From Eledone cirrhosa (lineage: Eukaryota): a stretch of 64,000 nt of DNA. This document shows positions 1 to 64,000 of this stretch, in pieces. The translations under genes and the position numbers were made by a program. The notes under the pieces were generated by a model. It was not told the DNA's origin, searched no databases, and worked only from the letters and a program-made list of their open reading frames with translations. The stretch is taken from assembly GCA_964016885.1 (NCBI GenBank), contig OZ024752.1:41106001-41170000 (forward strand). Reading direction: 5' to 3'. Within the stretch, counting starts at the first letter, position 1, and each line of letters starts with the position of its first letter.

Positions 1-340
1 TTGAAATTAATGCTTGAAAGATTTAACAGCCTTAGCATCATTCCTTCATAGACTGACCAAGATACTCTGATGGAATGACCAAATGAGATTTATTTCTCAA
101 CATAGTCCCTAGAAAGAAACAATGCAGTTTTTTTTATTTGAGGGTTGACTAAAAAGTTCATAAGCTGACCAAGATACTCTAATAGAATGAACAAATGAGA
201 TTTATTTCTCAATATAGTCACTAGAAAGAAACAATGCAGTTATTAATAAAAAGAGTTGAAATTAATGCATGCAAGATTTCACAGCTCTAGCATCACTCGG
301 TCTTCTGAGTCAGTCTATGAACGTTTCAACTGACCCTCGT
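1..340. mobile_element. Mariner-type MITE copies with internal ~144-bp repeat unit (left part runs off the window)
   Basis: Ends ...tgaccctcg|TA at ~340; internal GAGGGTTGACTAAAAAGTTCATAAGCTGACC at ~140; same family as 24061-24691. Confidence 0.6.
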
Positions 341-422
341 ATAATCGACTAAAATAAATAAATTAATAAATATATATATATATATATATTTATTAATTTA
401 TTTTTTTAAATAAGACTCCAGT

Positions 423-456
<34 letters not shown>

Positions 457-500
457 ACTGGAGTCTTATTTAAAAAAATATATATATATTTATTTGGTTC

Positions 501-536
501 CTTTACCGGTTTCGCAGTTCTTCTGCTTTTCAAAAG
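501..536 (-). ncRNA. Minimal type-I hammerhead-like motif, U3-A8 core variant
   Basis: Minus strand reads CTT TTGAAAA GCAG aagaa CTGC GAAA CCGG TA AAG; inverted partner of 617-652. Confidence 0.6.
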
Positions 537-616
537 TAGAGTTGAGATGGAGGGTCTGTGGTTTTTCTCACATCTCTCTCTCTATATATATATATATATA
601 TTTATTAATTTATTTA

Positions 617-652
617 CTTTTGAAAAGCAGAAAAACTGCGAAACCGGTAAAG
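617..652 (+). ncRNA. Minimal type-I hammerhead-like motif, U3-A8 core variant
   Basis: CTT TTGAAAA GCAG aaaaa CTGC GAAA CCGG TA AAG: stem I CTT/AAG, stem II GCAG/CTGC, palindromic stem III ACCGGT. Confidence 0.6.
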
Positions 653-887
653 GAACCAAATATATATATATATTGTTTTATAAATAAGACTTTTCGATTT
701 CATCTTTTTTTCTTTATACTTTCACTCGTGTAGGACACCTCGGTTATTTTTCATTCTGTAAAAAAAAACCTCACTTTCTAATATATATATATATATATAT
801 ATTATGGACACTACCGTATATTTTGGTAGATTTATCTACATATATATATATATATATTTATTAATTTATATATATAATTTATATATA

Positions 888-1322
<435 letters not shown>

Positions 1323-1443
1323 AAAGTTCTATTTAAAATTGTTGGGATACAACAAGTAAATATTTTATAACTGATATAAAGCACTCGACAAGTTTTTGGA
1401 GTAGATATACGATATTAAATAAATGGAAACTATATTTATAAAA

Positions 1444-1514
<71 letters not shown>

Positions 1515-2512
1515 TTTGAAATCGATGTCTAGGTATGACTGAAAAAAAATATATTAATACGTTGAAGTAACAAAAAAATATTTAGAAATTTTGCAAACGC
1601 TGCAGATGTGAAGAGAAATCATTTAAAATGTTGTAGCAGTTTCTATTTGTTGGGTAACGCCATAATTGTTAATAGTAGTTGGTGTAACACGACTGCAGCT
1701 GTTAACAGCAGCTGTTCAAAGACAGATGCAGCTGTTGTAAAATGACTTGCAGCTGTTAAGAAGGCCTCTACATGATCACTCGACTTGCTAGAAATGGCAC
1801 CTAAATCTATAAGATCAATATAAAAATATAGTATTCATTGAAGAATGTAAATCCTACATAGTTAGATATATTGCGTCTGAGAAAAAGAAGATCTGGAATG
1901 GTTATTCGTTAGAACGTCCTTGAGTAATATGTCTGCTGAGACAGGACTGATCTGTGATTAAACAACAACAGCAACAGCAACAGCAACAGCAACAACAACT
2001 GTTGTAAATGCTGCTTCTTTGTTGTTATCTCTTTTTGTTATCCTGCTTTTTCTTTATTTCTATGTCAAGCTGTGGTGCCCTTACACACGTCCTTAGATGG
2101 TTACACTTGTATATCATCTGTTTGATGAGAAGAGATTGATAGTCACCCCAATCCCAATTTATTGATAAAGGGGGTGGCGTGGATATTGGTGGCCCTCCAA
2201 GACCCTTCACACAGTCCAGCATAGAGAGAGAGAGAGAGAGAGAGTGTGTGTGAGAGAGAGAGAGTGTGAGAGAGAGAGAGAGAGAGAGAGAGATGGGGGG
2301 GGGGGAGAAAATTGGAATGAGAGAGGAATTGACCTTAGTTATTCACTGGTACTTTATTTATCAACCATGAAACAATGGAAGGCAAAGTTGACCTCGACGG
2401 GATTTGAACTCGGAGTGTCGGAAAGATGTGCCGAAAGGGTCTTTCCTGACTCCCTAACAACAGTTCGCTGCCTAAATATTCATAAATTTAGATAAAATAA
2501 ACTAAATGATTA

Positions 2513-2700
2513 GTAATTGTTTCTACTTTTGGCACAAGGCCAGCAATTACCCCAGTGCATTACTGGTACTTTACTTTTATCGACCCCCGTAAGGATGAAA
2601 GACAAAGTTAACTCAGGCGGTAAAGTGAACTCAGGCGGTAAAGGGCCGTAACTCAATGCTGCAAACCATGGCGTCCGACCCTCTACCGATACTGCCAATC
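2513..2700 (-). mobile_element. tRNA-derived SINE (Meta/MESC-like core)
   Basis: Reverse complement of the TGGCAGTATCGGTAGAGGG head and the CTTTCATCCTTACGGGGTCGATAAAA core; B-box region is rearranged. Confidence 0.8.
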
Positions 2701-2890
2701 CATAATCTGTTACATTAGTCTTGTTCTATTGGAATAGAGCAACTATGAGATGTAGACAAGCAGAAATATATATAAATTGCTCAACTAACAGTCGTTGGTT
2801 GTTTTGTTGGTTAATCTTAAGTTACATCTCATTGATCAGATCAACCCATCTTTTTGCTAAATTTATTTATTTAGGCAATGGATTCCTTTA

Positions 2891-3108
2891 CGAAGGACGT
2901 CTCAAAAGTTTAGAGGGTGAAACTTTCATAGAGTCTGTCATGGAATGATCAATTAAGGTTTATTTTTCAACATAGTCCCTGGAAAGAAACAATGCAATTA
3001 TTAATAAAAAAAATAAAAAAAAAAAGTTGGAATTAATGCTTTTAAGATTTCACAGCTCTTGCATTCAGTCCTTCATGGTTAGCCTAAAAACTTTTCCACC
3101 AACTCTCG
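2891..3108. mobile_element. Mariner-type MITE (single internal unit, degenerate)
   Basis: TA|CGAAGG... and ...AACTCTCG|TA termini; internal sequence matches the 144-bp unit family. Confidence 0.55.
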
Positions 3109-3896
3109 TATATAACCAATGCACTTTTTAAAATCAGGATTAAAATTTGAGGCAGATTTCACTATTATTTCTACCAGTTTAAGCGAATACTTTGAGGGTC
3201 TTCCATATCCAGATATATTGCATAGTTATTGGTGATGTTAAAAGCCATGCTTTCAACATATCTATACAGCTCTGTTATATTTCATTATATGGAAACATTA
3301 CAGTCAAGCATATACCTCCGTTTATTTTTCTGCTTACCCAATTGCATAATTGGTTTCATTTATCACTTGGCAAGTAAGACTTTATACTAAACAGAGCTGT
3401 GGTTACTGTAAACGATGTACAAAGTTAAATTCTTAGACGATACAGCTCAAGATGAGCCCTGATCCAACAGGGCTCATCTTGATCAATGTATCTAAATGAT
3501 CACACTGTATTCTTTTAATTTTTTTTTCATAATCATAGTGTACTCCTGAATTTTTTTTTTTATTTTTACCAAGGTGTCTTTTAGATTTTTAAAGACAACC
3601 TAGTGTGGTCTGATAGGGATTTAGATACAATTTCTAGCAGATCGAAAGAGCAAGCAGGGGCTCACAGTACGTCATAATTTTTATGTGCGATATTTAGTGC
3701 TTATTTCTTAAAAGCCGAGTGACCACGTAGAGGTCTGGTGATTGACTGGTGACAGTTATAGATTTGAACTGACATATAAACATTACTATAACTGTTGTAC
3801 ATAGTTATACCTATTGGAGGGTCATGTTGGGAATTAAAACACATGTATTGGGTGTTTTGTTTAAGTAATTCATTGAAAAACCTATACTATACTAGG

Positions 3897-3947
<51 letters not shown>

Positions 3948-3949
<2 letters not shown>

Positions 3950-4120
3950 AAGGCGGGTAAAATTCCCGAGATCCATGGACGAGTTCTCTCCAGCGGTCTC
4001 TGTCCCTCATTATCGCTGCCATGTCCTGCGTCTCCAACAGACCAGTGTCTGTCCTTAGGGCATCAACATACGTTAACCTTGGTCTTCCTCTTCTAGTGTG
4101 TCCATGTAGGGGCTCCCAAA
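3948..4120 (-). mobile_element. RTE-clade LINE 3' fragment
   Basis: Nearly identical to 18365-18537 (…RGRP…RDRWRELVH); flanked by (TA)n. Confidence 0.75.
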
Positions 4121-4123
4121 AAG

Positions 4124-4159
<36 letters not shown>

Positions 4160-4163
<4 letters not shown>

Positions 4164-4355
4164 GAGTTAAACAAGATTCAATGAGTACATCAAAGAATGA
4201 GTTTTACTACCTTGATTAAATCTTAACCATTTAACATCTCAGGGTATGTCATGTATCATTTTATTTTATCTGATGAGGACGTACTGTTGTACCTCTGAAA
4301 TATGTATAATAAAATTTTATTGATCACAAGAACATCTATTTTATTAATATTTGTA

Positions 4356-4362
<7 letters not shown>
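4160..4362 (+). mobile_element. ~200-bp hammerhead-bearing module (solo pLTR-like) in (TA)n
   Basis: Near-identical reverse copy at 16779-16981 with the same two ends, both flanked by (TA)n; HHR at 4263-4315. Confidence 0.75.
4263..4315 (+). ncRNA. Type-I hammerhead ribozyme-like motif
   Basis: ATTTTAT CTGATGA ggacGTACtgttGTACctct GAAA TATGTA TA ATAAAAT; 7-bp stem I. Confidence 0.7.
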
Positions 4363-4413
<51 letters not shown>

Positions 4414-4434
4414 GTCCATATATATATATTTAGT

Positions 4435-4471
<37 letters not shown>

Positions 4472-4473
<2 letters not shown>

Positions 4474-4528
4474 GTCCAGAATTAGCCGTCGAAACGGCTT
4501 GAGCTCAGCTGTCGGGGTCTTACTGGTT

Positions 4529-4590
<62 letters not shown>

Positions 4591-4760
4591 AAGGAAGTAT
4601 GGTAAGGAACCAGGTGGACCATAGCGCACCAGAGTACTCAATACTTAGGGTAGTAGAGTGGGTAATAGGAAAAGAGTCAGAAGCCGTTTCGACAGCTATT
4701 TCTGTCCAGAAATAGCTGTCGAAACGGCTTGAGCTCTGCCGTCGGGATTCTGACTCTTTT

Positions 4761-4763
<3 letters not shown>
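4472..4763. mobile_element. GCCGTCGAAACGGC-family short inverted modules in (TA)n
   Basis: Same family as 36908-37588, 35831-35890, 48669-48798 and 8548-8600. Confidence 0.65.
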
Positions 4764-4855
<92 letters not shown>

Positions 4856-4980
4856 TATGTATATATATATATATTATGTATATATTTCTATATATTATTT
4901 ATATATTTCTATACTTTTCATTTATATATTATGTATATATAAATATATATGTATACATATATTATATATGTGTATATATG

Positions 4981-5145
<165 letters not shown>

Positions 5146-5550
5146 AGAAGGAAGGGTGTGGTTTAACTGTTACATCTTCTAAGAAGACTAAACAAGCTAG
5201 CCAAGCTTAGCGACTTGTTTAGCTAAGAAGAAAGTAGGTTGAATGAACGTGTAAAATGGAGGCGGTGCTTAAGCTGAAAGGGTAGGCAGTAAATGACTGC
5301 TGTAGTGGAGAGCGAAATAGTCAGGTGAATATCGGGGAAAATATATAGTAGACGGAGAATAAAGTGGGATGGAGGAAGGAAGAGGGATAGGAAGAGGTAG
5401 AAGTTGAAAGTGAATACAGATTTTTAGAGGAGGAAATATGTTTTTACCAATAAATAACTGAGGCGCTTTTAAAAACACAACGAGTTTCTCATCTATGTGG
5501 TCGCTGTGTTTTTTTTTGTTTTTTTTTTTTGCTAGACATAGCAGCAAAAA

Positions 5551-5994
5551 TAATTGTTTCTACTTTAGGCACAAGGCCAGCAATTATATCAGTGTGTTAC
5601 TGGTGCTTTATTTTATCGACCCCGTAAGGATGAAAGGCAAAGTTAACTTTGGCGGGATTTGAACTCAGAATGGCAAGGGCCGTAACTCTATGCGTCAAAG
5701 CATGGCGTCCGACCCTCTACCGATACTGCCAATTCACCGCAAAAATAATGATTTCTCTACTATAGGTAAAAGGTCAGAAATTTGGGGAGAGAGGGGGAAA
5801 GTCGATTAAATCGACTCCAGTCCAGTGTATTACTGGTACTTTATTTTATCGACCCCCCCACACACACACCCCCGTAAGGACGAAATGCAAAATTATTAAC
5901 CTTGGCAGGATTTGAACTCAGAACGTAAAGGGCCATAACTCTATGCTGCAAAGCATGGTGTCCGTCTCTCCACCGATACTGCCAAATCACCGCC
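5551..5994 (-). mobile_element. Two tandem tRNA-derived SINE copies
   Basis: Two copies with B-box (GGATTTGAACTC on +) and Meta-like core. Confidence 0.8.
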
Positions 5995-6196
5995 CTAACA
6001 ATCCACCATAGCAGCTATAACAATAATATCAACATTGAATCAAATTCCCCCACCCCCCTCCCGCCTACCAACACCCCCACCAACACCACCACATTGTCTT
6101 AAAGTAACTTAGTTTGTAGTAGTAGACAAAGCATTCCTCGCATTTCATATTTATAGTTAAGACTACATAAACCAAATATGGAATTTCTCTTCTGAT

Positions 6197-6281
<85 letters not shown>

Positions 6282-6617
6282 GCTACTACTATGACGACGA
6301 CGATGACACCTTCAATAATACGGATATCAGCTGAAAAGTTCATAAGCTGACCAAGATACTCTCATGGAATGACCAAATGAGGTTTACTTTTCAAAATATT
6401 CCCTAGAAAGAAACAATGCAGTTATTAATAAGCAGAGTTGAAATTAATACATGCAAGATTTCACAGCTCTAGCATCACTCCTTCATAGGCCAACCAAGAT
6501 ACTCTCATGGAATGACTACATGAGTGACACGACTTCATCTATATTTAGTACTACGTGATACAATATGTCCTTGTGAAATACTCTAGGGTGTACGACCTTT
6601 AGGACTACATTCTACAT

Positions 6618-6939
6618 CAGGCATGTCAAACATGCGGCCCTTTACAAGCACACATGCGGCCCTTTACAAGCACACATGCGGCCCTTTACAAGCACACATG
6701 CGGCCCTTTACAAGCACACATGCGGCCCTTTACAAGCACACATGCGACCCTTTACAAGCACACATGCGGCCCTTTCAAAGCACACCTGCGGCCCGCACAA
6801 AGGTTTTTACAGCGCGAGCGTAATATATAATTAAAAAAATATTAGTTGTAATGTGCGCAATTAGTTGACATGTGTGACCCTCAGACAACACGTGTGTGAC
6901 CCATATGGCCCTCGGGGGACCCGCAGTTTGACATGCCTG
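6618..6939. mobile_element. hAT (Charlie-like) non-autonomous transposon with internal 22-bp tandem repeat
   Basis: 14-bp TIR CAGGCATGTCAAAC/GTTTGACATGCCTG; 8-bp TSD TTCTACAT/TTCTACAA (7/8); ~7 copies of CACATGCGGCCCTTTACAAGCA. Confidence 0.85.
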
Positions 6940-7518
6940 TTCTACAATATATCTTTGTGAAATACAACATGTATGTGACCCATGTCGCTATCTATTTGAC
7001 GGCAGATGGAAGTGGAGGGTATTTGAAACTATCTGGTTTTACTTAAAGAATGAAATGTCCAACAGAGATATATTACGGAAAGAAAAGAAACCAGCTAAAA
7101 CCTCATTCAGCACTTGAATATATATTATAAATAATAGAGCACATATAAAAGAACTGAATGATAGTTCATGTGGTCATGATGATGGCGGCAGATGGAAGTG
7201 GAGGGTAGTTGAAACTATGCTAATCCCTTCTTTGAGTTAATCTTAGTTTATGTTCATTCTTCAGAAGGCATTTACTACAACCTGCATCTTATACAGTGCA
7301 TATCAAGAATCATATGACTGCCGCAGTCACCACCACTACCAACAACAACACTAACACAAACTACACCACCACCATCACCGCCACCATCACCGCTACCATC
7401 ACCGCCACCACCACCTCCAACAGATTTCTCTTCCATCTCTTCCCTTGTTTGATATTGCTTTTTTTTTTTAACATTGTTTTCTGAGCTATTATAAAGTTAT
7501 GGAATTATGTATATATAC

Positions 7519-7562
<44 letters not shown>

Positions 7563-7722
7563 AATGGCTTCTACAGGGCTAGACCTATTTCATTCATGAG
7601 AAATCATCAGGAAGCCAACTGTCCAAGTAATATGGTGGTATTTATACCTTTTCTGGTGGTAGGAGTGGGTGGTGATTGGGATGGGTGGAGGTCATTGGTT
7701 GATGGATTTAAAGGGAATTCTT

Positions 7723-7813
<91 letters not shown>

Positions 7814-7869
7814 CTGATTAAACAAAACATATATTGGTACTTTTTCTGGATGTCCAATTTATCTGAAGC

Positions 7870-8390
7870 AATTCAGATGTTATCAAATTCTTCATATTAA
7901 AGATACAACTAAAAATAATCTCTTGCCACTAATATAAGCGCCATGAATTTCTTAGATGTTACCTCAACTTAATTACAAACATATACAAAGATTTAAGCAA
8001 ATCTAACAAAGATCACACCCGTTAATATACTCCCCTGCCACCTACCCTTACATTATAAAACTCAATTAACAATATTAGTAGAATATGCTCCCGTAATCAA
8101 ATGCGGATATTTTCGAAAACACACAGCCTCCTATTATAATAAAGCCTTGAAATTTAGTGGATTCTGTAATAAAATTAATTAGACTCCTAAAGTGAATCGC
8201 CATTCTAATCTATTAATAGATACCACAACATTATTTTTATTTTATCTTACCATCAAATACGATATTAATAAGAATTCTCTAGCCTTAATTAAAACTTTTT
8301 CATCTCAAAACAAATACAAGATCTTATTTAATAAAATCAATCTTAAACTAAATTAAAATGTATTTTCCAATATTGATTTTATGACATTAA
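7870..8390 (+). pseudogene. Degenerate Penelope-like element RT thumb/linker fragment
   Basis: Frameshifted translation gives MNFLDVT-NLITNIYK, YYNKALKFSGF and NKYKILFNKINLKLN, resembling PLE motifs NFLDVTLNL..YKP, Y..AL..SG and KIFN.N..K.SY. Confidence 0.6.
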
Positions 8391-8411
8391 TTATATATAT
8401 ATGTGTGTATG

Positions 8412-8523
<112 letters not shown>

Positions 8524-8605
8524 CGTGTGCACAAATATGTAATATATAATCAGGAACTATCTGTTGAAACGGCAAGAGCTCAGACGTCGGGTCTCCTCAC
8601 TTTAT

Positions 8606-8649
<44 letters not shown>

Positions 8650-8662
8650 TGTGTGTGTGTGT

Positions 8663-8713
<51 letters not shown>

Positions 8714-8817
8714 TGTCTGTCTGTGTGTGTGTAAAAGGTGAACATAAATAACAACATAATCGGTACAGTATATGGAAAGGATATATTAGGTTAACGCTTG
8801 AAATAGCAGAAAGAGGG

Positions 8818-8850
8818 TCTAACGTTTCGGACGCTAGTCCTTCATCAGAA
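8818..8850 (-). ncRNA. Minimal hammerhead-like motif typical of Penelope-like pLTRs
   Basis: Minus strand TT CTGATGA A GGAC tagc GTCC GAAA CGTT AGA; palindromic AACGTT stem III, very short stem I; adjacent to (TA)n. Confidence 0.65.
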
Positions 8851-8857
8851 GATATAT

Positions 8858-8964
<107 letters not shown>

Positions 8965-9061
8965 ATGGTAAATAGGCACTGGGAAACATACGTCACAGAT
9001 TATTTTTAGTCACACAGTCACTGGCAGACACATACTAACACACACAGAAGCAAAAAAGAAG

Positions 9062-9182
<121 letters not shown>

Positions 9183-9570
9183 ATATAAAATGTCACAGAC
9201 AGATAGAGAAACGAGGACAGACTTACACTGAACAAACACATACACATTTATATACACACACAATTTCTACTCTACTGCAGACACATATAGCAACACATAT
9301 ATACCCTGTCACACACACAACATGGACACACATATAGACACACGTAGATGAAGAGAGAAAAATATACCGCCCACTTATAACGGTAAGCTGCTTGCTAAAA
9401 GAAGACTCTTGGACGTCGGGGAAAATCTTGTCAATTGGATTAAGACTCAATTATCTGAATCCAACAGATTACATGTAATCCTGTCGAAGATAAGTGTTTG
9501 ACGGCTCTGCCATAACTGCAGTGGGGGGACTGAGTACACCAAGAAGGAAAGAGTAAGACAGATAGCTGGT

Positions 9571-9671
<101 letters not shown>

Positions 9672-9682
9672 ATGTATGTATG

Positions 9683-9762
<80 letters not shown>

Positions 9763-9920
9763 TATATATATAAATATATATATGTATGTATATGTATATG
9801 TATAAATATATATATATATATATATACAGTGAGAGAGAGAGGGAGAGAGAGAGTTAGAGATAGATAGAGAGGTAGAGAAAATTCTGTATGCGTGCGACCG
9901 TGCGCGTATGTGTGAATATT

Positions 9921-9968
<48 letters not shown>

Positions 9969-10018
9969 CGCGCGCGTGTGTGTGTGCCGATATATATATA
10001 CTTACCTATTATTTATCC

Positions 10019-10084
<66 letters not shown>

Positions 10085-10369
10085 GGGGAAGAGTGAGGGG
10101 GGACAGAAAGAGAGAAAAAAGGGTGGGAGAGAGGGAAAAACAGACACATACACAGACACACATACATACACACACACACACACACATACACACACATACG
10201 CGCACAAACACAGACAGACAGACAGACAGCCAGCCAGGCAGACAGAAGAAATGTAACTGAAAGAATTGAGTTGTTATGAAAGCTGAGGGCAAAGAAATAA
10301 GGTCAACCACTTGGTTTATTGTATTAAGTGATGTTGTTTAGATGACATGGAGTAGATGTTGCCCTGTGT

Positions 10370-11012
10370 TAATGTGTGTGAGCGTGGGGGTGGGGGTGTA
10401 TGTGTGTGTGTGTGGAAGTGTGTGTGTGTCTGCGTGTGTGTATGTGTGGGTGTCTGTGTGCGTGTGTGTGTGTGTGGAAGTGTGTGTGTGGAAGTGTGTG
10501 TGTGTCTGTGTTTGTGTATGTGTGTGTCTGTGTGTGTGTCTGTGTGTGTCTGTGTGTGGAAGTGTGTGTGTGTGTGTTTGTGTCTCTGCGTCTGTGTGTG
10601 TGTGTCTGTGTGTGTGTGTGTCTGTGTGTGTCTGTGTGTGTCTGTGTGTGTGTATGTATGTATGTGTGTGTGTGTGTGGAAGTGTGTGTGTGTCTGTGTT
10701 TGTGTCTCTGTGTCTGTGTGTGTGTGTGTCTGTGTTTGTGTGTGTATGTGTGTGTGTGTGTGTGTGTGTCTGTGTATGTGGAAGTGTGTGTGTGGACGGA
10801 AGGGAAGATTCTAGATATAAATAAAATGTTTTCATATATTCTCTTACTTGTTTCAGTCAGTTGACTGCGACCATACTGGGGCACCGGCTTGATTTAATCA
10901 ATAATAACGAACTCAATACTTGTTTCTGCAAGTCTGATAGATATTTTATCGATTTTTTTTATCTTTTAGGGTATTTTTTTTTTTTGCAGTACCATTTCGT
11001 TACAGGTCATAG

Positions 11013-11078
<66 letters not shown>

Positions 11079-11785
11079 ACATACCCACACATACACACTT
11101 ACTTACATACACACACACACACACATACTTACATACCCACACATACACATACTTACATACTCACACGTACACATATACTTACACACACACACACTTACTT
11201 ACATACACACACACACACACACTTACCTACACACACACACATACACATACTTACATACACACACATACTTACATACCCACACATACACATACTTACATAC
11301 TCACACATCCCCATATACTTACATACACACACACACACACACTTACCTACATACACACACATACACATACTTACATACACACACACACACATACACATAC
11401 TTACATACACACACATACACATACTTACATACACACACACACACATACACATACTTACATACACACACACACATACTTACATACCCACACATACACATAC
11501 TTACATACTCACACATCCACATATACTTACATACACACACACACTTACCTACACACACACACATACACATACTTACATACTTACATACACACACATACTT
11601 ACATACTCACACATCCACATATACTTACATACACACACACACTTACTCACATACACACACATACACTTACCTACATACACACACATACACATACTTACAT
11701 ACCCACACATACACATACTTACATACCCACACATACACATATACTTACATACACACACACACTTACTTACTCACATACACACACT
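10370..11785. repeat. Degenerate compound (GT)n and (CA)n/CATACTTA low-complexity satellites
   Basis: GT-rich block 10370-10795 and CA-rich block 11015-11785; overlapping ORFs are repeat translations. Confidence 0.9.
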
Positions 11786-12054
11786 CGATAAAATAGAGTA
11801 CCAGTAATACACTGGGGTCGATTTAATTGACTTTCCCCTCCCCAAAAATTGCTGGTCTTGTGCCTAAATAAGAAACCATTGTTATGGGGTTGGTATAGTG
11901 AAGTACCAGTAATGCCCTGGGGTCGATTTAATCGACTTTCCCCTCCCCCATAATTGCTGACCTTGTGCCTATATAAGAAACCGTTATCTTTACTGTAGAT
12001 TCATCCTCAACTTCTTAGTCTTGAGTACAAAAAGGAAGCATTAATTTACTGTGG

Positions 12055-13654
12055 ATTGGCAGAATTGGTAGAGGGTCGGACGCCATGCTTTCCAATTGGC
12101 AGAATTGGTAGAGGGTCGGACGCCATGCTTTCCAATTGGCAGAATTGGTAGAGGGTCGGGCGCCATGCTTTCCAATTGGCAGAATTGGTAGAGGGTCGGA
12201 CGCCATGCTTTCCATTTGACAGAATTGGTAGAGGGTCGGGCGCCATGCTTTCCAATTGGCAGAATTGGTAGAGGGTCGGACGCCATGCATTCCAATTGGC
12301 AGAATTGGTAGAGGGTCGGACGCCATGCTTTCCAATTGACAGAATTGGTAGAGGGTCGGGCGCCATGCTTTCCAATTGACAGAATTGGTAGAGGGTCGGA
12401 CGCCATGCTTTCCAATTGGTAGAATTGGTAGAGGGTCGGACACCATGCTTTCCAATTGGCAGAATTGGTAGAGGGTCAGACACCATGCTTTCCAATTGGC
12501 AGAATTGGTAGAGGGTCAGACACCATGCTTTCCAATTGGCAGAATTGGTAGAGGGTCAGACACCATGCTTTCCAATTGGCAGAATTGGTAGAGGGTCAGA
12601 CACCATGCTTTCCAATTGGCAGAATTGGTAGAGGGTCAGACACCATGCTTTCCAATTGGCAGAATTGGTAGAGGGTCGGACGCCATGCTTTCCAATTGGC
12701 AGAATTGGTAGAGGGTCGGACGCCATGCTTTCCAATTGACAGAATTGGTAGAGGGTCGGACGCCATGCTTTCCAATTGGCAGAATTGGTAGAGGGTCGGA
12801 CGCCATGCTTTCCAATTGGCAGAATTGGTAGAGGGTCGGGCGCCATGCTTTCCAATTGGCAGAATTGGTAGAGGGTCGGACGCCATGCTTTCCATTTGAA
12901 AGAATTGGTAGAGGGTCGGGCGCCATGCTTTCCAATTGGCAGAATTGGTAGAGGGTCGGACGCCATGCTTTCCAATTGGCAGAATTGGTAGAGGGTCGGA
13001 CGCCATGCTTTCCAATTGACAGAATTGGTAGAGGGTCGGGCGCCATGCTTTCCAATTGACAGAATTGGTAGAGGGTCGGACGCCATGCTTTCCAATTGGT
13101 AGAATTGGTAGAGGGTCGGACACCATGCTTTCCAATTGGCAGAATTGGTAGAGGGTCAGACACCATGCTTTCCAATTGGCAGAATTGGTAGAGGGTCAGA
13201 CACCATGCTTTCCAATTGGCAGAATTGGTAGAGGGTCAGACACCATGCTTTCCAATTGGCAGAATTGGTAGAGGGTCAGACACCATGCTTTCCAATTGGC
13301 AGAATTGGTAGAGGGTCAGACACCATGCTTTCCAATTGGCAGAATTGGTAGAGAGTCGGACGCCATGCTTTCCAATTGGCAGAATTGGTAGAGGGTCGGG
13401 CGCCATACTTTCCAATTGGCAGAATTGGTAGAGGGTCGGACGCCATGCTTTCCAATTGGCAGAATTAGTAGAGGGTCGGACACCATGCTTTCCAATTGGC
13501 TGAATTGGTAGAGGGTCGGACGCCATGCTTTCCAATTGCCAGAATTGGTAGAGGGTCGGACGCCATGCTTTCCAATTGGTAGAATTGGTAGAGGGTCGGA
13601 CGCCATGCTTTCCAATTGGCAGAATTGGTAGAGGGTCGGACGCCATGATTTCCA
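12055..13654 (+). repeat. 40-bp tandem array (~40 copies) of a SINE 5' head
   Basis: Unit AATTGGCAGAATTGGTAGAGGGTCGGACGCCATGCTTTCC; runs directly into a SINE body; variant pattern recurs at 680 bp. Confidence 0.95.
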
Positions 13655-13793
13655 GCATAGTTACGTCCCTTTACGATCTGAGTTCAAATCCCGCCGAGGT
13701 TAACTTTGCCTTTCATCCTTACGAGGTCGATAGAATAAAGTACCAGTAATGCACTGGCTAATTACTGGCCTTGTGCCAAAAGTAGAAACAATT
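13615..13793 (+). mobile_element. tRNA-derived SINE terminating the 40-bp array
   Basis: A-box TGGCAGAATTGG, B-box GAGTTCAAATCC (~13680), core GCCTTTCATCCTTACGAGGTCGATA. Confidence 0.85.
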
Positions 13794-13894
13794 AATTTAC
13801 TGAGATTTTGAAGCCGGGGCGAGGGGGAGGGGCATATATCCCAGTTAAATACCAGCTCAATCATTTGTAGGTTAGTGTTGTTTAATTTAACTCT

Positions 13895-14585
13895 TTACCA
13901 TTTACATTACTCTATATATACTATTGTATTTTTACAGTAAAGGCTTTACCTCACATAACATTTACATTACTCTATATATACTATTATATTTTCACAGTAA
14001 AGGCTTTACCTCACATAATATCTCACATAACATTTACATTACTCTATATATACTATTATATTTTCACAGTAAAGGCTTTACCTCACATAATATCTCACAT
14101 AACATTTACATTACTCTATATATACTATTATATTTTCATGGTAAAGGCTTTATCTCACATAATATCTCACATAACTTTTACATTACTCTATATATACTAT
14201 TATATTTTCACAGTAAAGGCTCTACCTCACATAATATCTCACATACCATTTACATTACTCTATATATACTATTGTATTTTCATGGTAAAAGTTTTACCTC
14301 ACATAATTATCTCACATAATATCTCACATACCATTTACATTACTCTATATATACTATTGTATTTTCATGGTAAAAGTTTTACCTCACATAATTATCTCAC
14401 ATAATATCTCACATACCATTTACATTACTTTATATATACTATTGTATTTTCATGGTAAAAGTTTTACCTCACATAATTATCTCACATAATATCTCACATA
14501 CCTTTTACATTACTCTATATATACTATTGTATTTTTACGGCAAACACTTTACTTCATATAATATTGAATATCTCACATAATATTG
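13895..14585. repeat. AT-rich tandem repeat, ~60-83-bp units, ~9 copies
   Basis: Repeated TTTACATTACTCTATATATACTATT...TCACATAA with a growing number of TCACATAA sub-repeats. Confidence 0.9.
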
Positions 14586-15094
14586 AATCTATGAGATTTT
14601 GATATTATTTATTTTGAGAACTATACCTTAATGTCAGTATGAGTGGCCATTTATGACCGGGTTGAACAGAAATAGGTCGGATATGGCCGGTCTAAATACT
14701 CAAGAGATACGGCCTCCTTCGGTCAAGGTTGACCATGTTAATGTTGTACTCACACGTTTTTTATTCATAATTTTCCATGAAATGAATCCTTAATTTCTAG
14801 CAGTTATCTCCCCTTTCCCTTGGGAGAACCTGGATTTTTGGTTTCGTTTTCCAACCAAGAGGTAGCTTACAATTAATTAAAATTTTTTGCTAGAAATACA
14901 AGTTAAATCTCTTTCAAGAACATATTAAATGAATTGCATTTGGGTTTCCAGAACATAATGAAAACTAAAACATGATCACACACATACACATACGCACACA
15001 CATGTACACACACACACACATATATATTCTGTGACCTCAGTGTTTGGGTTTTTATTTTGTGTCTCTCCTTTGTTCTGTCCTACACCATCTTGTT

Positions 15095-15200
<106 letters not shown>

Positions 15201-15770
15201 TAACAGATTAAAGTTTAAGCAAAGAATCGCTGCTTATATTACTATTTATATATATACAGAGAGAGAGAGAGAGAGAGAGATAGAGTGGGGGGGGGGGCAT
15301 TTTGTGTGCATCTGTGTGTGTCTGTGTATGTGCACATATACGGGCGTATGTTTGCACATATATGTTTGGATATCTATGCCAAAAGAATCTTAAATATTTT
15401 TCATATCTCTCAGTATTTCATTAGACTTCGTCTTAAAATGCAAATAAAACATATATATCTAAAACAGCCTAAAGATTGTTTTGGAATCAGACTAAGCCTG
15501 GTAACTTTGAGAAATATTTCTGACGGATTCCCTAAGAAGATTTGGAATTCTTTACGCTATTCTTAGGCAGAATGGTAAAATGGAACTGGCTGCCAATTGA
15601 ACTGTGCTAAGATAGAACTTTCGTTGTAAATACTTTACTGAACATCTTACGAAATGGGGATTTGGCGGGAATGGAATTTTTTCTATATCGCTTTAATACT
15701 TTAGAAATATAATTTTGCAAGACATGCATATATGCATATATACATGCATGCATATATACATACATACGTG

Positions 15771-15839
<69 letters not shown>

Positions 15840-15929
15840 TAATAGTAATAATAATAAATTTGAAGACTAAAATCCAAAGAGGGCTCGATAAGGATAAATA
15901 TATATCAAATATATAAGAACCGTAGAGCA

Positions 15930-16056
15930 AATATTTATTAAAATAACAGATTAAAGTTTAAACAAAGAATCGCTGCTTTCACCCTTAACGGGATCTTCTG
16001 AAGGGTGAAAGCAGCGATTCTTTGCTTAAACTTTAATCTGTTATTTTAATAAATAT
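15930..16056. repeat. ~55-bp-arm hairpin insertion next to (TA)n containing a truncated hammerhead-like stem
   Basis: ATTTATTAAAATAACAG...CACCCTT / AAGGGTG...CTGTTATTTTAATAAAT; minus strand gives GAAGA TCCC gttaa GGG T GAAA; partial copy at 15194-15236. Confidence 0.65.
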
Positions 16057-16241
16057 ATATATATATATATGAAAGACGTAAAATAAGAAAATTTTAAAAC
16101 TTAAAAATTAACTTACTTAATAGTCTTTCATATAATTGTTCTGCATCCACCTGCATAGAACCACAAAGGTACTAAGACATAACATATATATTTGCTAGAA
16201 TTGGTATACATCTGTATACATATGTTGGTAGATATACTAAT

Positions 16242-16279
<38 letters not shown>

Positions 16280-16283
<4 letters not shown>

Positions 16284-16605
16284 ATCAAAAGATGGTTAAA
16301 AGAGTTCCATGTATTTTATTATGCGCATTTCAAAAACAAATATCATCATGCAATAACATTTGTGTTTTCGTCAGATAAAATAGGGAGACATGATATGAAG
16401 GTTAAAACACACTTGTGAATAGTGCAGTTTTAAATCAACATATATGTTGATTTAAAACTGCACTATTCACAAGTGTGTTTTAACCTTCATATCATGTCTC
16501 CCTATTTTATCTGACGAAAACGCAAATGTTATTGCATAATGATATTTGTTTTTGAAATGCGCATAATAAAATACATGAAACTCTTTTAACCATCTTTTGA
16601 TCTTA
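16280..16605. mobile_element. 326-bp palindrome of a hammerhead-bearing module, with tail to ~16700
   Basis: Centre 16442/16443; about 3 mismatches between arms; HHRs at 16313-16381 (-) and 16504-16572 (+); related copy 46286-46497. Confidence 0.8.
16504..16572 (+). ncRNA. Type-I hammerhead ribozyme-like motif
   Basis: ATTTTAT CTGACGA [CAAATGTTATT gcat AATGATATTTG stem II] GAAA TGCGCA TA ATAAAAT; palindromic stem III ATGCGCAT. Confidence 0.75.
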
Positions 16606-16709
16606 TATATTATTTATACTCCAGTCCTACAAACTGTAGAGTGCTACTTATCCGATATCTGCATTGCTTTATTGTACTACAATAAAACTCACCTCCTACA
16701 TATATATAG

Positions 16710-16784
<75 letters not shown>

Positions 16785-16824
16785 TACAAATATTAATAAA
16801 ATAGATGTTCTTGTGATCAATTAA

Positions 16825-16877
16825 ATTTTATTATACATATTTCAGAGGTACAACAGTACGTCCTCATCAGATAAAAT
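16825..16877 (-). ncRNA. Type-I hammerhead ribozyme-like motif (copy of 4263-4315)
   Basis: Reverse complement matches 4263-4315. Confidence 0.7.
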
Positions 16878-16987
16878 AAAATGATACATGATATACCCTG
16901 AGATGTTAAATGGTTAAGATTTAATCAAGGTAGTAAAACTCATTCTTTGATGTACTCATTAAATCTTGTTTAACTCTTTAATATATA

Positions 16988-17125
<138 letters not shown>

Positions 17126-17154
17126 AATTATGTAATAAACAACATAATATAATT

Positions 17155-17227
17155 ATCCCATTACCCAAGGTTTCGCGAAGTCAGACGATTCTAACAGAAA
17201 TGTCTGAATTTGTTCACCAGATGAAAT
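17155..17227 (-). ncRNA. Hammerhead-like motif with mutated core (CUGGUGA)
   Basis: Minus: ATTTCAT CTGGTGA ..TCAGAC..GTCTGA.. GAAA CCTTGGG TA ATGGGAT; adjacent to (TA)n. Confidence 0.45.
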
Positions 17228-17334
17228 ATCTTTATTATGGATATAAGATATGAAATTAAAATCTATTACATGAAGATGAATATATATATGTGTGTGTGTG
17301 TGTATGTATATATACACCCCCACCACACACACAC

Positions 17335-17744
17335 CTATATATATATATATAAAGTTGTAGTTCCTGTCTGTTTGTTTGTTTACGAACTCCTCCTATGGTT
17401 TTGAAGATAGACCGCCCCCCCTCCATAACCATATATATTCTGAAACTACATTGCCCAGGGTACTTGGATAAGTATATTTTATTTTTAATCAAAGGGTTCC
17501 CCGGGGGCACAAACCCGCGCTGAAAATTTTTTCCCTTCGATTTAAAGATATGATTTAAAGATATGATTACACCATCCATTACAAAAAATAATGTTTTCCA
17601 ATTTTTCATGCATTACATTTTACATTGAGTAATATTGAAATGCAGAGATTTTCTCCATAAATTATATCACTGATTTAAAATCAATTATCATTTTCTTAGA
17701 AAAAAAATGTGTGAATCGCAGCATTGCGCGGGTAATTCGGCTAG
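17335..17744 (+). mobile_element. Non-autonomous Helitron-like element
   Basis: 5' CTATATATATAAAG followed by GTCTGTTTGTTT microsatellite; 3' hairpin CGCAGCATTGCG then CTAG|T. Confidence 0.6.
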
Positions 17745-18310
17745 TATATATATACATTCATTTATTATGGCTATTGGTGAGATTTGTTACTCTAAAGTTT
17801 CACCTGTGAACTCACAGGTTCATCCGCCTTGTGTTCGAGTGTGGTGTGCGTTCGTGTGTATGCGTGTGTTCGCGTGTGTATGTGTGTGTACGTGTTTTTA
17901 TATATGTGTGTGTGTATGTGTATGTGCGTGTATGTATGTGGGCCGTCAAATATGAAATTTGTGGCGAGGCATATGGTCAACTGTTTTTTTTTTTTCTACA
18001 AATTTCATACGTGACGACACAATATGCATGTGTGTATATGTATGTGTGCGCATGAGTGTGTGTATTTCGGTGTCCATCTATGTGTGTGTATTTATGTGGG
18101 TGTACACACATATATATATATATGTGTACACACATATATATATATATATGTGTGTACACACACATAAATATATATATGCGCAACCGGTAAAAACTTAAAA
18201 ACTTTAAACCACAACTGAATACTAACCCATACAATCACTAATACTCTTTTATTCCTAATTAAACCATTTTTCAACTGTGAACAATTTGTCAGCATTTTCT
18301 ATTCCGTTTA

Positions 18311-18361
<51 letters not shown>

Positions 18362-18364
18362 TAT

Positions 18365-18840
18365 CTAAGGCGGGTAAAATTCCCGAGATCCATGGACGAG
18401 TTCTCTCCAGCGGTCTCTGTCCCTCATTATCGCTGCCATGTCCTGCGTCTCCAATAGACCAGTGTCTGTCCTTAGGGCATCAACATACGTTAACTTTGGT
18501 CTTCCTCTTCTAGTGTGTCCATGTAGGGGCTCCCAAAGGAGCACTGAGTGCAATGTCAACTCTGGATGTCGGTGAGCATGTCCAGCTAACCCCAGTCTCC
18601 TCTGAGATCGGTGTGGAAGTCGGACTTTCGTAGAGATCTGAAAATCCGCCTCTTCATTGCTGTAGTGGAGTCTGTGCTGCTGTATGGGTCTGAGACTTGG
18701 ACACTGACCAAGAAACTCACTCAGATGGTGGATGGGTGCTACACGAGAATGCTGAGGATGGCTCTGAACATTAATCAGTATACATTGAGGAGGAGAAAAA
18801 CTCAGAGCTGTATGGGAGCATCCCAAAAGTCAGCTCAAAA

Positions 18841-18842
<2 letters not shown>
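18365..18842. mobile_element. RTE-clade LINE fragment with internal inversion
   Basis: Minus 18365-18610 encodes RRLGLAGH...RRGRPKLTY...RDRWRELV; plus 18611-18780 encodes the upstream RT C-terminal part LKIRLF..VESVLLYGSETWTL...RMLR. Confidence 0.85.
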
Positions 18843-18890
<48 letters not shown>

Positions 18891-18959
18891 CAAAACATAT
18901 ATTTATATATATATATACGATATTAAATAAATGGAAACTATATTTATAAAACCATATTT

Positions 18960-19022
18960 ATTTCACTATATATATTTCAGGGATACCAAATTAAAATATG
19001 GTATGCCTTCATCAGATAAAAT
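18960..19022 (-). ncRNA. Type-I hammerhead ribozyme-like motif
   Basis: Minus: ATTTTAT CTGATGA aggcATACCA..TGGTATccct GAAA TATATA TA GTGAAAT (stem I with two G-U pairs); module lies between (TA)n tracts. Confidence 0.7.
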
Positions 19023-19212
19023 ACAATATATAAACAGTTTTATAAATAATTTTGACGTACCCTATTAGATGCAACCATTATTTTTGGAAGCTGTCTGGAT
19101 AGTATATATATATATATATATAGGATATATATATATATATGTGTAAACACATATATATATATGTGTGTACACACACATAAATATATATTTATATATATAT
19201 ATATATATATGC

Positions 19213-19295
<83 letters not shown>

Positions 19296-19327
19296 TAAAA
19301 TATATATATATATATATATATATATGC

Positions 19328-19381
<54 letters not shown>

Positions 19382-19793
19382 TAATCGTATCAATTATTCG
19401 TCCTTCCTGAGTTGTATTTCGTTTCAAATTACACCTCAAGCCTTATATATGCTTCTCCCTCCCTCCCTCCCCCACCTTTTCAACCCCTCCCCCCACCCTA
19501 TCATCTGCATCTATTCTATTACCCTCTCTCTCTCCCTCATTCTCTCTGTCATTGTACTCTCACCTTCGCCACCCTCTCTCTTCCCCCTCGCCGCTCTCTT
19601 CCTTCTCCCTCTTTTGTACCCGTATGTTCCGGTCTATGACAACCGGATGTCCTCGGCTTTATTTCGTCAGGAGTGATTCCGTCGTCTGCGGTCACGAACG
19701 CTATGACGTACTGCTACCACGTAATGGCGCAGATTATTCAGTGACGCAGACACCTCAAGCCGATACTGCACTTGTGTATATACTCATATACAC

Positions 19794-19870
<77 letters not shown>

Positions 19871-19877
19871 CGTGTAC

Positions 19878-19911
<34 letters not shown>

Positions 19912-19956
19912 ATACGTTCACACGTGTACACACAGACACACACACATATACATACA

Positions 19957-20026
<70 letters not shown>

Positions 20027-20040
20027 TATATATATATATA

Positions 20041-20090
<50 letters not shown>

Positions 20091-20288
20091 TATATATATA
20101 TATATATATATCTATTTATATATATATAATATATATATACATATATATATAGATTTATATATATTATATATATATACATATATATATATATATGCATTTA
20201 TATATATTATATATATATATATGTATATATATATATAATATATATAAAGAGAAAGAGAGAGAGAGATCGGGGGATTGACATATATGCG

Positions 20289-20409
<121 letters not shown>

Positions 20410-20849
20410 GAGGCGGGTTTTTATTCTATTTGAGTTGTCGCTGCTTTGGATAATTATTGGCGTAATTATTGTTAGAAGCTGATTGTATCTACAAAAAAAA
20501 GAAGATAAAGGAAGAGAGAGAGAGATAGAAAGAGAGAAATAGAGAGAGGGGGGGTGTTTAGTTTAAACAAAGCGACACAAATACTATGGAGAGAATGCTG
20601 TGTAACCGTGTCAAAAAAAATATTATGTACAATTAATAATTCATCTCCTTCGGCGGCTTAATCAAATCTCTGTGAATACATGAAGACTATGAATGATAAA
20701 TGGTTAATGTATAATAAATAAGTATGGTATGGTTAGACAGGGAATCGAAGAGAATGGAAGTGAAAGAGGTATATATAGATATATAGAGAGATAGTGAAGA
20801 AGGGAGAGAGGGTGGCATAGAGAGAAAGATAGATAGATAGATAGATATA

Positions 20850-20930
20850 TTTCTTTATTAGCCACAGGGGCACAAATGAAGGGGACAAATACAAAGGGGG
20901 AAGTTTACATACAATAAAAACGTGTAAAAT

Positions 20931-20974
<44 letters not shown>

Positions 20975-21548
20975 GATAGATAGATAGATATATAGATAGA
21001 TAGATAGATATGTTTCTTTATTAGCCACAGGGGCACAAAAGAAGGGGACAAATACAAAGGGGGAAGTTTACATACAATAAAAACGTGTAAAATGATAGAT
21101 AAGTTTCTTTTATTTGCCACTAGGGCATCAAAAGTGGGACAAGTACAAAGGGGGGAGTTTACACAAAAAGGCGTCCTCAATAAGGAGGAGGCAATAACAA
21201 AATATAAAAATAAAATAAGATATAACAAAAAATAAAATTTTTAACAAAATCCTCAATAGAGAGGAGGCGCCTTGGGGGGTCGCACACACCCCCGAAAAAA
21301 GTGTGCAACCCTTCTCCTCAGGAGCAGAGAGAAGGGGTGCTCCCTTGGTCTTTCATCTTCCTCACCTATAGTCTGATGTAGAGTGAAGGCCCATTCACAC
21401 GGGCCATTCTCGCCACTTTCACCCATCTTTCATAGAAACGGCTGGGGTGCAGCACCTCTCTCTCCATCCTGATCCTTCTTCCGAAATGATATCGGAAGAA
21501 ACGGACCAGTTGTTGGCCAGAGAGAAAGGTGTCTGACCTCAGTAAAAT

Positions 21549-21596
<48 letters not shown>

Positions 21597-22610
21597 TGTT
21601 TCTTTATTAGCCACAGGGGCACAAAAGAAGGGGACAAATACAAAGGGGGAAGTTTACATACAATAAAAACGTGTAAAATGTTATCACAAATGCAATTTAG
21701 AAAAATTAGTCGATTTTCCCCAATAGGCGGAGACAGTTCATATGGGTAACACATACCCCCGAAAAAAAATGTGCAACCCTCATCTCCAGGAGTACGAAGA
21801 GTTTGTACTCCCTTCCTCTCTTCCTCCTTTTCCCCAGCCTACAGGCTGATATAGAGAGAAGGCCCATTCACTCGGGCCATTCTCGCCACTTTCACCCACC
21901 TTTCATAAAACTTGCTGGGGTACAGCACCTCTCTCTCCATCCTGATTCTTCTTCCAAAGTGGTATTTGAAAAAAAGAGAGAAAGATAGATAGATAGATTT
22001 CATTATTTGCCACAAGGGCGTACAAAGAAAAGGGGACAATACAAAGACATGCCGGGGATTTTAGATACAGTCGTGTAAAAAAAAAATATAAAACAAACAA
22101 ACAATTACAACAATCGAAATCCCCAATAGGGGGGAGACGCCACAAAATTTGTTGTTTAATACCCCATCGATAGAACAACCCTCAACTCCAAGAGCATGTT
22201 GTGCAAGTGCTCCTTTCTTCCTTTTGCTCTCCTCTTTAACCTACAGGCTTATAAACAGAGAAGGCCCAATCACTCGGGTCATTTTCGCTTCATTCACCCA
22301 CCTTTCAGTAAATTTACTGGGGTGCAGTGCCTCTCTCTCCACCCTGATTCTCCTTCTAAAGTAATACTTAAAGAAGGGAATCAATTGTTGTCCGGAGAGA
22401 AAGGCATCTGTCCTCAGTCCTCTCAATCTCGTCCACCATATAACCTCTTTCACCATAGCCACTGTACAGAGGAAAACCGTCTCTCTTTCGTTTTTGAAAG
22501 AGGCTGGTGGTTTGATTCTTACTATGGACTCGGCAGTCAACTGGGTTTGTCCCACACGCCACAGCATTTGTTCTGCATAGTTCCACAGGTCGCTTACGCA
22601 GTGGACAATT
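20850..22610 (-). mobile_element. Cluster of ~5 Tx1/L1-clade LINE 3' fragments separated by (GATA)n
   Basis: Minus-strand ORFs with VIWWTRLRG...[15 protein letters not shown], homologous to 54110-54514; all in the same orientation. Confidence 0.75.
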
Positions 22611-22642
22611 AGATAGATAGATAGGTAGACAGAAAGATGTAT

Positions 22643-22752
<110 letters not shown>

Positions 22753-22760
22753 GATGGAAA

Positions 22761-22897
<137 letters not shown>

Positions 22898-22929
22898 TGT
22901 AGATAGAAAGATGTATATATATATATATA

Positions 22930-23258
22930 ATGCGGGCCCTAGGCCATAAAAAAGTTGGATTTTCTTTGCTCACGGTATGAAGAAGAGACTGACTAATACA
23001 TAGTTACAATTTCAAGGAAATCGGTCTGACGTAAAGCCTCAAAAAACCCCTAAAAAGCCTTTAAAATGCAGTTTTTCACCTAATGCGGGCCCTATGAGAT
23101 CAAAAAGTTGAATATTTTTATGTGCATAACACTCCCTGAAACATAAGTAATACTCATGTAAAGTTTGAAAAAAATCTGTTGGGTACTTCTCGAGCTTTAG
23201 AGATTCAAACTCACACACACACACACACACACACATCCTCAGTTTTATATATATCGAT
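22930..23258 (-). mobile_element. Helitron-like non-autonomous element, 5' part
   Basis: Minus begins ATCGATATATATAAAACTGAGGATGTGTG(TG)n...; internal repeat TAATGCGGGCCCTA. Confidence 0.4.
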
Positions 23259-23865
23259 TAGAATCTAATGGTATATCATAATTTATTGGTATAGACGAAT
23301 CTATAAGTATATCAGAATTTATTAGTATATTAATATTTATTAGTATAGTCGAATCTATTAGCATATTGGAATCTATTAGTATATTTGAATAATAATAATA
23401 ATGAAATTATTGTGTACAGTGCTCAGGTGCACTACAACTCATCAAAGGTGCATGTATAGTACATAGAATAATGTACAAATGTCAGGAAAATGAACAGTGT
23501 ATGAGTCATGATATACATGTATTAGTATATTAGAATATATTTGTATAGTCAAATCTATAAGTATATTAGTATCTAATGGTATATTTCAATCTATAAGTAT
23601 ATTAGAATATATTGGTATATATGTATAGTCAAATCTATAAGTATATTAGTAGCTAATGGTATATTTCAATCTATAAGTATATTAGAATCTATTGGTATAT
23701 AAGTATAGTCAAATCTATAAGTATATTAGTATCTAATGGTATATTTCAATCTGTAAGTATATTAGAATTTATTGTTATATATGTATAGTCAAATCTATAA
23801 GTATATAAGTATATTAGAATTTTCTGGTGTATTTGAGTGTATTAGTATATTACAATTTACTGGTG
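23258..23865. repeat. Degenerate ~18-20-bp minisatellite (AGTATATTAGAATCTA-like)
   Basis: Recurring AATCTATAAGTATATTAG motif with ~80-bp higher-order periodicity. Confidence 0.75.
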
Positions 23866-24060
23866 TATTTTCTCGATTCTCGATGTATAAGGAATGGTGT
23901 AACACTGTGACTATTTATGAGATGATTTAGTAACTAGGGCAGAACATATCTACCAAGATCTTTTGCCTGAAGATTAATTTCCTTCTATGATATCTCGTTC
24001 ATACGGTTTTCTCCACTTTTACTGCCACCTATTAATCATCAGCACCAAAGACTGATTGTA

Positions 24061-24691
24061 CGAGGGTTGATTGATAATTTCATAGGCTGACTATGAAGGA
24101 TTGATGCTGGGGTTGAGAAATCTTGCATGTATTAATTTCAGCTCTGCTTATCAATAACTGCATTGTTTCTTTCCAGAGACTAATGTTAAAAAATAAATCT
24201 CATTTGGTCATTCCATGAGAGTATCTTGGTCAGCCTATGAAGGATTGATGCTGGGGTTGAGAAATCTTGCATGCATTAATTTCAACTCTTCTTATCAATA
24301 ACTACATTGTTTCTTTCCAGAGACTAATGTTAAAAAATAAATCTCATTTGGTCATTCCATGAGAGTATCTTGGTCAGCCTATGAAGGAGTGATGCTAGAG
24401 CTGTGAAATCTTGCATGCATTAATTTCAACTCTTCTTATCAATAACTACATTGTTTCTTTCCAGAGACTAATGTTAAAAAATAAATCTCATTTTGTCATT
24501 CCATGAGAGTGTCTTGGTCAGCCTATGAAGGAGTGATGCTAGAGCTGTGAAATCTTGCATGCATTAATTTCAACTCTTCTTATCAATAACGCATTGTTTC
24601 TTTCCAGAGACTAATGTTAAAAAATAAATCTCATTTGGTCATTCCATGAGAGTATCTTGGTCAGCCTATGAACTTTTTCAGCCAACCTTTG
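24061..24691. mobile_element. Mariner-type MITE containing ~4 tandem 144-bp units
   Basis: TA|CGAGGGTTGA...TTTCATAGGCTGAC and GTCAGCCTATGAAC...CCAACCTTTG|TA termini; units start at 24092, 24236, 24380, 24524. Confidence 0.75.
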
Positions 24692-25199
24692 TATATATGT
24701 GTGTGTGCGTATATATAATATATATATATATATATATATGTGGGGGGGGGGGGTATGTATGTGTGTGTGTGTATGCGTGTGTGTATATGTGTATGTGTAA
24801 ATATGTATATATATATGTGTATGTGTATGTATGTGTGTGTTTCTGTATGTGTGTGTGTGTGTATGTATGTGTGAGTATGCGTGTGTGTATATGTGTATGT
24901 GTGTGCAAATATGTGTGTATGTTCATTGAATATATCAACAATTACAACACTTATTCTACCTAAGCCCCCTCCCCGCCCCCCAACTACTAATTAACAACTA
25001 AAATTAATTTACACCTATTAGACAACTTTCAGTATTCCCAGTTTTCCTACAGGACTTTTTTCTCTTTCATTCAATCATTTTTTTTCTTTCCTTCTTCCTT
25101 TCTTTCCTTTTTCTTTCCTTCTTTCCTTTTTCCCTCTTTTTCTACCGTTGTTATTTTGTTGTCTTATCACCGAGTTACTAAATTTAGATTCCAATTAGA

Positions 25200-25820
25200 A
25201 ATAACTATTTTTTACTTTACTAACAAGACCAGCCATTTTAATTAGATGTAGATGAGTTAATTAAATTAACCTCTGTACTTGGATGAACGATTAAATTGAC
25301 CTCAGCGAGGATTTGAACTCAGAAATTAAATCACCAGAACAAATAACTGTTTCTACTTTTGGCTCGAGGCCAGCAAATACCCCCAGTACATTACTGGTAC
25401 TTTATTTCATCGACCCCGTAAGGATGAAAGGCCGAGGTTAACTTTGCCTTTCATCCTTACGGGGTCGAGGAAATAAAGTACCAGTAATGCACTGGGGTAA
25501 TTGCCGGCCTTGTGCCAAAAGTAGAAACAATTATTATACCGAATATTGGCGGTGGATTGGCAGTAATTGTAGAGGGTCGGACGCCATACTACTTTGCTTT
25601 ACAGCATAGAGTTATGGCTCTTTACTGTCTGAGTTCAAATCCCGCCGAGGTTAACTTTGCCTATCATCCCGACGGGGTCAAAAAAATAAAGCACCAGTAA
25701 TATACTGGGGTAATGGCTGTCCTTGTGCCAAAAGTAGAAACAGTTATTTGTTCTGTGGATTTAATTTCTGAGTTCAAATCTTCGCTGAGATCCATTTAAC
25801 CATTCATCCAAGTACAGAAC
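25200..25820. mobile_element. Nested and inverted SINE copies
   Basis: Inverted SINE 3' halves 25346-25533 joined at GGTTAAC; full + SINE 25551-25743; outer inverted remnants. Confidence 0.75.
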
Positions 25821-26644
25821 AAATGACGTAAGATATTTTCTCCGACGCTCTACCGGCTTCCAATTTCCAGGCAGGGCTAGATGGTGTTATATTTTATCTC
25901 TAATAAAAGTATACAAATCAAATTTGGTCTAGGCCGGATTTGAAACTAGCCGGACGAAATACAACAAGACATTACTTGCGACATTCTTTTCATATTTATT
26001 TGCCCATATGCTGCTCTAAACCAATTAGAAAGGAAAGTTAAATAAAGAAATATTTCCCTAAGTTTTACTATGTATAAAAATAGTAAATTACTATCATGGA
26101 AATTGTTAGATATATTCAGTTTGCGTATTTTTGCTCCTGTGTGCTAATGAACACTTTCCTCTTTTAAAATAGAAACATTTATAAAATGTTGTTGTACAGA
26201 AAACATCTAGGAAAATATCTAATACAGAAATATAAACCAAGGGGGCTAATTAAGGGTCGTGCATACTAGGAACTCACACAGAAGTACTCAGATAAATATT
26301 TGAACCCAATTAAAATTCTGCTATGATTACGCTCACGTTCTCTACGTAAAATTTACTATACTTTGTTCTTCAGTCTTCTATGAATTTCCCTTTCCACTTT
26401 CTACTTTCCAGTCAATATTTCGCGAATTAAACGCAGGAACTCACGATCCTCTATAATATTTTCCTGAGAAAATCTGTGGAAAATAATCTTCTAGATTTCA
26501 GATTACGATTGAGCTTGGATAGTTGGCTCAATTAGATAACTCTTATGAATTTGAAAGGAGAGCCAATCATTGATGTGATTGTTAGATTTGCGGACAACTG
26601 GCTGAAGGCTCTGCGTTTCATAAAATCTCATCAGTATTATGATG

Positions 26645-26780
26645 TGAAAGCGCGTGGCTGAATGGTTAGAGAATTGGATTCGTAATCGTCAGGTTGTGAG
26701 TTCGATTGCCGGACCAGATGTTGCGCTATGTCCTTGAGCAAAACAATTTATTTCGCGTTGCTCTTTCCACCCTTGCGACC
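26645..26780 (+). mobile_element. Second tRNA-derived SINE family (fragment)
   Basis: A-box TGGCTGAATGG, B-box GAGTTCGATTGCC, followed by GTCCTTGAGCAAAACA; reverse copy at 43750-43885. Confidence 0.65.
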
Positions 26781-27121
26781 GATAGAGAGTATTAGCAATT
26801 GGAAAGACCAATGGAAACATTGTTTCCTCGGTCCGATTTGACGAACTCCACTCCACTCGTTAAGCGAATGAAGCCTGGGATCTTGTCGATCGACTGTTTT
26901 CATGTTGCCTTCACAACTTAGCCCCAATTCTCAATGGTCCAGTTGTTGATCTAATTGTAAAGACTATGTACGAGATGGTAATACAACTAAACTGTAACAA
27001 GCACCACATTTATATTGACAAATGGTGTCAGTTGTAGTATAGTGTTCAGATGATCTGGTGAGTTGCTCTGCCATGGATACGGCTTGTATTAAGACTAATG
27101 TGTCTAGTGATGCTCAAATAA

Positions 27122-27386
27122 TTGATTCTACTTTTGACACAAGGCCAGCAATTAGCCCAGTACATTACTGGTACTTTATTTTATCAACCTCGTAAGGATG
27201 AAAGGCAAAGTTAACCTCGGCGGGATTTGAATTCAGAACGTAAAGGGCCAAAACTCTGTGCTGCAAACCATGGTGTCTGACGCTCTACCGATACTGCCAA
27301 TCCACTGCCAATTGCCATCCACTGCCAATTGCCAATCCACTGCCAATTGCCAATCCACTGCCAATTGCCAATTGCCAATCCACTGC
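27122..27386 (-). mobile_element. SINE with short tandem amplification of its head
   Basis: SINE 27122-27305 followed by ACTGCCAATTGCCAATCC repeats. Confidence 0.75.
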
Positions 27387-27662
27387 TCAAATAATACGTG
27401 CTTGTCTGATAGAGTGTCCGTATAATGTGGTGTGTTTTTGTTGTTGTTTAGCCCCAGGCAGGACATGATCCTTTAAGCATAGAATCAAAGCAATTCCAAC
27501 AACGACCATCCCTTTATTTCCTTTTTAGATATAATGTTTCTAAGATATGTGACATGTTTTACATATATGTAAAACACGTAATATATATGCACACACACAC
27601 TCACACATACATATATACATACATTCATACATACATGCATACATACATATACATACATATAT

Positions 27663-27713
<51 letters not shown>

Positions 27714-27725
27714 TATAACTATATA

Positions 27726-27801
<76 letters not shown>

Positions 27802-27840
27802 TATAATTATATATATAAGTATAACTATATATATATAAAA

Positions 27841-27885
<45 letters not shown>

Positions 27886-27904
27886 AGTATAACTATATAT
27901 ATAT

Positions 27905-27935
<31 letters not shown>

Positions 27936-28102
27936 AATATAAACGGAAAAAATGAAACGAAATTTCATTTCCCACTCTTAGTACGGCTGTTACTTAAATA
28001 TAAGTATGTACACGTACATACTTATATGTATACAGACGTACAGTAGTATGTATATATATACATACATACATGCACACATATATATATGTACTATATAAGT
28101 AT

Positions 28103-28185
<83 letters not shown>

Positions 28186-28328
28186 TATAACCATATATAT
28201 ATATATAAATATATATGGTGAGTAATAATAAATATTACCCAGTTACAATTATGTTTGAACGATTAAACTCACTTCCATTATTATTTACATTGTATTATAT
28301 ATACATACACACACACACACACTCACAG

Positions 28329-28401
<73 letters not shown>

Positions 28402-28590
28402 TATACATCTATATACTATATATATATATATATTCAAAATAGTGGTCAACGGGACAAACACATATATATATATATATATACATCTATACATCTATATACT
28501 ATATATATATATATATATTCAAAATAGTGGTCCACGGGACAAACACAATGCCCCCCCCCCCGCAAAAAAAAAAAAACACCGTAAAAATGG

Positions 28591-28625
<35 letters not shown>

Positions 28626-28879
28626 ATCATTATGTTTGAAATGTTTTATCTTTGTAAATATATTTTTAAGGACCCTATATTCTTTGATATAATTCAATTA
28701 ATAGGGAGTCAGATATGTATGTATTAGAAGATGACAGTTTGAGGGAGAGAAAGTTGTAGAAGGAGAATATAAGTGATTAAATCTTTTGGACTGGAAGATT
28801 GAAAAGATATGTAAGGAATGTTGCATATCAAATAGAGTAAAGACATATTTCAAGTCAGTCGTGTGCTAAATGTGAGATG

Positions 28880-28922
<43 letters not shown>

Positions 28923-29000
28923 GACACACACGCACACATATATATATATATATACATATATATATACATATATATATGTATGTATATATATATATGTATG

Positions 29001-29034
<34 letters not shown>

Positions 29035-29228
29035 TTTATGTACATCTATATACACACACACAGACGTACACAGACACATCACACACACACATATATATAT
29101 ATATATACATTTATATATATATATATGTATGTGTAATATATATTATGTATACATGTATATATATATATATATTTCTCTCTCTCTATATATATATATATGC
29201 ATGTATACACACACAGACACACCCACAG

Positions 29229-29330
<102 letters not shown>

Positions 29331-29385
29331 CATGGATTTCTCACCACTATCCTTGTGATTCATTCATTATAGAACCAACTAATGC

Positions 29386-29449
<64 letters not shown>

Positions 29450-29463
29450 CTACTACTACTACC

Positions 29464-29503
<40 letters not shown>

Positions 29504-29793
29504 ACAATAAGATGTCATAGACAACAACGCAACGGAATCTAGAACTAAAGAAAAAATAAACGGCCATTTTGTTAAACAAATGGCAGCCATTGTTTTCAAC
29601 TTGTGAACAGCGTTAATAAAACAATGGATCGGAAGAACTTGTTAATTACAGCAGTATTGTGGGTATTGTTTGAAGCAATAACAACGCCCGCCTACTCCAC
29701 TTCCTCCTTCTCCTCATCATCATCATCCTCATCCTCATCCTTCTTCTGGCCCCCTCCTCCTCCTCCTCCTCCTTCTCCCCCTCCTCCTCCTCA

Positions 29794-29825
<32 letters not shown>

Positions 29826-29934
29826 TTCTATTTGTAGTTTGGAAAAGAAATATACCGTAGTTACTGGATTTTTTCCTTTCTGTCGGGTCTCAACAAGGAC
29901 ATTAGACTTACAGTTCTTTCCTGGAAATATAAAT

Positions 29935-30635
29935 GTTGTGACCAACATGGCAGGCTTTTGTAGGAGAACAAGTTGTGATTCGGGGTTTATTTCCTTAAGA
30001 AACTCTCTCAGTTTTACTGCTATTAATATAAGTGTATTGACCAACATGGCAGGGTTTTGTAGGAGAACAAGTTATGATTCAGGGTTTATTTCCTTAAGAA
30101 ACTCTCTCAGTTTTACTGCTATTAATATAAGTGTATTGACCAACATGGCAGGCTTTTGTAGGAGAACAAGTTATGATTCAGGGTTTATTTCCTTAAGAAA
30201 CTCTCTCAGTTTTACTGCTATTAATATAAGTGTATTGACCAACATGGCAGGCTTTTGTAGGAGAACAAGTTATGATTCGGGGTTTATTTCCTTAAGAAAC
30301 TCTCTCAGTTTTACTGCTATTAATATAAGTGTTGTGACCAACATGGCGGGGTTTTGTAGAACAATTTACGATCCGAGGTTTATTTCCTTTAAAACCTTCT
30401 TAGCTTTACTGCTATTAATATATGAGTTGTGACCAACATGGCAGGGTTTTGTAGAACAATTTACGATCCGAGGTTTATTTCCTTTAAAACCTTCTTAGCT
30501 TTACTGCTATTAATATATGTGTTGTGACCAACATAGCAGTCTTTTGTAGAACAATTTATGATTCGAGGTTTATTTACTTAAGAAATTCTCTCAGATTTAC
30601 TGCTATTAATATATGTGTAGTGACCAAAATGGAAG
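29935..30635. repeat. ~95-99-bp tandem repeat, ~7 copies
   Basis: GACCAACATGGCAGG...TTACTGCTATTAATATA at 29940, 30039, 30138, 30237, then slightly shorter units. Confidence 0.9.
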
Positions 30636-31343
30636 TCTTTTTGTGATTCAAGATTCATTTGCTCAAGATACTCGGCTCAGTGTTAGTAGTACTGAGCTCC
30701 AATCTCCGATTACATCTGAAATTATCTTGACTCTGTTAGATGACATTGGACACATTCGTGAAATTTTTATCTTCAAGTCAATATATTTTAATTGTTATCA
30801 TCCTTATCATCATCATAATTATAAATATAGGACTAATGAGGCCAAAGCCATAACCATCATAATTATAAATATAGGACAAATGAGGCCAAAGCTATCACCA
30901 TCATCATCATCATCATTGCAATATCATTAGTTGAATCGTTGAATGTAGTGTTGGTGGCTGTTGTTGTCATTGTCGTTGTTGTTATTGTATTTAGGCTGCA
31001 AGATTAAAGGTAGTATTGACAGAAAGCTTTATGGTGGTACTGGTAGATACTGTTGTAGTAACAACACTAGGGAAAACCTCGCAGCAAAACTGAATCGTCG
31101 TCAAAGAAACTTCATAGCGATGGTTGTGAAAGTGTTGGTATTAATGTTGTGACAATGGCAAAAGAAACACCACCAGTAGTAGTGGTAGTAGTGGTGGTGG
31201 TGGTGGTGGTGGTGGTAGTGGTGGTGGTGGTGGTGGTGGTGGTGGTGGTGGTGGTGGTGGCGGCGGCGGTGGTGGTGGTGGCGGCGGTGGTGGCGGTGGT
31301 GGTGGTGGCGGCGGCGGTGGTGGTGGTGGCGGCGGTGGTGGCG

Positions 31344-31475
<132 letters not shown>

Positions 31476-31485
31476 GTAGTAGTAT

Positions 31486-31521
<36 letters not shown>

Positions 31522-31529
31522 CGGTGGTG

Positions 31530-31567
<38 letters not shown>

Positions 31568-32436
31568 GGTAGTGGTAGTAGCAGTAGTAGTAGTAGTACT
31601 AGTAATAGTAGTAGTAGAAGTAGTAGTAGCAGCAGTAACAGCGCAGCAGTAGCATCAATAATGGTAGCAGCAGTAGTAGTAGTAGCAGCAGCAGCAGCAG
31701 CAGTAACATCTGTAGTAGTAGCATCAGTAGCAGCAGTAGCATCATCAGCATCATCAACAGCAACAGTAGTAGCATCAACATCAGCAACAACAGCAGCAGT
31801 AGTAAACACCTAACCCATTATCATCTTCATTAAGCAATAAGTTGGAAGCAGTCATTATTTCAACGTAGTTATTCATTTTGTGTATCCACCATATATTTAT
31901 TAATTTTTCTTCGTCTTCCATGTTTTGTCATATCAACCATTTTCCTATATATTTATTCAATCCTTCACATTATATTTCCACACCATTGCTTTATCATCCT
32001 TCCTTTCCTTTCTTTGTGATTTACTTTTCTTCTATTTCATCTTATTTTCTTTTTCTATTTCTTTTTCTTTTTATTTTTATTTTTATTTTTATTTTTATTT
32101 TTATTTTTATTTTTATTTTTATTTTTATTTTTATTTTTATTTTTATTTTTATTTTTATTTTTATTTTTATTTTTATTTTTATTTTTATTTTTATTTTTAT
32201 TTTTATTTTTATTTTTATTTTTATTTTTATTTTTATTTTTCTCTTGCTTTTTCTTTTTCTTTTTCTTTTTCTTTTTTCTTTTTCTTTTTCTTTTTATATC
32301 TTCATTGTTAAATTAGTCTTGCCATTGTGCACTTTTACTCGAGCTTATTGTAAACCCCCCCACTGTCCCTGTCTTTTGTATTGTCCCCTACATGTCGGCC
32401 CTTGTGGCCAATAAATGAAATCATTATTATCATTAA

Positions 32437-32481
<45 letters not shown>

Positions 32482-32485
32482 AGGG

Positions 32486-32706
32486 CGGCGGTAGATTGGC
32501 AGTATCGGTAGAGGGTCGAACGCCATGCTTTGCAGCATAGAGTTACGGCCCTTTATGATCTGAGTTCAAATCCCACCGAGCTTAACTTTGCCTTTCATCC
32601 TTACGGGGTCGATAAAATAAAGTACCAGTCACGCACTGGGGTCGATTTAATCGACTTTCTCCTCCTTTCCCCAAAATTGCTGGCCTTGTGCCTATATAAG
32701 AAACAA

Positions 32707-32707
<1 letters not shown>
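32486..32707 (+). mobile_element. Full-length tRNA-derived SINE between (TTA)n tracts
   Basis: A-box, B-box GAGTTCAAATCC, Meta-like core, long 3' variant; near-identical to 35011-35228. Confidence 0.85.
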
Positions 32708-32749
<42 letters not shown>

Positions 32750-32752
32750 TAC

Positions 32753-32856
<104 letters not shown>

Positions 32857-33162
32857 TTTCCTACATAATCATCCTCTTATTTTCACCCGCCATCAATATC
32901 CTTATATCAGTTTCCAGACATTTCTCAGAAGAAGAAGATGATGATAAAAATAAAAAAATAAAAAAAAAATTATTAAAATATAAAGATAGAAAAGAGAAAA
33001 TTAGAGACACAGAATGTTTAATTCATTAGATTCTTTTCATTTAACCTCTTTCACCCTCTTTCACCTCCGTTTCATTCAAGCAAAATGTCTCCTTTTCACG
33101 CCATTTTACCGCTGTGCTTTATCATATCTTTTTGGAGATGGTTTTCAACCATTTTAATCAGC

Positions 33163-33237
<75 letters not shown>

Positions 33238-34744
33238 CTATTTGTTTCTTTTTCTCCTCCCTGAAATGCTTCACTTTGCCTTGCATTTGGATTCAATATT
33301 TGTTCATATTCAAAAGGAACATCGCATGCGTGTGTAAAGAAGCAGAGTATAATATAATATAATATAATATAATAAAATAAAATAAAATAAAATAAAAGTA
33401 AAACTCAGAGAGTGGAATAAACCTTCGTTGGTTCTGGAGATAAATGTTCCAGTAGCTTGATCAAGGGAATAAACTGCTCGTGAAATTAACGAGTAAATGA
33501 CTGAACATTTTACCGACACGTGTAGTCTTAACGTAACTTTCAGGGAGGGAGATTCAGCATGGCATAGTGTATGTATCACATGACTGGTCCTTTGTGTTAC
33601 GAATACAGTCTATCTGAAGGGCTTCGAAGTAGTTTCCGTCTACCAAATTTCAAATAATTTGCACATTGGTGTTGTGATTGTGATTCTGATTTTGTGATAC
33701 CAAGAAGAAGTATTCTTATAAAACCAAATCAACTCATTTTCAGAAGCGCATGCGCATAATAATTCCAAGACGCACACGCGCATATATATATATTCATACA
33801 CATACTCAAACATACATACATACATACATACATACATACATACATACATACATACATACATACATACATACATACATACATACATACATACATGCATACA
33901 TACATACATACATATATATATGCATACATGTATATATATAAATGTATGGATAAATGTGTTTATGTATATGTATGAGTACGTATGTATATGCATGTATGTA
34001 TGTACATATACATGCATGTATGAATGCAATACATATATGTGCACATGTATGTATGCATATATGCATATACATACATGTGCAGATATATGTATATGCATAT
34101 ATGCATACATACATGTGCACATATATGTATATGCATACATATATGTTATATGTGCATATGTGTGTATGTACATAGAGATGTATTTTCATATATACGCATG
34201 TCTGTCTGTATGTATGTATGTATGTATGTATGTATTTATGTATGCATATACATATATGTGTATATGTGTATATGTGTATATGTGTGTATGTGTGTATGTA
34301 CATATAGACGTATCGATAGGGAGCAGTTGATGCAAACTTCATTCAGCCACGCTTTGGCTAAATCGATATTTAATCATATTAGACCCTTCTCAAAGAACCA
34401 ATTTCACTTTATTCGTTTAGAAAATTAATCTACATTAGTAAAGAGAGACTGATTGATGTCAAAATTAGAAAGTTGATTGAATAACACACTAAATGGATAA
34501 CGTTGGTTAGGGAAACGAGGAGAGTAAACCATGGAAAAATATAATACAAATGTTTCCCTTTTCTTGTGTCTCAGACTTAATTCCATTGATGTATTCGATG
34601 TGCATGTAAATCAATTACATAGAATCCTAACGAGGTAACCAGCAAACGCCCTCATGCTTGCTCTCTATCTGAAAGAAATAGCAGCTAAATGATGTTAAAG
34701 TTAAAAGAAGAAGGACACATATTGGATGCTGTAATAGTCGTAGA

Positions 34745-35228
34745 TAATAGGATTTCTAGTATAGGCACAAGGACAGTAATTTGTGTGTAGGGAGGGGGGG
34801 GGGTAGGAAAAATTTGATTAAATCGACCTCAGTACGTTACTGGTACTTTATTTGATCGACCCCGTAAGGATGAAAGGCAAAGTTAACCTCGGCGGGATTT
34901 GAACTCAGACCATAAAGGACTGTAACTCTATGTTGTAAAGCATGGCGTCTGACTCTCTACCGAACTTAGCCTTTCATCTTTACGGAGGTCGATAAAATAA
35001 TTATTAAAGGGCGGCGGTAGATTGGCAGTATCGGTAGAGGGTCGGACGCCATGCTTTGCAGCATAGAGTTACGGCCCTTTATGATCTGAGTTCAAATCCC
35101 ACCGAGCTTAACTTTGCCTTTCATCCTTACGGGGTCGATCAAATAAAGCACCAGTCACGCACTGGGGTCGATTTAATCGACTTTCCCCTCCCCCAAAATT
35201 GCTTGGATTGTGCCTATACTTGAAATCA
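34745..35228. mobile_element. Inverted SINE pair
   Basis: Minus copy 34745-34963 and plus copy 35011-35228. Confidence 0.8.
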
Positions 35229-35798
35229 TTATATTTCTTTCCAGGGACTATGTTGATAAATAAACCTTATTTGGTCATTCCATGAGAGTATTTTTGTTAG
35301 CCTATAAACTTTGCAGCCGACCCTCATATACTCAGTTAAACTTGACAACAACAACAACAACAACACGTACAATACTAATTAATGTGTGTATCCATCATTT
35401 TTAGGGGCCAAGATTGTGGATTTTTGACGTTGATTACTTTCAAATTAGCACTAACAGTGCAAGAGGAAATGAACTAATCTACATCCAATGAAAAACACAT
35501 TCATTGATGACCCAAAAATCTATTTCTACTTCCTTACTTTCCTGTCGAAGAGGAAGCCTCATTGCCGTCGCTCGACCCACTGAAAATATCATCCATCTAA
35601 CTCAAATGAATTTACTAGATAATAGGCACCTTACAAATACAATATTTAAAGGAACAGTATAACTATGCAAGACACTGCTAATATTCTACATTTCAACATT
35701 TACATTTTCGACGTTCTTGTCTAAATTCTCGGACTAAATTGGGTTGATAGCCATGAGTGAATTTTGATAGACATCTTATACGAACATACACTTGTGTA

Positions 35799-35829
<31 letters not shown>

Positions 35830-35893
35830 TAGTCCAGAAATAGCCGTCGAAACGGCTTGAGCTCTGCCGTCGGGTTCATACTTTTTCCTATAT

Positions 35894-35928
<35 letters not shown>

Positions 35929-36013
35929 CGTAGGTCCCGCGTTGAGTCGGGGATAACCACAGTAAGTAAGGTACTCAATACATGGCAGAGTAAACTTTTT
36001 TATTTTACTTTAT

Positions 36014-36060
36014 CTTCCTGAAGATTTCATCTGAATGAAACAGTACTAGTCCTGTAGAAG
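36014..36060 (+). ncRNA. Type-I hammerhead ribozyme-like motif
   Basis: CTTC CTGAAGA tTTCatctGAAt GAAA CAGtactagtcCTG TA GAAG; homolog at 48593-48641 has a compensatory stem I. Confidence 0.75.
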
Positions 36061-36062
36061 CT

Positions 36063-36117
<55 letters not shown>

Positions 36118-36211
36118 ATACATACATATGGAGAGATGCTGTGCTGAATAAGACCCGTCCCACCCTTGCAAGCAGGGAAAAGTGGACGTAAAACGATGAT
36201 GATGATGATGA

Positions 36212-36278
<67 letters not shown>

Positions 36279-36292
36279 GATAGATAAATAGA

Positions 36293-36415
<123 letters not shown>

Positions 36416-36841
36416 CCACGTATGTGTTTATGTTTGTGTTATATTTACTCTTCTCTCTCGCAACGTAACGTAGCGGTTGTCGAATAAGATGGCATAAGTA
36501 CCAAACTTGAACAAAATAAATATATTTAATCAAGTGTTCCGTCAAAGCCACAGTCTAATGACTGATATTATACACAAACACATACACACACACAGATATA
36601 TACATACATACATATATATATATGGTCAACTTCCTTCGGACGTGCGCCTGCGCAGACCGGTGGGGGTGAATTGGGACTCACAAGGGAACGGGCGAAGAAT
36701 TCAAGAGTACACGCTCTGTCCGTTCCCATGTCGATTCAATTTGGATTGCCTCGGAAACATAACCTTATTATGTAAGAAGCTGTCTGATGATGTCACGGCA
36801 CTGGGTACACCGAACCGTGTGGCCACTGTCGTCATTGATAC

Positions 36842-36907
<66 letters not shown>

Positions 36908-36910
<3 letters not shown>

Positions 36911-37025
36911 AACGAGTAGGACCCCGACGGCTGAGCTCAAGCCGTTTCGACGGCTAATTCTGGACCTGAATCGTCCATAATTAGCCGTGGAAACGGCTTG
37001 AGCTCAGCCGTCGGGGTCCTACTGG

Positions 37026-37092
<67 letters not shown>

Positions 37093-37290
37093 CGAAGGAA
37101 AAGTGGTAAGGAACCAGATGGACCATAACGCACCAAAGTACTCAATACTTAGGGTAGTAGAGTGGGTAATAGGACCGAGTAGGACCCCGACGGCTGAGCT
37201 CAAGCCGTTTCGACGGCTAATTCTGGACGATTCAGGTCCAGATTTAGCCGTCGAAACGGCTTGAGCTCAGCCGTCGGGGTCCTACTCGTT

Positions 37291-37375
<85 letters not shown>

Positions 37376-37584
37376 CGAAGGAAATGTGGTAAGGAACCAG
37401 GTGGACCATAACGCACCAAAGTACTCAATACTTGAGGTAGTAGAGTGGGTAATAGGAACCAGTAAGACCCCGACAGCTGAGCTCAAGCCGTTTCGACGGC
37501 TAATTCTGGACTGAATTAGTCCAGAATTAGTCCAGAATTAGCCGTCGAGACGGCTTGAGCTCAGCTGTCGGGGTCTTACTGGTT

Positions 37585-37588
<4 letters not shown>
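36908..37588. mobile_element. Three adjacent inverted modules of the GCCGTCGAAACGGC family, separated by (TA)n
   Basis: Each is a ~60-bp-arm palindrome; two carry an ~80-bp one-sided tail (AACGAAGGAAA...GTGGGTAA). Confidence 0.75.
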
Positions 37589-37633
<45 letters not shown>

Positions 37634-37884
37634 ACACCATGTCATACTTTCCTACGTTACACAGAAGCAAATATTCTTTCAAAACTCTTAAATGAATGAA
37701 TGAATTTTGAGGCTTCGGTTATGGTAATGGAGTTGGCACCACAATGGTTGGGGAGGGTTGCTGGAAGTGGCTTTGTCAGGAGAGCAAGGGATGGGTTCAA
37801 AGCTAAGGGAATGTAATTGAACTAAAAATGTGCATTGTGTTTGCAATAGTGAGGCCACCAATAGAAGTAGTAATAGCGATGAAG

Positions 37885-38570
37885 GAGGTGGTGGTGGTGG
37901 TGGTGGAGTTGGTTGTGGTGGTGGTGGTGGTGGTGGTGGTCGTGGAGGTGGTGGTGGTGGTGGTAGTGGTGGTGGTGGTGGTGGTGGTGGTGGTGGTGGT
38001 GGTGGTGGTGGTGGTGGTGGTGGTGGTGGTGGTGGTGGTAGTGGTAGTGATGGTTATGAGTGTTGTAGTAATGGTGGTGGTGGTGGTGGTGGAGGTAGTG
38101 GTTATAAGTGTTGTAGTAATGGTGGTGGTGGTGGAGTTGGTAGTGATGGTGGTAGTGGCGGTGGTGGTGGTGGTGGTGGTGATGGTTATGAGTGTTGTAG
38201 TAGTGGTGGTGGTGGTGGAGTTGGTAGTGATGGTGGTAGTGGCGGTGGTGGTGGTGGTGGTGATGGTTATAAGTGTTGTAGTAGTGGTGGTGGTGGTGGT
38301 GGTGGTGGTAGTGGTGGTAGTGGCGGTGGTGGTGGTGGTGGTGATGGTTATGAGTGTTGTAGTAATGGTGGTGGTGGTGGTGGTGGTGGTAGTGGTGGAG
38401 GTAGTGGTTATAAGTGTTGTAGTAATGGTGATGATGATGATAATGATGATGATGATGATGATGATGATGATAATGATGATAATGATGATATATGATGATG
38501 ATGATGATGATATATGGTGATGGTGATGATGATGATGACGACGATGATGATGATGATGATGATGATGGTG
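37885..38570. repeat. Compound (GGT)n/(GAT)n microsatellite with recurring GGTTATRAGTGTTGTAGTA
   Basis: Direct inspection; long ORFs in several frames on both strands. Confidence 0.85.
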
Positions 38571-39011
38571 TATCATGAGAGAGTTTGCAGAGTGTCGATT
38601 CTGAAGTGACGGGAGGAAGGAAGACTGAACAAGACGACAAAAAAAAAAAACAACACAAAAAACAAACAAACAAACAAACAAACAAACAAACAAAAAAAAA
38701 GACAAAAAATAATAAAACCTCTCTGTTAGTTTGAGGTGAGGTGGGGTGTGGTGTGGTGTGGTGGTTGTAGAGTGGGGGTAGGTTGAGTGGGGGTAGGTTG
38801 AACAAATACAGTTTAAAGCAATTTATAGCGAAACCCCAAATTAACAAGAAGATCAAACATGACACTGAACTATCCTAATAAAATGAAGCCCTGTCCTCTG
38901 TGGGTATACGTAGCTAATTACTGGTATGGGGGAGGAGAAATATAACATGTCGCTAATTTAGGACTTCCTTTTACAGATGTGAATGATATCTAGGTATATA
39001 TATGTATGTGT

Positions 39012-39052
<41 letters not shown>

Positions 39053-39072
39053 TGTGTAAATATATATATATA

Positions 39073-39149
<77 letters not shown>

Positions 39150-39156
39150 GTGTGTT

Positions 39157-39196
<40 letters not shown>

Positions 39197-39990
39197 TACA
39201 GTGGAAGCCGTTTATTATAATCATGAAAAATATTATCAAAGGGTTATTTTTTATCAAAATTACTCGGTCGCAAACAAGCTCAGGATACTGTTATATTTTT
39301 GTTTTATGTTATCAAAAAGTGATTACAATAAACGGCTTTCAATAAGCACGTACACATACACATACACAGATTCACACACATACACACACTCACTCAGACA
39401 TACATACTCACACACATAAAGAGTTAATTTGACAGAAAGTACGCTAAAATAAACAGAGAGAGAGAGAGGAAAGAATTTTATGTGTATGGGTGTATTTGTG
39501 TTAAAATCTTGTACGTACACCGTATTCTGAAATTGTGTCGTCTGTTTCAATGATTTTAAATCCTCGAAATCAATGTTAACGTGCAATAAATCACTCAGGT
39601 TTGCTTTAGAGAGCAAGTTCACCTCTTGTGTTTATAGTTCTATCTAGGATTGTTCCAGACAATATTGAAGAAGAGGAGATTAATTCAGGAGAGCAGAGAT
39701 CCAATTAAAATGAGGTTAATCATATAATGAAAGCGTTATCAAATGGACAAATATGGCGTCAATCGAGCAAAATATATTCTAATATGTATAATACGTCTAA
39801 CGTTAACGAGTGTTCGCCAGTATGGCTTCATGATTACGATGTTTGTTATGTAATCACGTGGTTCCGCGTTCGATTTCACATTTGTGACAGCTTCGAAAGA
39901 TGTCTACTAACATAGTATCAGGATAACTCGTGTGGCTGGACATTTTGTAGGCAAACATTGTGCAGAAAACATCGTGTAACTCTCTCTCTC

Positions 39991-40022
<32 letters not shown>

Positions 40023-40158
40023 TAAATGTAGTCTACCCTTCGTGTAGGGTCCGTACCTTACATAGAACTCAGTCTATATGTCGATATGATCAAGCCTCCG
40101 AAACGATCGTAAAACAATGATATGAATAGGTAAAATAACTTGACTTTGTTGTTATTAT

Positions 40159-40225
<67 letters not shown>

Positions 40226-40632
40226 CACATACTAACCCCTGCCTTTAGTCTTTTCGTAATCGATAAATGGTGAAGCTGGTACTGGTATCAATTCTTCTGT
40301 CTCTCTCTTTCTCTCTTTCTGGAAGAGGTCAGTTATGGCGTGATCTTGCCCTGGCTAGGTTTCAAATGCCCCAGATATATCATATGCCACGACAGCAACC
40401 CTACAACTTCATTAGGAGTTGAAGGATCAAGAAAAGATTTACAGACATATTTGTGTGTATTGTATCTTGACAAGTAGGATTGACTGAATAAAAGGGGTTT
40501 CAGGAAAGTTGGATTACAGGTTCGAATGAATCAAATATAAAACAAACCAAATAGAATATTAGAATTTGATGAACACATATGTCGGTCTTATTCCTGAATT
40601 CCTTCCTGATTGATGAATATTTTAAGTTCATG

Positions 40633-40712
<80 letters not shown>

Positions 40713-40860
40713 AAATAATGAATAAAACAATGAAACAGTTCCTTATATTAAACAAAAAAAGTTCATTATTTAACGATCGTTTCTAGGATATATATGTGTT
40801 AGAATTGGCATGCATATTCATACGGATTGGACACTACCGTAAACTCTTGGTAGATTTATC

Positions 40861-40920
<60 letters not shown>

Positions 40921-41066
40921 AATATATATACAAGTTAATATAAATTAATATATTTGATAAACACAAATACCAAATAAACACAAATACCAACATATCCGTA
41001 AAGGACTGCCTGAGTTTTGAACTCATTATTAATAGTATAAATATATATATATATATATACACACAC

Positions 41067-41106
<40 letters not shown>

Positions 41107-41139
41107 ATGTGTGTGTATGTGTATGTATGTATATATATA

Positions 41140-41198
<59 letters not shown>

Positions 41199-42211
41199 TC
41201 AGGTTATCAATAATGTAGTGATAATATATCGTTACGTTAGAGATGAACAGCGTACGTGCAGGTTTGCTCAACGAGTATAAATTATATTCCGGAGAAATGT
41301 AGAAAGGATGAATATAAAATGAAAGTGCTTTTGTTAAAAAAGGAATTTATTAGGTATTGACATATGTTTCTGTAACAGACCGAATACCTATGTATCGCTG
41401 CTTGCGTAATCATATAATGTTAGCAAGTATTCGATAGCAAATGTATAATCAGTTGTCACTTCTTCAGAGATTTTGGATAAACTGGATAAAATCAGAAAAA
41501 TTGAAGTATTTATATTAGTAAAAGAGGAAGGAACAGAGGGGATAGAATATGACAGATGGTAAAATAATTTACTGCTAAACAAGTATATAATGGGTTTTTA
41601 ATGAGAATACCATGAGTAAATCTAAATAAGAATTTTGGGGGTGCCGATTTTAATCTCTACTTGACCAACTGGACAGTGGACAGGGCTGGTCATTTGGTGC
41701 AGTAGTATTAATCATAAAGTGTCAATTGGGGAAGGGGGAGATTTCGATTGCTACTAAATAACATCAATGCTAGTGGTCAGCTGGTATTTGCTCTAGGGAA
41801 TTGAATCAAAAAATCAGAAATCTCATTTTATCTATAGCAGTTTGTATTAAAAGGTAAATAATAGAAGAGTTGATAGAATTAAGACTAATAAAGAATGTTC
41901 ATATCTATTTTGACAATCAAACGGGGATAGAGAAAGGCGTTCAATCCTGGTAGTATTTATAATATGAAAATGTAGATTTTAAGCGATGGTTACAGTATAA
42001 CGATCGCTCTATTCTGTTATTTAATAAAATGTTTTTGGATTTCATAATACAAAATAATTCTACATTACATAATCTACAAAATTCCTGTCCATTGGAATAT
42101 GGGGGGGCAGTCGCTATTATATCCCATTTTAGGTGAAATTGTTGGTTATTTTCACGCAGCTGCCAAGCCTTGTCTGCGAGTGTTGTTACATAACGCTGGT
42201 TTTCATGTTTT

Positions 42212-42482
42212 AAAACATGAAAACCAGCGTTATGTAACAACACTCGCAGACAAGGCTTGGCAGCTGCGTGAAAATAACCAACAATTTCACCTAAAATGGG
42301 ATATAATAGCGACTGCCCCCCCATATTCCAATGGACAGGAATTTTGTAGATTATGTAATGTAGAATTATTTTGTATTATGAAATCCAAAAACATTTTATT
42401 AAATAACAGAATAGAGCGATCGTTATACTGTAACCATCGCTTAAAATCTACATTTTCATATTATAAATACTACCAGGATTGA
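42212..42482 (+). pseudogene. C-terminal part of a GIY-YIG endonuclease of a Penelope-like retroelement (5'-truncated; mirror copy 41941-42211 on minus)
   Basis: KHENQRYVTTLADKAWQL...LKWDII...PYSNGQEFCRLCNVE...LLNNRIE...CNHRLK fits the PLE T.L..W.L..W.I..Y..C.LC..E..LN.R.E..C.H pattern. Confidence 0.7.
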
Positions 42483-42952
42483 ACGCCTTTCTCTATCCCC
42501 GTTTGATTGTCAAAATAGATATGAACATTCTTTATTAGTCTTAATTCTATCAACTCTTCTATTATTTACCTTTTAATACAAACTGCTATAGATAAAATGA
42601 GATTTCTGATTTTTTGATTCAATTCCCTAGAGCAAATACCAGCTGACCACTAGCATTGATGTTATTTAGTAGCAATCGAAATCTCCCCCTTCCCCAATTG
42701 ACACTTTATGATTAATACTACTGCACCAAATGACCAGCCCTGTCCACTGTCCAGTTGGTCAAGTAGAGATTAAAATCGGCACCCCCAAAATTCTTATTTA
42801 GATTTACTCATGGTATTCTCATTAAAAACCCATTATATACTTGTTTAGCAGTAAATTATTTTACCATCTGTCATATTCTATCCCCTCTGTTCCTTCCTCT
42901 TTTACTAATATAAATACTTCAATTTTTCTGATTTTATCCAGTTTATCCAAAA

Positions 42953-43068
42953 TCTCTGAAGAAGTGACAACTGATTATACATTTGCTATCGAATACTTGC
43001 TAACATTATATGATTACGCAAGCAGCGATACATAGGTATTCGGTCTGTTACAGAAACATATGTCAATA
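42953..43068 (+). ncRNA. Hammerhead-like motif with extended stem II (mirror copy 41355-41470 on minus)
   Basis: CTGAAGA (42956) ..GTGACA ACTGA..ATAC / GTAT TCGGT c TGTTAC.. GAAA CATATG TC; stem I is weak. Confidence 0.5.
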
Positions 43069-43118
43069 CCTAATAAATTCCTTTTTTAACAAAAGCACTT
43101 TCATTTTATATTCATCCT

Positions 43119-43181
<63 letters not shown>

Positions 43182-44218
43182 CATGGCTATACCAGTATCA
43201 ATGTGAGGGATTTGTTGTATGATTAAGAGTTCGCTGATGTGTTCAGCAGTGGATTTTAGTCTCATGCCAGCCCTCAAATCATGATAAGGCATTCGACGAG
43301 TTAATTAGGAAACTAGAGAAATTTCACGGGCGAACTACTTGAAGTTTGCCCCTTAGGAATTTCATGAATTAAGTAAGATGGGGGTGGAGTCAAAAGTCAG
43401 ATAAGAGGGAAATGGATGGGGATGGAGGAAGATACAAAGCTTAGTCAAAATATCTGTCATAACGACTCCTATATATTGATTTCTATTGATTTACATTGAT
43501 TCAGGTTTTCTCATCTGGCTCAACTCCAATTATGTTGTGAAGTGCTTATTAAATTATTAAATTCACTTTAGTTATATCACTCATCTTTATTCTATTGACC
43601 TTGACTAAAAGAAGAAGAAAAAAACAAACACAGAAAATCAAGTCGTTCGTCACACCTATGCAGGTTTAGCTGGCCTCCTCCATTGTATATCTCGTTGGAG
43701 GTGTCTTAGGTGATTTAATGATAGGGACTCCAGTATTATCATCTCATTTCTACAGCTGAGTAAACTGGAGCAACGCGAAATAAAGTGTCTTGCTCAAGGA
43801 AACAACACATCGCCAGGTCCGAGAATTGAACTCACAACCTTTCGATTGCAAGCCCAATGCTCTAACGATTAAGCCATGCGCCTGGCGTGTATTTAACTGA
43901 GAAACAGAAATCACACAATACCGTAAAATTGAGAGGTTGTTTAACGTTTGAGCCTCTCTTAGAATCATTAGCTATGCACGTGTTGAGACAGGATTAACTC
44001 TGTGAATTTACATGTGTTGTTGAGCAAGCTCATCTATTCAACTCTGGCTCAGCGATGCTTCCTACAAAGTTAAAAACAACAACAACAAAATAATGGTTTC
44101 TTATACTATAAGCACAAGGCCAACAACAACAAAATAATAATAATTGTTTCTACTTTTGGCACAAGGCCAGCTATTACCCCAGTGCATTGTTTTATATCCC
44201 CCTATCGTCTATAGTATA

Positions 44219-44424
44219 CAGGGTGTTTAAAAAACTAGAGATCATTTTTAATGTAAATATCCCAGAAACTACAAAATCTAGGACAAGACAGCAGGCGTAA
44301 TGTTGAACAACGTAAGATTTATTGCTCAAACTTTTTCAACACCATAACACTAATTCAGAATATATATTGGTAATTTCTGGGATATTTACAGTTCAAACAA
44401 TATCTATTTTTATAAAATACCCTG
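44219..44424. mobile_element. Tc1/mariner-type MITE
   Basis: TA|CAGGGTGTTT...AAATACCCTG|TA; long imperfect TIR including TGTAAATATCCCAGAAA/TTTCTGGGATATTTACA. Confidence 0.75.
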
Positions 44425-44894
44425 TATATACTTACCTCCAGTCGTTGGAGTGGAGAAATATTTTACACTGCATTTTCACTTTCCCCAAAATGGCAGTGTT
44501 TCATAATGTACCATTTATGCCCCTCGCCATACCACTATCCCTGGAGCACTCCCACACTTGCACGTCACTGAGAAATGTTTAATTTACTGGCAGGAAGGCT
44601 GCCAGTAAATTTGACATTTATGTCATGATGGCTGATGCTAAAATGAAAGAAAAAAAAAAGAGTTATATTAACCAACTTTATATCGCATCGCTTAAAGACA
44701 CACCGCAGAAATTACAGCTCGATGTTTTCAAAGACTCATCTCCCACCATCTCCCCTTACATTACAGCCACTTCCATTGCTAACATTAACACTATCTCTAT
44801 CAACATCATCATTGCCATTAATAATTATTTACAGTACAGGAATCACGGCTATTTGATAACTACAGCAATAGTAAAAAGATAGAGACAGGATTCA

Positions 44895-45475
44895 TAAATA
44901 TAATTGTTTCTACTTTTTGGCAAAAGGCCAGCAATAACCCCAGTGCATTACTGGTACTTTACTTTATCGACCCCGTAAGGATGAAAGGCAGAGTTATAAA
45001 TATAATAATTGTTTCTACTTTTTGGCACAAGGCCAGCAATAACCCCAGTGCATTACTGGTACTTTACTTTATCGACCCCGTAAGGATGAAAGGCAGAGTT
45101 ATAAATATAATAATTGTTTCTACTTTTTGGCACAAGGCCAGCAATTATCCCAGTGCATTACTGGTACTTTATTTTATCGACCCCCGTAAGGTTGAAAGGC
45201 AAAGTTAACCTCGGCGGGATTTGAACTCAGTCCGTAAAGGGACGTAACTGTGCTACAAAGGATGGCGTCCGACCCTCTACCGATGCTGCCAATCTACCGC
45301 CCTTCATAAAGTTATAAATATAATTGTTTCTACTTTTGGCACAAGGCCAGGAATTACCCAGTACATTACTGGTACTTTTTTTATCGACCCCGTAAGGATG
45401 AAAGGCAAAGTTAACCTCGACGGGATTTGAACTCAGACCGTAAAGGGACGTAACTATAAAGTTATAAATATAATA
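44895..45475 (-). mobile_element. SINE with tandemly reiterated 3' segments
   Basis: Repeated ~107-bp 3' units plus a full copy ending at ~45302 and a 5'-truncated copy. Confidence 0.8.
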
Positions 45476-45885
45476 ATACATATATATATGTGCTGTTTTT
45501 TTCACTCCTTCTTCCCTTTTCCCTTCTGTTATATATATTTTTTCTCTCTCCCCTTTTTCACCCCCAATAACTTCCTTTCGTTATTGACGCACTGGGGTTA
45601 GATATCTTGTCTTTCATGCATAGAAGTATCCATGGACTCCTGCAGGATTCCCATTCGTGCTTTCCTCTTAATTATAAGTACACCTTATCCACCAACTACA
45701 CAGGCCGTTTCTTCTTAAATATATATATATATATATAATATGTTGAGAAGGTAACACACCAGAGAGAGATATATAGTGCGTTAAAGGTATTTATTTACGC
45801 TTTAATTTATATTTTTAATTATCGTGTCTATAGTCTGCCTTTCATAGGTTATAGATTCCATACACTGGTGGTTTTTTTCCCTTGA

Positions 45886-46068
45886 ATTGGCAGTATCGAT
45901 AGAGGGTTGGATGCCATGCTTTGATGCATAGAGTTACGGCCCTTGCCATTCTGAGTTCAAATCCCGCCGAGGTTAACTTTGCCTTTCATCCTTACGGGGT
46001 CGATAAAATAAAGTACCAGTAATGCACTGGGTAATTGCTGGCCTTGTGCCAAAAGTAGAAACAATTAT
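45886..46068 (+). mobile_element. tRNA-derived SINE inside an inverted repeat (45733-45783 / 46072-46121)
   Basis: A/B boxes and core; flanking AATATGTTGAGAAGGTAACACACCAGAGAGAGATATATAGTGCGTT is inverted on the other side. Confidence 0.8.
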
Positions 46069-46206
46069 TGATAACGCACTATATATCTCTCTCTGGTGTG
46101 TTACCTTCTCAACATATTATATTTTAAAGGGCTCAGGATCTCTTCCCCTTTGAGCACATTATTTACAGGGAATAACGACGGTCTATGCCTCCGTTAATTT
46201 ATCGTG

Positions 46207-46288
<82 letters not shown>

Positions 46289-46392
46289 AGGAGGTGAGTT
46301 TTATTGTAGCACAATAAAGCAATGCAAATGATATGTTGATTTAAAACTTCACTGCTCACAAGTGTTTTTTAAACTTCATATCATGTCTCCCC

Positions 46393-46463
46393 ATTTTATC
46401 TGATGAGAACGCAGATATCATCCCATGATGATATTTGTGTTTTTGAAATGCGCATAATAAAAT
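46393..46463 (+). ncRNA. Type-I hammerhead ribozyme-like motif
   Basis: ATTTTAT CTGATGA [GCAGATATCATC ccat GATGATATTTGT] GAAA TGCGCA TA ATAAAAT; diverged copy of 16504-16572 that keeps the pairing. Confidence 0.75.
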
Positions 46464-46494
46464 ACTTGGAACTCTTTTAACCATCTTTTGATCT

Positions 46495-46546
<52 letters not shown>

Positions 46547-46642
46547 GTCTGTCTGTGTGCGTGTGTCCACGTGACCGCACATGATGTCTGTAAACATTCA
46601 AATGTTTATTATTATCTCCAGTAAGGAAGGGCGGCGGGTTGG

Positions 46643-46712
<70 letters not shown>

Positions 46713-46714
46713 CA

Positions 46715-47020
46715 TTGTCAACTCTGGATGTCGGTGAGCATGTCCAACCAACCTCAGTCTCTCTGTGTCACTTTTGAGCTGACTTTTGGGATGCTCCCAT
46801 ACAGCTCTGAGTTTTTCATCCTCAGTGTATACTGATTAAAGTTCAGAGCCATCCTAGAAGAGCCATCCTAGAAGAGGAGGACCAAGGTTAACGTATGTTG
46901 ATGCCCTAAGGACAGACACTGGTCTGTTGGAGACGCAGGACATGGCAGCGATAATGAGGGACAGAGACCGCTGGAGAGAACTCGTCCATGGATCTCGGGA
47001 ATTTTACCCGCCTTAGATAG
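46715..47020. mobile_element. RTE-clade LINE fragment with inversion
   Basis: 46715-46855 minus and 46870-47015 plus, both homologous to 18365-18842. Confidence 0.75.
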
Positions 47021-47272
47021 ATAGATATATACATTTAAAAATATGTATATATAATATATATAAACAGGTGAATATTCCTTAACACAATTACTTTGGCAAA
47101 TGAACACAACCACAAGGATATGGTCCGAACGTGGAAGAGCCGAACTCCCACTGGCATCACCTCCCTCTCTCTCGCCCTCCCCATCTCTCTGTATGGTGAG
47201 CAAATGGGTTGACTGCGGAGGCCAGCTTCGATACTCCGGTCATGCGAGTCATGCACTTAAGATTCTAACATT

Positions 47273-47968
47273 TTGGCAGTATCGGTAGAGGGTTGGACGC
47301 CATGCTTTGATGCATAGAGTTACGGCCCTTGCCATTCTGAGTTCAAATCCCGCCTAGGTTAACTTTGTCTTTCATCCTTACGGGGTCGATAAAATAAAGT
47401 ACCAGTAATGCACTGGGATAATTGCTGGCCTTGTGCCAAAAGTAGAAGCAATTATTTATTCAAGGTTAACTTTGCCTTTCATCCTTACGGGGTCGATAAA
47501 ATAAAGTACCAGTAATGCACTGGGATAATTGCTGGCCTTGTGCCAAAAGTAGAAGCAATTATTTATTCAAGGTTAACTTTGCCTTTCATCCTTACGGGGT
47601 CGATAAAATAAAGTACCAGTAATGCACTGGGATAATTGCTGGCCTTGTGCCAAAAGTAGAAGCAATTATTTATTCAAGGTTAACTTTGCCTTTCATCCTT
47701 ACGGGGGTCGATAAAATAAAGTACCAGTAATACACTGGGGTAATTGCTGGCCTTGTGCCAAAAGTAGAAACAATTAATCATATGTGGATTGGTAGTATGA
47801 GTAGAGGGTCGGACGCCATTCTTTCTAGCATAGAGTTACGTCCCTTTACGGACTGAGTTCAAATCTCTCCAAGGTTAACTTTGTCCTTCACGCTACGGAG
47901 TCGATAAAATAAAGTACCAGTAATGCACTGGGATAATTGCTGGCCTTGTGCCAAAAGTAGAAACAATT
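47273..47968 (+). mobile_element. SINE, three tandem 3' duplications and a second SINE
   Basis: Repeated ~107-bp unit AAGGTTAACTTTGCCTTTCATCC...AAGTAGAAGCAATTATTTATTC. Confidence 0.85.
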
Positions 47969-48456
47969 AATGAAGTTTCTCAGCAATTAGTAACACCACC
48001 GTCTCATTTGTAATTAGTGATGTTGGTGCATTGGTGCATTGGTGCATTCGTGCATTGGTTTAAACTAGAAAGCGTTAGTTGTAGAAATGGCTTATTCAGT
48101 GTCACTCGACACTATTAGTATATTTGATATGAGATTTCCTAGATTAGTAAATTGTCCTCAGATTTATAATTGAAGTGCGGTAGTGGCAGAGAGAAAGAAT
48201 TAAGTAATGTGACATTCACGTCTGAAGGTTACCTGCCGGGTCACTTATATGGAGTAATACAAAAATAGTTTCAACCGAGACACACGTGATTGTCTCTAGG
48301 CAGTAGCTCAACCAGCTAGAGATAACAACCAAATCCTACACAAATTACACTTTACCAAATTAAAAATGGAGCAAAACAAACGATTTGATACCTGTAATTA
48401 TGGAAAATTGTCAAATGTAGAATTAAGGATATTCTATATTTTCTATCGAGGTTGAC

Positions 48457-48517
<61 letters not shown>

Positions 48518-48592
48518 GTTATTCCGGGTTGAATCGGAGGTAACCACAGTAAGTAAGGTACTCAATACATTGCAGAGTATAAAAGTTTTAAT

Positions 48593-48641
48593 GATTCCTG
48601 ATGATTTCTAAAGAATGAAACAGTTCTAGTCCTGTAGAATC
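48593..48641 (+). ncRNA. Type-I hammerhead ribozyme-like motif
   Basis: GATTC CTGATGA tTTCtaaaGAAt GAAA CAGttctagtcCTG TA GAATC. Confidence 0.75.
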
Positions 48642-48924
48642 TCATCTATATTATATATATATATATATAACAAAGAAAGTGTGGTAAGGAACCAGGTGGA
48701 CCATAACGCACCAGAGTACTCGATACTTAGGGTTGTAGAGTTCAGAACTAGCTGTGGAAACGGCCGGAACTCAGCCGTCGGGGTCCTGACTCTTCTCATA
48801 TATATATATATATATATACACTTATTTATATTATTTATATCTAGTTTATTATTATCACTACTGTTACTACTACTATTAGTATCATTAAGAAATCATTATT
48901 ATTATTATTATTATTATTATTTTA

Positions 48925-49337
48925 TTATTGTTCTTTGAGTCTCAGTCATTGATGTTATTTAACTGGAAAGTTTGTTGAAATGAATATCAAGCCACTACCT
49001 GCAGCCTCAGATATTCAGGACGTATCGGAGGGTTCTTGCTGTTCCCAGCAAGCATGCCTTTTGAAGCGTTCCAAAAAGCGTGGCGGGGCCAATTTTCTTT
49101 AACCATCCCTGGAAACTTTTTGAGATAGTACCTAGTGTTCCTATGACAATCGGGACGACTCTGACTTCATGGCAGTTCCAAATCCTTTTTACCTCCCACT
49201 TTAAGCCCCGGTATCGGTTAATTTTCTCCCTCTCCTTCTCTTGCACTCTCGTGTCGAATGGGCAGGCCACATCCACAATCAGGCACGATCTTTTTTCCTT
49301 GTCCAAAACTACCAGGTCAGGCCTATTGTGTTCCAGT
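48925..49337 (-). mobile_element. R4/Dong-clade non-LTR retrotransposon 3' end (restriction-like endonuclease)
   Basis: RPDLVV.DKEKRSCLIVDVACPFD...EKINRY..L....VVPIVIGTLG...LQKACLLGTARTLRYVL; (TAA)n on both sides on the minus strand. Confidence 0.8.
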
Positions 49338-49363
49338 TTCTTCTTCTTCTTCTTCTTCTTCTT

Positions 49364-49531
<168 letters not shown>

Positions 49532-49532
49532 T

Positions 49533-49990
49533 GGCGGTTTTTCTGTGCGTAATAGCCATGTTGAAAGAGGTTGTTTGGTGGACACGATTGAAAGGTCTGA
49601 GGTCAGGCAACTTCCTCTCTGGCCATAGTCTGGTCTACTTCTTCCGATATCACTTCGGAAGAAGGATAAGAATGGAGAGAGAGGTGCTTGGCCACAGCCA
49701 GTTTTATGAAAGGTGAGTGATAGTGGCGAGAATGGCTCGTGTAAATGGGCCTTCTCTGTATACCATCCTGTAGGTAAAGAAGTAAAGGAGAGAGGAGCAC
49801 CTTCTCCATGTGCTCCCTGGGCAAAGGATTGCACACTTTTTCGGGGGTGTGTGCAACCCCCATCACGTCCCCTCCCTTTTGAGGTTGTTTTTGATTATTT
49901 TCATTTTATACCCTTTTTACTCGGTTTTATGTAAACTCCCCCTTTGTATTTGTCCCTTCTTTTTATGCCTTTATGGTAAATAAAGAAATC
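49533..49990 (+). mobile_element. Tx1/L1-clade LINE 3' fragment in (CTAT)n
   Basis: Near-identical to 54274-54730; CTAT repeats on both sides. Confidence 0.8.
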
Positions 49991-50974
49991 TATCTATCTA
50001 TCTATCTATCTATATAAATAAAGAAATTTATCTATCTATATATATATATATATATATATATATTTCTATTTCTATTTCTATCTCTCTTTCAGTTTACCTA
50101 ACATCATCACAAGATACCTTATGATCCTATTATATATCACTTCTATTTTCTGTTTGTAGCAATTAAAGGGTCAACGTTCTACTATGAAGAATTCACAACA
50201 TAATTCCATGTTTTCTTCAATTCATATCTTTTTTTTTTTTCTTCCCTCTTTGCAATTCATTTTCTCTTTCATTCTGTCTGTCTAATCTCCCCTTTCTTTC
50301 TCTCAATATTTCCTAAACTGTGATACTCTCTCTCTCGATCTCTCTCTCGCTCTCTCTCTCGCTCTCTCTCACTCACTCACTCTTTCTATTTTATTCCAAG
50401 TCATCATATTCTTTTTTTTTTTTTTCAAATAAAATTTGAGAAAACCTAATATAATAATTTTTTTATTTTAATTTGCTCTTTTCGTTCTTTTGATTTTATA
50501 TTTTATATCACTGCATTTACATTATTTTTTTTTTTTATTATTATTATTATTACTATTATTATTATTATTTCTTCATCTTCCCACCCTCTCCTCCTCTTTT
50601 CTTCTCTTCAGTTTCTTTTGATTTTTTTTTCAAAATATTTGATTTGTATTGAGCTCGTTAGCTCAAAAGATCTCATTACTGAGCGTACGTGTTCATTTGT
50701 TGAACACATAAAACAGGAAGTTAAACACATCAATATCAGTCGATTACTGATAACGTTATTTTATGACAAGTAGTCATAATTTTTTTCTCTCTTTATTCCT
50801 GCTTTCCTTGTCTGTAGTCCTTTTTTTTTTTTTTTTTTTGTAGAAATATTATGATTAAGTTCGTTTGTCCAACGAAGTATTTATGAAACGGCTTCATTTT
50901 TTTTTTTTTTTTTTTTTTTGTGGTGCGACCAATCCTATTCTCCTTATTACTACCTAATCTGACCGGATCAATCC

Positions 50975-51445
50975 GGCAGTGGATCCACCGTGGACTCTTT
51001 CGGCCTCCACCCGCTTTCCTGTCGCCACAGTACCGGCCGTCTTCCATGCCATGCTGCCCTCAACGAGGTCATAAAGCATGGCTTGGACGCTGCAGGCTTC
51101 CCCCTCCCAGCTCGAGCCGGTGGGGTTGGACCAGGAGGATGGCAAAAAAACAGACGGCATGATCATCTTCCCGTTCCGCGGTGGCAAACCCCTCGTCTGG
51201 GATGCCACTTGCACCGAGACTTTCTCCAGCCGCAACCGTGTGCAGTCTGCGACTAACCCAGGTTCTGCTACACGTTGGGCTGAGGAGGTAAAACTCTCCA
51301 AGTACCGGTCGCTCTCCGATAGGTTCGTGGTCGTGCCCTTGGCAGTGGAAACTTCTGGTGTCCTTGGCCCTAGGGCTGCCTCCCTACTCACCACTGTAGG
51401 CGCTGAGCTGGCCAGCCGCACGTGTGAGCCTCGCGTCAGTAAATT
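50975..51445 (+). mobile_element. CRE-like non-LTR retrotransposon fragment (zinc knuckle plus RLE endonuclease, frameshifted)
   Basis: FGLHPLSCRHSTGRLPCHAALNEVIK...EPVGL..DGKKTDG...PFRGGKPLVWDATC...EEVKLSKY...VPLAVETSGVLG. Confidence 0.75.
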
Positions 51446-52009
51446 TGTGCAATAATTGCATACATTTATATACATTTGTAAATATATGTATTCTTATAAA
51501 ATGAAGGCGCTTGGCCTAGTATCTATTGTTATGATGGATAAACTCGTCGTCGTCCGCCTGTGATCACGAACGTGATATAATCCTCTCTGTATTTCTGGAT
51601 TGGAAGAAGTTACCACGGTATCATTTGTTTAACAACCAGCAATTACTCAGTACATTACTAGTACTTTATTTCATCAACCCCGTAAGGATGAAAGGCAACG
51701 TTAACCTCGACGGGATTTGAATTCAGACCGTAACAGGACGTAACTATGCTAGAAAGCATGGCGTCCAACCCTCTACCGATACTGCATTGGTTTTGTTTGC
51801 AAGCAAACAGCCTCATTAATATGTGTTTTCTAGGTGACTGCCTCATCTTTTTGTTCCAGCCGTAGCTGAGAGAAACAAATTTATAAAAGAGCTTTTCATT
51901 TTATATATTAAAATGTTCTCTTCTTGTGTTGCGGTCATTTTTTTTTTAATGAACGACACATTAAGTATTTATAACTATCGGCTGTAATAAAAATTAGCAA
52001 ACAAATATA

Positions 52010-52058
52010 ATGGCGAGAAAAGACGAGAAAAGGCGAGACGGCAGTTGTAGTTGGGGAA
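52010..52058 (+). CDS. Candidate short first coding exon (MARKDEKRRDGSCSWG, phase 1), possibly ChAT exon 1
   Basis: ATG in ATAATGG context; donor GAA|GTAAGT at 52059; TATAAAAG at 51882; non-repetitive island 5.5 kb upstream of VAChT; no homology verified. Confidence 0.25.
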
Positions 52059-52470
52059 GTAAGTTGTTACGGAACTAGAAGATGGGAGAGACGTCAAGAG
52101 GAATTAAACGCTGCACTAACTAAACAAAGGAAAAAAGAAACGACAACAACAACAGCACCAGCATGATGATAATAATATTAAACTATTAAGTTAACAAAGA
52201 TATATTGAATTTCTAAATGATTCGGGTCACTGTGGAGAGTACTAAAGCCGGGAAAATGACAGCTCCTTTCAATATTTAATGAAGTTTCAGGCAAAACGAT
52301 GAACGACGAGGGAAACACATATTTAAGGATTTCTAATAACAGTTGATTCAATAAACATGGTGACATCTTGGACACATAAATCACATCTCTTCCATCAAAT
52401 ATTATAGTAATATTCTCCTTACATCGTGCATAAAGATTAGACTGCATATATATATATATAGATATGTATA

Positions 52471-52529
<59 letters not shown>

Positions 52530-52564
52530 GTATATATATATATATATATAAATATATACATGTA

Positions 52565-52623
<59 letters not shown>

Positions 52624-52626
52624 CAC

Positions 52627-52665
<39 letters not shown>

Positions 52666-52674
52666 TATCACATG

Positions 52675-52812
<138 letters not shown>

Positions 52813-52919
52813 CATGTATATATATATATATATATACATACATACATAGTAATATATAGTAATATTCTACTTACATCGTGCATAACGATTAGACTGCATA
52901 TATATATATACACACACAC

Positions 52920-52952
<33 letters not shown>

Positions 52953-52953
52953 A

Positions 52954-53065
<112 letters not shown>

Positions 53066-53128
53066 GCATATATATATATATACATAAATGTATATATATA
53101 TACATACATACATACATACATACATACA

Positions 53129-53187
<59 letters not shown>

Positions 53188-53318
53188 GTATATATACAGA
53201 GAGAGAGAGGGGAGAAAGAAGGAGGAAAGAGAGACCTACATATATATGTTTGTGTGTGTGTGTGTGCATATATGTGTATGTATATCAAAATGCACATGTT
53301 ATATTATATATATATATT

Positions 53319-53394
<76 letters not shown>

Positions 53395-54051
53395 GAATAG
53401 ATAGGTACATGATTTTGCCCTATGATTCACTGGATCTCCAGCAATTTATACAAAGAAACTTGCGCCCGCGAATAGGTATGTATGCATGTATATACGTTTG
53501 TATGTATGTATCTATATATTTATTTATCTACCAAGGTTTCTTGGTAAGGAGGGTGACTTTGAACATCCTGCAGGACTAAAAACAAAACCTGTCAAAGGGC
53601 AAAGGAGCTCTTAAGAGTCAATGGCCTTCCAAAATCACCGGGAGAGATGACCCCTTAGCCTTTGTCAAGGCAGAATTCTAGGAGAAGGAAAACTCTGATA
53701 TAACACCTGCAACCCTGATGGTATCCAATGATGTTGACTTGTTCTTCGTTTTGGTAAATATCATCTTGGTTAAGAGAGTGGGACTGGCTTTGTGCAGTGC
53801 CTTTGCTCACTATAAAAGCTTCACGGCACAGGCATTGCTTTATATCTGGAGATCTCTCTGCACTTGTCGTCACATGGTACCATGGGCCCAGCACTATGTG
53901 TCAATAATTGTCACAAGTGTAGTGTTTGTACCAGAGTTTTCAAGTCGCTGGCTGGACTAAAAAGTTACACTCGTTCAGCGCATCGGTGGGGTTTCTCCTA
54001 CATGGATCTAAAGTAGTGGCCGTACTCGAAAACGAGTTGGCAGCCACCATG

Positions 54052-54097
<46 letters not shown>

Positions 54098-54098
<1 letters not shown>

Positions 54099-54730
54099 GC
54101 CCTAGATGCGTGCGTCACGAAGAAACCGTGGCGCACGCATTGGTGCAATGTCCGGGCGTGGCTGATCTGTGGGGCTACGCCGAACAACTGCTGTCGCGGG
54201 TGGCGCCGATTAAATTGACCGCCGAGTCCGTGATGACAATCAAACCGCCTCCCCTCTTCACAAAGGAAGCAAAGGCGGTTTTTCTGTGCGTAATAGCCAT
54301 GTTGAAAGAGGTTGTTTGGTGGACACGATTGAAAGGTCTGAGGTCAGGCAACTTCCTCTCTGGCCATAGTCTGGTCTACTTCTTCCGATATCACTTCGGA
54401 AGAAGGATAAGAATGGAGAGAGAGGTGCTTGGCCACAGGCAGTTTTATGAAAGGTGGGTGATAGTGGCGAGAATGGCTCGTGTAAATGGGCCTTCTCTGT
54501 ATACCATCCTGTAGGTAAAGAAGTAAAGGAGAGGGGAGCACCTTCTCCATGTGCTCCCCGGGCAAAGGATTGCACACTTTTTCGGGGGTGTGTGCAACCC
54601 CCATCACGTCCCCTCCCTTTTGAGGTTATTTTCGATTATTTTCATGTTACACCCTTTTTACTCGATTATATGTAAACTCCCCCTTTGTATTTGTCCCTTC
54701 TTTTTATGCCTTTATGGTAAATAAAGAAAT
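54098..54730 (+). mobile_element. Tx1/L1-clade LINE 3' end with zinc-binding (zf-RVT-like) domain, in (CTAT)n
   Basis: CPRCVRHEETVAHALVQCP...LW...VWWTR...RIRMERE..FYERW; AATAAA before the CTAT tract. Confidence 0.8.
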
Positions 54731-54736
54731 CTATCG

Positions 54737-54773
<37 letters not shown>

Positions 54774-54905
54774 GATATCTAGATATCTACCTATTTATCT
54801 ATCTACCTGTCTGTCTATCTATTTAACTATCTATGTATGTATATATCTTTACATTGTAAATATATTAAATTGTATATTTTGTATATATATATTATATATG
54901 ATATG

Positions 54906-54936
<31 letters not shown>

Positions 54937-54975
54937 GCTATATATATTGTATATATATTAAATGATATATATTGT

Positions 54976-55040
<65 letters not shown>

Positions 55041-55479
55041 GGCATATTGAAAGAAGGATTATTGCTAGAATTTCTTGTAACACACGTAAAATGCTAGAAA
55101 CCACGTGATGTTGTAGACGAATATATACACAAACTAAGGTACATTGCATTGTATAAACAGAAACTAAATATATTTCGTTGTGTCAACTTCTTATCTGGAT
55201 ATTTCCTTTCATATACCGAAGGGGCCAACCCCACTTGCTCACCATACAGAGAGATGGGGAGGGCGAGAGAGATGGAGGTGATGACAATGGGAGTTCGGCT
55301 CTTCCACGTTCGGTATATATCCCTGTGATTGTGTTCATTTTCCCCATTCTGTCGTTATCTGTAACTTCCAGAACTAATCATTGTTATATTAAACAGTCTT
55401 GATCGTGTAGGTTTATGATCAACAGCATTCCATCCATGGTTATCCATCCATTTTTTGTTTTACTTACAATAATTTTTAC

Positions 55480-56240
55480 TTACAATAATCTACTTTGTGG
55501 CGCAAGGCCAGCAATTATCCCAGTGCATTACTGGTACTTTATTTTACCGACCCCGTAAGGATGAAAGACAAAGTTAACCTCGGCGGGATTTTAACTCAGA
55601 TCGCAAAGGGACGTAACTCTATGCTGCAAAGCATGGCGTCTGACCCTCCACCGATACTGCCAATCCACCACCTCTTTTTTTACTTACAATAATTGTTTCT
55701 ACTTTAGGCACAAGGCCAGCAATTACCCAGTTCATTACTGGTACTTTATTTTATCGACCCCGTAAGGATGAAAGGCAAAGTCAACCTGGGCGGGATTTGA
55801 ACTCAGATCGTAAAGGGACGTAACTATGCTGGAAAGCATGGCGTCCGACCCTCTACTGATACTGCCAATCCACCGCCTATGGTGGATTGGCAGTATCGGT
55901 AGAGGGTCTTACAATAATATCTTACAATAATATCTTTTGATTTGTTCTTCCTGTATCTTCCAAGACGACATCTGAGGTTAGATGGCTGCTATATCTAATA
56001 GGCCGAGGTATCAGCATGAGGAAACATTATTATGACGTGGACAGGGCGGTGGATTGGCAGTATCGGTAGAGGGTCGGATGCCATGCTTTGCAGCATAGAG
56101 TTACGGCCCTTTATGATCTGAGTTCAAATCCCGCCGGAGTCAACTTTTGCCTTTCATCCTTACGGGGGTCGATAAAATAAAGTACCAGTAATGCACTGGG
56201 ATAATTGCTGGCCTTGTGCCAAAAGTAGAAATAATTATTA
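55480..56240. mobile_element. Cluster of SINEs in both orientations upstream of VAChT
   Basis: Minus copies 55490-55670 and 55690-55877; head-to-head hairpin 55847-55908; plus copy 56045-56238. Confidence 0.85.
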
Positions 56241-56677
56241 TAACGTGGACATAACAATCAGTTTTATTAACCTCAACCCCATAAAGTATTAAAAGACATA
56301 TTTGACTAATAACCACATTCCCCGAGTGAGAGTTTAAATTACTGATTCAATAAAAATTGCTCTATCTTTATATCAATAGGGGTTTTAAGTGTCGTTTGAT
56401 ATTTCTAGTAAATATTTTTTATGAATTATTTCACGTCGATTCAATTTATTAGCAAATTATATAATATTTAGATTTAGGTGAATTTTATTCGTTCTTTCTG
56501 TATATATTTGTTGGGGTTCATTTTAACAGGTGTTTTTTCAGAACGCTATGTCGGCTGCTAGTACCTTCTCTATCATTTCTATTTTTATGGACTTTTTATT
56601 CTTCAGGTAAAATTCATAGCACATAATTTATGACTGCCATTTTACAACACTATACAAAATAATAACAATAAAAAAAT

Positions 56678-56753
<76 letters not shown>

Positions 56754-56853
56754 GTAATAATAGTAATAATAATAATAATAATAACAATAATAACAATCAT
56801 AAAAATAATATCACATTAACTACTTTAACAATCTCGTTTCTTCTGCTCTTCAG

Positions 56854-56946
56854 GGGGTCCGGGACACATTGAGAGTGACCTTGCTGCAACTGATCTAATA
56901 ACGGGACCCCTGATTGGCTGAAGAAAACGAGGATGGTAGCCACTCG
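56854..56946 (+). other. Candidate non-coding exon or promoter-proximal island upstream of VAChT
   Basis: Acceptor TTTCTTCTGCTCTTCAG|G; tandem donors G|GTGAGT (56947) and GTAAGT (56951); stops in all three frames; reverse CCAAT box CTGATTGGCT at 56910-56919. Confidence 0.4.
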
Positions 56947-57591
56947 GTGAGTAAGTTCGACTGGCCGGTCAGCAGAAGAGGACGAATCTATTTCGTTAGC
57001 CATTTCCATTTCAACCTTAACAACAACAGCAACAAAAAAATAAGAAAAAATATATACACAAAAAGGCGAATTAATTCCTTGTCTTGTATATGGCTCTCGC
57101 ACCGATAAAGATACTATCAACCATGGATGTTTAACGAACGAGTTCATACTTACTGCAACAGTGTTTGACACAGTTCTGGAATTTTGGCTCTCTAAAAAAG
57201 AAAATACAAATATATATTAATGATATATTAATAAACATATTATCTTGTATCTGAGCACATACTATATAAAAATATAGAGAACTGTTCAAATAAATCACAA
57301 CAAAATCACCGAAGATTTAAAATATTGAGAAATTATTGAAAAACAGTAATGCATACGGAATACTGATACAATTATGCAACGCTTTTTAATCATCACCATT
57401 TTCTACGGATATTAATGTCCATCTTATTCAGAAGATATCAAACCTTATGACAGAAGCTATATTGATAATGTTAAATGAAAATATACAATTGTAAATAATT
57501 AAGGAACATCTGTTGCTTGTCTTATTAAATTTACGAATTTTTATTCTAAACATCTTTTCAAAACTTTCGTTGTAACACAAAAAATATCAAA

Positions 57592-59433
57592 ATGGCGGCG
57601 GTGTTGCCTCAAATACGTGACAAAATCTTTGAACTGATGGACAAAAGTGGTAACTATATACATGAACCGTCACATCAGCGCCGCTTAGTGCTAATTATTG
57701 TCTGTGTTGCATTATTGCTGGACAACATGCTTTATATGGTCATTGTTCCAATTATACCAAACTATCTTCGAAATACATTTTCTCACGAAGCCATGACAAC
57801 GACGACCCGGGCACCTATTAAATACAATCGCATTTATCGTAATGTAACTGGGGGGCCTACTAACACCACTTCGTGGTATACTGTTGTTGGTGAATCGACA
57901 ACAGCTATACCACCACCTCCCATCGATTATGGCAGTGAAGGGGGAGCGATAGGATTCCTATTTGCTTCTAAGGCCATCCTCCAATTAATGGTTAACCCCT
58001 TTACAGGGGCTTTGATTGACCGAATAGGATACGATATGCCAATGATGATAGGGTTGATTGTGATATTTCTATCAACCGCTGTATTTGCATTTGGAGAAAG
58101 CTATGGCGTACTTTTTATGGCTAGGAGTCTACAGGGTTTGGGTTCGGCTTTTGCCGATACATCAGGTCTGGCTATGATAGCCGATCGATACACAGAAGAA
58201 TCAGAACGTAGTAGAGCTCTTGGAATTGCATTAGCTTTTATATCATTTGGTTGTTTAGTGGCGCCACCCTTCGGTGGTATCCTTTATGAATTCGCTGGAA
58301 AAGTCGTCCCGTTCTTATTTTTAGCAACCATGTCGTTAATCGATGGGTTTCTTTTACTACTTGTAATGAAACCAGTGAGAGTACAGAGGTCTAAAATTCC
58401 AGAGGATCAAAGAGTAAAAGGGACTCCTATTTACAAACTGCTTATGGATCCCTACATTGCCAATTGTGCCGGGGCTTTAGCAATGGCTAATGTTTCCTTG
58501 GCTTTTCTTGAGCCTACCATATCACTCTGGATGAAGGACACGATGGATGCTAGTGAATGGGAAATGGGCTTCATTTGGTTGCCTGCCTTCTTACCGCATA
58601 TAGCTGGAGTCTATCTAACTGTGAAATTCGCTGAAAAACGTCCAAATAAATTATGGGTTCTGGCTGCTGCAGGACTAGCATTAGAAGGGGTCTCTTGTTT
58701 TTTTATCCCCTTTGCAAAAACATTCACTGCTCTAATGTTTCCAATTGCCGGCATTTGTTTCGGTATAGCTTGCGTAGACACGGCACTATTGCCAACTCTC
58801 GGATATCTGGTCGACACTCGACACGTATCCGTTTACGGTAGCGTCTATGCTATTGCTGACATATCTTATTCTTTGGCTTATGCTATTGGACCAATAGTAG
58901 CAGGTGGTATAGTCCATTCAATTGGTTTCTTAGCGCTCAATATTCTAATTTGTATCAGTAATGTCTTGTATGCTCCAGCCCTATTCTATCTAAATAAAGC
59001 TTATGCTTATAAACCGTTTGAGAATGAAGAAATGAAAACTCCAGTTACAGAAGACCGTAGCTTGTATAATGCAAGTGAAACACAGTCCCAGCAAAACTAT
59101 GCTAGTTATGGAGGCGCCAGCGATAAAATAGAAGCTGATCAAAAGCTAAATCTAGATATGGGTAAAAGTACCCAAGCCTGGGACCCACCCCCAGATCATG
59201 GCTATCATAATAATGAAAGTCGCTACAATGCTAATGTTGCCACTGATCAAAGCAATGCAAGAAGTACATATAACACAGGTGGAAGTAATTATACTCAGAA
59301 CACTGGTACTGGGTACAATCAAACCGGAAGTAGTTACAATACAAGCGGAAACCGTTACGGTGGTGGAAATTATAACAATGAGACTAGTAATAGATATGGA
59401 GAGGATAAATATAATCGATGGGAACAACCTTAA
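57592..59433 (+). CDS. SLC18A3: Vesicular acetylcholine transporter (MFS, SLC18 family), intronless, 613 aa
   Basis: [103 protein letters not shown]; luminal NVT/NTT sequons; AAAATGG start context. Confidence 0.97.
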
Positions 59434-59644
59434 AATAGATGTGTACATATAGAGTCATTTACCTACATATAAATATATACAGAATACATACAGATATATA
59501 CACACACATAAACACACAGACACACACGCATGTTTATATGTACATATATAGTGACATATATATATATATATATAAGGTGACATATATATATATATATATA
59601 AGGTGACATCTATAGATCTATATATATATATATATATGGTGACA

Positions 59645-59681
<37 letters not shown>

Positions 59682-59876
59682 TAATATATATGGCGACATC
59701 TATAGACAATAACAAAAGATTAAAAAATGTATTAGCTAATTTTTTTTATAAGAAAACAAATACTAAGGGAAAACTGAAGTTAACAGGAACACAATATAAA
59801 ACTGACATGAACAAAATAATCAGACAAAGGCAGGTCTTTAGTGCATATGTCATTGGTATAAGACTAATCATACATA

Positions 59877-59882
59877 AATAAA
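59877..59882 (+). promoter_or_regulatory. Possible polyadenylation signal of VAChT
   Basis: AATAAA ~440 bp after the stop; weak evidence in AT-rich DNA. Confidence 0.25.
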
Positions 59883-60465
59883 GTTATATGCATTTAACAA
59901 CAGATCTTCTATAAAAAATTTCTTCGGAAAATCATTATTAAATTTAAACCTGTATCTTAATATAATACATCCATTTTAAAATATGACAGTAAATTTGAAG
60001 CGTTAGAGTTAATTTGTAATGTGGTGATAGGTAGTAACGTGATGGTGGTGGTGGTGGTGACTGTGCTGATTGGTTGCGGTGGTGATTGGTTGTGGTAGTG
60101 ATTGACAACGAGAAGAGAGCGGGAAATAGGGAAGGGTAATAACGATTAAGAAAATATGAATGGTGAATTGGGGATTATGAAAGAAGTGTCTAAGACATGG
60201 CTGATATGGATTTGCTACATATTTTAATCAATGCTCGGGGAAAAGAATCCCAGATGTAACTCCAATTGTTAATATAGTCCCAATCTATGAGTAATTGGGG
60301 GAGTTAGGCTTCGTCCACTGAAAATTAAGAACAGCGATTTGTACGAAGATTACTTGAGTAAATTATGCGGCCATATATATAAAAGTACACTCGCATTTGT
60401 CTTGCGGTCGTTTATTTTAAAAATATTTCCAGTAATATCTATCACATTAGACCATTATTTAATAC

Positions 60466-60812
60466 AGTATCGGTAGAGCGTCAGACACCATGCTTTGCAG
60501 CATAGAGTCACGGCCCTTTACGTTCTGAGTTCAAATCCCGCCGAGGTTAGATTTGCCTTTCATCCCTACTACGGGGGTCGATAAAATAAAGTACCAGTAA
60601 TACACTGGGGTAATTTGCTGGCCTTGTGCCTAAAGTAGAAACATTACGAGCGTCAGACTCCATGCTTTGCAGCATAGAGTTATGGCCCTTTGCGTTCTGA
60701 GTTCAAATCTCGCCGAGGTTAACTTTACCTTTCATCCCTACTACGGAATCGATAAAATAAAAAAGTACCAGTAATGCACTGGGGTTAATTGCTGGCCTTG
60801 TGCCAAAAGTAG
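60466..60812 (+). mobile_element. Two tandem tRNA-derived SINE copies
   Basis: B-box GAGTTCAAATC and Meta-like core, twice. Confidence 0.8.
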
Positions 60813-61132
60813 GAGCAATAATATAAATATGAATATAACAGCCCCAAACACTATCACTAATTTTCTATGATAAACATGGCCGTCACTAACAAAAAGTGTA
60901 ACAACAAGAACAACGACAAACCAAGCCACCATGATTTTAAATTGTTAGTGCTTGGCTTACCTCGACATATCAACATGCTGGTGACTGCGTGTTTAGAAGA
61001 CATAAGAGTGGGCAAATTGATGCAACACGTTTCTTCACTATATGGCTTAGTGGTAATTATACTAACAATATCACAGTGATATATATATATATATATTTTA
61101 TATATATATATATAAATATATATACGTATATG

Positions 61133-61240
<108 letters not shown>

Positions 61241-61267
61241 ATATATATATATATAAATATATATACG

Positions 61268-61383
<116 letters not shown>

Positions 61384-61416
61384 TATTTTATATATATATA
61401 TATAAATATATATACG

Positions 61417-61462
<46 letters not shown>

Positions 61463-61545
61463 TGTGATATTGATATTATAATTATATATATATGTGTATA
61501 TATTTATTTATATTTATATATATATATATATATTTATATTTATTC

Positions 61546-61643
<98 letters not shown>

Positions 61644-61887
61644 ATCACAGTGATACATAAATATATACATGCATATATATATGTTTATAAATGTATACAT
61701 ATATGTATATATATATATATACACACATGCATATATATATATATATAGAAAGAAAAGGTGAAATTGGAAATAGCACGGTAAATATATTTAAGGGTCTGTT
61801 TTCCTTTTTTTTTTCTTTTCTTTGATTCATCAAAGTGGCATTATTGAAAAAGTTTAAAAAAGAGTTTTATAATGTATATAAAGTAAA

Positions 61888-61933
61888 GTATTACCGGTTT
61901 CGATGTATTAGTAAAATTCATCTTATCAAATGT
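61888..61933 (-). ncRNA. Hammerhead-like motif, U3-A8 variant
   Basis: Minus: CAT TTGATAA GATG ...CATC GAAA CCGG TA ATAC; stem I only ~2 bp; module lies between (TA)n tracts. Confidence 0.5.
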
Positions 61934-62047
61934 TGAGTATTACAATTAAAAAGAATTAATAAGGATTAAAAACTAAAAATTCAAGATTTAAAATTAAGTG
62001 TTGAGGCAAGTTTTATTCATCTTCCTTGTTGAGAAGGATACTGGAAT

Positions 62048-62118
<71 letters not shown>

Positions 62119-62159
62119 TGTGGGTGTGTATGCGTGCGTATATGAATGTGTATATGCGA

Positions 62160-62286
<127 letters not shown>

Positions 62287-62290
62287 TGCA

Positions 62291-62414
<124 letters not shown>

Positions 62415-62458
62415 TGTGAGTGTGTATGCGTGCGTATATGAATGTGTATATGCGAGTG

Positions 62459-62496
<38 letters not shown>

Positions 62497-62631
62497 CATA
62501 TATATATATAGACAGATTGAGAGGAGGAGAAGGGATCATATAGTTTGATAGAGAAGGAAAGATAGAGGAGAGAAAGAGATATAAAAACTGACATAGATAA
62601 ATGAAATATATTATATTATATATATTATAAG

Positions 62632-62820
62632 GGCGGTGAATTGGCAGTATCGGTGGAGGGTCGGACGCCATGCTTTCCAGCATAGTTACGTCCCTTTACG
62701 GTCTGAGTTCAAATCCCATCGAGGTTAACTTTTCCTTTCATCCTTACAGAGTCGATTAAATAAAGTACGAGTAATGTACTGGGTAATTGCTGGCCTTGTG
62801 CCAAACGTTGAAACAATTAT
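62632..62820 (+). mobile_element. tRNA-derived SINE
   Basis: A/B boxes and Meta-like core. Confidence 0.85.
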
Positions 62821-63479
62821 ATTATATTATATATATTATATGTATGTCTGCAGATAATAACAAAATTATTCGTATATTTTATATTCTGTAAATATAGCTC
62901 GGTACATGTATTCATGTATTTCACATTCTATAAATATAGTTAGGTGCAGGTACATACAACTTACGTGAATTCGAATAAAATTAGACTGTATTCGATTCCT
63001 AGTGTGCCTTCGCTTCTATGTTAGTTTTATATAACTGCAAATCAGTTATATAAAACGTAAATACATATTTATTGTTCAATCCTGGTTCATCTCATAAAAG
63101 AAATATAATCTAAAAACGAAAACAAAATAAAAATAATGATAACAACAAGAATAATTTCAATCTTATATCCAGTTAAAATTATATTAGTGATAAGTAAAGT
63201 TATTTCACTTTTTCACTTTGAAGAAAACGTGTTGACAATATAGTTTATTATTCCATCGGAGTGTATTACTGGTATGCCTTTATAATGTTAATATAATGGA
63301 TTATTATAGAGTTTGAGACACCAATGTCAATCTAGTACTCATTTGTCACAACAGTCGCTGTGGCTTAAACCCTGTTGAGCTGTTGTTTGAGTTGATCTAA
63401 GATCAAATACGTTTCAACCCTGATCATAGTTTTCAATTCAGATTACATTATTCAACTATATACTGTTACAATATTGAAA

Positions 63480-63545
<66 letters not shown>

Positions 63546-64000
63546 TTAGCACATTAGTATTTAATGTAACTAACTCTACTTAATATAAGTAATATTAATA
63601 CTACGCAGACTGAGTAACTACAGAGGTGGTTCCTCATTGGATGTGTACATATTTAGTGTAAATTGAGTGCTTAAAATAAATGTGGAATCGAATATTGAAT
63701 AACACTCTTAGTCGATAATCAATTCTAATCATGATAAATATATTCTTTGTTTAAATCCCACCGACGCCGACTGCCTTTCATTCTTCTAGGGTCGAAAGAA
63801 TAGGTTCCATTTAAGTCCCGAGGTCGATATTATTGACTGTCATCTCTCTGAAGATTTATGAGTTTCTGTCACGGAAATAAATATTTCTTGATAATTCAAT
63901 ATGTGTAACCTTTGACCGCCTACAAATGGTGAGATTTTAGAAAAGAAAGAGCAAGGATTTCTAGTTTTTACAACATTTAAGCCATATTTAAGAGAACTGG

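Follow-up and report, generated by a model that had tools for sequence, protein, structure and literature searches.

In the interval 41300-43123 of the 64-kb window (the whole stretch of DNA analysed here) the 3' end of a 5'-truncated Penelope-like retrotransposon (PLE), to judge from its sequence almost certainly one of the Hydra clade, stands twice, head to head and without any difference between the copies, in a (TA)n tract (Table 1). The arms were likely written in one fairly recent insertion. For the whole route we favour, at roughly even odds (about 0.5), a single event in which each cut strand of the target primed its own reverse transcript. The palindrome offers a clean example of a PLE product that is known and mechanistically unsettled.

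Table 1. Features of the palindromic insertion and of related small elements (positions in the window).
Feature	Position	Strand	Basis
Left microsatellite target (TA/CA/TG)n, terminating in (TA)n	41041..41193	.	Sequence
Tail of 108 bp, 3' extension of the left copy alone	41192..41299	-	Arm-mirror extension; tail and arm uninterrupted in one contig of run X1
Left arm, 5'-truncated 3' end of a Hydra-clade PLE	41300..42211	-	Palindrome extension
Right arm, identical tail-less copy, head-to-head to the left arm	42212..43123	+	Palindrome extension; same terminus, at 41300, followed by (TA)n in six run X2 contigs
Right (TA)n target	43122..43183	.	Sequence
C-terminal endonuclease-domain remnant of 89 codons plus stop (CxxC-E-N-CxH), without RT or GIY-YIG motif	42213..42482	+	phmmer relatives, alignment, pairwise comparison
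Mirror copy of the ORF remnant	41941..42210	-	Palindrome symmetry
Hammerhead-like motif: CUGAAGA, extended stem II of 90 nt, GAAA, palindromic stem III, GUC site; stem I of 1 bp	42956..43064	+	Pattern scan, folding
Mirror copy of the hammerhead-like motif	41359..41467	-	Palindrome symmetry
Head-to-head small elements	16283, 4588, 36906, 37092, 37375		Layout comparison
Inverted arm made of tail only, adjoining a body without tail	46288-46509, 48670-48792		Layout comparison
Single-arm small elements	4474, 8554, 35832		Layout comparison
Six type I hammerhead motifs, stem I of 7-8 bp, 20-38 nt between core boxes	4270, 16511, 16374, 16870, 19015, 46400	+, +, -, -, -, +	Pattern search

Geometry of the palindrome and its flanks

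Base-by-base extension outwards from the centre (42211|42212, reading TTTT|AAAA) gave 912 complementary pairs with neither spacer nor mismatch, for which the probability by chance is negligible (about 10^-504); once one mismatch is tolerated the arms reach 915 nt. No other exact arm without spacer in the window exceeds 79 bp, and BLAST found no further copy of the 1020-nt unit formed by the left arm and its tail within these 64 kb. The tail is present on the left arm only and its first letters merge into the TA run, while (TA)n adjoins both ends of the palindrome. The preliminary description had proposed this geometry, namely a spacerless palindrome with 912-bp arms, an extra left-hand tail of about 108 bp, flanking (TA)n at either end and about 470 bp of 3' sequence per arm (here the distance from the stop codon to CUGAAGA), and each element of it was recovered. 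Its reading of the structure as an inverted 5'-truncated copy carrying a tail also stands, given the one-sided tail and the recurrence of both termini in the family. The statement behind it, that PLE insertions often carry such a copy, agrees with Craig 2021 (PMC8557442), which calls inverted 5'-truncated copies with a one-sided tail typical of PLEs.

Identity of the arms

Read outwards from the centre, each arm holds 89 codons followed by a stop, uninterrupted by internal stop or frameshift. A phmmer search of 1.84 billion representatives returned 977 relatives of this remnant at E<=1e-3; a repetitive protein (P0001) was excluded from the matches as spurious. Residues C45, C48, E51, N64, C73 and H75 are invariant across 19 aligned sequences (the query and 18 chosen matches), and CxxC-E-N-CxH occurs in order in the query and in 137 of the 149 matches examined. 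The remnant is 40% identical to the C-terminus of the full-length protein P0121, which bears RWR, DKT, YRDD, a CxC linker and YVG. With the sea-cucumber protein P0164 it shares 41% identity over 78 aa (pairwise E 7e-15), and P0164, compared by eye, agrees with Hydra-1_Ajap of the Craig 2021 supplement (PMC8557442). A PLE origin, as first proposed, is thus borne out by these relatives and can be narrowed to the Hydra clade. Pfam gave no match for the remnant, and likewise none for eight relatives except one weak match, yet phmmer supplies PLE endonuclease relatives for the ORF. Longer relatives did not appear in a word-index search with the remnant peptide alone, nor any relative among 594 pattern matches of a metagenome scan. 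A 144-aa "ORF" spanning the centre was discarded as an accident of the mirror, its relatives matching well over the last 89 aa only.

The RT (RWK, DKT), CxCX5C linker and GIY-YIG regions are cut away in the palindrome copy, and their counterparts are found in P0121. The Y[IVL]G pattern of the GIY-YIG motif is absent from the remnant, and tblastn of P0121 against the window matched residues 599-688 only, on the two arms, with no other piece of a PLE ORF. Lacking RT and GIY-YIG motif, and with no other ORF piece in the window, this copy is dead and not autonomous. The autonomous PLE of the preliminary description must accordingly be given up, as neither arm has an RT or a catalytic motif, and of its "GIY-YIG C-terminus" the C-terminal part of the endonuclease stands, by the similarity to P0121, whereas the GIY-YIG motif itself and any Pfam match are wanting.

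The Hydra clade is defined in Craig 2021 (PMC8557442) by CxxC and CxH around E and N, (TA)n targets and hammerheads, together with an RT bearing RWK and DKT, a CxCX5C linker, a GIY-YIG motif and no CCHH. In line with the C-terminal EN+ elements of that clade described there (Hydra-1_Ajap, Hydra-2_Amil, Hydra-1_Obim), the arms carry CxxC and CxH around E and N and the element is inserted into (TA)n, at the window locus and equally in six contigs of run X2. As in that clade, core boxes of hammerhead type lie close to the 3' terminus, stem II is flanked by an additional base on either side, and stem III is palindromic. Whichever step made the arms, assignment of the element to the Hydra clade would almost certainly hold. 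It represents a separate family, since identity to the relatives among the matches listed is only 30-47%; Hydra-1_Obim was ruled out by eye. The 3' untranslated part, about 750 nt with the tail, differs from the Hydra-clade references too.

The hammerhead-like motif

Near the 3' end of the right arm CUGAAGA begins at 42956 and GAAA at 43053, followed by the palindromic stem III (ACAUAUGU) and by a GUC site at 43064. In an unconstrained fold the 90 nt between the core boxes form one long irregular stem closing beside the core, the MFE and centroid structures being the same. Its folding energy is unexceptional (23 of 300 shuffles were as good), while core, a 6-bp stem II and stem III occurred jointly in 0 of 3000 shuffles of the 749-nt UTR. 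Marks given for PLE hammerheads are an extra base after the first box, a G-C closing pair and a palindromic stem III (PMC4209133), and the motif shows all three. Two features set it apart: stem I, nearly absent in contrast to Hydra-clade hammerheads, has only 1 bp in register, and the core boxes lie 90 nt apart, whereas PMC8557442 uses 7-17 nt in its descriptor and 35-50 nt for its "half cores". A focused Rfam scan gave no hammerhead match for the motif, though Rfam also missed clear small hammerhead modules of the window; the 150 matches listed out of 323 held only below-threshold microRNA-type hairpins. The earlier wording, a hammerhead-like motif with a long stem II, therefore remains apt, with core, stem II and stem III present, a stem I of 1 bp and no Rfam match, the last two speaking against function.

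Two further details were noted. The stem II insert (42964-43053) looks intron-like, starting with GT and ending in a pyrimidine-rich stretch and CAG, which may be chance. By eye, 43033-43040 could pair with 43065-43072 as an alternative helix. A candidate splice acceptor immediately 5' of the hammerhead was rejected, its G being missing from all X1, X2 and X5 contigs that cover 41482.

Copies of the family in sequencing runs

The left arm and tail (1020 of 1932 bp) were compared with four of 19 listed runs (X1, X2, X5 and X17), which probably derive from other individuals or species. Run X2 yielded 818 contigs, of which 271 had an identity of at least 99%, 284 of 95-99%, 201 of 90-95% and 62 of less than 90%; X1 yielded 18 contigs, X5 seven, and the RAD-seq run X17 2986 reads. 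This is a multi-copy family with close members, the window copy being about 99% identical to X1 and X5 contigs. One X1 contig spans 41192-41519 with 2 differences and 1 gap and, being contiguous through tail and arm, indicates that the tail belongs to the element. In six X2 contigs the arm gives way to (TA)n precisely at 41300, the counterpart of the right-arm terminus, so that both outer end types, tailed and tail-less, recur in the family. Another X2 contig extends 99 letters beyond the centre with no strand switch reported, which suggests that longer family copies exist. The central joint at 42211 was found in none of the four runs; contigs cannot cross a perfect palindrome. Both arms carry common alleles unlike the run majority (e.g. 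at 41381, 41482 and 41934), a sharing that fits copying from a single template, later homogenisation and artefact equally.

On age, the preliminary description spoke of a very recent insertion. The multi-copy family is young, with X1 and X5 contigs about 99% alike, and zero mismatches bound arm divergence at 0.33% at most; the bound is loose and arms can be homogenised, so that the structure is young, not necessarily new.

Read-end pile-ups in X17 were dismissed as element boundaries, five of six among those listed coinciding with AATT sites (41195, 41283, 41344, 41877 and 42059), and an opposite-strand joint in the same run (41282-41471), with 2 starts only, was given no weight. Three X2 contigs have a loose end behind 41297, where the element tail is joined to sequence resembling by eye the tail of the 37092 family; these are possibly chimeric or adjacent insertions.

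Small elements in the same window

Ten loci of two small families were compared in layout: five are head-to-head with two arms, in two an inverted arm made up of tail alone abuts a body without tail, and three have a single arm, the layout being inverted in seven of the ten. The small hammerhead family comprises 16283-16698, with a one-sided tail, and 46288-46509, where the inverted arm is tail-only and the body starts at the same 5' base. Its element at 16283-16605 repeats the layout of the 41300-43123 structure, of which it is an aged version: a palindrome without spacer whose 160-bp arms contain 3 mismatches. The second family, also inserted into (TA)n, has eight loci (4474, 4588, 8554, 35832, 36906, 37092, 37375 and 48670), four of them head-to-head with differing centres and one made of a tail-only arm and a body. 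Centres vary among otherwise similar copies of the small elements. Rfam did not report the type I hammerhead motifs within 16440-16960.

The proposal that the palindrome ties the small hammerhead modules to an autonomous PLE found no detectable support in sequence: when the large element was aligned with six small modules on both strands, 0 of 12 local alignments exceeded the shuffle maximum. The two are accordingly linked by layout, the one thing common to both, and not by sequence.

Origin of the arms

In the origin that we favour, the RT-endonuclease of a full-length family member would cut the (TA)n. On the left, the 3'-OH would prime a cDNA that begins at a distal RT start site and contains the tail; on the right, it would prime one that begins at a proximal start site and lacks the tail. 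Both cDNAs would halt at one and the same base of the endonuclease ORF, the simplest cause being a single broken RNA that served twice as template up to its 5' end, and would be joined head-to-head without spacer; the product would be a dead copy in which mismatches have so far not gathered or else have been corrected. Each arm has its 3' end towards the flank, the orientation expected if both target strands had primed a cDNA, and the contiguity of tail and arm in the X1 contig and the tail-less end recurring at (TA)n in six X2 contigs point the same way. Experiments in vitro with an anole PLE showed cleavage and extension on both strands of the target, with reverse transcription starting at two sites that delimit the tail (PMC11167929), in agreement with this scheme, although that element belongs to the Poseidon clade and not to Hydra. 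The tail-only arms at 46288-46509 and 48670-48792, with no mirror in the other arm, cannot be fold-back copies as they stand; as they fit priming from two strands and not a simple fold-back, we prefer the former. Both cases, however, come from families other than that of the large palindrome, and a deletion in what was once a palindrome could have produced them. It also counts against two independent cDNAs that ends at the same base require a special cause, and that the central junction was seen in none of the four runs, with the qualifications on those runs given above.

A snap-back origin, in which the 3' end of a single cDNA (tail plus 912 nt) turned back to prime synthesis on the cDNA itself, accounts more simply for the zero spacer. 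The new strand would have been cleaved, or its synthesis halted, at the tail boundary, and attached to the (TA)n on the right. We hold this alternative less probable than priming from two strands, though not by much. A centre without spacer at an arbitrary point of the ORF, here TTTT|AAAA, then follows naturally. Palindromes at head-to-head PLE junctions were read as self-priming by Arkhipova 2013 (PMC3846280), and Craig 2021 attributes the tail to endonuclease resolution (PMC8557442). Such self-copying nevertheless requires an extra step for the mirror arm to end exactly at the tail-less terminus of the family, and leaves the tail-only arms in 2 of the 10 small-element loci unexplained. The palindrome and the small elements of the same window suggest a cheap genome-wide test of twin priming versus snap-back.

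Considerably less credible than either is an assembly or library fold-back artefact in which only one arm is real. Zero mismatches in 912 bp, the alleles shared by both arms against the run majority and the missing joint at 42211 in four runs would suit it, as would the rarity of perfect arms of such length in animals, the longest in human being 140 bp (PMC13155455). In a fold-back read, however, tail and left flank would have been duplicated as well; here the mirror ends at a terminus recurring in six X2 contigs, beyond which the sequence resumes in a unique right flank. The 16283-16605 palindrome, with its mismatches, indicates that the layout is biological in this genome, and both the recurrent family ends and the inverted layout in seven of ten small-element loci argue against artefact.

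Arm correction in quasi-palindromes is well established, and an older inverted insertion could have had its arms made identical later by template switching or gene conversion, in which case their perfection would be uninformative on age. We find this improbable: the several minority alleles on both arms and a hammerhead without a proper stem I would agree with it, but X1 and X5 contigs match the window copy at about 99%, the ORF remnant has neither stop nor frameshift and the neighbouring small palindrome retains its mismatches. A non-LTR retrozyme, in which non-coding units with one type I hammerhead apiece follow each other as direct tandem repeats (retrozyme preprint), is excluded, the element being inverted, not tandem, and including coding sequence.

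Comparison with known insertions

Head-to-head tailed PLE insertions are already published; what is less usual here is the exact symmetry at such length, the 108-bp tail and the 90-nt stem II. The insertion resembles the inverted pLTR-plus-tail insertions of Penelope and Poseidon in its head-to-head copies, junction palindrome, optional tail at one end and AT-rich target, while the tails described for those are 30-40 bp and the inverted pLTRs about 200 bp, against a tail of 108 bp and arms of 912 bp that reach into the ORF (PMC3846280, PMC11167929). Within the Hydra clade, Penelope-13_HM (Repbase) carries a 966-nt inverted copy according to the supplement of PMC8557442, but there the direct copy is longer than the inverted one, whereas both copies of the palindrome are cut at the same base. 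The repeat landscape gives a cephalopod-like impression. A literature search on Penelope-element palindromes in the presumed host group returned one unrelated paper, which is weak evidence of absence from print.

Long perfect palindromes are unstable (PMC7999016), and a perfect palindrome with 912-bp arms in an animal chromosome would, if the locus is confirmed, be unusual and expected to be fragile.

A more far-reaching joint reading, to which we attach little probability, is that the hammerhead of this Hydra family, with its 90-nt stem II, is a functional variant and that the tail-only arms are the genomic footprint of two-strand priming. If the variant did work, its stem II spacing would lie far beyond that of the published PLE hammerhead screen, splicing out of the GT...AG insert would remove stem II and G12 and turn the ribozyme off, and the alternative 8-bp helix could stand in for stem I. 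The tail-only arms, for their part, would settle how PLEs make head-to-head palindromes, some of them kilobase-long and perfect.

Genomic neighbourhood

About 14 kb downstream of the palindrome, an intronless 627-aa frame (57550-59433, + strand) matches the vesicular acetylcholine transporter (VAChT; E 2.4e-160). The VAChT gene usually sits in the first intron of the ChAT gene, and the palindrome could lie inside the VAChT/ChAT transcription unit. Given its position about 14 kb upstream of VAChT, a read-through transcript, if any, would yield a 0.9-kb RNA duplex. Elsewhere in the window, a 40-bp tandem array occupies 12055-13654, with 40 copies and 96% matches.
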